A DNA stretch of 64,000 nucleotides from Rhizodiscina lignyota (taxonomy: Eukaryota): the NCBI GenBank assembly GCA_010015805.1, contig ML978121.1, positions 744,001 to 808,000 of the forward strand, in the 5' to 3' direction. Positions 1-64,000 of the stretch are shown here, one piece after another (position 1 is the first letter of the stretch; each line of letters opens with the position of its first letter). A program made the position numbers and the translations under genes. A model generated the notes under the pieces. The model was given only the letters and a program-made list of their open reading frames with translations. It had not been told where the DNA came from and ran no database searches.

Positions 1-1165
1 ATCGACGGGGGGTAGTCGTCGTGGTCGTGGGCCCTCTCGCGCGTCTGCTCAGCGAGCCATATGATGCTGCAGTGGGCGAGTAGCGGAATGCGAGTAACTT
101 GCTGCTCTTCGGGATGGTGTATGGGGGTGTATGAGAGGGAGTCGAGTCGGTTGGGCGTGAGGAGAGTGCAGGAGAGAGTGTCTCAAGGAAGGCCTGCTAA
201 AGCCTGCTAAAGGCGCTGCTTATCCAATCAGGCGTGGCCGACTTTATGCGTCGCACGCCACAGCATTCCTCATTTCAGCTGCAGCGTAGCATCATCTAGA
301 AACGCTACTAACCGGCACGCAAGCAGTTCGCTAATCACGAATTGACGAGAGCAGCTGTGCGGTGCTATCACGCACGGCGAGGTGGGAGTCTGCAGCCTCC
401 AACGCTCCCATATCACGGCCGCTTCAATTGTAACAGGACCCGTTAGCCGCCCATGATCTATTCTGGGCTGCAGGTCACATGTTGGATGGCAAATGGCAAG
501 ACAGGACGCCGTCTACCATGTTGGACAGCGGACTCGATGCTTGATCGCCACGAACACTCTCCTCCTTGTGCGCGCTGTGTCGCTGCATGTCTTGGATTGC
601 ACCCGCTGGGTCCATGTCAGACGTTAGAGGAGCATCCGTGGTTTAAGGTTTGATGGCAGGCCCCGTCCCCGTCAAATAAGCAGCAGCACGTGAAGCGGCG
701 CTCTGGGCTGCTCTGGGTACCCGCGCACCCAAATGCACGGTCGGAGGTACCGCTCGCCAGTAACCGCCAGCCAAGCCAGTCCGGGCTGCCGCTGGCTTTG
801 ACGCTCCTCATCAAACCACAAAGGCGACGCGCAAAAGTAATCATCGACCCTGCGACCCAGCCATAGGAGTGGCCGCGCTTGTTTCCATTATTATGCGCCC
901 TTGCCAGCAACGCGCGCCGTTCCCCTTAATTGTTCGGGTAGGTCCATAATCGTGGCGGCAGGGGATGTGTAGCGCGTGTCGTCACGTACCTCCTTTAACC
1001 CCAGACTTTGTATGACGGGAGCATCCATGACAGAAAATGTCCATCACCATCAACACTTTTCGCTGTATCTCACCACCATTCGCTAATTGGCACGCCCGCT
1101 CGCTTTTCATCTCCGGCATCCGCCATTATCATCCTTCCTTCGCAACCTATCCATGCCGTAACACA

Positions 1166-3222
1166 ATGGCAGAGCCACAAGTTAGAGACTTCCAGACGCG
1201 TGCGAGAGCGGCGACCGAATACATCTCTACTCAAACCTTCGGCGGTGACCTCGAGGCGCAGAGAAGCAGACGGCACAGCTCATCCGTCTCCCCAAATGTT
1301 GCTACTTCAGTTTCCGGTCGAAGCGTCGGGAACGACAACTTACACCCAGACGCTCGCACTTCCGTCGAGAGCCTAAGACGACGACCTACCAGACAAAACA
1401 CCGTTCGGCACTACAGCCAATCTGCTACACATGCGCAGTACGAAGAGCCCGGTGCAGAACCTGGTATAGACACGCAGAAGGAGGATGCGATACTACGATT
1501 CCGGCACTTGCTTGCAGATTGTCAGATTACCGTGGTCGACTTCTCGGAGGATCGCATACAACAGCATGAGCTGGACAATCGCACTCTTGCCGAATTCATC
1601 ATGCAGCCAAAGCCAGATTGGGTGGCCTGCCGTTGGATGAACGTCAATGGCATCAGTTTCGACGTTATACAACTCCTACAGAAGGAGAAGAACCTCCATC
1701 GCCTTGCGGTGGAGGATCTGTTACAGAGCAGAAGTAGGACAAAGGCCGATTGGTACTCTGATCATGCTTTCCGTAAGTGCTCTTCGTTCTTTAGCTGCTT
1801 GCTTAACGAAAGCTGCAATTGTCATACTCTCCCGACAATCTATGCGTGGACGCTCCTATTTCTTGTCAGCTTCCACCTCACTAGAACCAATGTCATGTCA
1901 ATCAATTAGATCTCTTACTATGTGTTCATTGCTTCTTCAGAGAAGCTCTATACCGTGTTATCTAATGTTCTTTCAGTGCTCTTAACCCTCCAAAAGCTGG
2001 TTCGCATCAGTCCTGAAGAGGAACCCGAGGACGACTTTAACGATGCCAAAAAGAATACACTGAAGAAAAAGAAGGGTATTTTTCAACGACTGCAGCGGGC
2101 AGCGACATTTGAGCATGACGCGGATCTCAAGGATGCCCGGATGAACTCCATTGAGAAGCCTCAAGTCGGCGGCTACATGTCAAACCACAACCTTCATGCG
2201 ATTCCTACCCCTGAACATCACTTCAAGACTCTTCAAGAATACCGCGGCGGGCGAAACCTTGAGCGCGTGTTGTATATGGAACGACACTCCGCGCTAACAG
2301 AAAAGGGGCTCGCGGTAAGCGTGGAGCAAGTGTCGATATTCTTGACGAGCGATAACACGGTTATATCATTCTTCGAAGCCTCTGCGGACGACATCGAAGG
2401 GCCTATAATCAAGCGTCTTGAATCTGAAGACACAATTCTCAGGCGGAGCTGCGATGCGAGCATGATGGTTCAAGCAGTCATCGATGCAGTCATTGATCTA
2501 GCCATACCGGTCATCGCGGCTTATGAAGATGTCATCTCAAATCTGGAGCTCGATGTGTTGACTGATCCCGACATTGAACACTCGAAATCCCTCTACATAC
2601 TCTCGTCTGAACTTTCAGCCCTTCGCAACACCATACATCCCATAGGAAGTCTCATTAGTGCACTACGAGACCATCGTTCTGAGCCAGTAGTTGGAAGTGA
2701 GTTTCATCCCTGAGTGGCTCCCATACAAGTACTAATTGGCGCTCTTTAGCTCCTGGAACTCCTGGAACACCAGGTATCCGTCATCGACCCTCCCGCTTCA
2801 TGCCTACTACTGTCAATATCACTCCTCTGGCGCATACCTATCTTGGCGACGTCGAAGATCACTGTGTTATCATCACACAATCCCTGGACCAGATGATACG
2901 TGCCACAAACAGCATGATCGACCTGATCTTTAATATGATGGGCAGTTTCCAAAACGAGTCCATGAAGATCCTCACCGCCGTCACCATTTTCTTCTTACCA
3001 TTGACCTTCCTGACTGGCTATTTCGGCCAGAATTTTAAGCATTTCGAGGGCATTGAGCATAGCGATTTGTACTTTTGGAAAATTGCCGTCCCGGTCATGT
3101 GCGTGACCACGCTGCTGTTGCTGAATGGAATGATTGTCCGGTTCTTTAGAAGGATGCACCAGAAGATTTGGATACGAAGATCCAGGAGGGCGAGATTGAC
3201 GAATCCGTACAGAAGAGGCTGA
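1166..3222 (+). CDS. CorA/ZntB-family divalent metal transporter (3 exons)
   Basis: ORFs 1037-1909, 1922-2713 and 2800-3222 join through introns 1773-1976 (gtaagt..tttcag) and ~2697-2749. Motifs [55 protein letters not shown] and two C-terminal TM helices. Start is ATG 1166, alternatively 1037. Confidence 0.9.
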
Positions 3223-4259
3223 GATGCAGAGCGTGAGTCGAAACAAAGACACGGAGACTTGGCTCTGAAAGGAATGTCCGATATCACGAAAGTGGCTCTT
3301 CCGCAATATGGCACCAGACTGGGAAGGTCGTCACGCTTCTTGGGGGCGTCATCTGCGGGTTTCATGCGGATACGGCTGATGACTTATTCTCCGTAATCCT
3401 CCCAATGATGGACAACCAGAAGATAATGTGAAAGGTTCAAGCCGTGGGCCCGATGCACATGTAGATGGACATATGCTATCTTCTGCACAACGGCGACGAA
3501 GCGAAGGTTTATGATGAGTTTTGGTACGATGATACCCCGTGATGTTTGTGTACATATAACCGAGTAGCCCTGGCACATCGATAAATGATCGTCTTATACA
3601 CGTGGCTACCTAGTCCCAATGATTTCCGGACGATCCGCCTCCGTCAGACGTGTGTGGCTTGATGAGAGGAAAGGTAACATCCCTTCCATGAGTTACACCT
3701 TGTAGTGGGACCGAAAATTCAGCCTCGAGACCACCAATCAGGTATTCTGGACGCGATTCCCAGCAAATTCTACGCTTCGTTTCAGGGGATGTAGCATATG
3801 CATCGGTGTGAGAAGGTGGCAGTGTATGTAGCCATCCCAGTTTGCCTGCACATCGCTCCCAATGCCTGAGGTGAGAGGCGAGGTCAATGGCGAAGACGCG
3901 ACACGGCGAGTACAGTTTGCCAGCGCAGCGCAAAAGTTGCGGCCGCGTCTTCCTGTAATATAGTTTTGCAGGCTTGCTTTGAAACGTGAGCGGCTGCCGA
4001 GGTTGGGTGTGATATGCTCTCAGCTGCACAGCCACTGACGCACACACGAACTATTTCGGGCAAGCTTCCAAGGTGCCCGCGAATGTGCCCGTTGGATCAG
4101 GCTAGAGATACACCGACAGCCGCCGAATAACTTTAGCGCTTTTTCGTTCCCAGACTGAACGAACAAGAGACATATCCCTTTGACGACCAATTGCGGCTTC
4201 CAGGAAGCGCTTTTCCCGTCCGATGCCTGGATCCTGCAGTCCCTTCACGCGCACGATCG

Positions 4260-7200
4260 ATGTCGGCCGCCGGTGAGGCTCCCAGAGGAGGACTGCGAAG
4301 GAGACATTCAGGCCACTCGGACGATGAAGAGTTGGGATTCGAGCCGAGCGGCGAGCCGGAGAATGGACAGGAGACAACATACGAGATTGATGTCGCGGCC
4401 AACAGGAGGAGGTCTACAGGAAGCGGGAGGAGCCAGCGGCGACAAAAGTCATTAAGCTCTGGCGTGGACCTTGAAGTCCTACCACCTGCAGAAGGGAGAC
4501 AAAGCATGGGCGATGCGCCGAAGATGGTTCGCTTCTCTACAGAGCTGGATAGACCCGCTGCCAGCAGCCTGCCAAATGTTGGTGACTTTGGCGGGTCACG
4601 AGAATCGCCAGGGCGAAAGCACGCGGATGGACCTGGACTGTCGGTGATCACGTCAAATGAATCCTCGACTTTTCTGGGCGAAGGGACTGTAATAAGTCCT
4701 CCGGACATAACTTCGCCGCCTGGCGCAGGAGAGACGCCAAAACGCGCCGGATCCTTCCCGCTGTCGCCAAAGACGAGGAGCCGAGGCTGGTCTTTACGGC
4801 GTAATATGTTCAACAGGAATATGGACGACGCGTCACAGGCAGCTAGAGGGTCAATAGTTAAATTAGAGGAGGGGGGCTCATCAGAAGCCGGCTCTTCTAC
4901 CAGACCACAGCCGTTCGACGCCATCACCAACTCGGACAAAACTTCTGGCTCGGATAAGAAGCGCGATCATATCGTTACCGTCTCGCCCCGTATTGAAGAA
5001 TTCGAAATTGACGACAGTCAAGCTTCCTTCAAGAAGGGTAAAGGCTTGCAAGGACTCTCTGCACTGCCAGAATACGATTCCTGGGTTCGCGAGCGGGCAC
5101 GACATAATGCCTACCTCCGCCGCATTCGGGCGGGATATCACAAGCTTCGGAAGATCATATTACGGATCCAAGAGATCCCACCATCAGTGGATGGGAGGTA
5201 CATTGAGCTCGACGCGAGCAGAAAGAAGGCGCTGACCGACGAGAGGACTGGAAGGTTTTACATCGGCAACACAATTAGAAGCACTCGATATACGCTGTGG
5301 AGCTTTCTGCCACGGCAGCTGTTTGCACAGTTCTCGAAATTGGCCAATTTCTATTTCCTTTGCATCTCGATTTTGCAGATGATACCCAGTAAGTTTCAGC
5401 TGGTTGCTTCCCCTTTTTGGATGTCATACTCACGGAGTCATGTAGATCTAAGTACTACTGGAACGTATACGACTATTATCCCTTTGCTGTTCTTTGTTGC
5501 ATTGTCCATGGGTAAGGAAGGCTACGACGATTTCAGACGCTACAAACTCGATAAGACCGAAAACAACCGCGATGCGGACGTTCTGCATGCATATCAGCCC
5601 GTGGAGGCGTCAGAAGTACACTCACAGGGCGCTTCAAACCCTGTTGCTCCTATCCACTGGGCTAAGAAGAAGTGGCACGATCTCCAGGTGGGAGACATTG
5701 TCAAGCTGGACCGCGATGATCCTGCCCCGGCCGATTTGGTGCTATTACATTCCGATGGACCGAACAACATTGCTTACATCGAAACGATGGCCTTGGATGG
5801 CGAGACAAATCTCAAGGGCAAACAAGCGACTACCGAGGTGGCAAAGAGGTGCGACTCATTGGAGCGCATCGCTGCTTGCCGTGCGGAGTTCGTGGTGGAA
5901 GACCCGAATCTAGATCTGTACAATTTCGAGGGACGTGTGTTAATTGCGGGAGAGGCTGCTCCGCTGACCAACAACGAGATCATCTATCGTGGCAGCGTGC
6001 TGCGAAATACTCCCCAGGCGATTGGAATGGTCATCTACACAGGAGAGGAATGCAAGATCCGGATGAATGCCAACAAGAACCCACGCATCAAAGCGCCTGC
6101 TCTCCAATCAATTGTCAACAAGGTCGTCATAGTCATTGCCGTCTTCGTTGTCCTCCTTGCCATCTTCAACACCGTGGCGTACCAGATCTGGTCTGCTGAC
6201 AAAGAACAAAAGAGCTGGTATTTACAGTCTGCTAAGGTAGCCTTCTTCCCCATCCTAGCAAGCTTCATTGTTATGTTCAACACTCTACTCCCGCTGAGTT
6301 TGTACGTGAGTTTGGAGATTGTCAAGGTGGCGCAAATGTTCCTCATGAACGACGTCGACATGTATGACCCGGTCTCCAACACACCTTTTGAGGCTAGGAC
6401 TTCGACGATCAACGAGGAGCTCGGCCAAATCAGCTACATCTTCTCAGACAAGACCGGAACTCTGACGGACAACTCGATGAAATTCCGCAAATTGAGTGTC
6501 GCTGGAACTGCGTGGATACATGATCTCGACCTCCGGGATGATAAGGGCAAGAAGAAGCTTATACACAAGAAGCGTAATAAAGGCAAGAAACCGATGAAGA
6601 AGGGACGGGTATCAGAAGCAGACACGAGAAAGTCTGGCCTGAGTGCATTCAACGCGGATAGACTAGTGGAAGACGAGGCGATGGAAGATTCACAATGGAG
6701 GTCATCCACAAGGCCCAAACAATCGCAGCAGGAGCTGAAGACCGAGCATATGATACGATACATTCAAGTCAAACCGCACACCATCTTTGCCCGAAAGGCG
6801 CGACTTTTCTTGCTTTCGATCGCGATATGCCACACATGTCTTCCAGAGAGAAAAGAAGATGGGAGCATGGAATTTCAAGCATCTTCGCCCGACGAGTTGG
6901 CACTCGTCAAAGCGGCGCAAGAGCTTGGCTTTCTCCTCATTAACCGCGACGCCGGAACGATGACGCTGAAATATACTCCTTCTCCCGATGGCATCGACGA
7001 CGGGCTTACGGAGACCTTCCAGATCCTCGACGTGATCGAGTTCTCCAGCAAGCGTAAGCGCATGTCGATCACTGTTCGCTTCCCTGACGGCCGCATCTGC
7101 TTGTTCTGCAAGGGCGCGGATTCAGTCGTCATGCAGCGGCTCAGACATGCGCGATTAGCAAACGAGAAAGTCGTCGAGATTGAGAAGCGTGCGAACAAGC

Positions 7201-9443
7201 GCAAGAGCCTTGAAGCTCACATTGCCATGGCACGCAAGAGCGAGCAGATTGAGCGCCAGAACAGCTTCTCAATGGCTGGTGCAGGCAGGGCAAGCGTGAG
7301 TCTCAGTCGACCAAGTATTGGCGGCCTAACGATGGGACGACCTAGCACGAGCGCCAGACTCCCTTCTATCAGAGACGAACTTGATGGCTGGTTAAGGGAA
7401 AGAGAGAATGATGTCGAAGTCAGCCAAACTCTCAACAATAGCGCTTACTACTCGCCAAGGGCATCTGCACAGCTGAGTCGTGCTTCGATGTCAATGTCAA
7501 TGTCCGAACTGCGGAATTCAATGCAGTGGGAAGACTATGAAGATCTCGTAGACGAGGCTTTGGCTGTCGACGAACCGGCGGTCATTGAGCGTACGTTCCA
7601 ACACATTAACGACTTTGCAACCGACGGCTTGCGCACTCTACTGTATGGATACCGTTTCATCGATGATGAGGACTATGCAAGCTGGCACAAGATCTATCTC
7701 GACGCCACTACCTCTCTCGTGGGTCGTCAGGATAAGATTGAAAAGGCTGGTGAATTGATCGAGCAGGAATTGGAACTTGCTGGTGCCACTGCGATTGAGG
7801 ACAAGCTGCAGCAGGGCGTTCCTGAGTCGATTGACAAGCTGAGAAGAGCGAACATCAAGCTCTGGATGCTGACAGGTGACAAGCGCGAGACTGCTATCAA
7901 CATTGGGCATTCATGCCGTCTGATCAAGGATTATTCCACGGTTGTGGTACTTGACCATGAGGCTGGCGAGGTTGAGCAAAACATCGCTGCTGCGCTGCTT
8001 AGTCTCAATGGAGGCGGTATTGCTCATATGGTGGTTGTTATTGATGGACAGACTCTTGCTATGGTTGAAGCGGGGAATGTGCGAAATCTTTTCTACGACT
8101 TGGCCATTCTGGCAGATTCCGTGGTATGCTGTCGCGCAAGTCCAAGCCAGAAGGCCGGGCTCGTCAAGACTATCCGCAAGCGCGTTAAGAAGAGTATCAC
8201 CCTTGCAATTGGAGATGGTGCCAACGATATCGCCATGATCCAGGAGGCCCACGTGGGCATTGGTATCACTGGCAAAGAAGGCCTGCAAGCGGCGCGCACG
8301 TCCGACTATTCGATTGCGCAGTTCAGATTCTTGACAAAGCTTCTGCTCGTGCATGGACGGTGGAACTACATTCGGACTTGCAAGTACACTGTCGGTACGT
8401 TCTGGAAGGAATCGTTGTTTTACCTCACGCAGGCCCTCTACCAGCGCTGGAACGGCTACACTGGAACGTCGCTTTACGAGTCTTGGAGTCTGAGTATGTT
8501 CAATACACTATTTACGTCGCTCCCGGTCATCTTCATAGGCGTCTTCGAGAAGGATTTGCTGCCCTCGACGCTGCTTGCCGTGCCGGAGCTGTATACCAAA
8601 GGCCAGCGGAATGGCGGTTTCAATTTCAAGATCTACCTCGGGTGGATATTCATGGCGGCTTCGGAAGCAATGGTTGTCTTCTTCGTCATGCTGAGCATCT
8701 ATGGAGATGCGCTCTTTACTCTTGACAATAGTCTCTTCGCGATGGGCGACATGACATTCACGGCTTGTGTCATCATAATCAGCACAAAGATGCAGTAAGT
8801 CCTAACCCCCACGTGCTTTGTAACGCCTTACCAACATCAAGACAGGCTGCTTGAAATGCATAACAAGTCGATCGTCGCCGCCATCAGCATCTTCCTCGAG
8901 GTTGGCGGCTGGTTCCTCTGGAACATGATCCTTGCGAAGATCTATACGAATAACGTCATCTACTTTGTCCGCGATGCCTTCTTCTCCCGCTTCGGCCGCA
9001 ACCCGCTCTGGTGGCTGACGCTCATCCTCATCCTTTCCGCCGTTGTCATCTTCGAGATTGCCGTCGCGTCTCTCCGCGCTGGCCTCTGGCCGACGGATGT
9101 CGACACCTTCCAGGCGCTCGAGCAAGACCTCGAGATACGCAAGCGGTTCGAAGAGGCAGCGGCCACGGAGCTACAGCAGGGTTGGGATAGAGGCAAAAAG
9201 AAATCGTCGATGGAGATTGCGAGGGACGAAGCTGAGCAGGAGGCACGTGAGGGCCAGGTCCAGGAGATGTTGGATAACCGGCCGGAGCAGCTGGAGGACC
9301 AAGTCAAGCCCGGCATGAGACGGGGCACCAGCTTTGGAAGTACTAGGGATGTGCCGGGCCAGGGTGTACCAAGGAGGAGCACAGATATAGAAAGGATGCT
9401 GCACAGAGGATTTGGCAGCGTTAGGCGCGAGCACGAGAGTTGA
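4260..9443 (+). CDS. DNF3: P4-ATPase phospholipid flippase, Dnf3-like
   Basis: LDGETNLK, PLSLYVSLE, DKTGTLT phosphorylation motif, CKGAD, LTGDK and GDGAND. Introns 5389-5445 (in-frame) and 8795-8845 join the ORF at 8856-9443. The long N-terminus and N-domain insertions fit the Dnf3 subgroup. Confidence 0.9.
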
Positions 9444-9774
9444 GCGGGTAACGCCCTTTGTTGGAATTTTAGCATTGCGTAACGGCGTTGGGCACCTGCT
9501 TAGAGGGTATATACCAGGCCATAGCATCAATGTCAATATTTTAGCTTAGAAATGTCCACTAGGTTGACATTCTCAAATTGTGCCGGCCGAGAGTGAGACC
9601 CCGCCTTGTGTGGACGGGATCCCTCGGTCTAATCCGGCGGAGCGTACACACGACATCCAGAAGAAGGAATGGATGAAAGGTCTCAAAGTGCATCTTAATT
9701 GCTAATTGAAGGTCTGGTTTACTTTTCTTTCTATTCTATTGTTTTGAGAGTGAGTTTAGGTGATCCCGTTCAAA

Positions 9775-11844
9775 ATGGCTAGGATCTACCGCGACCCAAA
9801 AACGGTGCCTGTCCCCCAACTGGACCTCCTCACATTTATATTCGGTACAAAATCTCACCCTCTACCTTTCCCAATTGACAAGATTAGACGTGCTCATGAA
9901 GAGCAGATTCCGAGCACAGTGCCTTCAGGTCGGCTCCAGACGATATTGTCCTCCACGCCGAAGCCGCCAATCCGGAGAACAAAGTCACCAGAGGCAGATT
10001 CCTAGCATACATCGAGCAGTTCGCCCATGGTCTCCGCCACCAGTATGGCATCGGCGCCAAAGGTCCAAATGAAGATGTGGTCGTCGTCATGTCCACCGGC
10101 CAACCGCTCATCCCGGCGGTCTTCTTCGGCATCATCTGCGCAGGCGGAGTAGTCTCATCAGCTTCGCATTCTTTCACCCCAGCGGAGCTGGCGAGACAGA
10201 TCAAGCAAGGCGGAAGCAATCTGCTCGTTACCAGCCCGGACTTGCGGCATGTTGCATTTGAGGCGGCGAAGCAATGTGACTTGCCAATGAGCAGGGTGCT
10301 GGTCATTCAATCGAGCCCCGTGTGGTCCTTCAAGAGCGCCGATGGGCTTGTGGACATCTGGTCAGATCAGAGATTAACCTGGAAACGTATCATGGATCGT
10401 GAAGAGCTGAAGAAGAGTTTGATCGTTTTGCTCTACTCGAGTGGGACTACTGGGCCTCCGAAAGGTCAGCTGTTCTAAGCAAGTCTCGAAGAGCAATTTT
10501 TCTGATACCTTACAGGAGTTATGCTGAGCCATCTCAATCTCGTCACGGAAATCGCTGTCCCTGCCGCCCAATCAAAAGAATGGGCCGCATCTCAAGGTCC
10601 AGACTTCGCGCCACCACCAATGCGGACAGTAGCGCACTTGCCAATAGCGCATATTGCTGGTCTGGCAGGCTACATGCTCGTGCCGCCAATGGCAGCCGGT
10701 GTTCGTTTCCTTGCTACACTATGGACACGCGAAATATGCTAATTTGCTTGGATAGACGGTCTATTGGATGCGAAAGTACGAGTGGAAGTCGTTTATCAAG
10801 CACATGAAGGAGTTCCAGGTCACGGCATTCTACACCGTTCCGTCAATCTTCCTCCGGATAGCGAAATCCCCAGATGTAACCGACCATTTCAAGAGTGTCC
10901 TTGCGGCAACGACGGGCGCGGCGCCAATGGATGCAGAGCTGCAGAATGCGGCAAACGCAAAATTGGGCGCGGGAGCGACGTTCATCGGGCAAACTTGGGG
11001 TTTGAGTGAGACTACTGGAGCGGTAGGGATCGTCAGAAGTTGGAGTTTGTCTCTTCCTATGTACTGACAGACTCCCACAGGTGACAGCTATGCCGAAGGG
11101 CCAGACCGACACGACAGGGAGCATCAGCCCTGTCTTGCCGAACATGCAAGTAAGGTGAGAATGCCACTATTCAAGGACAGTAATGGGCTGTTATTGACGG
11201 CGCTGCAGACTTGTCGACGATAATGATAATGATGTTGAGGAGGGTCAACCAGGAGAGCTGATAGTAAAAGGAGACATTGTTACGAACGGATACTACAGGT
11301 CTGTGCACAATATCCACTCTTTCAGGATCAGCATTTTGTTCTGACCAAGAGAAAAGAAACCCAGAAGCAACGAGAGATGCATTCCGTAATGGCTGGTTTT
11401 GCAGCGGGGATATCGCAGTACTGCGGAATGGAATGTTCTATATTGTCGACCGGAAAAAGGTATCAAAGCCGCCAAATAGTGACAATAGCAGAGAGGCTGA
11501 CAACAGTGAAGGAACTCATCAAATACAAGGGCCTTCAGATTGCCCCAGCCGAGCTCGAGAGTCTGCTCATCACACACCCAAAGGTCCAAGAAGCGTGCGT
11601 TGTTGGCATTCCGGAAGAAGGCGGCACCTCGGAGGTTCCACGAGCATACGTCGTCACGAATGCTTCAGATCTGAGCGAAGATGAAGTGAAGAAATATGTA
11701 GCGGATAACCTGTCTCCTTACAAGCAGCTGAGAGGTGGAGTGAAGTTCGTAGATGCGATCCCCAAAAACGCTATCGGAAAGATGCTGAGGCGCGAGTTGA
11801 GAGATCAAGCGAGGAAGGAAGCGCAACGGACAGCGAGGTTGTGA
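9775..11844 (+). CDS. 4-coumarate-CoA-ligase-like acyl-CoA synthetase (AMP-binding), probably peroxisomal
   Basis: YSSGTTGPPKG AMP-binding motif, GQTWGLSET, GWFCSGD, VDRKKELIKYKG and IPKNAIGKMLRR. Several short introns (first 9845-9906). C-terminal tripeptide ARL fits PTS1. Confidence 0.9.
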
Positions 11845-12227
11845 GGGTATTACACTTACTTCCAGTCGTAGGTCGACTTGGTGTTCTCCTTTGATCAATG
11901 GCATCCCGCGTCGTACCATTGCTTCAGCTAAATTAAATCCGTTTCCAAGCTGGGCCAGTGGCTGAAGGTAACATCGTTGAGTCTCCGCCAGAAGCGACAA
12001 CATTCTTCAACCTAGCTTTCATCCTTTAATAGACCGGAATTCTCATTGAAATGTTTGCTAACTCTTATCATTCATGCCACACAGCCCCGATGCGGCGCTT
12101 CCACTAGCAGGGAAAAGCGAGAAAGGAAGTAAGAAGCCATTTGTGCGTGCGCCACCTGCCAGGGAGTCTATCGTCTTAAAACCCATTCCAGAAGAAACAG
12201 AGCAGAAAAACCATCTAGGCCATTAGA

Positions 12228-13789
12228 TTACGTATGGTCATCCTTTGCAGACCTGGGTTGCAACTCTGGAGGTTCATGCCACCGACTTCCGGTTTCCGCG
12301 TCTCGAAAGCGCGCGGGAAGCGTGACCGGAACCAACCCTTTCCCTTGAGCTTTGATGTTTTCCAGCTGCTTTGCTGTATTCGAATTGCGCTTGTCAATGC
12401 TGAAGACGCTGACTCGATGCTGGCAATGTGTCACGTGTGCACTCCAATTCCACACTTCTCGTGCCGAAGAAGGCTGTGTGTTGAGCGCGTTATCGAACGT
12501 CCTACACTTTAGATCAATCCATCCTTCAATTGACACGGGTATTTTTATCTCCCAGAGTCGCAGGGCGAACATATGCTTCGGGGTTAGGTTCTCGTCAGGC
12601 ACTGTGTTCCAGCTATAGCCATCGTCAGTGGAGACTTCAACGATCTCCGGCCACCTTCCGCCTCCGCTGTATGCCCAGCCTCGAACATGTATTGTGCCCT
12701 CGTGGATGATTACGTCCTTACTTCGGGGCGAGAGGATCGCGGAAGAAACAGGCATCTCCAGTATTGGCATGCCATTTTTAAAATCACCATTAGCTTTGCT
12801 AACCTGGTGATTAAAGAAGAGATACTCGACTCTTTGCACTGGTGACATCGAAGGCTGGTCCAACACTCGGATTCGGTACAGCCATTTTGTAGACCTTGCA
12901 CCGATACTTCCAAGCACTACGGCCCGCAGTGGCCCTCCGTGGATTCTCGGCAGCGGCCGTCCATTCATTTCCCAAGCGAGGAGGACCTGGTCTGCGTTGA
13001 TTTTGGCCCACGGCACGCTCACGGCATAATTGAGTGGAGTGTTGCCTTTGATGTACGTGTCTGCACCAATAAGCTCCACATGCCTGCCTCCAGCAGCAAA
13101 GCCACCGCAATAATCGATCACATCTCTCAGTGACACCCCAGTCCATTTCGCGGTAGAGATTGCTCTTTGTTCCCACGGTGCATTAATCATGTCATCGCCC
13201 TCTGCAGGATATTGTGTTAATAGCTCGGAACGGCGATTTCCGCTACATTGTATCGTTGCAATCAGAGATTGCTGTCGGAAAATGTCGCCATCTTGCAGTA
13301 CAGAGAGGCCCATTTCACTAGGTTTGTTCACCAGACCATCAACGATGAGCGTGCATTGCGAAGAGTCGATGGTTGGTATTCCGCCGTGGTTACGGACAAA
13401 ATGATATTGATTTGGAGTGATCAAGTTTTCATGCAGTTTTTCCTTGTTCAGTCAGGAAAGCTGCGCTGCTTGAATACTCGTCTGACAGACTCACGGGCGG
13501 CGGTTCTCCGTTATATGGGAATTCGAGGACATGGCGCATATCCTTCGCCTTCTCGGCTTCGACAACTTCCCAACTCTTGGAAGGCAGCTCTGCCAGAGGC
13601 TCCCCGAGCGCTTGATGAACCTTCTTCCATCGTTCGCCGCCGAAAATGGGGTTTGTGTCGGGCGGAGGAGACAGTTGGAATTCAGGAGGCTTTTGACGAG
13701 TCAGCACACCGAGATTGCTGGTCCTCCCAATCCACGTGCCCCGTCCAACCACCGTGGACCTCGTTCAGGGCCTTTTCAAAACTCGGCAT
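12228..13789 (-). CDS. Sulfite-oxidase-family molybdopterin oxidoreductase, with an apparent frameshift near the 5' end (possible pseudogene)
   Basis: FPYNGEPP, HFVRNHGGIP, QCSGNRR (Mo-ligand Cys), LAWEMNG..LP..HG.PLR and GWAYSGGGR. Intron 13443-13494 joins in frame. The upstream GWTGHVDWE block from ATG 13789 is in a different frame from PPEFQL. Confidence 0.85.
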
Positions 13790-14031
13790 TTGCTCCTAGT
13801 TGATCACACCTGTTTGCAGTGCTCCCGTGTGCTTCTCAATACAGCACCACCTACGTTCATATACCTGTCTGCTAAATATCCTGGCCAGTGACGTACACTC
13901 CTCACTCGCGTCATTACGTCTTATTGACGAGATACGTATTTCCGAGTATAAGTATACATGTATTTGTATGATGTCAAGCCACGTTGTGATATCCGTCATC
14001 AAAATCTCGATCCAGGAAGCCTTGAAAAGCC

Positions 14032-14934
14032 ATGTCACGGACAACCCAACGGCTAGTGGACGAGACTGACTCCAATTGCACGTCTCCACCTGTGGTTGAG
14101 AAAACAAACGAGGATGTCGTTCGTTCCATACCTGAAGTATACGTGACCCAAGAGAGGTTATCCTTTCTGCAGAGCGAGGATGAGCCGCCCATTACACATA
14201 CCGGTAGGTGATCTGTCAATGTTACAAGACGAGAGTACTGAGATACTCTCCAGGAACCGCTCGGGCAAACAAAGCAGTATCTACCGACAGTCCCCATGGC
14301 ACGACAAAAGATAATTGGGCAGAGCGTAATAAAGGCCGAACCGTTCTTCAGCAGCACTGCCTCTTTTTCGACTCCGACGACGACGGAATCATCTGGCCTA
14401 CAGACACATTCCATGGCTTCCACAAGTTGGGCTTCGGCATTCTGCTTTCTCTGGTGGCTGTCTTCATCATCCACGCTAATTTCTCATACCCTACCTTACC
14501 CACAATCCTGCCTGACCCGTTCTTCCGTGTGCACTTGCGAAATATACACAAAGACAAGCACGGCAGCGATTCCGGGGTGTATGATCACGAGGGTCGCTTC
14601 ATGCCGCAACATTTTGAGGACCTGTTTTCGAAGTACTCAAGTGATAAAGATTACTTGACGATATGGGACGTGACCAAGATGATGAAGGGTCAACGATGTA
14701 TTGCTGATCCTATCGGCTGGGGAGGAGCCTTTTTCGAATGTGAGCAGTATTGATGTTGTTGCTAAATGTCGTGCAGACCTACTGATTGCAAACTCAGGGC
14801 TCGCTACATACATCATGTTGTGGCCAGAAGACGGGAAGATGAGGAAAGAGGATATTCGAGGAATTTATGATGGAAGTGTATTTTTCACTGTTGCGGCGAG
14901 ACGCGCAAGGAACGAGCGCTCCGTCAAAAATTGA
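14032..14934 (+). CDS. Caleosin / peroxygenase
   Basis: LQQHCLFFDSDDDGIIWP (His plus EF-hand), hydrophobic segment with proline knot PTILPDPFF, NIHKDKHGSDSG, and FFEW formed across a splice. Introns 14204-14253 and 14740-14797. Confidence 0.93.
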
Positions 14935-15810
14935 TGTTGAGTCACGTGTGGGCCCCTGAAGTACGATAACGCGAATGTATTCAGAGCGATTACTTCTTGC
15001 CCTCCCATGTATAGATTATCTTTATCCGTTTTTTTTTACCGCGTATCGATAGGAGACGCTTGATCGCCCCATCCAACGCTGGCAGGGGGAATGTCTTGAA
15101 AATTGGGATCTGCTGCAAGCTTTACATTCAGGGAAGGTGATTTTAGCAGGGCGATCCATTGTGAAAAATCGGGCGTTAAGGGAGCACGCTTTATGAGCAG
15201 AAGCATCGAATAAGTATGGTATGCAGCTTAGAAGGACATGCAATTTGATAGTTGAAATGCGCCTTCTCAATGTGCATTCTGATAGCAGCCCACGCGAGTC
15301 ATTTTATAATACCACACCTATTTGGTTTTTTATCCTACTAGAAGTGTGTCGAGATCGACGCGCTGCATAAACCAGTGAGGTTATAAAAACGTCATCAGGA
15401 CATGTTGCATGCCATTGTGCCATGTGCTTGTGATCATCCATGCCCGAACTCCTAAAACTTACACCTGCCGCGACAGAAAGCACTGGAATCGGGCAGTGCA
15501 GTGCCACGAAACCCTAGCTGATTGCTTAGAATCTCTCGTGCTGGCTATCTCGAAGAAATTAGCATGATTACGCTGTCGTGACCGGATTTCGATAGAGAGG
15601 AAGCAGGGCGAAGCCCCTTGTCGCCCATCGTACTCTCTTCTCGTAGCCATTTCTTCGTTCTTATATATCTACGCAAGCGCAATGCATCTCTCGCCAAAGC
15701 TACAAATCCTTCAAAGACGCGCGCATTCCTCTCTCGTACTATAAGCTTGTGTATTACACCAATTTCATCTATTGCGACAGCCATTCTTGTCAACAGACGG
15801 AGTAGCAGCA

Positions 15811-16414
15811 ATGTCTACAATTAGTGAAGTCATCATCAAGGACCACCGCCAGCTCGAGCAATATTACAACAAGATCCTCGCAAGCTCTGACCATGACCAT
15901 CAAGTACGGTTCGGCAATCAGTTTACATGGGAGCTTGCTCGCCACTTCGTAGGGGAGGAACTCGTCGTGTTTCCTGCATTCGAAAAGTACCTGGACGGTA
16001 AAGGCCACGAAATGGCCGAACACGATCGTAGTGACCATCAACTGGTGAGCTGAAATAAACTTCAAGGCACTTAATGAATCTAACGTCACGTAGATCAAAG
16101 AGCTGCTGAAGTCATTTCAGAACATGAAGCCCACAGATTCCAACTACGTAGACAGACTGCAGGGTCTCTGGGCTATGCTTTCGCAACACATCGAAGATGA
16201 AGAGAAGAACGACCTACCAGCTCTCGAAGACGCGCTTACGACGGTCGAAAAAGCTTCCTCATCCATAGCAAAAAGCTTCGGGAGGGCTAAAGCATTTGTA
16301 CCTTCCCGCAGCCACCCAATTGCTGGAGAGAATCCCCCGTTCGCAACTGCCGTTGGCCTTCTGTCCGCCCCAATCGACCGTCTTACAGACATCTTTCGAA
16401 AGTTTCCTGATTAG
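15811..16414 (+). CDS. Hemerythrin/HHE cation-binding domain protein
   Basis: DHRQLE, FTWELARH..GEELVVFP, DHQ, HIEDEEKNDLP and FVPSRSHP..GENPPF. Intron 16045-16093 joins the two ORFs in frame. Confidence 0.9.
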
Positions 16415-16689
16415 TCATAATCCATCGACAAGGCGACTACACCGCATGGCAAAATGAGGAATGTCCTGCTTGCTTGGAGCGATCCCGCGGCCGAAGTACA
16501 ATGTACAGGCTGCGGATGCAGAGACGGAAGACTCGATGACGGTGGCTCCTCTACCATTAATCCAATCATCAGTTCTCGGAAGACCCTCAACCCTTTGGCC
16601 AGTCTCTGGATGCCGGCTTTCTGATATTCGGGAAATGCCTTTGAGGAGATAGCTTAATGTGTAATGATAATACGAAGAAGCTAATTTCT

Positions 16690-17300
16690 CGCGAGTGTAT
16701 GGAAGCTACCGCAGCGTCTCTTTCCCATGATAGTGAAAAGTAAATCTTCCAAGGCGGACCTAGCGAGCTACTCTCTCACAAGCTGGAATGTAAACTCACC
16801 AACGTGTGGCAGCCTCTTGGCATTGCCGAAGGCGACTGCAATAGAGCGGCTGTGTAGACTGTTCGTTCGGGGGAAACTAGCTCCTTCGAATACATATCAG
16901 TCGAAAGGTTTAATCAGGTAGGGTTCTGGTGGATCAGCTGCCCATGCGAGGCACTCTGCAAAGCGTCGCTTCATATGCAGGAATCTTCCGCGCTCATGCG
17001 GACCTCATCAACCCAGTATTGCCTCTGCATTTTCTTGGTCAAGAAATAGCGGAAAGGCCCTTGTTTGCCCATCTCTTCACTCACCATTCGCCCTTCAGAA
17101 ATCTCTGGTACCAGCCAGTCATACCATTTGAACTTCTTCGTCGCTGCCAGACCCTCCAGGGCCCCACCAATGCCACCAGCAGAATCTGAAACTCTTTTGT
17201 CTCTTGCCAATGCCCTTAATCGAGAGCGGTAGGCGATTGGCGACTACGAGGACTGTGGGATCCGTCTGATGTAGGTCGACTCGGCCTTGGAGATTGAGAA
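16690..17300 (-). pseudogene. Degraded trehalose-6-phosphate synthase (TPS1-like, GT20) remnant
   Basis: The minus strand reads VLVVANRLPLSIK (17253-17215). After a frameshift it reads SAGGIGGALEGLAATKKFKWYDW, then ...RRFAECLA and FHYHGKE../CGSF in shifting frames. This is collinear with the recalled Tps1 N-terminus (LLVSNRLPITIK..SSGGLVSGLSGL..FQWYGW). Multiple frameshifts, stops and deletions. Confidence 0.7.
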
Positions 17301-18583
17301 AGGGAGGTCTTTAATGCTTGAATACCGTCGAGATGTCAACGATTGATAATCGGCACTATGGATGCATTGGGGTTACATAAATAACATGCAGACGAAACTA
17401 GGGAACTAGGCTATCGGGAATAATTTTTCAATGATGATAAGAACGAGGTCAGACTTACCGTTGCCATTGCTATCTGCTCAAGGTTCTTAATTCGCATTTC
17501 GCAATGACGTCTTCCCACACAGAACGCCGTAAAGTGGCATGATCTAGGGCCAAATGCACGTGTATCACTGGGATTATACTTGGGTATGCATGATTTGAGC
17601 GAAATAAATGGAGATGGCAGCGAAACCATTGGAGGGCACGTTTGATCGAGGCCTTGCGAGATGATAGTCTTTGCCTCAAGATCCGCCGAATGGAAAAAAC
17701 GCCGTGTGATCTCGCATTACACTTGCCAAAGAAGGTATCAGCCGCAAGTTTGAGAACGCTTGGCGGCGCATTCGCCTCAAGACAGACCCCACCACCTGCA
17801 TATCATATGTACATGGCGACGCGAACAGCGACTCTCGTACTCGCGCCTCATTCTTGGCGTGCCAAGACAGACAGGGATATCAGATGTCTTCACGTCGTCG
17901 TTGGAGCTGTTTCTTCTATCCAACAAACATTTGTCACTCTTACGCGGACAGCGCTGAGCAATATGCTCCATTGTCACTTATTGGCCGTACCCAGTGCCAC
18001 GTTCAGGCACTCTCCTCCTATCGGACCCTGTGTCGTCAGTTCCCGTTCTTCGCACAGCATCAGCTCCAGGGTCCCAGCTTGTAGATCGCATGTCGTGCGC
18101 TAGGAGTTGACTCCGCTTCTCTAGAAGAACGACGATTGTTGGTTCGACTCCTCGATTTCTTTTCTAAAGAATAAATCTCTCCACATTCTAGGAACCCTCC
18201 CACTCTAGCCGACTTGTAGCAGTCAGTACTAGAGGGGTCATATGCTGAGGTAGGTGCAGAGGGCCAAATAGAGAGATGAGGACTAAGGGATGTCTACTCC
18301 GTAGGCCGGTTGATTTGGTAAGTAAGGTTTGATGCTCTTTGTTTGTCGCCATGTTCCGCGACCTCAGTCCCAAGGATCATCGGTTAAGTAGGAGCCATTT
18401 CAGGTCCTTGTAGCCGGCTCATACTATGTAAAGCTCTATTCCTGCATTTAATCGACCTGGCACAACCGCAGAGTTTGATAGTGGCTTCATCTTTTGCAAC
18501 TGGAGCGCGTCAAGCGACCTCGCCTCGTACACTTCGTCTTATCGGAACATCTTTATCGACGACCGCGATCGACAGCGAATGCA

Positions 18584-19512
18584 ATGGAACAGATCGAGAC
18601 AGAAACATCCACATTCGAGGAACAATACGACGTACAACATCAGTTAGGCATAGGTCGTTACGCTAGAGTATACCGATGCGTGGAAAGGTCGTCAGGATCG
18701 GTCTACGCCGTGAAATGTTTCGATAAGATTCAGATGGCAAAGGCGACCCATCATTATATGTGCCCTTATCGGGAGTTCACTGTGATGATGAGTTGCAAGC
18801 ATCCAAATATTTTAGACGTTCACGGTATCCTCTACGACGACAAAACCTCTTATATTGTTATGGAATATGCTCCAGAAGGCTCTCTATTTGACTGGCTCGT
18901 CAGATCAAAAGGTCTGGGTGAGGCTCGCGCCAGAAGGGTATTCCGGCAGATGTGTCGGGGGTTGGAGTATTTGGTAAGTGCCAGCAGACTTTCACATGAT
19001 CATTGGTTTGATTGAGGGACTGATGTATGAAGTAGCACGAACAGGAAGTCATTCACCGAGATATCAAGCCGGAGAACATTCTGGTCGTCAATAAGCAGTT
19101 GGACGTCAAAATTTGCGACTTCGGGCTAGCGCAAGCGATGCATTCGGACGATGCTGCATCAAAGCAATACGGCACCCGCGAATATATGGCACCAGAACTC
19201 ATTGTGCGCTCAGGTGACTACCGATATACCTCAGCTGTCGACGTCTGGGCATCCGGAGTTGTACTCTACATTTGCCTCTGCGGCTTCAAACCATTCCGCG
19301 ACGAGCTATGTTCCGCCGACTTTCCGTACAGGACGGTAGAGCAGATCCAGCTGGGGTCCTTCACATACCCGGGGCCCGTCTGGAGCAATATCAGCGATTC
19401 AGCGTTAGATCTGGTTAATCGCATGCTTGTCGTCAACGTCGACCGGAGGTTAACAATAACTGGCTGTCTTCAGCACCCGTGGACGGTGTATGAGCCACTT
19501 AGTAAAGCTTAG
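18584..19512 (+). CDS. CAMK-group Ser/Thr kinase, Chk2/Cds1-like catalytic domain only
   Basis: LGIGRYARV, YAVK, HPNI, HRDIKPEN, DFG, YMAPE, YICLCGF.PF.DEL and ALDLVNRML. Intron 18974-19035 joins in frame. Confidence 0.88.
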
Positions 19513-20306
19513 TGGTTGTAGTCACCACAATCATTATGCTTGCGATACAGCTCATGGTAGGTGCTGGGTATTTGAAATCGCTCTTAGCCGCTCCGAATCG
19601 GAACGTTGTCGGCCGTGCATTGATGAAGAGCGTGAGGTAAGCATATCTCTGTGTACATGCGAGCCGTGTATTTTCATTGCTGGCTAAGGCTCACAGTAGC
19701 AGTTTCCTGCGTCGGCAATGGAGCATTATTTTATGAGCTTGGTCTTGCCAGACCTCGTACGATCATGGCAAATTTGGAGGGACGTCCAGCGGAACCTCAC
19801 CTTATGTGTTCGAAGCTGCATGGCGGCGACACGTCATACGAATTCTGCTCAACCAGCGCTCATGAATCTTGTAGGAGAGGCAATTACCACACTACACAGG
19901 ATGGAGTCGGATTTTACGTGGAGGGGAGTATCTTCCTCTATTTCAAGACTTGAAACGATGGATAGTCCCTGGTAATAATATTCTACGGAAGCATATTTGA
20001 TATTCGCAACGGAATGCTGAGGCAGGAGTTGAGAGTTCGGGCGAGGACAGCGAGGCTGTGAGGCGCGTAGTTAATTATAAATCAGTGTCGGCATTGAAGG
20101 TCCTCTTGCAATTCTATGGTTGTCAGTACGATGAACCTCGCGCCGTAGCCGTAGGTAATGGAATTTTGCGAAGCTATCTAAACTCGGTGTGCCATCCAGG
20201 GTATCATATCTAACACATCCAAATCAACTCCGACAACGCCTTAGAGAGTGCAGAGAGCAGTACAACGAACATGGCCCTTCCCCATAGGGCTACAAGCGTA
20301 CACCTA

Positions 20307-20908
20307 TCAATCGCTCTTGTTGAATCTTGTAACATTTACCACCACTGCCGTGATTATGATGCCGATGATGATCGTCAATATAACGAAGAATATTATCAAT
20401 CTCTTTCGCTGCAATTCCCTCGCATTCTTTACACTCCACCCGTATGTATTCCCGTACATGCCGCGATGATACTGCCCTCCCGGGCCTCGTGCTCGAGAAT
20501 CGTCGGACTCCCAGCTCGAAGTCCTGCAAAGCGGCTGTCCCAATTGAGCGTGGCAGTCGCACGTCGCATGACCTGTCTGGATTTCGGCGTTGATGTTATA
20601 TGAAGGCTATCGAGAATGCAGTCAGCTTGTACGTCGGGATCAACGTGGATAGAGGTTGGAATTGGAGAGTTTACCGGGTCTGGAATTCTGCTGATCAGAC
20701 CGCGCGTCTCGCCCATGTGATGACATATCGACGGGCGTTTCACAGGCGGTGTGAGGTTCGCTTCGCGGAAGTGTGAAGAGCGGTGATCGCGTCTTGCCTC
20801 GCGGTATGATGGTGGAGGGCCGGACGGAATTGAAGGAGCCGAAGGAGCGAAAGTGTTTGAAGTATCAGCGAAGGTCGTGCCCATCGGCATGCCCGTTAAG
20901 GTATTCAT
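20307..20908 (-). CDS. Small single-pass membrane protein with two PPxY motifs (2 exons)
   Basis: Intron 20674-20607 (gtaaac..gctgac..atag) joins ORF 20429-20908 in frame to ORF 20307-20543. The product has PPPSY, DPPSY and a C-terminal TM segment RKRLIIFFVILTIIIGIIITAVVV. Confidence 0.7.
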
Positions 20909-21911
20909 CTTGTATTGGTTTATGGAATCTTAATGGAACGAGAGTAGTTGACGAATGAAAGCGCTGCAACAGAAATGATTTGAAAGTGCAATGAGAGGTG
21001 AGTTGAAATTGACAAATCCGAAAGATCGACAAGACACTGTGCTGTTCCTTTATTCAGAGCGGCCTCATGTCCCGAAACAAGGCGCAAGTGTCAGCATGCG
21101 CACTCTGTGATCCTTGGAGTGTGACCATTCCAAAGCCTTATGGCAAGGTTGCTGCGGTTTGCGGCTCTGTTCGTCTGGTCGTCGGCTATGGTGGCTGTGC
21201 TTCCCCATCTTTGGCATATGCGAAGATAAGCCCGCCCCAAAATCGAGAGACAAACAAGCAATGAGAACATGAGAAAATCTGCCTTATGAGATCATCCGTG
21301 GAAACAGTGGGAATTAAGCAATTCCCCTTTCGACGTGGGGCGGTTCGACTTTCCGGTGTGCTGGCACAGCTGCATTATGCCTCGCTGCGAGGTAGAACAT
21401 CACAAGATAAACAGAAACTTGACTCGCACGAGATTGCATCGATTAATTGCAGTAGGAAATTCGTCGCTCGATGGCGTATTTACAATTACAGTTTCTTGGA
21501 TATCCGTTCGAGAGTTCCCACGGCGGTCGCATCAACCGTCACCCGTCCAACTTTTCGAAAGAGAGCGACATTAGAGAGAGACTAAACAATATATAGTTGT
21601 AAATGCATCTTACACAACGTGAATGCGAGGTAGATGAACTGATTTGACCTTCATGAAATACCGTCCGTCCCCCATCCCAGTCCGTACCGAAAACGCCAGG
21701 CGCCATACTCGATGATAAGGAAGAAAGAATAGGTGAGCCGTCGTGGCGTTTGTTGTATGCCCTTTGCAGAAAACCGACTTCCGCCCCTGTCAGCATGTCG
21801 CGCGGAGCGCAGAACTCTGCCAATCAGAGAAAACTCCCTAGCTTATGCACATAAAATCCTCGCAAGCAAACGCGAGTTGTAAAATTAAACGAGTTCGCAA
21901 GAACGTGGCGG

Positions 21912-23660
21912 CTAGTGGTCCATAATCTTCCATCCTTCTTTGATCATGGTTCTTGCAAAGAACAGCGCGCCCAGGATAACGCCAGCTAAGCTGAGACCAA
22001 TTGCGGTGTACCATGCTGAGCGGATGCCGAAGAGTAGGTCACCCTCGTGCGCCTTTGACTTGAGCACATTGACTTCGACTGTGCCCGCGATACCGAGCGC
22101 GATGGAAATTGAATAGTTGACGACCGTGTTGACGAGCGAAGCGGCGAGACCTTGGTGTTCGCGAGGCATATGATTCGATAAAATGACGGTCGCTGCAGGG
22201 AAGGACATGTCCATACCGAATGGCATGACGACGATTGAGACAAACATCTGCGCCCAGTAGGTCTGTTGTGCAGGCTGAGTCGCGGCGATGACAATACCAA
22301 GACAGAACGCGATCATGCTGCACATCATGACGAAAGAGACCGGAGTGTGTGTGAGCAGGAAACCAGTCATACCAGCAGCGATGAGACCGCAAAGGACAGC
22401 TGGAGCATATTGCGCGGCGACGGAGAGCGGAGTAGCATGGCGGATGAGCTCGAGGAATCGAACGGAGTAGAACACCCAGATACCGAAGGAGCCCCAGCCG
22501 ACACCAACCAGGGCAAGGACGTATGCGACGGTACTGGTCATAGTGTGGAGCGGAACAATCGGGAAAGCAGCGCGGCTCTCGACCCAACCAAAAGCGATTA
22601 AGCACAAGAGGCCGATAATGAGCGTGAAGTAGACGTGAGGAGTACCCCAGCCATAGAGCGGACCATTATTCCAGGCAATATTGACGAGGACAAGGCCAGC
22701 AACACCCAGGAAGGAACCAGTAAAATCGAAGCCAGGAGGGTTGGTTGGCTTGTCCTTAAGAGCCCGTGGAATGACCATAAGAGCGAAAACTCCCAGAGCC
22801 CAAGCAGTGATGCCATAGGACCAGAAAGCCCATGGCCACCACAGAATCTGAGCGAAGAAGCTACCGAAAGTGGCGCCAATGACGAATCCAGCTGGCGCAA
22901 GCGCACCGAAGATACTAAAGACAATGTTCTTCTTGATACCCGGAGGATAAGCACGACCGAAAAGGGCAAGACCGTTTGGCATGAGGAGAGCTGGTCCAAT
23001 GCCCTGCAAAGCTCGACACACGTCGAAGAAGATTTGTCGCTTGGGATAAACTGCGAAACCACAGAAGCAGCTCCACACACCGAGCCACGCGTAGCCGAAG
23101 GTGAAGACACGCGCGTGCCCCAAAATGTCGCCCAGTCGACCTGAGATCAGGATGAATGTACCCACAGTCAAACTGTACGCTGCAATGAACCATGACTGCT
23201 GACCAGGGGAGACATCGCCAAAGTCCTTTGAAATGATATCGATTGGTGCGAGAGCTTGACCTAGAGCCGCCTGGGTCATCAAATGCGATACTGCCACGAT
23301 ACCGACAAAGAAGATTTCTCGCATTGTTGACATGCCAATAGGGTCATGAGTCTGGATCATTGGCTGCGAAGGCGAAGGCGGTGTGGTCATGATCTCTGGT
23401 TCGTAACTCCTTGGGTAGCTGGGCTCCAGGAGGTAGCTTCTTGACCGCGCCTGCTTGTACGCAGCGGGGAGGTCAGGAACTGATTCGCCATTGTGGAAGT
23501 CGTACATGCTCTCCGCCGCTATCGATTCTACTCTGCTCTGCAGAGAGATGTGCCGTGACTTGTAGATGGAGTTTTTGGGCGACTCCGTCGCCGAGTTGGG
23601 TATCTTGTAGTCGTCCATGGCGAGCAAAGGCTGGCCGATACTGGAACCGTTATCAGACAT
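21912..23660 (-). CDS. MFS drug:H+ antiporter, DHA2 family, Atr1-like
   Basis: Intron-less ORF with about 14 hydrophobic segments. Motifs WFIAAYSLTVGTFILISGRLGDILGH, RALQGIG and GMDMSFPAAT..QGLAASLVNT. Confidence 0.92.
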   Translation of the reverse strand: MSDNGSSIGQPLLAMDDYKIPNSATESPKNSIYKSRHISLQSRVESIAAESMYDFHNGESVPDLPAAYKQARSRSYLLEPSYPRSYEPEIMTTPPSPSQPMIQTHDPIGMSTMREIFFVGIVAVSHLMTQAALGQALAPIDIISKDFGDVSPGQQSWFIAAYSLTVGTFILISGRLGDILGHARVFTFGYAWLGVWSCFCGFAVYPKRQIFFDVCRALQGIGPALLMPNGLALFGRAYPPGIKKNIVFSIFGALAPAGFVIGATFGSFFAQILWWPWAFWSYGITAWALGVFALMVIPRALKDKPTNPPGFDFTGSFLGVAGLVLVNIAWNNGPLYGWGTPHVYFTLIIGLLCLIAFGWVESRAAFPIVPLHTMTSTVAYVLALVGVGWGSFGIWVFYSVRFLELIRHATPLSVAAQYAPAVLCGLIAAGMTGFLLTHTPVSFVMMCSMIAFCLGIVIAATQPAQQTYWAQMFVSIVVMPFGMDMSFPAATVILSNHMPREHQGLAASLVNTVVNYSISIALGIAGTVEVNVLKSKAHEGDLLFGIRSAWYTAIGLSLAGVILGALFFARTMIKEGWKIMDH

Positions 23661-26600
23661 GATGTGCGACAACAAACAAAGGGAAGAAGTGAATGCAATG
23701 CGCGATGAGGAAGTGGGAAGAGGAAGAGCGTACTTCTGCCCTGCTATGAGTCCGAAGTTTGCTTTTGTTAGAGGTTTCAGGCGGTATTAGGAGAGGAAGT
23801 CGGCACCGTCTGAGCGTCCAGGAGGCCGACGCGAAGGAATTGAGGGTCGAAAGGGCTGGTGGAGATTATGGCAGGTCAGTGCTATTATGGACATCGTCAA
23901 CGCAGCCACGAGCCCCTCTGATCTGTGCCCCTTGACCAGCGCGGGACTTTGGACGCGCCGTTCTCGAAGCATGGCTGCCACGGCCTGCTAATGCGTACGC
24001 AACAAGCTAGGCTGCGCTGAACCAAGGGCCATGGCAAAGGAGTGCAGGCACAGTTAGGACACTGCCGTCATCTGAGCCTGCCGGAGTATGATATTGGGGA
24101 CCCGAAGCAAAACAGCTCTAGACAAGCCAGGCTTGGGCGGATCGGGCACTGCGTCTCAAGCCACGTTGCCGTGCCAGAGCCAACATGCGCTCCCGTGCCC
24201 TGTTTGGCGGGAGGTCTCCAGCGCGGGCGGCTGCCTTTGCCAGTGGGATTTGCGGTGGTTAGGAGAGATGCGTATGTAGAGCAACGTCTCCAGCCTCGCC
24301 TGCCCGCCCCAACTGCAAAGATTGAATGCTGTGACACAGTCCTGCCACTTGGACGACCACGCAGCTCTTCTGTTCAGTTCACCACACGTGGAAATTGCGC
24401 ATGAAGCGCGTGTAGCTAGCGATTTAGGCCTCGCGGATTCTGCACGAAGCGGACAAGTGATTGGGGGTTGAGGTTGCGATCGGCCGGCGCGGAGCCGTGC
24501 TACCTGGCCCCTGTCAGGAACCGAGCATGCCCCTTTATTTATAGGTTTGTTTTCCCCTCCTTTGTTTTAATACCAGGCACCGCGCAGCGTCTCCATCTGC
24601 GACTTGCGCTCCCTGTCCAGCGTCGCCGTTGTCTTCGCCTTTGTGGCACGCCGTATCAATCTCTGTATGCTGAGGCTCAACTCTCTGATGTCGATAGCTT
24701 AAACTCACCTCACTCACTGGGGTCTGACCGGTCCCCGCTGGCCGCGGACGGGAACAAAGGTATATTGATTTGGAACGATTTCCCTGATTCTGCATCTCTG
24801 GGCTGCAGCGCTGCAGGCGATACGAGGGAAGTGAAGCGAGAAGCGCGACGACGTGCCTGGAGCTATGGAGCAATACAGGCACGCCAAGCCCAAGAGACAC
24901 CCTATCCTTGGTCCAGAGCCGGCCAGCCGACTCCACGCGGTCGTTTTAAACTGCTCTACAGGGGGTTTGTCCGATATGAGGCTCCTTTTGTGTTGCTGTC
25001 CGATATTGTTTTGCAGGGTGTCCACTATGAGCCGCACCTCCTCCGGCCTCCCTAAATTAAGTCACCACAGCCTCTGCAAGTTATTTAACCCTTTTCCTGT
25101 CCGCCGGTACTATCGCTACTCATATTCTCCGTCTTACTTTTAGATTGTGAGACGTGAAACAGCTGTCTTGCGTCCGCAAGGCTTATGTATAGCTACAGAC
25201 GCGGATTCTTACGCTATGCCTGATCATTGTCGGGAGATAATGCGGTGGATATAGCCAATACTATGTATCCTCAGACGAACACCAGCTGGGCCACTTTATA
25301 GGGTTGACGAAAAGCACCTGCGAAACGTGGCAAGTCGAGACGCCCATCTAACGGTACCCTTTCGCAAGCGTACCAGCCACAGTTTAAGGAGTGCTTGGGG
25401 CTGGCGACAATTCGACGAAATATTCTTGAATCAACCGCTACTGTAGCTGGTCGAGAAGAGTCTACGATTGCCATGCCCTTACTTTTGGAATTCATCAGCA
25501 GCAGCAATGAATTGTTGAGACGGTTGCATGTGTACACAACCCTTCTCCCCGACTTCGCCTTGGGATTGACCGGGGACGATGTCGCTGTGTAACCGTTCCC
25601 CTGACCAAGACCTACACAACGTTGTGAGCTGTGGAACATCCCACGCCGGAGAATATCATATCTTCTTTCGAGCATCATCACAAGCCTCAAACACCAAGGT
25701 GGAGGTCGTCTAGGCCTTAAATTCTTGTGGCTAGAGATACGTAAAGCTCGAACCTGCCACTCTATTTTCTGCCATCGCCAAACGCCATCCGCATTGATTC
25801 CCGAAACACCTTCTCTGGCGAGGTCTTGGCGATACAGCCTCTCATCCGTCGTGGCTTGTATACATAGATAAAATACAAGATCTTTCTCGTCCTTCCTATA
25901 ACCCCGGGGACTTGAAAAGGCAAATACTGCCTGGAGCGTTTAATGCTCGAGCTGGACCACATAGGAGCCTTCCCCTCCGCCTGCCCCTCTCCAGCTGCTG
26001 GCCTACTGCGTGGCGGGATCCAATTCTTCGTCTCATGCACGCCATGCTTCTACTTTTGGCCCACCACTCGCGCAGTGGCCTCGGCAGAGACATCGTGACC
26101 TGGCTTGGGCTTCATCTTGCAGACGCCGCCAAGCGATGGCCCTGGTGTCGTGCATCGCCGCGATATGTACAGCCGTACCTTCTGTCAAAATCGCCGACAC
26201 GCCGATCTGACATGCAAGCACTTACGACGAGCCTGCGTATAGATGCGCTCGGAGCGGCGCTGGAATAGGCAAGAAACTGCCCCACGCAAGCATGCGTTCG
26301 GCGCGGCTGCGTTATCCTTCGCGAGCGTTCGCTCTGCCGCTTGCTCTACCGTACCGCTGGTGGTTGAGAAGTTGAGGCGGCGAAAGCGTGAGCTGGTAAG
26401 GCACCAGTACATACGAGCTCAATGCATTTACTTGATATGTCAGCTCTTAACAAGGCCAGATATCTCCGTCTTCTATTCTCTCCATCTCTTCCATGCAAGC
26501 TCAGAAGTGTCGTAAAACTTCAACAAAGTCCTGTGGTTAGGACCTCACTGTGCGAAGGCTGCGAGAACGCTTGAGTCAATTGCACCCTCATGTACAAACC

Positions 26601-27289
26601 GTCTAAAACTTCTGCCGCTCGGGAAGGCCACCCCAGACGTACACTATTGAATCGCGTGCCCTCTCGCCGAGCGCATGCTTTGGCGCACAGTAAGGTACAT
26701 GCAGCAAAGTACCATGCGTCTTGGCACATCTCGCGATAGACCACCACATGCAGGCTGCTTCTTCTCCAGCTTTTCCACGGAGTGTTTCCTACCCGCATGT
26801 GCGTCACAAGGGCCTTTCGCCTCGATTTGTACAGAGTATCAGCACGTCGCTCACGTTGCCGGATTCTGTTGCACATGATGTGAGTGGCGGACAAGTCTGG
26901 GGAAGTTTTTGGAATACTGTGCTGAGCTCCGAAAAGCGAGAGATGCGGTAACAATTACTGGGGAAGCGGCGGAGACTTGACGAGTGACATTCCAGATCAA
27001 CACTTAATTGAACAACGCATCCGATCTTGATCAGCAGCTTGTGTGAGAAGACGCGTAAGAAGCAAATATAAGATGAAATTCAAAGATTTCTATTCTCGGC
27101 GTCTGTCACAACACCCCAGGGCCCCCCAGCATCAATTGCATTGTGCTCCGCACCCTGAAGAAGCTTCGGTACAGCGCGCCAGTCCTATCCGAGACAAAGT
27201 GGACAGTGATTCGCTTTCAATCACCTTCATGCAACATAGCAAGCGTAACCTGATCAGATAACAAAAAGGAAATACCACCGATGAAATCA

Positions 27290-30200
27290 TTAGTCACCAA
27301 GCACGCTCTCCGCCTCATCCTGGGCGCCAGCGCCAGCGGCATCAACGTCCACGCCGTCCTCGTCTTCTGCTGCAGCTTCGTCTTCCTCCAATAGCGCTCT
27401 TTCCCTTTGCGCGTCCTCGTCCTCTCCGTCGCCCATCTCTTCATCCTCATCGTCCTCCACGTCGATAATCCCCTTACTTTTCGCCGCAAGGGTCCGCTTC
27501 GCTTGCTCCGCATTCCCCTTTGCCTTTGACTTTGCCGCTTTCGCGGCCCGCAGCGCCTTAGCATTCTGCTTCTTCTCCTCATTCAGAAACTCGGCCACTT
27601 GCTTGAAGTTCGGGCCAAGCCGTGCCTTATTTCTCTCGAGGCGCTTGCGCATCGGCCCCGCCGCGTCGTCGTCTTCGTGAGGTAAGCGCGGTACTTGGCT
27701 GCCGTCCACCACTCCAGCAATGATGCCCATTACTATCTTGCTCGCGAGTTCGCAGAGACGCTGCTCTGCAATCAACACGCCTTGCATCTTCTCTTCCTTC
27801 CGCGCCTCGTCTTCCTCGTCTTCCTCCTCCTCATCGCTCTGGGGATCTTCATCCTCAGTGAGAGGCTCGTCCTCTGCCTCCACACCGTCCTCAAGCTTCT
27901 TGCTACTCTTCTTTGCGTAAATGCGTTCTGCCGCGCCTAGCAACTCGCGCAAGGTGACTTGCGTGTCCACGTGCACTTCCATGACCAGCGCAGCCCAGTC
28001 GTCTCCTGTTTGTGTCGCCTGATTCCTGTCCCGTCTCGCCTGTCGGAGCGTCGCGAAAGCGCAGTGCAAGTCAAGCAGTGACCCAGCTGCTGCCAACCGA
28101 ATCTCATCAGCACCTTTCCTCTTCTTCAATATCTGTGTGAGTCTTGTCATGAAGTTGTCTTCACGCGCAGCGAGCGATTCGACGTCTTCGAATGGAACAG
28201 TCGTGTTGGATGAGATGAGGCCTTGCCACGCTTTGATCTTCCACAGAAAATAGAACAGCACTGCCTTGATGGCATTTGTTACCAGTGCGTCCTCGAGAAC
28301 ATCGGTTTCGGGAGTAGAGTCTGCAGTCGGGATGCCACGGTTTAGAATGTCGATCAAGACATCGACCGCTGGAGGTTCAGGCTCATCTGTTGCCCTCTGT
28401 GATCTGGCCTTTTTCGATCGGCCAGCTGATCTTGGTGTTGGCACGGCCTCGTATGCTTCGATGCAGTCTGAAATGCTGGCGAGTTTCGAGATACGCAAAA
28501 CCGTATTCGATAAGCCGGTGAGCACATTGCGATTGAGGCTACCACGCTGCGCAACATCCTTGTTTCGAATCAAAGAGTGTAGAGCATTAGTCGTGTCCTG
28601 CCACAAAGCTTGAACTTTGCCTTCCGTGACTTCGCCCAGTTCATCGAAACGCCTAGCATGAAGCAGAGCGGCACTGGCCTCGGCTAGGACGCTCTCGCTA
28701 CCATGAGTAAGGAACTGCTTGTTGATGTCGTCAAGCAATGCTGCATAGGTTGTGGAGTCCTGCCGAAGCTCTTGGAAGATCTCCAAATTGAGCACATGCT
28801 CGAGACGAAGGACCGCGGAAGCTGCTTCCGGCTGGGCTCCAAATTTCTTTAGCAATCGAGGTATTAGGCTTGCGAGATGAAGGGCTGCCGTCTCCTGCAG
28901 TTGAACCGCCTGTTCTCGCTCCTTCTTCGTCTTCTTTGTTTTCTTGTCTGCAGTCGCCTCCATCGTTTGTGTAAGACCTAGCTTGACAGCTGCATTAAGG
29001 ACCTCGAGTAGTAACACTTCTTCTTTCTCGTCAAGTTGGCAGCTGCTCTTGATAAGTGTCTCAGCATCCCCTGAGGCGGCGCCATTCTGAGTCGGCTGGG
29101 AGTGATCGTAGAGCAGATACCCTGCTAATACTTCCCATTTCTGGATCTCAGGCATTTGGCTATACAATGCTTGGGCTGCGACAGAGGGCCTTGATTCAAT
29201 GCCAGACGCAATGAGCGAATATCCAGATCCACCAGGCCAGCGTTCGACTTGACTGGGCAACGGTTCCTCTTCTGCGTCATAGGATTGCAGCATCTCCACG
29301 AGACACTTTAGCTTTATCCACTCCAACCGAGGGCGGTCGAAGTCATCGTCATCCTCTCCCGAAGCGTCTTCGAGAGCTTCCTCCCCCCCAAGCTCTTCCA
29401 CCTTCTCGTTATACATATCATTGATGTTTTCGACAAAAAATGGAACGACAGCTTTCCTGACGCGCAGTTCTGAATCAAAGATGAGTCGGCCTACAGAATC
29501 AATGTCGTCGGGTTCCAAGAGGCCAGCATCGCGGAGAGTATCCAGAAGCTCTACTGCTGAAGAACGAACATTCGGCTCAGCATCTCTAGTTGCCATCTCG
29601 ACAATTCTTGCTCTGAAGCGTTCTGTGAATGTCTTCAAACGGCCGACATTATCCTTGTCTTTGAACATCTTCTGGACCTGCTTGACCACTTCTAAGCGAG
29701 TAGGAGCATTCGTGTCAGACAACACCCAACCCAGATATCTGAGGTAAGTGCTATCGGAAAACAGCTCGGGGTATGTCAAGATCCATCCGCTCAGTGCCTG
29801 GACGCAGTCAACGCGGATTCGAGGATCTACGTCGCGATATCGATGCACAAAGACCGCCTCAAACCAGCTCTGGATGTTCTGGTCGATTGTTTCTCGCTTC
29901 TTTTCGGATTCCTTCACGTTGCCGTCCAGCTCCTTGACTCTGCCCTTGTTGATGCGCGATTTCTTCTTTTCGCTCTCACCCAACCGACGCGTCTTTGCTC
30001 CTGTATCCACAATGTCTTTTCCCAACTGGCACAACGCAGATACAATAGCTAGGGCTGCTGCAGTCGCAGTATGCCTGAAAGGTCGGTTACCAGCCGATGA
30101 CATTGTGCTAACCCATGACTCAATGTTTTCCATGATTTCAGGTTGGTCGTAGAGTAAGGATGATGTCGCGAGTGCTTGAACGAGACAATGGAAAAATCCC

Positions 30201-30994
30201 TCCATGGTGTTTCTGAAGGTTGTCGAAGCTTTCCCTCGCGCAATAATCGGGTAATCTGTGACATTTTGCTGCAATAGAAGTGAGTTAAAAACTAAGCCAA
30301 ACATTAAGTCGACTCACAGCTTGATACTCTTCTTGTATATCACGCAACTTGTCCGTGAAATGATCTGGATCCGCTGCATCATGCTGGTCGACTTTAATGT
30401 CGCAGCCCGCGCATTTGAGTACGAAATTGAAGATCTCTGAGATGGCCATCGACTCGTGCTCTTTGAACCTGCCAATCCACTCCGCAGACGCGTTATCAAG
30501 TGTTTCGTCTCGCGCAAACACATCAGCTGTGTGTGATCGTCAGTTCAGCGCTCATCCCAATTTGTCAAGGGTGCAATACCATATATTCCACCAGCCTCCT
30601 CGGCCGTCGCATCCTGCTGAGCTCGCTTCTTCCCCGTCTTCCTCTTCTGGCCCACCGCAGGCCTTATCGCCAGATCCATTGTCTCGCCATTCGTACTCGG
30701 CTTTGCCTTCTTCGCGCGCGGCTGCTTGGCCGAGGCGGTGGTCTTCTTCCTCGTCGCCCTGCGCTTCTTTTCTCTCAGCTCCTCCTCATCCGGTTCTCCC
30801 TCGCTTTCGTCATCTTCCTCTTCAGACTCATCGTCCATGTCTACATCCTCAGCATTGTCTTCGTCGTCGCGCTTGCGCTTCGTACTGCTTGCGGGACTTG
30901 AGGTCGCAAACGCGCTGGGCTTCTTAGCGACGCGTCCGGAGCGACGACGAGGGCCGGCGTCGCGGGACTCAGACTCGACTTCTGAATTGTCCAT
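27290..30994 (-). CDS. SCC3: Cohesin subunit Scc3/Psc3 (STAG domain)
   Basis: RPFRHTAT, VFVHRYRDVDPRIR.DC..ALS.WI and YLRYLGW.LSD, with acidic N- and C-termini. Introns 30527-30579 and 30269-30317 join three ORFs. Confidence 0.95.
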
Positions 30995-31408
30995 ACTGTA
31001 GAGGCGTGTGGAAGTACAGTTTTCCGCGTTGCGGTGGTGAAGTCGCGTTGAAAGTGGAGTGGTGCAAAGTGTTGATGATAGACGCGTTTTGGGAAAATGC
31101 GTGCCAAGAAATGTTACTGGGTGTTTATGCAGTGAGAATCAATTGCAGCAAGCCCGGGATTAGACCGCTCAGTGTCGCGCGCGCAAAATGACGCGACGAA
31201 AGAAAGCTTTGGAGATGGGAAGTGATGAATTTGTGTATCCAGTCGCGCGACTGGGCTGTTTGGACAAGGACCTGAGCCCAGTGTGGCGCTGACTGCCCCA
31301 CCAAGCCTTAAGCTCATTTGCACGCTTGGAAGCTTTTTGTGAATGCTCGCCCTGCACGCCTATGTGCTCTAATAAATATGAGCTAGCAAATTGTCTCCAT
31401 GGCGCACC

Positions 31409-32434
31409 ATGACCTCGCCCTTCGCACCTTCGACCTCCTTACCTGGCCACGGTACAATTGACCTTGCCGTCCTCCCACCGTGCACTCCAGTCCTTCACAC
31501 TCTATCCTACCAGTATCCGCTCAAACTCATTGCACCCTCGCCGATAACTCTCGCTCAATCCTCCTCCGGCAATGAAGAGATATCAGACGGCCAACGCACA
31601 ATCTATACCGTCTTCCTCCTCTCGTACGGTGGCGGTCTGGTTGCCGGCGACTCCATCAACCTCTCAGTCACACTCGCGCCCTCGACGCGCTTAATACTTC
31701 TCACGCAGGGCAGTACCAAGGTCTTCAAGACACCGTCGCCCCATGTTGTGACCAGGCAGCGCATGGTTGTTGATGTCCATGGGAACGCGGGCTTGGTATA
31801 TCTTCCAGATCCGGTGCAGCCGTTCGAAAAAAGCGCGTTCGAACAGAGCCAGATCTACAATTTGTATGGGAAGAGTGCAAGTCTATGCGTGTGTGACTGG
31901 GTGAGTCAGGGTAGAACGGCGCGAGGAGAGCGGTGGGGATTTTGGAAATACGGGTCAAGAAATGAAGTCTGGGGCGTTAGAGACCGTGGTGAGGACAATA
32001 AGAAATTGCTCCTGAGGGATAATGTCATTCTGGACGCCGAAGCCAATGGAGAAGAATTGGGGCCGGATTATGTTACGAGGATGGATGGGCTCGGCGTCTT
32101 TGGTACGCTGATACTATGCGGGCCGTTGTTTGAAGCACTGGGAAAGTTCTTCTTAGAGGAGTTTCGAGCATTGCCGAGAATTGGAGCGAGACAATGGGAC
32201 GCTAATGAGGATGAGGGCCAGGAAGAAGAGAAAGAGATGAGGCGAACACACAGACAAAAGCAGGAGAAAGAGGGCGGTGTACTATGGACTGCGTCATCTG
32301 TCCGCGGTTTTGTACTCGTGAAGTTTGGAGCTAGAGAAGTCGAGGGTATTAAGAAGTGGCTGAGTGCTATGTTGAAAGAGGAGGGTAGCCTGCCCAATCG
32401 TTTTGGCGAGAGAGCATTATTATGCTTGAGATAG
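31409..32434 (+). CDS. ureD: Urease accessory protein UreD
   Basis: YQYPLKLI, LSYGGGLVAGD, TQGSTKVFK, LPDPVQPF, DWVSQGR.ARGERW and LLLRD. Confidence 0.93.
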   Translation: MTSPFAPSTSLPGHGTIDLAVLPPCTPVLHTLSYQYPLKLIAPSPITLAQSSSGNEEISDGQRTIYTVFLLSYGGGLVAGDSINLSVTLAPSTRLILLTQGSTKVFKTPSPHVVTRQRMVVDVHGNAGLVYLPDPVQPFEKSAFEQSQIYNLYGKSASLCVCDWVSQGRTARGERWGFWKYGSRNEVWGVRDRGEDNKKLLLRDNVILDAEANGEELGPDYVTRMDGLGVFGTLILCGPLFEALGKFFLEEFRALPRIGARQWDANEDEGQEEEKEMRRTHRQKQEKEGGVLWTASSVRGFVLVKFGAREVEGIKKWLSAMLKEEGSLPNRFGERALLCLR

Positions 32435-32501
32435 ACTTTGGAAAGTGCATAGCGATGGCGTAAATGGGGGTACATTCAATAGTCCTGGGTATCTGAGTAG
32501 T

Positions 32502-33443
32502 CTATGAGTTCGCCCTCTTGCCGTCCATAATTCGACGGTAGCTCTCGATAATGGTCTTTCTTGTCTCTCCAAGTTCTTCTCGACGCCTCAGACTACCAGC
32601 TGCGTTTGGTATATCGGCAACATTCGCCTTCGCGCCGTTGCGAATCTTGAATTTCTCCTTTGGGACGCGACTAAACTGAGGTGGCGCTTGGGCAACATCG
32701 TGAAGACCTTTAGGTTGTTCCCGATTTCGCTTGAGCACTTCCCAGGGATCGTCGTCTGCATCAGGCTTGCGCCTACTCTTCTTTCCGCCCACCTGTAAAT
32801 CAACCGTCTTGTTTCCGAACAATGCATCACGTTCATCCTCTTCCTCTTCCGCCAGCTCTCTTGCTTCAGCCTCTTTCTCCCTTATCCGTGCTTCCTCCTC
32901 TCGCCATGCAGTTTGCATCTTGCGTAGTCGTCGGTTATGCTTTGTCTCGCGCTCCTTGATGCCCTCGACATGCTTGCCTTTGTGCCCCAGCCCAGCAAAT
33001 GGTAGAGCTTGGTCGACACGGGCAGCAAAGTCGCCTAGGCGCTCCCCAGGAAGAATCTTGGGTACGTTTGCAGGGAGACTTTCATGTATCCGTTCTGCAT
33101 TTGAGTCCTCACCGCGTTTGCGCTTTCGACCTCGAGGCGCATCGCCATTGTCGAGCCCACTGACGGCTTTGCCCCTTTTTTGGAATTGCATCAACCGAGT
33201 AAAGGCTTTCGGTGTGTCATCGTTGCGCCACTCGGTTTGGCGAGGCTTTCGTTTCGCTTTTGATATTTCGAGCTTGCCTACAGGCAATGGCCGCGCTATG
33301 ACCGACGGAGGTAAGTCAAAACTACAAGCCAAAACGTGGCAGATGATCAGCATGCTAATATTGAAAGCTAGACGGCATGACAAGAGATCGACTCACTCGT
33401 CGCCGTTATTAACTTCTCTGGCTCTCTTGTGCTTGTGTCCCAT
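32502..33443 (-). CDS. Conserved basic coiled-coil protein, CCDC137-like
   Basis: ATG 33443 and intron 33322-33396 (gtgagt..ttgtag). Motifs FDLPP, DDTPKAFTRLM, ILPGERLGDFAARVDQALP, DVAQAPP and R..II.SYR. Convergent with ureD. Confidence 0.7.
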
Positions 33444-33529
33444 TTTGTTTTTCTGGAATGAGGCTCGACTGTGGTGGATGAAGAATGAAGGCCGCAAGTA
33501 GAAAAGCCTCGGTACTTTGTTAATCCGCT

Positions 33530-34320
33530 AGCCTAATGTAGCATCCATTGCAACCTTCCCATCCCCATGAATCTCTAATTTTCGTTTAATCCGTCTTAAC
33601 TTGCAAATCCCTTTTCGTAACCTTACCTTCTCTGTAGGCAGGCAAATAAGTATACACCTGGAACAGTACCTCGCATTATATGCAAACAGCCCCGAATAGC
33701 AGCTAGCGAGCAAGTAGCGAGTGGAGGGCCAACAAGCACCGAGCACAAGCAAGGCACCAGCAAAAGCACATTACGTAGCATACGACATAAGACTTGTAGC
33801 CTAGCAGATGGGCATTACGACTAAACTGTTATAAAATTAGTACGCCATTGTCATATGATAGATGTAACAGCTGCATTATCGATACTATTATGCTCGTCGA
33901 TTACTATTTAAATTGCTTATCTAGAGACCTCAAGTCGACGTTGTTATGACAGTATATCGAATAGCCGTAATAGCAGTAGCGGAGAACGTTGCGTTCTTCT
34001 CTTTACCTCTCCAATTTCTTCGTAATGTCTTCTGAGGATAGATAAATGACTATTGCAAAATCTTAGTTCCGATTTATGTTCGCCTATAGCTTCTGCTGTG
34101 TTGGTCGACTGTAACGCCTTGCGGCTTCTGCTCCTCCTTCGCGGTATGATTGCGCAAGGTAGATAGACTGAAAGAAGGGAGGTGAGCATGGATTGAGAGT
34201 AATGACGAAGGTAGTATAAATAGCAAAGCGACACGAAATGGTTCTAAAAGAGATAGATAGGCTTCTAAGGGAGACAGATAGGCTTTTGTGGGAGGAACTC
34301 GTCATCGCGGCCATTAAAAC
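33530..34320. other. TpA-rich segment, possible RIP-degraded repeat or gene relic
   Basis: By eye it is AT-richer and TpA-richer than the flanks (taaactgttataaaattagta, gatactattatg, ttactatttaaattg). Only broken ORFs are present and no family was recognised. Confidence 0.35.
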
Positions 34321-35379
34321 GTTCTCGCATCCTAATCAAATTGTGGCACTGACAGTGAGACAAACATAGACGTTCTATAATAAGCAAAGACGGAGTTACA
34401 ACAGCAGGCAGTCATTATTGAAGCGAGTTCCAGTCCACTAAGGTGGTGGCGCTGAATAAGTGAGTCTGGGAATATTCAGATGGTCATTGAGCCGGCAGCA
34501 ACTGATTCTCTTTAGCAGTGTGGTCTCCTCGGGAGAGCCTGAAGCGCATTTCTATCCACCGCTCGATTCGGGAGCTCTGAAGTGGTACGGAGAACGCTCA
34601 AGCCACCTGTTGCAGGCAGGTGGAAGTTCACAACCCTGGAAACTCATGGCTTCTTGAAGCTCGAGCGGCTGTCTCGTGAATCCCTACCAACGGTGAAGAC
34701 CCCGGGGAAAGGCGGCGAACACGGCACGTTTCAACGTGGCTGGGTACGGGTGCGCGAGTCGGAAGGCGCAGAAGCAGATCGCATCCACACAGCCAATCCT
34801 CGCACAAAGAACCGGTGCGTGCCAAAGGCAGCCCTCATCGCAACTTCACCATATTCAGTGTGACACTTGGAGGCTGGGCGATGCTGAGGGCACAGCAGGC
34901 TTTGCAGCATTTATTTATTACTTGATTACCTCCACTGCCCTTTTCTCTATTCGAATCCTCCTCCTTCCACATAGAGATTTGCATTCGGCTCGTTGACCTG
35001 CATCAGAGAGAATTAGCCGAGAGAGATCCAAGGTCTAGATCCAAAGTCACACCCGTCCAGTGGCCTGTCTGCACCGCCATGGCCAGCCTTTAGCCATTCT
35101 TGTTGTAACACCGCGGCGCGAAGGACCAGTCAGCACTCCGCTCATAACGTCAAAGATTTGCGCAAACGCGCATCCAGTTTCTATTTTCTCACGGCACGGT
35201 ACCCCGACAGGCAGACCTCCGTAGGCTGCACAATTCTTCAATTCGTGGGGTCCTAGATTGCATTCCTTAAGACGGTGGACGTCGTCCCAAAGTTCACTCC
35301 CTCAGCTGCTTGGAGTGGAGCAATTGCCGCTTTGAAACTCGCATATCGTCCCCATTGGTCACTTCCAGCTTGTTGCGTT

Positions 35380-36852
35380 ATGGCCCGATTCGGCCGCGAA
35401 AGTGCAACGGAAAGCTCTCGATTTCTGGATCTAGAAGGGGCATCACTCTTGAATCTATCGACCGAGCACGTTGACGAGGAAAACCTTATCAACAAGAACA
35501 ATAGCCCAATTGTACGTGTCTCTTCGCGAGACTCTGGCGATGTATCGGATCTTTCAGAGTTCGCGGAGCATTCAAGGCCAAGAAGACGGAGATCGTGGTG
35601 GACGAGGGTACTCATGAGCGTCCGACCACGAAGAAGACCTCGGCTGTCTGAGGAGCGAAGTACATTAAGACTATCGAAGCCATCTAGAAAGAGACATGTA
35701 TCGGTACGTGCTGGAGGAATATGTCTGGGACTCACTGTCATTGTACTTGCTATATTGTGAGTTGCCTTAACCTTCCTTTCACTACATGTTCTGACTTACT
35801 ATGGTAGTGGCATCATTCATATCTGGAACTTCATCATTGGGATGTCTCCGGCATTTTGGGACGATGGTTTGGATTACTGGTTGCCGAACTGGGGGAAGCC
35901 AGGCCAACCTGGTGAAGGCCTTACCCATTACCCAAGTGATTTCACTCGGGACGTCATCCCAATCCCATGCCATTCTCACAACGACTATTGGCGGCGCATA
36001 CCGTTGTACGAAGCGCTCCACTACGGATGCACTGGCGTGGAAGCTGATGTCTGGCTGTTCGATGAGGAGCTATATGTTGGCCATGATACCGCATCATTGA
36101 CTCGCAATCGTACCTTCCGCGGCCTCTACGTCGACCCATTGGTATCCATCTTGAACAAGCAAAACCCTCAGACCGAGTTCAACAATTCTACTCGCAATGG
36201 CGTATTTGATGAAGATGCTGAGCAGACTCTTGTCTTGCTTGTCGATTTCAAGACCAATGGTCGTGACATCTGGCCGTATGTAGAAGAACAGTTGTCAGCA
36301 CTTCGAGAAAAGAACTATCTCACATATTTCGACGGCGAAAAAATTATTCCTGGCCCCATTACAGTTGTCGGCACTGGTAATACCCCCTTCGACATGGTTA
36401 TCGCTAACCCTACTTACCGCGATATCTTCTTCGATGCTCCGTTGTCACGCATGTGGCAACAACCAGATAATTCGCCGCCCACGGAAAGCTTGTCCGAAGT
36501 GGCCACATCCATCTTGACCGGCCAAGGCCTCGTGGGTGTATCGTCCTCCACAGAGTTCGACTCTACAAACTCTTACTATGCCTCGGTCAACTTTCGCGCT
36601 ACTGTGGGCATCCTCTGGCGTGGCAGGCTCTCCGATCGCCAGATCCAGCGCATCAGGGGCCAGATCCAAGGAGCTCACGAACGAGGCTTGAAAGTAAGGT
36701 ATTGGAATACGCCAAACTGGCCGATTGGCATGAGAAATCACATCTGGCACGTTCTCGTCAAGGAAGGAGCGGATATGCTGAACGTAGATGACCTGAGGAG
36801 CGCGGCGAGGCGTGATTGGAGAAGGAGGGATGAGAGAATGAACGATTTATGA
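35380..36852 (+). CDS. AIM6: Aim6-like PLC-like phosphodiesterase with N-terminal TM
   Basis: PIPCHSHNDYWR..PL..AL..GC.GVEADVW, LYVGHD, LVLLVDFKT and GLKVRYW. Intron 35757-35807 joins the upstream TM exon in frame. Confidence 0.88.
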
Positions 36853-37276
36853 TCTTGGAGAGTGCCATATGATGATGACTAGAGATATGTGAGAAGCATG
36901 ACTAATGGCGTTTGGATAATGAACGCTTGTTGGTGGTGGGATTTTGCTGTCGAGCGACGATTCTTAGAGCGTACTGTGTTAGCACATAGATATCCCCAGT
37001 GTTTAGAGTTAATGTTAGCATTGAATTCAATTGCAACTCACGCCATCAATTTATTGATAGATTTGGATTTCCAACCCTCCTGCTGTGGGCGACGCACGTG
37101 ACCCATTGGCTGGGAATCGGGATTAACATTTGCCGTGCCGTGCCGTAATTTTCCTCCAACGGGACGGGACTCCCTTGCCTTCATCACAAGGACCTCAAGT
37201 TCGACTCTGGCCACGACTACCGTTTCATGACTTGATTGAGATTTCTCCTATATTTTGGTGGCAGGTGCGAGTGGAG

Positions 37277-40200
37277 ATGGCGCGAGGTTTCGACGAGTTA
37301 ATTGAATTTCTTTTGACGGAGATTGGGCTGTGCGGCCAGAATGGTGAGTCTAACTCTTTGACTACAACTCCGTTTTTCAACACTATCGACTATATATCAT
37401 TTTCCATTTCAGAAATGTGACGAATGAGAGAAACGAGTTGGGTTTCACACACTCTCCGAATTGTGGCACATTTTCTACTTTGAAATACAGTCGAAATAAC
37501 TCTCCATCACAACATTTGGACATTCTGTGGCATTACCCACTAATTAGTCATTACAGGTGCGAGCTTGGATGAATTCAAGTCTTTCGTTTCCAAATTCAAT
37601 GCAAAAATTCATCCAGAGGATGATGATTCCTTGGTGGAGGAGCAAGACAAGTTTGGTCAACGAAAATTGCTCGAGAGGGTCTGGCAGTGGCTTTCATCGC
37701 ACCCAGATATCTGGGTTGGCAAAAATCGTGAAGGCAATTCACTCTCACTCGCGGAAGCTGAAGCTTTTGTTTTGGTATCTGAGGACCTTGCCGACAATAG
37801 AAGCCAACCATCGAAGAACCAGAACCAATCTCAATCTCAACCCCAGGTTACGCAAACCAGGAAAGATGATCCAGCATTTGACGACACTCGTACGGAGGCA
37901 TTCGGCCCTGCTGAAAATGTCGCAGCCGCTGAGAATTTACCTCAGCCACAGGCTCGACTTACACCAATTACGACCGATTCGATAGCGGAAGACTCTCGTG
38001 TGGAGGCGGCCAGTCCTGCTCAAAATGATGCATCCAACGCGGTACCAGATCCTGATCACCGGAGCACAGAGCACAGATCTCAAACTTTTGAGGATGTATT
38101 GCAGCCCCGACCTCATCGGGACAAAGATGCAGAGGTAGAAGCAAACGTTGAAACGGCGGCGACCTGTTGCGGCCTTCGCATTTACACAACCCAGGATCGC
38201 GTCTGGAAGTCAATCGCAGGTCATGGAGTGGACTGGAAGAGACTTGCATTTTTGGAATTTGAGCTATTGAGGATCATTGCAAAACGTGGCACAGCAGGCA
38301 TTGACCAGCCCGATCTCGTTCGCGAGAGCAGGCAAGACAAGAGATCTGTCCCAAAGCGGACAGATGTGCTCCGTGAGAAGGGCTATATTGCAAAATATAG
38401 GGTTATTTTCTCGGGATCCTGGACCAGCCACCTTGTCCTCAACCGCTTTGACACACGCGACGGCAACTCCAACCCAGCAGCCGTGTTCTCCAACCAACGC
38501 ATCAACCTGAACAAATACTTCGATTATATTATAAAGATTTTGAAAGAGCGCCCGGTCATAGCCCTCAAGGACCTTCGAAGGGAACTAGGCATTGAAGGAA
38601 ACAGGCAGCAAAAGAAAGTCCATTGGAGATATCTGAGAAAGTTACGGACCCTGGGCTGCATCAGGTTCTTCAAGGCAAACTCTACCGATAAGGGAATGAC
38701 CATCACACACGTCCCCATAAACTGCGTGGGGTTGCAGCGAGAAGTGACCGAAATGGATCGCAACGATTTCATTGGGTGGCGCACAGAGCTGCCGACGGTT
38801 CTTGATGACTCCAGAAAGGATAATTCGCTCGAGGCAGAAGAGATCGATGAGTTCAAGGATGCTCCCGTCGTTGGGACATATTATCCTTCAAAGGCCGCAG
38901 AAACCGGAGCTTTGGGGGTTGATGCTTCTGTCTCATCGCAAGTTATCCTCGCGGATGCAGTAGAAGAAGTCGTACAGATGCCGCCGCAATGGCTTCCAAT
39001 TGTGCCTCTCTCGAATTTCATATTCAACCTTGTCGACTCGCACGGGAAGGACGGCATCTCTACAATGAAATTAAATCAACTTACGGGCGGACACGCATAT
39101 TTCCGGAGCATAGAAGGGGTTCTTGGGCGTCTCACCGACAGGTGGGAGGAGAGCCAACCTGTGTTCCTTCAACACTTGGCCCTGCTTCGCGACACTGCCG
39201 CGAACGGTTCCTCTCCTCACTTCGTCTTTCGGACCTACCCTCATCATCAAGAGGCCGTGAACGCTGGCATTACAACGTGGCAAAATGTTCCCACAAAGTC
39301 AAACCCCACAAAGACGGTGGCGCCGATCAAGCGATACAAACCAGCGTATGGAGCTGGCGAGAAGACAGTCGATATCGATAGATGGGGCTTTCCAAAGCCA
39401 CGTACGAGCAATTTCGTCGGACAGGACCACACAGCAACATTGAAGGACTGCATCTGGGCTGCCAAGCCTGCAGCAAAGGCGCAGACCTCGAGTGAGCCAG
39501 TGGTTGTAACACACGACGACGGGTCGGAAAGGGTGCTCTGGCTGAGAAAGGGCCGGTCTGAAGAGGCCACCACATATCTTGATCCACAGGATCAACCAAG
39601 AAAGCCGCTTCGGAACATGTTCCAGACTGCGGATCCTTCCGAGTATGGGAGGTTGTACAGAGCAGCTCAGAGGAAGGCTGAGCTGGATGCGGCCTGGGAC
39701 GCCAGAGTTCGTCGATTGGCGGAATGGAAGGCAATGCAGGAGGGATATCAAGATCCACTGACTTCTACAACCATACCATCGAATGCTGCTGCAAAGCGAA
39801 CTGCAGAGATGGCACAGCTAGACTCCCCGCCACTGGTTGCTGTCCCAGTGCAACAAGTGGCCACGCCCAAGAAACGAGGACGGCCGCCCAAAAAACCAAA
39901 GATAAACCAAAGCACAGAGGCACCTCCAACCGCAAGTAGCAATCTGCAGACCCAACCAGAGAGCGGAGAATCCTCATCAGCTACGGCATTACCAGTACAG
40001 AGTCCTTCTACAGTGCAGTGCCCGCCGGCCGCTCTTCCCCTTCCTGTTAATGAGTCCCTGACCGTTGGAGGCACGAATGGGGAGGCCAGAACATCCGCAG
40101 GCAGAGCCTTTGAGCATCGTGTTGACGAATTGGTCAAAGAGATACAGGCGTGTGACAAACCTGGCGCGTACTATGACGCCCCGAAGCACAGACGAATTTT

Positions 40201-43200
40201 TGAAAAACGGTACAAAAAATCTGCCATTCTTGCTATCAAATCTGAAAAGCTTCTTGAGCTGCCATGGTTTCTAGTGGAAGTGACGAGCAATGAAGAAGTG
40301 GCTAATGAGGAGATGGCCAATGAGGAGGTGGAGGAGGTGGCCAATGAGGAGGTGGCCAATGAAGAGGTGGAGAAGGCCGGTGAAGAGGTGGCCGATGAGG
40401 ACACGGAGATGCCTGATGCAAGCGACGTTCCCTTGGAGCACCGCCAAATTCAGAGTGTTGCACCTCGCAAGCCTATTTGGGGTGTCAGGCGCGTAAAGAA
40501 AAGAGGCCGACCTCGTGTTGGGGCTGGAGGACATCTTGTTATTGCGATTTGGTCAAATCGACTGCATGAACTTGATGGCTTCCAATATCCTCGAAATTCA
40601 TTTAATACCGGCATTGACTACACCGTAAGGACATCCGCTTCCACTGGTCAGGTAGACGAAACCGGAGAGAGAGTACAGTCCGATATTCTCGGCGAGATGG
40701 ACGAATCGTCAGGCGCAGCAGAGGCAACACAACAAGCTGTGGCCAAGTCGACACCGACACCGACACAAGAGCTCCTGCCAACATCAACAGTCCAAGCTCC
40801 AGCCTCATCGGAGCAAGAACCAACAATACTACCAACGCCAGAAACACTCTCAACTCCCGCCACAACCACCAAGCGAAAGCGAGGTCGTCCTAGAAAAGTG
40901 CGCCCTGTAGAGAATATGCCAGCCGATGAGACAAATCAAATGGAGACAATCGCCCCAACTCCAGAGTCTCTTTCAACCTCTGGCGCTGCGGCTAAGCGAA
41001 AGCGTCCACCCCCTAAAGCGATGTCTTCCCCGGAAGACGTAGCGGACAACTATGCAAATTCAAAGAGCTCACCCTCATCAATGCCAGGATCTGTCTCAAC
41101 ACCTGCCACTGGGACTCAGCAAAAGCAAAACCGCAAAAGAGTTTCTTTCGTTGATGAAGCAGCCCTGGATTATGCTGACGAGTCAGTTTTCGCTCCGCCC
41201 CGTCAACAAGAACATATGGTAGAGACAACTTCTTTCACCGAAATGACGATATCGAACCCACCCTCGCATGCTATGCCATCACAGGAACATGTTTCATCGA
41301 CCTCTAAAAGCTTAGATACCCCAGAGACAGAACCACCTCCGAAACGCAGGCGTGGTCGCCCGCCCAAGAAGCGAGCTGTTTCATCAAGCGCAAACACTGC
41401 AAGCTTTGACACTGCATCGAGTGGAATATTGCAAGTCAACCTGGAAGAAAGCGTCTCTGCAACAGCGCCTGTTATTCCACCTCAATCGAGAGACGAGCTA
41501 GTGCCCCCTAGCGAAAAGGTCACTGTAGATGGTGGTCTCGGAGAAGTTGCGCCCAAGACTCCGGGTACTACAATCACCCCAGTGAGCTTACAAGCCTCAA
41601 TGATACAGACGCCTCTAGCCAGCCCAACTCTATCCACCCCACAAACGTATGATTCGAGTCGAGTTAGCCCTCTCAAGAAGGCGCGTTTCGATGCGTCACC
41701 CCTCCAAACTCGTTCACCATTACGCATGGGAACGACGATGATCGGGCCCACGACAGCAGATCAACGATCGAGCCCCCTTCGGAGAGCAGCTGGAGTCAAA
41801 GTCAGCGGAGGTGCTACGTTGATGGATGTTGACATTCAAATGCCTGACGCAGAGAGTGCTCCGAAAATACCTGAGACGGCCGCAACAGAGAAACAGGTCA
41901 ATGGTGCGGAAGAGGCCACCACAGGTGCAGAACGCGGGACATCTGTACCCGCAAATCAATCACCAAATGGGATAACGACGCAAACCGTGGCGAATAATGC
42001 AACTTCAGTCGAACCAGCCGTCGAAAATCCAGTCGATCCGTCCGCTTCCACTCCTGCTCCATCCCAACTACGTTCTAACGACGGCCTCGAGATAGGTCTA
42101 GCACGTCGTGGTGGCTCTGTTAACAGACTCGGAGGCAAACTAATATTTGATATTCTGCAGCGATGCGGCGGCGTTTTTCCAGCAAACGACGAGATGGCCA
42201 GACCTTTTGGCGCAGCATGGCAACAGCAGTTTAAACGACAAGCGACTCCCGAGCTCCGTACTGTGAACGGCATTGTCAAATCACTCATTGACAAGGCAGA
42301 GCTGAAGAGATTCAAATTCTCATTCAAGGATAGTAGAGGCGTCGTACACCCTCGAAAGATCATAGCGTTGCCGCGCATTGTCCCCGGATCTCCAGAACTC
42401 AAAGTGCTTCAAGAGAAGATCAGTCGTGCTCACCCCAACAAATACATTCCGCCCGAAGCATGGGGACCGGGGATGAAACATGACTTCCAAAGCGAACAGA
42501 ACGATATCAAACCTTCTGGAAGGGTCCACTTTGCGCAGCAAGCAAACACCTGGGTCGAGATAAAACACCCGAGTAAAACCCTCCTGAAAGCTGTGCAGCG
42601 GAAAGAGGAAGCGAAACAGAGAAGGCTTCGGAAGATTCAAGAAATTGATGCTGCAATGGCGGCCCGCAGGGCTGCTTATGTAACTCCTATGACAAGCAGG
42701 GGCAAATCCAGGCTTGCTCGGTTCCATAAGTGGAAAAAAAGTATTGAGAGTCCTTCGGAGGATGAGACCGATGATGAAGTTGCTCAGTACAACTTGGGTC
42801 AGTCTGGCTATCGAATCATACATTCGAAGCCCCCCGCGGACGGGATTGGGCCCCAGCCTGGCCATCCACCGAACCAAGATGCACACGGAGCAAAAGACCC
42901 GCTTGTTGGTGGAGTTCAAGCTGTCCCGACACTCGGTCAATATGCATTCGTACCCAAAAGCTCCCTTGTTGGTGAAGATCAAGCTTTCGGGATACTCAGG
43001 CCACCTCCGGGCCAGCGTCTACACAAAATTCCTCCGTCGATTTATCCTCTGGAAGCCTGGAAGCCCTTTGGGATGCTAGGGCCTGAGGTGCTCGGGCCTG
43101 AGGTGTTCGGGCCCAGGCCGCGAGCAAAGTCGACTCGCTTTAGCTCAATCTTTTTCAGACCCACGCAGCGATTTTATCCGAATACGGGTACATTTTCTAC

Positions 43201-45169
43201 AGAGTTTGGTCGACTACGTGGGCGACCCTTCGAAACCTTTCCATCTCCACTAGAGCTGCTCGGAACACGATCTCGCGAATATGTAGAGCCTGTACTTTTC
43301 CAGCCACGATCAGAGCCTGCCAAAAAGAAAGTCATCCGAAACAATCCCAAAAGAAAATACAAACCGATGAAGAGCTCTGATATCCCACTGGACAGGGTGC
43401 AGAAGATGGTCTTTGCTCTCATTGCCATCCGGGCCCTCACCGGCGGCATCGGTGGAGGCCTAAACTTTTATATTCTAAACCACATCTTCAGAAATGACGA
43501 AATGTACGATAGAGCCTCTTACAGACAGAGATGGCTCACATTCGAGAGGAATAACCGGGTTTGGATTGATAAGATGACCGCAGACTTTCAGAGCCGCTTC
43601 CTGCAGGCATATGCTGTGGGCGATGTCCCGCCGCTGAACTACGAGAAACTGGAGACGTACGACTGGGATAAACTCATGGACTGGGCCGTCCCTACTCTTG
43701 CAGAGACTGCCGGCCAGACCCCTAAACTTCCGGCCTCGAGGGTTCTATTTGACGAGGACTATCGCATCGACCAGCAAAACAACTCCACATACGGGACTTT
43801 TCGAGACAAGATCTACTATGAGACTGCTAACTCTCTAATGCGCGTCAATTTATGGCACCGTCAGCCGTTTTCCATTGTCTCTGTTTCATCTTCAGATGCG
43901 TACATGGAGCTGAGGCAGCGAGACGCTGAGCTTATTCCGTCGATTGCGGATTTTGATGCCCAGTTTGGGGACGACATTTCGCTTTCAATGGAAGAGTATA
44001 GTGCTCTGAAACCAGACGCTTCTTTCGCACTGGCAATGTCGGTCGTTCGCGCAAACGTCTTCACGCCATCCGACAGGTACAGCAGGGAGGCCGCATATCA
44101 TCGCCTCTCTGCATTTCCAAACGACCAGCTCTTCTCGGCCATTACCGCCATGGAAAAGGGGAAGGTGATTCAAAGGAACAAGGAGTTCTCTTCTGATCGT
44201 GAATACGTCATCCCCCACGATTTCTGGGACAAGCTGCACTATCATATGAAACTTCGTGAGCGTCCATTCTTAGAGGCGGTGAAGTTCAAGAAGGATCTCG
44301 ACGAAGCCTTCAGTAAGGGCAAGGGGCCCTATACCTTTCCTCAAGACGCCAGCAATGGGATGACCATGGCTGTGGACAATCTGCTAGCGAATGGGAGGAT
44401 CAAGCTTGCGCCAATTTTGCCGAAGATCGACTCGAGGTTCGGTGAGCCTGGGAAACGACTGACGAAATGGGGATGGTTGGAGGGCTCCTACCAGACACGA
44501 AAGGTCAACGTGGACCATTTCTTCTATCCATTGGAGGTCACGCCAACTGAGAAGTACGAGTTTGGCATCCCGCTGCGGAACTCCAACCATCCACAACTGC
44601 CTTACCCAGCTCTGCCGCCCCGAGTAGATCCTAACGACCATTTCTTGCCTGTCCCGATTTGGATGGACATCAACGGTGAAATCAACATAACCATGTGGCA
44701 AAAGATTCTCTGCCTTATCCTGAATTGGCTGATCATGCGGCCGTTTATGGGAGCGGAGGAGTTGGCCTTGGTGAACATGAGCAAGGGCTTGTTCTGGGAG
44801 TGGGAGTTGCGCTTGGCATTGGAGTGGATGGAGGATGCTGGGCTTGTTGTTGGCAAAGATACGGTTGGGATGGATGGGAAGGTCATTGGAAAGAGATGGA
44901 CTACCGGAGAGTGGTGGTGGCTGTGTTTTGCTGGTGGAGATGATGGGGCGCGCGAGGACGGCGAAGGAGAAGACATAAACGGGGGAGAGAAAGGTGAAAA
45001 CGATGAAGAGGGAGGAGAAGATGGTGCTCTAGAAGACCAGGATGGTGTTGTGCAAATTGAAGATGGTGCTGTGGAAGTCGACCAAGACGAAGACTGGGAG
45101 ATGCAAGAAGTCGATGACGATGGGACGTACGTGGACGGAGATGATGATGTCGCTATGGATGATGAGTGA
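37277..45169 (+). CDS. TFC3: RNA Pol III transcription factor TFIIIC large B-block-binding subunit (Tfc3/Sfc3)
   Basis: Exon 1 MARGFDELIEFLLTEIGLCG, intron 37344-37556, then a >2500 aa exon. Motifs GI.QPDLV..S.QDKRSVPKRTD.L.EKGYI.K (B-block domain), GTFST, PIWMDING and W.TGEWWW, with an acidic tail. Confidence 0.88.
40290..40400 (+). repeat. Coding imperfect tandem repeat (EEVAN-like units) within TFC3
   Basis: gaggaggtggccaat-like 15-nt units encoding NEEVANEEMANEEVEEVANEEVANEEVEKAGEEVADE. Confidence 0.85.
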
Positions 45170-45849
45170 TGGGTAGGACTGCGCGGCATAGATATTGGCT
45201 TTGCTCACTTTGCACTTTGCTGTCGAGGATCGGATCGGTTTGCGGAAAAGGCGTTGAGCTCGGAGGTTGTTTGTACTCTACACTGCATATGATACCCGGA
45301 TAGAGGATTAGGGGCAAAACTAGCTTGTATACTACGATCCAAACGATTTCGTCCATCTTCAAATACAATATTTGCACATGGAACGGTGGCCCTCACCGCT
45401 GCGTTCGCCAACCTCGTAGGGCTGAGGTGAGAGAAACGAGAATTCGGCAGTCCGATTCCGGCGCGACCGGCTTAGAGCCGAGTGGATTTCTGCGTAACAA
45501 GAGTAGCTTTGCCTCGATTGCGAACAATTGCCCGACTTACTCAATTTTGTAAGCGGTGCAGTTGGCCGACAGTCATTGTCGCCAGGTCCTCATTTCGTGA
45601 AGAGACTGCTGCGAGTGCAGCGCGAAGTTTTATTTCGGCTTCAGTCGATCCATCGCCCGCGGAGCGAATATATAACCGTTTCCACGGAGCCAACGAGGAG
45701 CTCTGACAACGAGGTCGCGCGACGGTCCTGATTCCTTTCGATACTTCGAAAACAGCTGTTTCCGACGAGATATCGGTTTCACAAGAGCTTGGTGTTCCTA
45801 CGGATTCTAAAGGGCGAGGGAGGAGTCGGTGATTGGAGAGTATAGCAAG

Positions 45850-47107
45850 ATGTCTACGACGACTGGGTAAGCGGCTCATTTTCTTACATGCCAATATGGT
45901 CTGAGAGTTCAGCATGCTGATCACACATCTTCCTACAGCGCTTTCATAGCAGGCGGCATTGCGGCGTGCGGTGCGGTTACGGTGACACACGGTTTCGAGA
46001 CGGTGAAGATTCGGTAACGGGCCCTACAATTAAGCTAGCGGAAGAGAGAGCTCGGATATCGAGCATGTTAGGAGGTTGAATACCTGCTGGAACAAGGGCT
46101 AATGGACGCATTTTGGCAGGTTACAATTGCAAGGAGAGCTACAGTCGAAGCAGGACACGAAGCGATTATATCGCGGCGTGCTCCACGGCTATGGAGTCAT
46201 CCTCAGGAATGAAGGAGTAAGAGGTCTCATGAGAGGTATAGGTTGTGCAGTAAGTCGTCTCCAACTTCCTTCAGCTACTACAGTTTCCGTAAAGTACGTA
46301 TTGGCGTTCCGAACCATGCTAATTTAGCATCTGTGGATAGTATATCTACCAAATCGCGCTTAACGGCTGCCGTCTCGGTTTCTACGAACCAATCCGGAAA
46401 TCTGTTACCTCCGTCTTCTATACCGACCCCTCGAAGCAGATCCTCCCCATCAACATCCTCGCAGGAGCGTCATCTGGCATCCTCGGCGCCGCGGCCGGCT
46501 CGCCGTTCTTCCTTGTAAAGACTCGTCTCCAGTCTTTCTCCCCTTTCTTGCCCGTCGGTACACAGCATCCATACCGTAACGCTTGGGACGGTCTGTCACA
46601 AATCTACAGAGCAGAGGGTGTTAAGGGCCTCTACAGAGGCGTTGGACCAGCAATGGTGCGCACGAGCTTTGGCAGTTCGGTACAGCTGCCGACGTACTTT
46701 TTGGCGAAGAGAAGGCTTGTCAAGTATTTTGGAATGGAGGAGGGTCCACCATTGCATCTGCTGAGCAGCACGGCTAGCGGCGTTGTCGTGTGCTGCGTCA
46801 TGCATCCGCCCGATACAGTTATGGCCCGTATGTACAACCAGACTGGCAACCTGTACAGAGGCGCGTTCGATTGCTTGTGGCAGACAGTGCGGACGGAGGG
46901 TGTGATGGCGGTTTATAAGGGGTTCTTTGCGCATTTGGCCAGGATTTTGCCGCATACGGTACGTTGCATTGCAAGATGTTTTTGAGAAGGAAAATGACTG
47001 ACAAAATGGCCCAGATCCTCACGCTTAGTCTGGCTGAGCAGACGAACAAGATCATGCGGAGGATAGAAGACCGCATCCTCCCCGAAAAGATAAAGGAGAA
47101 TATTTGA
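45850..47107 (+). CDS. OAC1: Mitochondrial oxaloacetate/sulfate carrier
   Basis: MSTTTGAFIAGGIAACGAVT.TH.FETVKIRLQLQGE, SPFFLVKTRLQSFSP..PVGTQH, GSSVQLPTY and HLARILPHT. Four short introns (first 45867-45938). Stop TGA at 47105-47107. Confidence 0.93.
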
Positions 47108-50100
47108 AAAGCGCCCGACTACCTACCCTTCGCCGTTCTCTGGGCTTCGAGCGTAATTGCATGGATCTCAAGCGTGGCTCGTTCGCCACGGCGTGTTCTT
47201 TCAGGTTTTCAAAGCATGTGAGGCTGTAGAAAAGAACGGTCCTTTGAAATGACTTGCATAGCGAGCATCTGGAGGTTGTGTGGGCTGTCAACCTGTTTTT
47301 GTATGTAACCGCGGACGCACGCACGGAGGAGAGCACCGAATGTAGACATGGCGTGCCACATCGCGGGTGCTCGGGGAGCTTTTTGTTGCTACCAGAGCGA
47401 TGGATCGGGATGTGCGTCTAGTCGTAGATCTGGGGTATCTGGAGCTGTTCGCATCGTGCTATTTTTGACCAGTTCTTGAATTATATTAAAGCTGTGCCTG
47501 AAGTTCTGTGGGCAAGCGCAATGGGAGCCTGAAAACCGCCGTGACGAGGGAGGCAGCACAACATCAACGCGAGCATTATCAGAGCCCACGATATCCCGGT
47601 AACGAATCGGAAGCAACGCACAGATTCTTGTTTTCACGCTCAATCCTTCAGTTTCAATCCTTTCGGCATTTGATGTCTCTTCACCAGCAACATATGATGG
47701 TCACGAGCCTCGAAGGGCCGACATCGCACATGAAGCTTGCACCCAGAGGGTATCGCGACTATTTCGAAGAAACTGATATCGGCAACTCCTCACGACATGG
47801 CAACTATCTACGCGCTCAGATGTCCGTCACGGAGTCAATATACCGACGCTGCCCGCGACACGGACGCCTTGATCATCGGCGCAAAGAGCGAAGTTGGCGA
47901 TCTCTGCATCAGTTGAGCAGTATCTCGGTTTCGCTGAAGTCTCTTTAAGGGAGTGCGACTTCGATTGGCGACAGGCTCACGATAGGCATTGCACGATAGA
48001 CGCCTGGATAATGAAAATAGCTATGGGCCTATGCCATAGTGAGCAGGAAGGATGGCACCTCCCTGGCGTTCCTCTAACCTTGCAGACCTGAACTCTCATC
48101 ATTATCAGAGCTTTGGGTGTCCTAGGGGACCTGATGATTAAACGTTGCAGATTTAATGCCCGTGGTTGACAGCGGTGTGGTTGATGATCCATGGGAGCAA
48201 GAGTCCCACCTGTCAAACTGTCAAGGCACGTTGGAGCACTGATGTCGAACTGATGGGCGATCCAGTCCGCTGGGAACGACGGTGTCAAGATGGTTATTTC
48301 CAGGGATTTGTGGAAATGGGAAGTTTTAACGTCCCATGAGCGGCGCTTCGATGGATGCGATGCTGGACAACGATCCAGCTGCTGGCCAAAAACGCCATCG
48401 ACGGCTCCTTCAACGGCTATCGTCAACGGTGCAAATGAAGCTCACGTTAATATTGGAATCTTGCGCGACCCTGTTTTCTGCCCCAATGCAAGCCAGGCGA
48501 GGAGATTCATGCATGGACGGCTCCCTTCCCGCTCCATCTGCGCTCCTGAATGGCTCAACGAGCATCGAAAAGCAGCTATGGGGAGACGAGGATCTCTGGG
48601 CCTTTGCCAAGTGAAGCTTGATCTGTTCTTGTCCAGATCACGGCCGTGCGATGGCGCCATGCAAGGCCGTTTCGGGTTGTTTTCTTCTGCCTTCACCGAC
48701 GCAACGATAGAGAGCCAGTGGACAGATTTAGCGAGAACCACACAGCCATGGTGGGTTTTTGACAGATCGGCCATGCAAAGAAGGGCCCGAATTCGTGGAA
48801 ATAGCGAGAACGCGCACTATCTCCTAACAAGGGTCCAATTTTTGGCATGATTACGGCGGCAAATGTACATTGCGATGCCCAGGAGTCAGGAGAGCAGCGC
48901 AAGCTACTGTACGTATAGCATCAGACGGAAAAGACTGTGACCATCAGCGCGGGTCCTGGGCACAGCTGTTGACATCGCACCAGTGGCTTCGACGGCAGCA
49001 CGTGGTTGACGTCTGAGAAGGGCCGAGGTCTGATACCAAACGTTTTGCTCCCTGTGGAAATGATTTTTTGGACTCCAAATCTTGGCTCTTGACCCCGGAT
49101 CGCTCGAGCCTTTGGGCGATGAGTAAGGCGACTAATTCTCCTCTTTGAGACAGATTTGAGTCGGGAGGCGGCGGATACCTATGGTCACGTTCCAGGCGAG
49201 GCACCGTTTGAGCCGTTCACTACGTGACTTGCTCGGAGTTGCTCCAGCTGCGCACACTTTTCGCTGGCCGATCACATTACCTACGACAATTACGACGCGT
49301 GCTCCCGGAAAAGGGTGTGTCGCTTTAGCTTGCTGCATGCGGTAAGCGGGCAAACCAGCAGACAGCGGCCGCGGCCAGGTTCTGGCGTCTGCGTTGCTTT
49401 GCGGTGCGAAGCTGCAGACCGGCGGAGAAAGTGGCCTCTTCTCGCTCGCCCATTTGCTGTGAGGCATTTGGAGCGGCAAGCCTTTCCTCTCGATTCCGGG
49501 ACTTGGGGAAAATCTTGCGCAGCGTCCTCAGGTACTGGGACCGCCTCATGCTGCTCATGCTACTGCCAGTCATCGCCCAAGCGAGGGGGTCCGGTTCTTT
49601 TGGAGCAATGCTTGTCAGAATCAATAAGACCGTATTCCGCGCATTTCAGGATCAGGATATGATGGGCACGCAAATTTAGGAGTAGCAGTTGCGCACCAAC
49701 TCCAGCACGGCGACGGCTAAGTGTTGTTGGTGCCCTTACGGGCCGAGCCCTAATAATAAGAGCTAGAGGAGAAGAGCATCAAGCATCGAGCTCGCCGTGT
49801 CACGCCCCGGATCCTTCGTCGCACTGCTCAGCTTGTTTCCTGTGGACTGGGGCTTGGGCAGCGCTGGCCGCCAGCGTGATGCATAGTGCGGAGAACCTGG
49901 GCGGCGCGCCCTCCAACCGGATATCAGCACTGCGTTGCGCAAAAGGCGATACGGGGGGTGAAAGGCTCTGGCGGAGATTGAATCAGCACAATCGGCTGGG
50001 GTGCAGTTGATCACTCTCATGCCCGTATTCGATCGCTAGAGAAGTCTCAAAGCCTCACGCACGCACACACGCAGCACTCACATCACATATAGCGTAATCC

Positions 50101-50633
50101 GCGCGATTCTGAGAGCAGCTAGTTCGCAGCGTAGACATAACCCGCTGCTGGCGCTGCTCTAGCCCCGGCCAGTCTCGAGTCGTATTTTGCTCCTTCGAAT
50201 CCTCCACCCTTCCCGCTGTCTCTTTCTCCTCTTCTCCACGATCCATCTGCTCTCCAGCTGCAAAAGGCCACTGCTCCGTCCTACCTTCCCCTTCCACTAC
50301 CCCGCCGAGCTTCTTACAAATTCCTGTGTCACCATAGGGCGACACCCAGGCACCTTTGCCTTGCACTGCTCTATTATACCAGGCCCTTACTGCCCATCGT
50401 TCACGTCATCCAATAACCGCATCGTCTCTCCGCTCCCCAGGCGATGATCACGCACACCTAAGCCAGAAGGCACGCGACTCCGCTTGCACACGCAATATTA
50501 CACCGCCTCAAGGCCAACGTAGCCAGAGGACTTTTACTCTCAATTTTCTTCTCCTTCGACACTTAGGTACAGCCGATTCAAGTCGCCGAAGAAGCATGAA
50601 CTTTCGCCTGCTGCACTCCCTCCGCCTCGCACC

Positions 50634-51641
50634 ATGTGCACGCTGCTCCAACGCCCTGCAATGCCAACCGCACCCTCTTTGAAGCCGCTCTCCTCACCAC
50701 CAGCAACACCAACGCCCAAGCCGAACCCGAACTTCTTTCCCTTCAACGCCGGGCCGCTCCCGCTAGCGCTCCCGCTGTCGTTCGCGCTTCCTCCCGGCAA
50801 GCTAACGCCGCCAAATTTCACCTTCTCCCTCACCACCGCTCCCAAGCCGAATGGGCGACTCGATGCCAACCCTCTCAAGCGGCGTCGACGCCTGACTGAC
50901 GTCGAAGGTGACCGGACTTCGGCTCTGCTGCGTAAGAAGCGCCGTCTCCGCCTCACTCTCATCACGTCTCGGCTGAGTCGTCCCTTCTCGTCGCCGGCCA
51001 CGAACATCGTCGACAGGGGACAGAATAAAGCAGCCGTGTGGGCGAGGATACGCAAGAGCCGTCTGCGAGTGGGCAGGGATGTCTGCGCGAGCCTCAAGGC
51101 GGGCGCAAATGGCAATGTTAGTGGAGCCACCGTCGCCGGAATCGGGATGCCGGAGCCGATGTTACGCAAAGCTGCCATCCTGAACCGGCTGCGCCTGCAG
51201 GGCAAGCTCTTTCAAATGAAGACAGACAGTGGCGTGCCCATAGTGTCGGACGCGCCGTTGAAGTGCCAGCTTCAGAGCCAGGAGCCGAAGGCCATTGCGT
51301 CGGGTGCGACAGACGAGCCATTCGTCGAGACTGTCATCACCACGGAGGCTGAACGCATCGAGAGTCCGAATCTTGCCGCGCTGTTGACGATGAGTAAGGA
51401 GACGTACAAACCAGTGTCACCGTCGCCGCTCGGTATGCATACGAACTACGATGCGCTGGATTTGGAAGACGAGTTCCCCGAGGACGAAGAATACGATTCC
51501 GAAGGGGGCGAGGAACTCTTTGGTGGTGGACGCCGGAGAGAGAGCTTTTACAGCGATTTCAGCTCCTTCGATGCTGAATCGTCTGGGGATGGCGACGACG
51601 AAAGTTTTGGCAATATTGGCTTCAGCGCCATCCCAAGGTGA
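50634..51641 (+). CDS. Hypothetical low-complexity protein (Pro-rich N-terminus, basic core, acidic C-terminus)
   Basis: 335 aa ORF downstream of a pyrimidine-rich promoter-like region. Basic block RKKRRLRLTLITSRLSRPFSSPATNI and SPLG..NYDALD motif. Function not recognised. Confidence 0.7.
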   Translation: MCTLLQRPAMPTAPSLKPLSSPPATPTPKPNPNFFPFNAGPLPLALPLSFALPPGKLTPPNFTFSLTTAPKPNGRLDANPLKRRRRLTDVEGDRTSALLRKKRRLRLTLITSRLSRPFSSPATNIVDRGQNKAAVWARIRKSRLRVGRDVCASLKAGANGNVSGATVAGIGMPEPMLRKAAILNRLRLQGKLFQMKTDSGVPIVSDAPLKCQLQSQEPKAIASGATDEPFVETVITTEAERIESPNLAALLTMSKETYKPVSPSPLGMHTNYDALDLEDEFPEDEEYDSEGGEELFGGGRRRESFYSDFSSFDAESSGDGDDESFGNIGFSAIPR

Positions 51642-51834
51642 ATGCGGTATTCAGATTGGATATGTGGTATGGATAAATTGGCGCCGAATTGATGCATAGC
51701 GGAAAATTGGGAGGTGAGGGAATCGGAACAGGGTGTGACTGGACCAAAATCGGGTGCATATGGATGAATCTCCTTTGTTTTCTTCGCATGGAGTTTCGAT
51801 CGCTTTAATGTGGATGGATCTCGGGACGACCTTT

Positions 51835-52580
51835 TCATTGAAGCTTCTTCGCACGATCTGATGCTATTTCACACATCGCCTTCAAAAAATATGTTAGTTA
51901 TGTTGTTCAATTGTAACGTATACAATGCAGCAAAAATTCATAGACATACCTTGATGGCTTCTTCACGCTCTGCTTTGATGTCTGCCCGTGAAATGCGAGC
52001 TCTCATATCATCCATAATCACAGGCCTTGGTCGACCGTTGACGAATACTCTTCTCCTACGTTAGCATAGGAGTTTGCTCCAACTCCTGATGGCACTCTAT
52101 TGATAGGACGCACACGTATCTCAACGTCGGAAAAGTAGCCTCGTACTCCTCGTTTAATGATTTTAACATATTTGCCTCTTCCTCTTTCCTCCTCGCCTCC
52201 TCATCCTCGGCCCCAGCTGTCGCAGAAGCAGCATTCATAGCAGCCTGCTCCATCCTGCTCAACGCACTGTCCACCTTCTTCTCCCCCAGCCTCGGATGGG
52301 CGCCTAATATCCCATCGAGCACTTCGATATCATCTTCCCGCGGCGAGACGGCCAGCGTCTTCATCCCCACGCCAATCAGCTCGATCAAGTCATCGTAGCT
52401 GCTGAACAGCGGTAGGGGAGGCGACGTCGCGGTGTCGTCGGCGGAGCAGATGATCGGGCGTGCAAGGGCATGGACGGCAGGGGAGGGCTCGAAGAGGAGA
52501 TCGAGGACGGCATTTTGCGTTGCTTCAGGGAGAGTTGGGAGGTCTGAAATCGACGGGAGTCGCTCGAGGGAGTGAGACAT
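51835..52580 (-). CDS. OHCU decarboxylase-family protein (purine catabolism)
   Basis: LDLLFEPS, ILGAHPRLG, S..EQ, L..LN.EYE..FP.LRYVVFVNGR and MCEIA.DR. Introns ~52050-52113 and ~51880-51950. Confidence 0.88.
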
Positions 52581-53131
52581 CTTGAGGAAGAGGTGGTGCG
52601 ATACTTATGGGTGAGATGGGACGGGCGTTTAGACATTTGTTTAGATAGCAGAGATACCATGGAGCTTGGACCTCCCTACTTATCGCGCTTTCGCAATCGC
52701 CGATAAAAGGCCGAGTTGTTTCACTGGGCTTGGCGGCGCGCGTCTATCGTCCTCATTTCGCCTCAAAGGCGCTCTTGCGAGCATCGCACGTCTTTTCAAC
52801 GAATTTCGCGTTGACTCTAGAAGATCTTCGAGATGATTTACTGTTAGAGTAGTCGCCTACTTTCACCAAGTGTAGGATTTCATCTGCTCACCGTGTTTCA
52901 CCGTGCTCTTCCTGCGCCACACATTTTCTGGTTGCCTGCGAATTCTTAGATTGGCTATCGTTAAGTTCTGCTAATAGAAGGGTAGTCTGCAATGGCTCTT
53001 TTTTCGTGGCTGTGCGTTTCAGGGCGCAATATTAGTTGTATGAGGGCGCCATCTTCCACTTGTTGGTACATATTTCAAATCTGAGAGCTCCTTTATAATA
53101 GCAGTGACGGAACAGCTTCTGAGAAGACGAT

Positions 53132-54943
53132 ATGGGATCTGAATGGTTCGCGGACAATCTCTGCCGTTCTTGCAGACAGGACATCCTTCACCTGCTCAAA
53201 GCTGCTGAATCGGGCCATCTCGACGTAATACAGGATTGTATCGATCGAGGCGTGGACCTTGACTGGAAGGTTGAAGACGATGACTATCTTATCGCGCCTC
53301 AATTGGACGGAACGCCAGCTATTGTCCTAGCCGCAAGCAGAGGACACACCGCCGCTGTGCGACTTCTTCTTGACAACGGTGCCGATGTCAACAACCAAGC
53401 CGATATCGTTGACACTATTGGGACAGCGCTGATGTGCGCCTGCGAGCAGGCTAGGGTCGAGCTTGTTCGGTTGCTCGTGGCACATGGCGCGAAGCCAGAA
53501 TCCTTAGGAGGCTTTGCAGGCAGGACTACGAACGTGTTGCCTGTCTGTGCTTCGCATCGTTATGTCAGGCCGGAAGGGGATCGATACCGATCTGAATGTG
53601 TTAGAATCCTCCTGGAGGCTGGCCACGATCCAAATGTGAAGGACGAGGTGGGCTTGACTGTTTTCGACTATGCCCTGGGGTTCGGAGACATGGAGTTATT
53701 CAACTTACTGACTACCCATGGATCTGGTCGTCAGGAATACATCCAGTGTTCACGTCTAAGTGGCTCAACAGAAGATGAAGCTAGGCGGATGCGCATGATC
53801 GAAGACCTCTGCAAACCACAAGAAGGATACCGAGATGGCTTTGTTTATTTTGAGAAAATATTCGCGGCTGTCGAAGACGGCGATGAGGTTATGCAAGAGG
53901 TCTTGGTGAGGGCGTACGATGCATACTTCCATTATGGCCAGCGTACCAGGAGAACCTGGTCGAATAGGCCTTTCCAGGTAGCCAGTTTCCTTGTTCGACA
54001 TGAGGATTATGTTTCACCGAAGACACTGGAGCTTGTTCTGCTGGCTGGCGCCGTTGTCGACGGTCAAGATGATAATGGCTGGACTGCTTTACACTTTGCG
54101 TTGAGCGACATCGACCGCGAGTTACCTCCAAATATGAATGTGCGGCACTGGCCAAAGAGGGTAGAAAGCGAGGTTTATCCCCGCTTGGACATGCTCAGAC
54201 TTCTTCTCGACCACGGCGCAAGTACCGATATACGTACGAACAAGGAAGGAGACACACCCTTGCACCACGCTGTAATGATCCATCCATCAGGTCCACAAGG
54301 AAGCCCATCTAGGTGGCTGCGGCGCGATATTGAAACCAACGAGACTGCAAAATTCTGTAGCCCTGCAACACTCCCGGCTCTCAAGATGCTTCTCGCGCAT
54401 GGAGCGGATGTGCGGTCTGAGAATGATCTGGGCTACACTCCACTTCACCTTGCAGCAAACCATGAGACAGTACCACTCATAATGCCGCTGCTCGAGGCGG
54501 GCGCAGATATCGAAGCCAGAGCTGCTGATGGCAGCACGCCGTTGCACTGCGCGATGACGATGTTCTGGATTAATATGGAGCATCGACAACTCTCTCATCA
54601 TCCAGCCAGTCTCTTCCCCGGGTGGAACTGGAGGACTCCTGTCGTCGTCAAGACACTCATTGATGCTGGAGCAAATGTGAATGCACGACTGGACGACGGC
54701 AAGACGGTCCTGCACGTCCTCGCGGAGGAGGGTTCCGATCATATGCTGGTATCTGATGTGGAGATGTGTGAGAGTGACGGCCATTGGCTGGGGACCAAGG
54801 ACTTCATCAAGTGGTTTCTACAGCAAGGTGCCGATGTGAACATTCTCGACGATAACGACGAGACCGCAGCGCAGGTCGCCCACAGGCTTGGTAAGCCCAA
54901 TTTAGCAGCGATTCTTGAGGGTAAACTCGGCTGGGCTCATTGA
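53132..54943 (+). CDS. Ankyrin-repeat protein
   Basis: Repeated G.TPLH.A / LL..GADVN motifs (GTPAIVLAASRGH, GWTALHFA, GDTPLHHA, GYTPLHLAA, GSTPLHCA, GKTVLHVLA) across a 603 aa ORF. Confidence 0.92.
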   Translation: MGSEWFADNLCRSCRQDILHLLKAAESGHLDVIQDCIDRGVDLDWKVEDDDYLIAPQLDGTPAIVLAASRGHTAAVRLLLDNGADVNNQADIVDTIGTALMCACEQARVELVRLLVAHGAKPESLGGFAGRTTNVLPVCASHRYVRPEGDRYRSECVRILLEAGHDPNVKDEVGLTVFDYALGFGDMELFNLLTTHGSGRQEYIQCSRLSGSTEDEARRMRMIEDLCKPQEGYRDGFVYFEKIFAAVEDGDEVMQEVLVRAYDAYFHYGQRTRRTWSNRPFQVASFLVRHEDYVSPKTLELVLLAGAVVDGQDDNGWTALHFALSDIDRELPPNMNVRHWPKRVESEVYPRLDMLRLLLDHGASTDIRTNKEGDTPLHHAVMIHPSGPQGSPSRWLRRDIETNETAKFCSPATLPALKMLLAHGADVRSENDLGYTPLHLAANHETVPLIMPLLEAGADIEARAADGSTPLHCAMTMFWINMEHRQLSHHPASLFPGWNWRTPVVVKTLIDAGANVNARLDDGKTVLHVLAEEGSDHMLVSDVEMCESDGHWLGTKDFIKWFLQQGADVNILDDNDETAAQVAHRLGKPNLAAILEGKLGWAH

Positions 54944-54984
54944 TATAGCCACATTAACTCAGCAAACACTCCCAGCTTAACTTC

Positions 54985-55215
54985 GGGCCAACTGTACTCT
55001 TACTCTACTTATGCTTGCTTATAGTTAATTTAAGGCTAATTATAGTTGTTTAAGCTTAAATCTGACAGGATTGCCAAGGCAGGGAGCTTAATTGACAGTG
55101 TATTCGTGATTTAGAATATAAACGAATACCTAAAGAGAGAAACTAAGATTGCTTATACTTCCGACCAAATCCCCTCCTCTTACTTCCTCGTTAGGTTAGC
55201 GCCGTATCGTGACTT
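54985..55215. other. AT/TpA-rich segment, possible RIP-mutated solo-LTR or TE fragment
   Basis: Abrupt AT-rich tract (ttatagttaatttaaggctaattatagttgtttaagcttaaa) between two convergent genes. No termini or TSD could be confirmed. Confidence 0.3.
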
Positions 55216-55383
55216 GTAAGCAAAATTACACCCGGCTCTACTTCAGCTTCACTTCGGTTGAGCGCGCACCGCCACGCTAAGGACACCTCCAGATGCTTCC
55301 GTTCAACTCGCCTTTACGTCCAAACTCAGCTATCGAGGTCTCTCAGGTAGAGAGCTATTTAGTGTCTGATAATAGTACCTCGC

Positions 55384-57069
55384 TCAATGAACGAAGTGGA
55401 CTCCTTCTGTGTTCACATCCTGTTCGAACGGATCGACTTCAGTTTTGCTGAATTGACGTGCCGGAATCTTTTTAGCGAACAACACGTCCAACTCGGCAAA
55501 ACTGCGTGATTTCGTCTCGGGAACGCGGAAATAGACCCATAAAGAGCATAGCAGAGCAGAGCCTGCCCAGAAGAACGCGCTGAATTCACGCCAATGCCAT
55601 TCAGTCGGGTTCAGCTGGTAGGAGATAAGCTCGCCGACCCAGATCTGACATGTGTTGTAGCAGATTCGAGCAAAAACGATAGTGAATGCACGCTCGCGAG
55701 CCGAAGGGATCTCAGAGACGAGTGAGTAGACGACAGGACCGACACCGCTGTCGAAGACAAATTTGCTAAAGATTAAAAGCGCACCAGCTGCCCAACTGGC
55801 GCCTTTGTTTGTCGACGGCGGAATTCCCATAAAGCCGATGATGCAGAACATGACAACCATAACCCAGAGGGAGCCGACAAAGAGTCCTCGTCGCCCAAAC
55901 CATTTCATCGTAAACCAGGCAACCAAAGTACCCAGAAGGCCCATGCAATCCAAACCGATCTGCATGTCGAAAGAATCGCCAGTCGAGAGGCCAGCCTGCT
56001 CGAAGAAATAGACACCGTAATTGAGAAGACCAGCACCGCACAGGCTCTGGACCATCCACGTCAGGCAAGTGATTTCAGTTCGACGGATGTTCTCCTTCTT
56101 GAACATATCCAAGAACCTGCCGTTCCCATCGCGGCCCTTGCGTTCTAGTGCCACGGTGTGCACCATCATCTGCACGGTCTTGCGCGCAGTCTCGTCTCCG
56201 GCAGATTTCTGAGTCAGCCGTTTCACTGACTCGAGCGCATCTTCAGTTCGGCCTTTGCGCACCAGCCACCACGGCGACTCGGGCGCAAAGAAACAGCAGG
56301 CCAAGATGGGGACTGGCCAGAACCACTGGAGTGCGAAAGCTCCGCGGTATGCCCACTGGCTCTTGACCTGCAGTAAACCTCGCAAGGAAACAGTAGACAG
56401 TAGATCACCCCAAAGCCATTGAGCATTAGTCCAGGTTGTGAGGTAGTATCGGAGCTCAATTGGCGCGACCTCGCATGCGTACTGCGTTGTCAGCGTCTGA
56501 AAAATACCCCAGGGAATACCCTGGAGAATTTCACCCGCTAGGAGTGTTTGGATGTTGCCAGCAAAGAAGGGAATGAAGATGAAAGAGATCATGAGAGCGT
56601 GGCCAACAATCATCGTCGGTCGACAACCGAATCGTTCGGTGAAGAAACCAGCGAAAAAGAGTCCAATGATCATGCCGACTTTGGCCCCGTTTGAAAGTCC
56701 CAGCTGCCACGCAGCGGTTAGCTGGTACGTTCCGTCGCCAACGGGATTGCCAAACTTCTTCTGAAAGGCCGGGAAAGCGATGAAAGCCGAAAGCAGTCCA
56801 GAGTCGAAACCATCCATGAGCACAGAACAAGAGAATATAAACGACCAGATGACTGCTTTACGGTAGAGCTTCAACGAGGCCCACGGGCTCATTGCCATTT
56901 CCTCTCGGGTAGCATCACGCGCGTCCATAATGAGTTGCTGTTTGAGCTCCTTCTCTCCCAGCTCCTCCAAATCCTCCGTATGGCCAGCGGTCTCGGCCTT
57001 GGTGACCGTGTCGAAAGCGTTGTAGTTGTCATCATTAGCCGGCGCTGGTGCCTTAGTAGGAGATTCCAT
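55384..57069 (-). CDS. Sugar porter, maltose/alpha-glucoside permease-like (MFS)
   Basis: Intron-less 561 aa ORF with AFQKKFG, GEILQGIPWGIFQTLT..YA.EVAP..LR.YLT, PESPWWLVRKG, RRTEI and PETKSRSFAELD.LF. Confidence 0.93.
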   Translation of the reverse strand: MESPTKAPAPANDDNYNAFDTVTKAETAGHTEDLEELGEKELKQQLIMDARDATREEMAMSPWASLKLYRKAVIWSFIFSCSVLMDGFDSGLLSAFIAFPAFQKKFGNPVGDGTYQLTAAWQLGLSNGAKVGMIIGLFFAGFFTERFGCRPTMIVGHALMISFIFIPFFAGNIQTLLAGEILQGIPWGIFQTLTTQYACEVAPIELRYYLTTWTNAQWLWGDLLSTVSLRGLLQVKSQWAYRGAFALQWFWPVPILACCFFAPESPWWLVRKGRTEDALESVKRLTQKSAGDETARKTVQMMVHTVALERKGRDGNGRFLDMFKKENIRRTEITCLTWMVQSLCGAGLLNYGVYFFEQAGLSTGDSFDMQIGLDCMGLLGTLVAWFTMKWFGRRGLFVGSLWVMVVMFCIIGFMGIPPSTNKGASWAAGALLIFSKFVFDSGVGPVVYSLVSEIPSARERAFTIVFARICYNTCQIWVGELISYQLNPTEWHWREFSAFFWAGSALLCSLWVYFRVPETKSRSFAELDVLFAKKIPARQFSKTEVDPFEQDVNTEGVHFVH

Positions 57070-57688
57070 GACTCCGTAGTATGATCTGTGTATAGAAGTA
57101 GCTGTACTGTGTAAGAGAGTGCGAACGAATCTTGGGATTGCGGTGATGGGGGTAGGGCGGTGGAGGCCATTCGTTAATATGCTATATCAATGCGTGCCAA
57201 GTCTAATAGTCAAAAACCCCGGGTTCAACAGACATAACATCTGACCACTTGAGAAACACTGCATTTAGCTTCTACTCAAAGACACCCCGAGACTGGAGAC
57301 TGGAAGTTCGAATGCGAAAGGCTTCAAGGGCCCAACTGCCGGAGTGACGAAGATGGCTTGCGGGGAGTTAAGGGACCTGAGGAGCCGACCAAAGTTACAG
57401 GATATGATTGGTACCTTCAGATCGGATATCTGGCTTCGTCCTTCTGAAAGTCCCCCGTTCGAGGCACGTCTGAGGCTATGGAGAAACAAGTCAGCCGAAA
57501 TCCACCAATAATGAACCGATATAGAGGCGGAGTTCTCTGCCGACTGCATGTTTGTTCTACTACTGCATCGAAGCCAAGATATTTGTACTTCCCTATGATT
57601 GCTGGTTACTAGAGTCTGTCAAGATTAATTCGTCTGAGAGCATAATTCCATCGTTCACTCGTTGTTAACAGACAAGACCTAGTATACC

Positions 57689-59149
57689 ATGTCCAACACT
57701 CAGGCTTACGATGCACAAGGCAAGGGCCGGTCGACATTCACGGTGCACAAAGAGCGAGTTTTCTACGATGTAATGGATCTGCATCGAGCAACGCTGATTC
57801 AACTTGTCAAGGTCGGGACTGTCGATGCGGAAGCTGGAAAAAGGATCGCAAATGGCATGGCTCAGGCTATTGCGTCTTACGATGATCCTACTGATCCAGC
57901 ATGCCTGGACTACCTTCTGCTAGAGGGTAAATTGCTGGAGCTAGTCGGTCCAACAGCGTCCTTTCTGCATACTGGACGTAGTCGCCAGGACATCACGTCA
58001 ACGCTGTGCCAGATGGAGGCTCGCCATGGTGCTCGAGTATCGGCAAATGCAATCCTAAAGGTCCGCGAGAGTTTGCTGCAAGTAGCGGAGAAGCATATCA
58101 TGACGGTCATTCCAGCATACACGCACGGTGTACCAGCTCAGCCGGAAACATTTGCTCACTACTTGCTATCTTTCCATGACAGTATGGAACGACATTACCA
58201 CCGAATGGAGGAAGCGTACAGCCGCGCTAACCAAGCCGCGCTGGGTTCAGACGTGATGTGCACCTCGCGCTTCCGTCACGACCGACATCTCGCAGCCGCA
58301 TTACTTGGTTTTGACGGGCCGGTTGAGAACTCCCTCGACGCTGTTCACGGCCATGCGGCTGATGCCTTGTGCGAAGTCTCGCAGAATATGAGCCTGGTTT
58401 CGGTTTTGCTGTCGAGGTACATGATGGACATGAACGTTTGGCAAATGACGGCCCATCCCTGGATCTACATGTCACCATCGAAGCTCATGTCTGTGAGCAG
58501 TTCAATGCCCCAGAAACGTAATCCACGGGCCATGGAGTGGGTCCGTAGTATGGGTGCCATCATCAGTGGACAGAGCGAGGCATTTTTGATGGCTGCTCGC
58601 AACCAGCCAACTGGAATGTCTGATATTCGCGATAACATGGCTCGAATTCCCGACGAAATCATGGTGAAGATGCTCGATTTTGTGTCCAACATTGTGCTGT
58701 CTTTGGCTATTAACGTCGAGCGGGCACGCGAGGAGACGGCAAAAGACTACTCGACCATGATCGATGTTGCCGAGTCACTTTACGTTAAAGGCAAAGTGCC
58801 CTTCCGCATTGGCCACCATCTGGCGTCCCTGATGACTGACTACGGCCGCGAGAATGGCCTATACCCTTACCAAATCCCTTATGGTGAGGCTCAGCGGATG
58901 TACAGGTCTATCAGTGACGGACAAGAGTTGCCCATAAGCGAGGCCGAATACAAGGATACGTTAGATCCCGTAGAGTATATCAAGAGCCGACGCGGCATTG
59001 GCGGTCCGCAGGAAGACGAGGTGAAGACCATGATTGCGGAGCGGAAGTCGCGCCTTGAGGCCGACCAGAAGAAGGCTAATATCCGAAGCCAGCAGTTAAC
59101 AGATGCCAAAGCGCGATGCCACCAGGAATTTGAAGACCTTCGAAAATAG
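57689..59149 (+). CDS. Argininosuccinate-lyase-like C-N lyase (fumarase/aspartase superfamily), atypical
   Basis: LHTGRSRQD, PAYTHGVPAQP, SSSMPQKRNP signature loop and VPFR.GHH. Intron-less 486 aa ORF. Confidence 0.85.
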   Translation: MSNTQAYDAQGKGRSTFTVHKERVFYDVMDLHRATLIQLVKVGTVDAEAGKRIANGMAQAIASYDDPTDPACLDYLLLEGKLLELVGPTASFLHTGRSRQDITSTLCQMEARHGARVSANAILKVRESLLQVAEKHIMTVIPAYTHGVPAQPETFAHYLLSFHDSMERHYHRMEEAYSRANQAALGSDVMCTSRFRHDRHLAAALLGFDGPVENSLDAVHGHAADALCEVSQNMSLVSVLLSRYMMDMNVWQMTAHPWIYMSPSKLMSVSSSMPQKRNPRAMEWVRSMGAIISGQSEAFLMAARNQPTGMSDIRDNMARIPDEIMVKMLDFVSNIVLSLAINVERAREETAKDYSTMIDVAESLYVKGKVPFRIGHHLASLMTDYGRENGLYPYQIPYGEAQRMYRSISDGQELPISEAEYKDTLDPVEYIKSRRGIGGPQEDEVKTMIAERKSRLEADQKKANIRSQQLTDAKARCHQEFEDLRK

Positions 59150-60902
59150 ATGATGTAACTTAATGCATAGGTTGCGTGCTCGAAGGGAGGCTGAAACCAA
59201 ACGACTTCAGTAGAAATCTGCTCACCGTGATGCAAAGTTCGTCCTGGCTTCTGCCGAGCTCTCCTGTCCTAGCGTGAATAATTACATAAACTCACTCACA
59301 TGGCTGGGTTGCGAGAGAGATCCACCGCTCATGCGGCTGCGCCATGGTGACACATTCCAACGCAAAGGTAAGCGATGTTATCGCAGCGTGCTGACACTGA
59401 GCGAAACGAAACAACGATGCTCAATAGCGAACCGCTATGAGACTTTCTCACTACATTGCAATTTATAGTCGTCATATCTCCGCCTCAGACGGCCCAGGCC
59501 AGAGTCTCACTCTACGATTACTTCTCTCCAGAGTGGACGGACCAGTAAACCCTTTTGCAAATCACCGGCCACAATCCTTCCCACATCCTGCAATAGCTTA
59601 TCCAATATGGGCTGTGTGAACGTCGCCGCTATGATATCCGCGCTCTTCATTGGGTGATGACACTGCGTAGAATCAGAGTACTTCGAATTTGTACTCTTCA
59701 GGTGTATTGAATTAGGCAGTAGTAGATGAAGAGGTAGCATTTCTTTAATTTGAAAGGGGAGTTCTCTTGGAATGGCTTTGAGGACGTTCAGATCAATGTC
59801 AAGAATGCTATGAACGTCACGTGCAACAAAGTCGTGGCGCACGCGGCGGCCTCTCGCGCACTGATCAACGAGAAAGAAAGAAGGAAAGAATAGACTAGTG
59901 CCATGCCGAGCGATAGAGGCCTAGAAGTGGGCCTTTTCGCAGAAAATTGGCCCATCTCAACGCCGCTCGTGGCCAAGTTTTTGGACCAGCTGGGGAGAGA
60001 AGGGACAGTGCTCAGATTTACTCAAGGCAAGCTCAGGCTTGACAAATGAAGCACAGCCACAGGTCCGCGTAGCTTAGGTAGTCAGAGCGCAGGGTAAATA
60101 ATGTTCAGCCACGTTTCAGAAGAGCAAATGGACTTTCTTGGGGGATTTTTGTGGAAAGAGAATACCGCGTACAGCGCGTGAAGAAATCCAAAGGGCTTGG
60201 CACGCGCTAAACCAGATCGGGTTTCATACGTGAACCTCAATGCCTCAAGCCTTTCGCAGCGCTGGAGCACCAGAGATGCATCACAGTGTCTTCCTTTCGG
60301 TTATAAACAGGCCATGCGTGCTCTTCTATCCGCACTGTCATGATTGCGGCCTGCAGGAATGCGTTTGTGCTGACGCGGCGGCTGCATTGCTCTATCCTTC
60401 TGCACGGTTCTTGCTTCCCTCACCGGTTCTGCTACACAGAAGGAGGAGGAGTTTTCATTCGCCCTTTTAGGCCATGGCTGACCCACGTGGGGTGCTACAC
60501 AGGAGTCACTGTTGTGCGCACGCCAAGTAGGCCAGTTCAGCGTCCACCAATTGCCAGGATGCGGAAAATGGAGCAGCCTCCCGGACAGACGCCAGGCAGT
60601 GTCTGTAATGGGAGGCCATGGCATGCGATTCGCTCATTATGCATTACGCCTTGTTTGCCTTGTCAGCATGGCTTCCATTCCTGAGCACCAATGAGAGTAT
60701 TCATCATTGGAGAGCCTTTGAGCTGAGAAGCTGGCGTAACGTCCGTACAATCTCTGCGCAGTGGGAAGGAACAGTTCCAGTCGTGTCTACCTCCGCCACA
60801 GCAAGGGTCATGGCGGGATTGTAGGACGGTGGAATATAAGATGACCTCGGAGCTCGAAGAGCGCAGTACACTTTCTGATCCACCTCTCATACTCCGTTCA
60901 AG

Positions 60903-62663
60903 ATGACGTTTGACCAGTTGAAAATGCCTGGGCTCCATCTCTCTTCAACTATTCCCCCGAAGATCCGGAAAGGAAAACGCAGGAATACCGATCCACGCAC
61001 CAACACGACGATTGTCGGATTCATGGAAACGTATGCAGACGAATGGCGATCCTTTGCGGAACTGGCCGAGAAACTGGAAGAACACTGTAGAGAACTGCTG
61101 AAAGAGCGCGGGATACTCTGCATCGTCACATCCCGTGCCAAAAAGGCAAAATCGCTGCAGAAAAAGCTGGATGACCGAGCCTCGGAGTCGAATAAGGTCT
61201 ACCATAACCCTCAAGCGATATACGATGACATTGTGGACATAGCGGGAGTTCGCATCGCCTTGTACTATCCAAACGACGGGGAGACCGTGGAAGAGCTCTT
61301 GGTCGAAGAGTTCAAAGCAGTGGAAGTGAAAGTGAAGGTCATAGACTCGCCTCCCACAATGAAACTGGATGCTTCAACAACCGACTACCGAGCGCACCAT
61401 TATCGACTACGCTCTCAAAATTGGCCTATGCTTGGCGACAACTACAAGTCTTCATTTTCAATCAAAGTGCGTGCTGAGATTCAAGTTGCATCAGTGGTGC
61501 ACCATGTATGGCAAGAAGTGGCCCACGATCTGCTGTACAAAAAGATGGAAGGAGACCCTACTCCACAGGAAAAAAACCTCCTCAAAATCATCCATGGAAA
61601 CATCACCCAGGTTGAGTTTCAATTGAACTCTCTTAAAGGGGAATTGAAACAGAGGCTAAGCCGAGAAGAGACGCCCTTCGATAATGAGCACCAGCTTCCG
61701 GTCTTTCTTGGCGAATTAGTTGGCCAGCGCACCGACTGGACTAAAGCGAAAATCAAAGTCAGCAATCCAGACTTTCTCCTGACTGCCCTGCAAAGTCTCG
61801 AATCTGACACTCGGAAACAACTCAAAGACGTATTGCATGGCGTCTTCGACAATGCTACGGAGATGCCCAAAGCGATGTTCGAGCCCGGCTCGGCATCAAC
61901 AGTGAACCTTAGCCAGCGAAATTCATCCGAGAAGTCGAAGAACGATCATCAAATCTGGGTCTCACCTGAAGGGAAGCTTGACCTCACTATCGCTATACTC
62001 GACCTTTTGGTGGACGCACGAAGTGGTCGTCAGCTCTCTGAAATAGACCGAACAGTCGCCGGGGAAGAGAGTCTGTATAGAAGCCTCTCGCTACCCAAAA
62101 AGCTCGATCGCTCGTTCTCCCCATCAAACGCCCGCTCCATCTGGAATGGACTCAAGGTAACTACCTATCGAGTAAAGCATGGCTGGCGCAAGAATTCTAT
62201 CTCAGATTCTAAACTTGGCAACAACCTTTCCGAATGTCATCGTGTCGCGCACGCACTCTGCCTACTGCAGCTGTTATTTTCCTTCACCGGTAACGCTTTC
62301 CTTCGCGATATCCCGGAGGCTAAACACTTCGAGCACGCCCAGAGATTGCGCTACCTTGGGCATGCTCTGAAAGCTTTTAAGCCTGGTCACAGCACACAAA
62401 ATGATGTCAGCACGGATGAAGAGAAGGAAAAGATACGTCATTTACTAGATTGGCTAGAAATGATGGGGAAGAATTATGCGGATTTTAATCTTGTCTTGCG
62501 TCTGGTAGAGCGCGGTGTCAAGAGCAACGTTCCTGATGTGGGCGATTCAATCAACAAAATCACGAAAGACGTCGACGGTTTAATATCAAGGGAAAGCATA
62601 TCTAATGAAGTACATCGGAAAGCCAAGCCATCGGGGCGGTGGACTGCCATTGCAAAGCATTAA
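60903..62663 (+). CDS. RelA/SpoT synthetase-domain protein (small alarmone synthetase-like) with uncharacterised C-terminal extension
   Basis: SRAKKAKSLQKK (RxKxxxSxxxK), DIVDIAGVRI, DYRAHHY, AEIQVAS and W.EVAHDLLYK appear in the expected order within about aa 75-215. Intron-less 586 aa ORF. Confidence 0.88.
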   Translation: MTFDQLKMPGLHLSSTIPPKIRKGKRRNTDPRTNTTIVGFMETYADEWRSFAELAEKLEEHCRELLKERGILCIVTSRAKKAKSLQKKLDDRASESNKVYHNPQAIYDDIVDIAGVRIALYYPNDGETVEELLVEEFKAVEVKVKVIDSPPTMKLDASTTDYRAHHYRLRSQNWPMLGDNYKSSFSIKVRAEIQVASVVHHVWQEVAHDLLYKKMEGDPTPQEKNLLKIIHGNITQVEFQLNSLKGELKQRLSREETPFDNEHQLPVFLGELVGQRTDWTKAKIKVSNPDFLLTALQSLESDTRKQLKDVLHGVFDNATEMPKAMFEPGSASTVNLSQRNSSEKSKNDHQIWVSPEGKLDLTIAILDLLVDARSGRQLSEIDRTVAGEESLYRSLSLPKKLDRSFSPSNARSIWNGLKVTTYRVKHGWRKNSISDSKLGNNLSECHRVAHALCLLQLLFSFTGNAFLRDIPEAKHFEHAQRLRYLGHALKAFKPGHSTQNDVSTDEEKEKIRHLLDWLEMMGKNYADFNLVLRLVERGVKSNVPDVGDSINKITKDVDGLISRESISNEVHRKAKPSGRWTAIAKH

Positions 62664-63036
62664 GCAAGTGTAGCAGACGCTAAACTAGATACCTGGAGTA
62701 TCAAATTCATTCCACTGCAGAAGCTGCTTAATAGTGATTAATTCAAAGCAGCTAAGTTCCCTTCAATCCAGACATCGTAATGCCCGAGAGTGGCGATGAT
62801 CGACCGACAAGGCTGTGATTTGACTGGTCGTCGCGAGGCTGCAGCACGCGCGTCCTGCAAGGCAGATCCGACATCGTATAAGGCAAAGGAACTACTGAGG
62901 CTACTTGTCGAGTAGAAGTCCAGTTAAATTGCCGTAGAATTCCCACTGGACCTAGCAAGTGGCTGAGAAAGAGAACTCCACACGAGGCCGACTCAATCGC
63001 TGTCTCCGGTCGGAACCATGAAATTTTACTGATTCC

Positions 63037-64000
63037 TTGAGATTGTCCAAGCCGTCGAGAGCCCTCAACCTGTCCATCAAGATGAACGAATCGTACAGGC
63101 ATTTTGCCGAGAGACAGCAAAAACGTAATCCGAGTCTTGAAACCCTACTACAATTTCTTGCAACTGCGAGTTCAAGAACCAGCACATGCCGCATCATCAG
63201 CCTAGACTTCTACAACGATACTTTGAGTCCTCGACAGCGAGAGATTCAGGTCGAAAGACTTGCTCATCTACTGGGTGATCAGGGAGATGGATTCGTTGGA
63301 CGGTTCGTAATCTGCGAGGATTTGGACCCTTTGATCATTGAATGGTTAGGAACGGCACTGCAAATTGACCCAATGTTCTTCGCGGCCCACATACACCACA
63401 CTTCTGTTGGTCCAGGCTCCGATCCGCCTTCTTTGGTCACACTGTCTTCAATCTTGCATGCCAAAGAGTTTGTAAACTTACACTTCCATCGTGTCATCGA
63501 GTTCCAAGACGCACCGCCCAATCGACGAATGTTCCAGACATCCATTGTGCCACGGAAGATAATGGCAGTGCGAGTTACTGGAAACAAATGGCTGGGCCTT
63601 GAGCAACACTGCTGTTCAATATTGAGAGTCTCGTCGCAGAGCATCCCATGGCTATGTATGCAAGATATTTTTTAGGTTCAGCGTCAGTCATAGACTAATA
63701 ACTCCTAGACTTGATTCTTGTTGATCCTCCTTCCACTAACGCTATTGCTAAGGGCCACAGGGACAAGAGTTGTTCATCACCGACGAGTGTTCGCATACGT
63801 CCATTCCAAGGCGGATACGAGGATTTCCTCCCAGCTCAGCTACCCGACCAGCGAGACAGTGATATTGGGCCAGGGCGTCACTCAATGCTTGATGACATTG
63901 CCTATTACTGGACCAGGGCGCCTCAGTTGCACTTCAGGCGCGACTCTCCTACTCTTCTTTCCGCGTGCTATATACCGCTGCATCTTGTAGCCTCGGAATG
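63037..64000 (+). CDS. Fungal CorA-like protein, N-terminal part (runs off the window, start uncertain)
   Basis: ICEDL....IE.LG..L.IDP.FFA.HI. Intron 63656-63708 continues into YLILVDPP, PFQGGYEDF, SMLDDIAYYW and PLHLVASEW, with the frame open to the window end. These motifs are recalled from divergent fungal CorA-like proteins. The diagnostic TM/GMN region lies outside the window. Confidence 0.65.

Follow-up and report, generated by a model that had tools for sequence, protein, structure and literature searches.

Signalling of the (p)ppGpp type is seen as a property of bacteria and plastids, and eukaryotes have few conserved gene pairs with a functional link. The window studied here, a stretch of 64,000 nucleotides from Rhizodiscina lignyota, ends with a gene that carries a RelA/SpoT-type synthetase domain (gene A), followed by a gene for a CorA-like membrane protein (gene B). 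The locus raises the question whether the two genes work together and, if they do, whether a nucleotide made by the first product could act on the second.

Locus and gene models

The features of the locus are given below, with positions counted from the first nucleotide of the window.

60903..62663, + strand: gene A, a 586-aa RelA_SpoT / small-alarmone-synthetase-like protein (P0001); uninterrupted open reading frame in one exon, stop codon counted in
61131..61547, + strand: RelA_SpoT catalytic core, gene A residues 77-215, placed by Pfam and invariant alignment columns
61686..62660, + strand: C-terminal region of gene A, residues 262-586, largely helical; no Pfam family, no database relative
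62664..63081, no strand: spacer of 418 bp from the stop of gene A to the ATG of gene B, read from the sequence
63082..63655, + strand: gene B exon 1, CorA-like N-terminal cytoplasmic domain, residues 1 to about 191 of P0022, with 100% identity
63656..63708, + strand: gene B intron, 53 nt, phase 1, GTATGC...TAG; the exons spliced in phase give PWL-Y-LILVDPP, exactly as in P0022
63709..64000, + strand: first part of gene B exon 2, P0022 residues about 192-288; the translation of the open reading frame 63711..63998 equals P0022 residues 193-288

The original prediction of an intact synthetase-domain gene was confirmed, gene A being a single uninterrupted reading frame with a Pfam RelA_SpoT match. 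Its product is found in the protein database as an identical entry of 586 aa (P0001), located on a 4.06-Mb contig, and the same contig encodes P0022, the whole gene B product of 513 aa. A CorA-like gene does follow gene A on the same strand, but the predicted distance of about 370 bp fits only the mechanical reading frame, which opens at TTG 63037; the first ATG, at 63082, lies 418 bp from the stop of gene A. The window covers residues 1-288 of P0022, while the stalk helices, the two transmembrane helices and the SME site are situated beyond the window end. A Pfam scan of gene B exons 1 and 2 within the window gave no CorA match, since the domain falls outside it. The CorA call made from this partial gene was correct, as the full P0022 passes Pfam CorA and matches the CorA fold. 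The locus had also been described as part of an accessory-looking island. This was not confirmed: G+C is 0.49-0.51 at the locus and 0.48-0.555 across the window, and there was no transposon reading frame among those scanned in the window.

The RelA_SpoT protein

Residues 77-215 of P0001 match Pfam RelA_SpoT PF04607 (E 4.6e-11, 43.4 bits, cut-off 27). The AF2 model has a pLDDT of 74.4, with residues 377-438 below 50. Its top Foldseek matches are B. subtilis SAS1 (5dec; TM by target 0.79-0.80, E 6e-8) and RelP (6ex0), with YwaC (6fgk) also among them and the CapRel chains 9erv and 7ztb at ranks 40-41 (TM by target 0.33-0.35). A profile of the gene A family matches the solved SAS sequences with E 9e-12. 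The motifs of gene A are R78-x-K80-x3-S84-x3-K88, D112-x-x-G115-x-R117, Y162/H166 and E192-I-Q194-V-A-S, which we take to represent the ATP-binding / catalytic motifs R-x-K-x3-S-x3-K, D-x-x-G-x-R and E-x-Q-I-R-T. Thirteen positions, R78, K80, K88, D112, G115, R117, Y162, H166, E192, Q194, H208, Y212 and K213, are invariant in the bacterial and fungal alignments. The enzyme was expected to keep the synthetase motifs, and it does so for the first two motifs and for the Glu and Gln of the third, which reads EIQVAS in P0001. The fungal enzyme clade has EIQV(A/V)S where solved synthetases have EIQIRT in the alignment, so that guanine nucleotides may not serve as acceptor, and the enzyme could have RNA or protein as its substrate. 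From fold and motifs we infer that gene A encodes a nucleotide pyrophosphokinase of the small-alarmone-synthetase type, with predicted activity.

The catalytic fold and motifs of gene A are shared by RelQ/RelP, toxSAS and CapRel, and fused CapRel has in addition the same layout, in which one catalytic domain precedes a C-terminal part that is not catalytic. Gene A differs from the SAS proteins in having EIQVAS for EIQIRT and a C-terminal region (residues 262-586) with no detectable relative and no Pfam family. Among the best 150 of 2881 gene A relatives none extends past about residue 358, and ESM Atlas gave no family for the C-terminus of P0001, only helical-repeat look-alikes below TM 0.5. 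An HMM built from the C-terminal region of nine fungal relatives reached E 0.9 on the P0001 C-terminus, which was not significant against a background of 2000 shuffles and all proteins collected in the analysis. MAFFT aligns C445, L455, W515 and W517 of this region with the partner enzymes from other fungal loci, and BLASTP of P0001 against the enzyme of the tandem locus L119 aligned the catalytic domain alone. Identity between P0001 and the fungal partner enzymes is 22-27%, and with a branch length of 2.32 P0001 is a long-branch member of the RelA tree, in which it groups with the fungal clade (SH-aLRT 90, unstarred); the CorA-linked members are scattered across this clade. Due to this divergence and the unrecognised C-terminal half, orthology with the partner enzymes rests on the catalytic domain and the shared neighbour. 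The fast-evolving helical C-terminal region most likely regulates the enzyme or senses an input.

RelA_SpoT domains are also described as effector domains of fungal NLRs (PMC4986451; PMC12258605), and in these accounts the likeness extends to the same Pfam domain, to filamentous ascomycetes as hosts and to a presumed conflict or cell-death context. Gene A differs from the NLRs in that the Pfam search found RelA_SpoT only, with no NACHT, NB-ARC or repeat domain. None of the best 150 of its 2881 relatives is longer than 711 aa, hence none of these is of NLR length. A FunRel subfamily is named in 10.1101/575399. The RelA_SpoT gene of Xylaria flabelliformis is a merged gene model with a short-chain dehydrogenase on one side.

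The CorA-like protein

In the full P0022, residues 363-460 match Pfam CorA PF01544 (E 1.3e-7, 31.7 bits, cut-off 27). The full-length model has a pLDDT of 85.6 and helices at 358-429 and 442-482, and Foldseek matched it with T. maritima CorA (2iub/8tme/4i0u) over 427-447 columns, with E 2e-7 and a probability of 1.0. Gene B shares with CorA/Mrs2/Alr1 the full-length fold, including the long stalk helix and a pair of transmembrane helices at the C-terminus, and by analogy with solved CorA its product probably forms a pentamer. It differs from them in its N-terminal domain, which belongs to a family restricted to Ascomycota, and in the absence of GMN, the signature with which the first transmembrane helix ends; here P0022 reads F-S-M-E (SME for GMN). 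At the same site, 41 aligned members of the CorA-like family include three with GMN, 19 with SMN and 13 with SMS; Ser occupies the Gly position in 37 of the 41, and the pore-region motif F-S-M is nearly invariant. GMN is needed for Mg2+ transport, so with the signature lost the gene B product, as judged from its sequence, probably does not act as an ordinary importer of Mg2+.

The loss of GMN permits a substrate other than Mg2+, and in one alternative explanation the pair is an export module, where an alarmone-like nucleotide would leave the hypha via the CorA-like pore and interfere with bacterial neighbours. Against this stands the narrow and cation-selective pore of solved CorA structures, and we know of no nucleotide exporter in the CorA family. 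Dyrka et al. did mention manipulation of prokaryotic signalling as one possibility for fungal RelA_SpoT domains (PMC4986451), which is in line with export; on the whole we consider this explanation quite improbable.

Linkage of the two genes in other fungal loci

The survey set consisted of 80 fungal metagenome loci (748 kb) collected by CorA-like alignment alone, thus anchored on the CorA side only, and RelA_SpoT homologues were sought in these loci by an HMM of RelA_SpoT relatives and by tblastn. A homologue was found in 17 of the 80. It is a direct neighbour of the CorA-like gene in 13 loci, at a distance of 270-1130 bp, and lies 5-9 kb away in three others (L088, L094 and L099); L084 contains a RelA_SpoT remnant. 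The linkage, predicted from a single genome, is accordingly conserved elsewhere, with neighbours in 13 of 80 loci and three more pairs within 10 kb. Of these neighbouring pairs, 11 are head-to-head, their genes 450-1130 bp apart (L086, L089, L090, L091, L093, L097, L098, L101, L104, L105 and L114), and two, L119 and L121, are in tandem as in the window, with a spacer of about 270 bp. The linked pairs cover at least six deep lineages in two orientations, where several loci have a common metagenome sample prefix and may be paralogous pairs of few genomes, not independent species.

Every RelA-linked locus that could be placed falls within one CorA-like clade (SH-aLRT 96), P0022 included. Counting distinct assessable loci, a RelA homologue is present in 14 of 17 inside the P0022 clade and in none of 11 outside it, the latter comprising 342 kb (Fisher p = 3.4e-5). 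The pairwise distances of the partners are strongly correlated over 13 pairs, window included (Pearson 0.91; none of 5000 Mantel permutations was as high), and the paired distances show that the enzyme evolves faster than the channel.

These data bear on whether the adjacency is due to chance or is a leftover of local synteny. Two observations agree with such an origin: CorA-like genes form a large ascomycete family with at least 103 matches, and the nearest CorA-like relatives of P0022, in L082 and L083 (48% identity), lack a RelA homologue over the roughly 2.8 kb upstream and 2.2 kb downstream of them. Named database entries of the one or the other family include those of Halenospora varia, Phialocephala subalpina, Mollisia scopiformis, Talaromyces islandicus, Xylaria spp., Neofusicoccum, Lasiodiplodia, Periconia and Melanomma. 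It is opposed by the 17 of 80 loci with a partner, all of them placed in one clade, in two orientations and with unrelated flanks, and by the lack of RelA homologues in the 342 kb that surround the CorA-like genes outside this clade, which together make chance very improbable. The only other recurrent flank is a C2H2 zinc-finger gene with a common C-terminal motif, found in eight loci of one lineage but not in the window. Since the flanks are otherwise non-recurrent, wider synteny alone does not account for the adjacency. Ankyrin genes, too, had been considered as part of the module. The window has one ankyrin reading frame, located 6 kb upstream, and another occurs in L127, a locus without the linkage; they do not recur beside the pairs, and a place for them in the module is not supported.

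The prevalence of head-to-head pairs with 450-1130 bp between the genes would also be expected if the two genes belonged to a co-regulated stress or ion-homeostasis cluster, driven by a bidirectional promoter and with no direct interplay between the products. The C2H2 gene of the eight loci resembles in this respect the cluster-specific regulators of fungal gene clusters. However, the zinc-finger gene is missing from the window, and the tandem arrangements of the window, L119 and L121 keep the adjacency without a common promoter. The partners also co-diverge across lineages with more than 50% divergence, which exceeds what co-regulation alone needs, and we find this explanation improbable. Taken with the linkage data, genes A and B are very probably a functionally coupled pair.

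Bacterial relatives and the possible nature of the coupling

The genomic context of bacterial relatives was studied in 80 of 361 gene A relatives, where 433 neighbour reading frames were sorted into clusters, of which 16, either recurrent or selected, had their representatives scanned. The scanned clusters all consist of housekeeping genes or genes of mobile elements, and none is a membrane partner. [quoted passage not shown] In one of the 80 loci, L005, the fungal CorA-like HMM matched a six-frame reading frame (E 1e-5), at a distance of 3.5 kb from a long RSH that contains HD; a second bacterial match had E 0.011. With no CorA partner around the bacterial relatives, these 80 at least give no bacterial operon from which the pairing could have been inherited.

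The bacterial relatives also fit a different kind of coupling, in which the two proteins form a direct pair of the toxin-immunity or anchor type, with no diffusible signal between them. The enzyme would then be a toxic effector in itself, acting by ATP depletion or tRNA pyrophosphorylation, and the CorA-like protein would restrain it at the membrane, or sense a cue and release it. The single-gene, fused-domain organisation without effector partner is what one would expect of an enzyme that is its own effector. Tight linkage and co-divergence with a faster enzyme are typical of interacting pairs, CapRel chains are among the fold matches, and toxSAS/CapRel enzymes modify tRNA. On the other side, CorA is a channel fold and the F-S-M pore motif is nearly invariant, which argues for a membrane function over that of a mere anchor. 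We regard a direct pair as unlikely, less so than co-regulation. A predicted complex of P0022 residues 1-400 with P0001 residues 25-586 scored 0.00 in a run without custom alignments or controls, and gives no verdict.

A possible nucleotide-gated system

The explanation we prefer, at slightly less than even chances, is a conserved, coupled two-gene module of filamentous ascomycetes in which the synthetase product would gate the CorA-like pore. It builds on the conserved adjacency and co-divergence, the two folds, the intact motifs and the loss of GMN, from which we infer the enzyme activity, its product, the action of this product, and not of the enzyme protein, on the CorA-like protein and the biological role. 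Against it count the altered third motif, the long branch and divergent C-terminal half of P0001, the nearest CorA-like relatives without a RelA homologue, the anchoring of the survey on one partner, the common sample prefix of several loci and the absence of a recurrent off switch. A stress or non-self cue would switch the enzyme on, which would then use ATP to form a nucleotide pyrophosphorylated at the 3' position, akin to (p)ppGpp or (p)ppApp. By binding to the CorA-like protein at its cytoplasmic domain, this product would open or close the pore, and altered ion flux or membrane integrity might lead to growth arrest or cell death. Taken separately, a nucleotide-gated channel is in our estimate somewhat less likely than not.

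The logic of such a system would parallel that of type III CRISPR, in which Cas10 produces SAM-AMP and this signal activates an effector of the CorA family. In the Bacteroides fragilis system (PMC10600005), as in the fungal pair, the gene for a nucleotide-forming enzyme is linked to that for a divergent CorA-family protein. SAM-AMP binds the CRISPR-associated CorA-family effector, whose soluble N-terminal domain is proposed there to bind the signal and whose C-terminal helices are proposed to form the pore (PMC10600005). The fungal pair differs in its generator, which is of the RSH/SAS type and not Cas10, in its eukaryotic host, and in the absence of a recurrent NrN, DEDD or lyase: no such hydrolase 'off switch' was recurrent beside the fungal pairs. 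In addition, the N-terminal domain of CRISPR CorA is described as a unique fold in the same source (PMC10600005), whereas the fungal one matches the canonical CorA cytoplasmic domain. Compared with toxSAS, the partner of gene A is a membrane protein and not a small antitoxin or hydrolase.

A second, independent tie of the CorA-like family to a nucleotidyltransferase is provided by Clonostachys P0110 and P0118, which belong to the same CorA-like clade and are fused to a Pol-beta-type nucleotidyltransferase (PF18765 + PF01909), although these fusions may be merged models of adjacent genes and P0118 seems to be without the second transmembrane helix. The enzyme is there a minimal NTase and not an RSH.

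Significance for fungal biology

In fungi, the linked pairs that are known, amyloid NLR/effector pairs among them, are markers of immune or cell-death pathways. The evidence presented here points to a two-gene signalling or cell-death module that is undescribed. In the text of the literature searched we found no description of a RelA_SpoT and CorA pair; the RSH classification tables of Jimmy et al. might list members of fungal subfamilies together with their neighbours. Searches for an alarmone together with a fungal CorA, and for small alarmone synthetases or toxSAS in fungi, likewise returned none, and nothing relevant was found on CorA in Pezizomycotina.

According to Dyrka et al., all RelA_SpoT domains known before their work came from proteins of bacteria or of plant chloroplasts, and their text raises the question of what role the domain has in fungi (PMC4986451). 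The dedicated membrane partner gives this question a concrete two-gene system. Should a nucleotide indeed gate the channel, the principle of a nucleotide signal and a CorA effector, so far shown for type III CRISPR only (PMC10600005), would reach eukaryotes, and the large Ascomycota-specific CorA-like family without GMN would gain a function. Further reaching, and in our estimate rather unlikely, is an alarmone-type second-messenger pathway of ascomycetes that is independent of NLRs, composed of a horizontally acquired synthetase, a C-terminal sensor and a nucleotide-gated, CorA-derived pore that executes cell death or dormancy. If true, such a pathway would be a fungal counterpart of the bacterial defence by signal plus membrane effector.

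The enzyme gene and its bacterial relatives

The two genes lie on the same strand at the end of the window.

60903-62663, + strand: gene A, single uninterrupted ORF of 586 aa, RelA_SpoT enzyme
63082, + strand: ATG start of gene B, CorA-like membrane protein, 418 bp downstream of the gene A stop
63656-63708, + strand: gene B intron, 53 nt

The original prediction of an intact RelA/SpoT synthetase-domain gene was borne out by the uninterrupted 586-aa frame and a Pfam RelA_SpoT match at residues 77-215 (43.4 bits, cut-off 27). The protein database holds an identical protein, P0001, on a 4.06-Mb contig. The AlphaFold2 model of the product, with 36 relatives as input, had a mean pLDDT of 74.4 and was confident at residues 30-330, with values under 50 at residues 332-342 and 377-438. 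Its top PDB fold matches in Foldseek were small alarmone synthetases (SAS), B. subtilis SAS1 (5dec) scoring a TM by target of 0.79-0.80, followed by RelP and YwaC, with CapRel and long RSH enzymes below. The same solved synthetases were also recovered by a sequence profile of the enzyme family (E 9e-12 to 9e-6). Residues R78, K80, K88, D112, G115, R117, Y162, H166, E192, Q194, H208, Y212 and K213 (gene A numbering) are invariant among bacterial and fungal relatives, whereas the EIQIRT of the solved SAS enzymes reads EIQV(A/V)S in the gene A clade. Judged by its sequence, gene A encodes a predicted enzyme keeping pyrophosphokinase motifs.

Pfam gave no family match for the C-terminal 325 residues. 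When 1.84 billion representatives were searched exhaustively with HMMER (E <= 0.001), 2881 matches resulted, the best non-self one at 143 bits, and none of the 150 matches listed aligns beyond about residue 358. Fungal RelA_SpoT domains have been described as effector domains at the N-terminus of NLRs (PMC4986451, PMC12258605), and the toxSAS preprint names a 'FunRel' subfamily (10.1101/575399). Unlike those NLRs, gene A has no NOD domain according to Pfam.

A prokaryote scan with one genome per species identified 361 gene A relatives; 80 were retained. The genes around these 80 were housekeeping genes with no recurrent membrane partner, and so the CorA-like pairing appears to be a fungal development and not an inherited operon. 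The fungal CorA-like HMM matched one unrelated locus among them. The bacterial relatives have C-terminal domains of their own, with TPR repeats in some (proteins P0002 and P0005, locus L037). Among the bacterial homologues P0003-P0020, the common 423-aa form carries a conserved C-terminal R-x-L-R-N-x3-H-G at alignment columns about 540-560, a stretch that we take to be reminiscent of the HEPN R-x4-6-H motif; Pfam found no HEPN domain in P0006. As a separate observation, the RelA_SpoT gene adjoins a large serine recombinase in nine of the 80 bacterial loci (L017, L027, L031, L033, L051, L057, L064, L065, L077). Both genes are flanked there by the halves of a split flavoprotein gene, near dipicolinate synthase subunit A, which looks like an intervening element within spoVFB with the synthetase as cargo.

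The CorA-like membrane protein

The coding sequence of gene B extends to the window end. The sole longer protein matching exon 1 was P0022, which is 513 aa long, matches at 100% identity and is encoded on the P0001 contig; the exon-2 translation in the window corresponds to its residues 193-288. The expected CorA-like character of the downstream gene was confirmed by a Pfam CorA domain in the C-terminal part of P0022 (residues 363-460; 31.7 bits, cut-off 27) and by the fold match of its model to Thermotoga maritima CorA (427-447 columns matched, E about 2e-7, probability 1.0). The model, built with 41 family members (pLDDT 85.6), consists of an N-terminal alpha/beta domain, a stalk of long helices and a terminal pair of helices, residues 358-429 and 442-482. 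The GMN site, the CorA signature at the end of the first transmembrane helix, reads SME in P0022; among 41 aligned members it reads GMN in 3, SMN in 19 and SMS in 13. The pore-end motif is nearly invariant, with F428 and M430 in all and S429 in 37 of 41 members. By sequence and model, the gene B product is a predicted CorA-fold membrane protein in which the Mg2+ signature is lost and the pore-end motif retained. All CorA-like matches listed with a named source come from filamentous ascomycetes, and in the ESM Atlas the clusters that the N-terminal domain resembles are confined to Ascomycota.

Two CorA-like proteins of the same clade, P0110 (Clonostachys byssicola) and P0118 (C. solani), have a Pol-beta-type nucleotidyltransferase domain at the C-terminus (PF18765, PF01909). 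Whether these are genuine fusions or the models of two neighbouring genes were merged, they are a second link of the channel family to a nucleotidyltransferase.

Conservation and co-inheritance of the pair

The survey was anchored on the channel side. Metagenome contigs were scanned with an alignment of 41 near-full-length sequences out of at least 103 CorA-like matches, short and probably partial models being excluded, which yielded 80 loci totalling 748 kb. Enzyme homologues were sought by an HMM of 16 RelA_SpoT relatives and by tblastn with enzymes from the loci. They were present in 17 of the 80, the remaining 63 being mostly too short for judgement or from other CorA-like clades. The enzyme is the direct neighbour of the CorA-like gene in 13 loci, at a spacing of 270-1130 bp, and lies 5-9 kb away in three more, so that the linkage proposed for checking across taxa proved conserved. 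Several loci have sample prefixes in common, and independent species status is not implied.

Arrangement of enzyme and channel genes in fungal metagenome loci
Head-to-head (11): L086, L089, L090, L091, L093, L097, L098, L101, L104, L105 (sequence identical to L104), L114
Tandem as in the window (2): L119, L121
Enzyme 5-9 kb from channel: L088, L094, L099

In L084 a C-terminal fragment (7686-8240, - strand) is all that remains of the enzyme gene, and at that place upstream the nearly identical L085 carries transposase ORFs of piggyBac type (DDE_Tnp_1_7; 1129-2406, + strand). Some lineages appear to be losing the pair.

In a quick maximum-likelihood tree of the large channel exon (rows with HSPs under 200 aa excluded, leaving L099 and L121 unplaced), P0022 and all placed enzyme-linked loci fell in a single clade of 47 rows (SH-aLRT 96). 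Chance adjacency is extremely improbable: of the 17 distinct loci inside this clade whose flanks are long enough, 14 have the enzyme, against 0 of 11 distinct loci (342 kb) outside it (Fisher p = 3.4e-5). The in-clade loci without it are L082 (sequence identical to L083), L085 and L087; L088, the twin of L087, has the enzyme 8.7 kb off, past the L087 flank.

Pairwise distances of enzymes and channels, compared over 13 pairs including the window, correlated at Pearson 0.91, a value reached in none of 5000 permutations; it also reflects shared descent and thus shows co-inheritance, not interaction. The pairs represent at least six deep lineages, which differ from one another at over 48% (channels) and over 62% (enzymes) of aligned positions. 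The enzyme tree comprised 12 of the 17 locus enzymes (L084, L098, L105, L114 and L121 excluded as partial or duplicate), 6 named and 6 unnamed fungal proteins, and 27 rows that are bacterial or unassigned. One side of the tree is fungal, with CorA-linked members dispersed throughout it, and P0001 attaches there by a long branch (SH-aLRT 90, unstarred). Enzyme and channel are a conserved, co-inherited pair. A directly binding toxin/immunity or anchor pair is an unlikely reading of it.

Several results stand against our reading of the pair. P0001 shares just 22-27% identity with the other linked enzymes, and its C-terminal half went unrecognised by an HMM of their C-terminal region. L082 and L083, the closest relatives on the channel side, have no enzyme in roughly 5 kb around the channel gene, and L082 has no RelA_SpoT gene across 6.5 kb. 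In the 785-aa model P0278 (Xylaria flabelliformis) a short-chain dehydrogenase is joined to the RelA_SpoT protein, whose length is 437 aa in four further records from Xylaria. Two gene models have probably been merged in P0278, and a dehydrogenase, not a CorA-like gene, adjoins the enzyme on that side.

The CorA-like gene of L082 is closely followed by a convergent ORF (4824-6254, - strand) with a HET (heterokaryon incompatibility) domain, and L083 likewise has a HET-domain ORF downstream. HET genes are abundant in such fungi, so this may be chance.

Neighbouring genes

When the ORFs of the 17 loci and of the last 16 kb of the window were compared all against all, three families recurred: enzyme, channel and a C2H2 zinc-finger protein. 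The other small clusters checked (4- and 5-locus) are antisense or alternative-frame ORFs that fall inside these genes. Of the 17 linked loci, 8 carry the zinc-finger gene, at no more than about 4 kb from the RelA_SpoT gene; neither the window nor any of the 63 enzyme-less loci has it. Its products have the C-terminal motif Y-R-C..G-C.K..K.W.R-L-D-S-F-K-Q-H in common. It may be a cluster-specific regulator; that co-regulation alone holds the two genes together is distinctly unlikely.

C2H2 zinc-finger genes in linked loci
6094-7269, + strand: L089
2326-3630, - strand: L091
4261-5334, + strand: L093
16569-17243, + strand: L094
6275-6859, + strand: L098
3149-4171, - strand: L099
2267-3670, - strand: L101
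3752-4846, - strand: L105

Three genes precede the pair in the window.

53123-54943, + strand: ankyrin-repeat protein, 606-aa ORF
55384-57186, - strand: sugar transporter
57689-59149, + strand: Lyase_1 / argininosuccinate-lyase-like protein

None of them recurs beside the pair in the other loci compared, and the suggested linkage to ankyrin genes was not upheld. Elsewhere the window carries ordinary fungal genes (flippase, cohesin SCC3, UreD, TFIIIC subunit, mitochondrial carrier). The base composition at the window end is not distinct from the rest and does not bear out the accessory-looking island first proposed.

Possible function

In type III CRISPR, SAM-AMP binds a CorA effector, whose pore it is proposed to open (PMC10600005). 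No other characterised case is known in which a protein of the CorA family is linked to an enzyme that forms nucleotides. By analogy with it we tentatively favour a nucleotide-gated channel, at somewhat less than even probability. An export module is very unlikely. As full-text searches gave no relevant paper joining RelA_SpoT with CorA, or alarmone with CorA and fungal, we rate the pair as new: a nucleotide-forming enzyme with a membrane effector is a known scheme, and it is the components and the eukaryotic host that are new here.

Follow-up and report, generated by a model that had tools for sequence, protein, structure and literature searches.

The window analyzed here is a stretch of 64,000 nucleotides from the fungus Rhizodiscina lignyota (contig ML978121.1, positions 744,001 to 808,000 of the forward strand). 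Near its end lies a gene for a small alarmone synthetase (SAS), and 418 bp past the SAS stop, on the same strand, a gene for a CorA-like protein begins. Their features are, by window position:

60903..62663 (+): SAS gene, one uninterrupted open reading frame (protein P0001, 586 aa)
60903..60992 (+): basic disordered extension, aa 1–30 (RKGKRR), with pLDDT < 50 over aa 1–25; missing in most relatives in the alignment
60993..61670 (+): RelA/SpoT synthetase domain including its long helices, aa 31–256, carrying R78, K80, S84, K88, R92, D112, Y162, H166, E192, Q194, H208, and K213
61665..62027 (+): small helical linker domain, aa 255–375, common to fungal and bacterial relatives, with a low-confidence internal insert near aa 331–347
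62028..62210 (+): disordered insert, aa 376–436, peculiar to the R. lignyota copy (pLDDT < 50; relatives gapped)
62211..62621 (+): helical tail, aa 437–573 (bundle at aa 437–540, then a final helix), with the fungal L[W/L]xW[F/L] motif at 514–518; perhaps a degenerate HEPN domain
63082..63655 (+): CorA-like gene, exon 1, encoding the soluble N-terminal portion, 38.5% identical to the ortholog beside the SAS gene at locus L111
63656..63708 (+): CorA-like gene, GT-AG intron of 53 nt; the spliced product is database protein P0183 (513 aa)
63709..64000 (+): CorA-like gene, exon 2, which extends beyond the window as far as G000:C1:808676; two hydrophobic segments, around aa 414 and around aa 443, and FSME replacing GMN

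The SAS reading frame (1,761 bases) is free of stops and frameshifts. An earlier reading of the DNA letters (the sequence-only reading) had described the gene as intronless, and a scan for donor, branch, and acceptor sites indeed gave no intron candidate. We found no signature of repeat-induced mutation at the gene. The locus is fungal in context: the neighboring gene bears an intron, and all 7.5 kb lie in one contig with even depth, probably that of the source data. The Pfam family RelA_SpoT matches aa 77–215 of SAS (E = 4.6e-11; 43.4 bits, cut-off 27). At E ≤ 0.01 the 586-aa protein matches none of the other Pfam families, in agreement with the earlier view that it has no HD hydrolase, NACHT, or repeat domain. 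HD hydrolase, TGS, and ACT domains were not found in a profile search, and hydropathy gave no hydrophobic signal or membrane segment. SAS is the sole match to PF04607 in the 33.4 Mb genome and is also the sole match for two fungal relatives.

The synthetase domain and its family

SAS contains a SYNTH domain with the RelA/SpoT fold. The catalytic motifs DIAG (D112) and EIQ (E192 and Q194), noticed previously, are present in the alignment, in which K80, S84, K88, R91, D107, Y151, and E174 of RelP correspond to K80, S84, K88, R92, D112, Y162, and E192 of SAS. (R92 is offset by one residue from R91 of RelP, and the offset is family-wide.) The further family residues R78, H166, H208, and K213 are also kept. 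The earlier description of SAS as intact thus holds for the catalytic residues and the reading frame, but the protein departs from its family at four positions that, by alignment, sit near the acceptor site: T159 (F in the family), D161 (G in all 131 non-fungal homologs), Q204 (A or S), and A207 (E, N, or D). Conversely, EIQVAS had been taken as a departure from the bacterial EIQIRT and is instead the norm. The Arg of EIQIRT is absent from the family: of the 131 aligned homologs not labeled as fungal (mostly unnamed; those with names are bacterial), 115 have A and 15 have G as residue 196, and A is also found in 16 of the 26 labeled as fungal. Compared with bacterial RelQ (SAS1) and RelP (SAS2), to which it is ~22% identical, R. 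lignyota SAS has Ala for this Arg and 330 extra C-terminal residues. Judging from its sequence, we think it fairly likely that SAS is catalytically active. For several toxSAS subfamilies that modify tRNA, sequence offers no clear signature (as described in part of bioRxiv 2021.04.30.441581), so the product of SAS cannot be read from its sequence.

We searched 50% representatives with phmmer and obtained 2,881 matches to SAS at E ≤ 0.001. The best 150 of these are 28–40% identical to SAS, are mostly 400–460 aa long, align over aa 35–320 of SAS, and have EIQVASVLMHAW in common. The subset of homologs with an LWxWF tail is fungal, and the named fungal members are from Xylaria, Fusarium, Lasiodiplodia, Monilinia, Talaromyces, Beauveria, Halenospora, Neofusicoccum, and Neonectria. 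The bacterial origin proposed in the sequence-only reading is supported for the family, to judge from its best matches (28–40% identity, 400–460 aa, bacterial-type). The family is old in fungi rather than a recent transfer into the R. lignyota genome. In an LG+G4 tree, R. lignyota SAS falls among bacteria, with a long-branch warning; in mixture-model trees, the fungal rows lie together to one side of a branch whose support is 44 (19 versus 26 rows) or 49 (25 versus 16 rows). At this support, the sequences neither show nor reject that the fungal SASs form one group. R. lignyota SAS has the longest branch in every tree (end branch of 2.4–4.4, versus medians of 0.65–1.06).

By its sequence, R. 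lignyota SAS appears to be a divergent new member of a catalogued family of stand-alone ascomycete SASs, known as divRel (Atkinson et al. 2011, PMC3153485) or FunRel (Jimmy et al., bioRxiv 10.1101/575399). As described in passages of these papers, the family likewise consists of synthetase-only RSH proteins of filamentous ascomycetes, without an RSH hydrolase and with an inferred bacterial origin; unlike our account, the passages from which we liken them describe no C-terminal domains, HEPN-bearing bacterial relatives, or gene partner. Fungal SASs are thus already in print (also in PMC4986451), and the relevant passages of these three sources contain no biochemical test of one. Fungal RelA/SpoT synthetases have been on record since 2011 without a product, partner, or role.

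The C-terminal domains and their bacterial counterparts

The C-terminal part of SAS, previously put at ~350 aa and of no known kind, is 330 aa long and consists of two helical domains, both with homologs, and a 60-aa disordered insert. It is predicted to be all-helical apart from this insert, and the linker and the tail are both modeled confidently. Relative to its relatives in the alignment, R. lignyota SAS has three insertions. By our own criterion, the fungal C-terminal region is common to this protein and other fungal SASs.

In the nearest bacterial relatives, the C-terminal domain carries an RNxxxH motif at 52 of 83 loci. Among 64 proteins selected by motif, we found sub-threshold matches to five named HEPN families of Pfam and to DUF4145 (best E = 1.8e-4). 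The tails of the bacterial relatives are likely, from these sequences, to be HEPN domains, with profile matches below the curated cut-offs. In HEPN domains, the RNase motif is a conserved Rx4-6H where helix 3 ends. None of 18 fungal tails has R[NDHS]xxxH; a looser, non-conserved Rx4-6H occurs in six of the 18, including R481–H487 of SAS. The likeness of aa 437–540 to the four-helix HEPN fold does not rise above the noise seen with helical bundles. On balance we lean slightly toward HEPN ancestry for the tail of SAS, and the fungal tail probably serves in regulation or oligomerization, without catalysis of its own. The earlier suggestion of a regulatory C-terminus like that of fused toxSAS proteins is plausible as to regulation, but a CapRel-type fusion fits poorly: CapRel also joins a nucleotidyltransferase-fold enzyme and a C-terminal module in one gene, but its similarity is confined to aa 34–240 of SAS. 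We saw no small conserved antitoxin-like partner gene for SAS. FhepTA (a fused MNT-HEPN, as described in part of PMC13000451) is likewise a one-gene fusion, but of an MNT and an active HEPN, and the fungal tail lacks the canonical motif.

Bacterial and phage-borne single-gene fusions of an SAS domain, a helical linker, and an HEPN-type (RNxxxH) domain are widespread and are ~410–460 aa long (for example, proteins P0003, P0012, and P0036; loci L002–L005, L035–L114, and L115–L147). We saw no recurring partner gene for them, except for one clade's chromosomal neighbors, and found no description of the fusion family in the literature searched. Some members lack the His or have a swapped tail (TPR or ankyrin-like). 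The subfamily motif is present at 24 of 79 viral loci, and seven of those 24 have RNxxxH. At L124, L126–L128, L130, L133, and L135–L139, which are viral contigs of ~67–460 kb, the subfamily SAS domains are in proteins of 450–690 aa with unrelated tails and without RNxxxH. Also, P0083 is a relative of the fungal SASs with a C-terminal EH domain fused to it, which suggests membrane-trafficking localization in some members.

The CorA-like neighbor

SAS had been called stand-alone. This is correct for the polypeptide but not for the locus, given the CorA-like gene 418 bp downstream. The neighbor matches PF01544 above the cut-off (E = 4e-8), its matches to ZntB/CorA structures in the PDB are weak, and by PF01544 and hydropathy it has a soluble domain followed by two membrane helices at the C-terminus. 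GMN is the Mg-selectivity signature of the CorA family; the neighbor has FSME at this site, and among 39 homologs, 30 have FSMN and one has FGMN. There are 24 CorA-like loci in the R. lignyota genome, and a search for CorA-like homologs gave 141 matches, which far exceed the fungal SASs found, so many of these genes are probably without an SAS partner. A second CorA-like gene in the window (1037–3222, +; PF01544 E = 6.9e-18 on its last exon) has no match to the SAS neighbor and is not closely related to it. Directly after the neighbor is a 395-aa helical open frame (L006 5948–7135, +; G000:C1:809448–810635) with no Pfam family above noise; its start may resemble the N-terminal helical domains of fungal STAND proteins.

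We fetched 84 SAS loci from prokaryote genomes and metagenomes, of which 83 are bacterial and one, L111, is fungal by its tail profile and by the intron in its SAS gene. A CorA-like gene is present at only one of the 84, L111, where it lies head-to-head with the SAS gene, 454 bp apart. Its exon 1 has a single match in the R. lignyota genome, which is the SAS neighbor (E = 2.8e-37), and its intron follows the same 574 coding bases as in R. lignyota. As the gene orientation differs between the two, the pair survived rearrangement. With 24 loci in the genome, the probability that one lies within 3–5 kb of a given gene by chance is 0.4–0.7%. Furthermore, fungal-type SAS P0170 and CorA-like P0242 are each recorded on an ENA contig of 26,188 bases, and by eye there is no other size coincidence between the two lists; from these equal lengths, they are likely a third pair. 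The three pairs are not near-copies, as they are on different branches of both the SAS and the CorA trees (the latter with 45 of the 120 listed homologs, L111, and two outgroups), a pattern consistent with a linkage of old date that has often been lost.

Using an HMM of the fungal subfamily, we found the CorA-like gene at none of the 83 bacterial or 79 viral SAS loci, and in this set the pairing is therefore without bacterial precedent. Adjacency was read directly at R. lignyota and at one of one independent fungal loci, with ~40 other fungal SAS records outside this count, and the third pair is inferred. Gene linkage in fungi can also reflect common residence in mobile or accessory regions; we put functional coupling of SAS to the CorA-like gene at a little better than even.

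Possible roles of the pair

Our main reading (probability of roughly 0.4) is that divRel/FunRel SAS came from a bacterial SAS-linker-HEPN protein and that its signal gates the CorA-like neighbor in defense. The reading frame, fold, catalytic residues, domain layout, family, and adjacency in R. lignyota and L111 are observed; an activity, a product, gating, a trigger, and a defense role are what we propose for the pair. The ancestor would have been a bacterial protein of three parts: a synthetase, a helical linker, and an HEPN RNase. In fungi, the RNase motif would have been lost, and the tail would hold the enzyme off. On a trigger, the synthetase would move pyrophosphate from ATP onto a nucleotide acceptor, making (p)ppGpp, (pp)pApp, or a related signal, which would gate the membrane protein; the outcome would be a localized stress or cell-death response that defends against non-self or pathogens.

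Ligand gating and the defense role are tentative and are argued by analogy. In some type III CRISPR systems, a CorA that binds SAM-AMP is the effector (as described in part of PMC10600005); there too, the gene for a nucleotide-signal synthase (Cas10) adjoins that of a divergent membrane protein of the CorA family whose soluble domain is large. The fungal pair differs in being eukaryotic and in having no CRISPR machinery, another synthase fold, and no recognized signal-degrading enzyme. One candidate incompatibility gene of Morchella is CorA-like (passages of PMC8940278), and RelA_SpoT is an effector domain of fungal NLRs (Dyrka et al. 2014; passages of PMC4986451). The NLRs, too, are fungal proteins that carry this Pfam domain N-terminally, in a presumed immune context, but Pfam finds no NACHT/NB-ARC or repeats in SAS, which has the helical linker and tail instead and a CorA-like gene next to it. 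The bacterial sister proteins look like one-gene defense systems. No HD_4 hydrolase that might reset a signal was found in the R. lignyota genome. The long branch of SAS and its four changed acceptor-side positions count against the main reading. That filamentous fungi hold a two-gene nucleotide-signaling immune module (an RSH synthetase and a ligand-gated CorA-like pore), put together in fungi from a bacterial SAS-HEPN defense protein with a dead RNase and an output rewired to a membrane effector, seems doubtful; if real, it would be a first second-messenger pathway of alarmone type in fungi.

SAS might instead be a self-contained, autoinhibited toxin, acting by pyrophosphorylation of the tRNA CCA end or by making ATP-depleting (pp)pApp, with the linker and tail as built-in antitoxin or sensor and the CorA-like gene as a passenger or a separate defense gene of the island. 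We consider this unlikely but worth serious weight: RelA_SpoT heads fungal NLRs as presumed direct effector (passages of PMC4986451), toxSAS subfamilies that modify tRNA are known (part of bioRxiv 2021.04.30.441581), the Arg of EIQIRT is missing from the family, and its bacterial relatives are encoded singly, with no partner gene that recurs beside them, one clade's chromosomal neighbors apart. Decay or altered activity of this copy under relaxed selection is less probable still. The end branch of 2.4–4.4 (medians of 0.65–1.06), the changes F159T, G161D, A/S204Q, and E/N/D207A, and the three insertions would all fit it; against it, the 1,761-base frame is open throughout, every family-invariant catalytic residue is kept, the linker and tail are modeled confidently, there is no repeat-induced-mutation signature, and the neighbor is also intact.

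Two further explanations have only a slim chance of being right. In one, SAS is a (p)ppGpp synthetase that signals to or manipulates bacteria or serves as an internal starvation signal, with the neighbor in metal homeostasis. Such roles have been proposed for fungal divRel and NLR-fused domains (passages of PMC3153485 and PMC4986451), and the acceptor-stacking Tyr162 and the RelQ-like fold are kept, but SAS has no hydrophobic signal or membrane segment, the genome has no HD_4 hydrolase, the family is patchy and fast-evolving, and the neighbor lacks GMN. The other has SAS acting on a protein instead of a free nucleotide, in the way that MNT acts on HEPN: in bacteria it would shut down the HEPN RNase of its own chain and, in fungi, bind or modify the CorA-like protein as an antidote or gatekeeper. 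The layout of a nucleotidyltransferase plus HEPN is indeed found in the bacterial relatives too, but the Tyr and His of the acceptor site are kept, and we know of no RSH synthetase that modifies proteins. Fused MNT-HEPN is controlled by self-oligoAMPylation (part of PMC13000451), and the CorA of CRISPR systems, toxic by itself, requires its partner enzyme (part of PMC10600005), both of which favor a protein target.

If a nucleotide made by SAS opens the channel, fungi could be added to the bacteria and animals that use nucleotide second messengers in defense, and the many divergent ascomycete CorA-like genes (24 loci in R. lignyota) would gain a function. If not, SAS is simply one more member, somewhat divergent, of a known and uncharacterized family. 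What would set it apart from that family is SAS-HEPN ancestry and the conserved CorA-like neighbor, neither of which we found reported in the literature searched (subscription papers and preprint supplements excluded). The conserved membrane-protein neighbor and the bacterial SAS-HEPN sister family, also on phages, give the question of fungal SASs a concrete direction.

Several other genes of the window may be recorded here. Just upstream of SAS is an intronless, argininosuccinate-lyase-like gene of 486 aa (57689–59149, +), which is possibly a second, bacterial-type paralog (argH, 236.7 bits versus a cut-off of 279.5; below all NCBIfam cut-offs). A 603-aa protein encoded 6 kb upstream of SAS (53132–54943, +) has ankyrin repeats near both ends and no assigned family between them, and a 2,157-aa open frame (38696–45169, +) contains DUF6581 at aa 1561–2024 and a long, unassigned A-rich-coded stretch.
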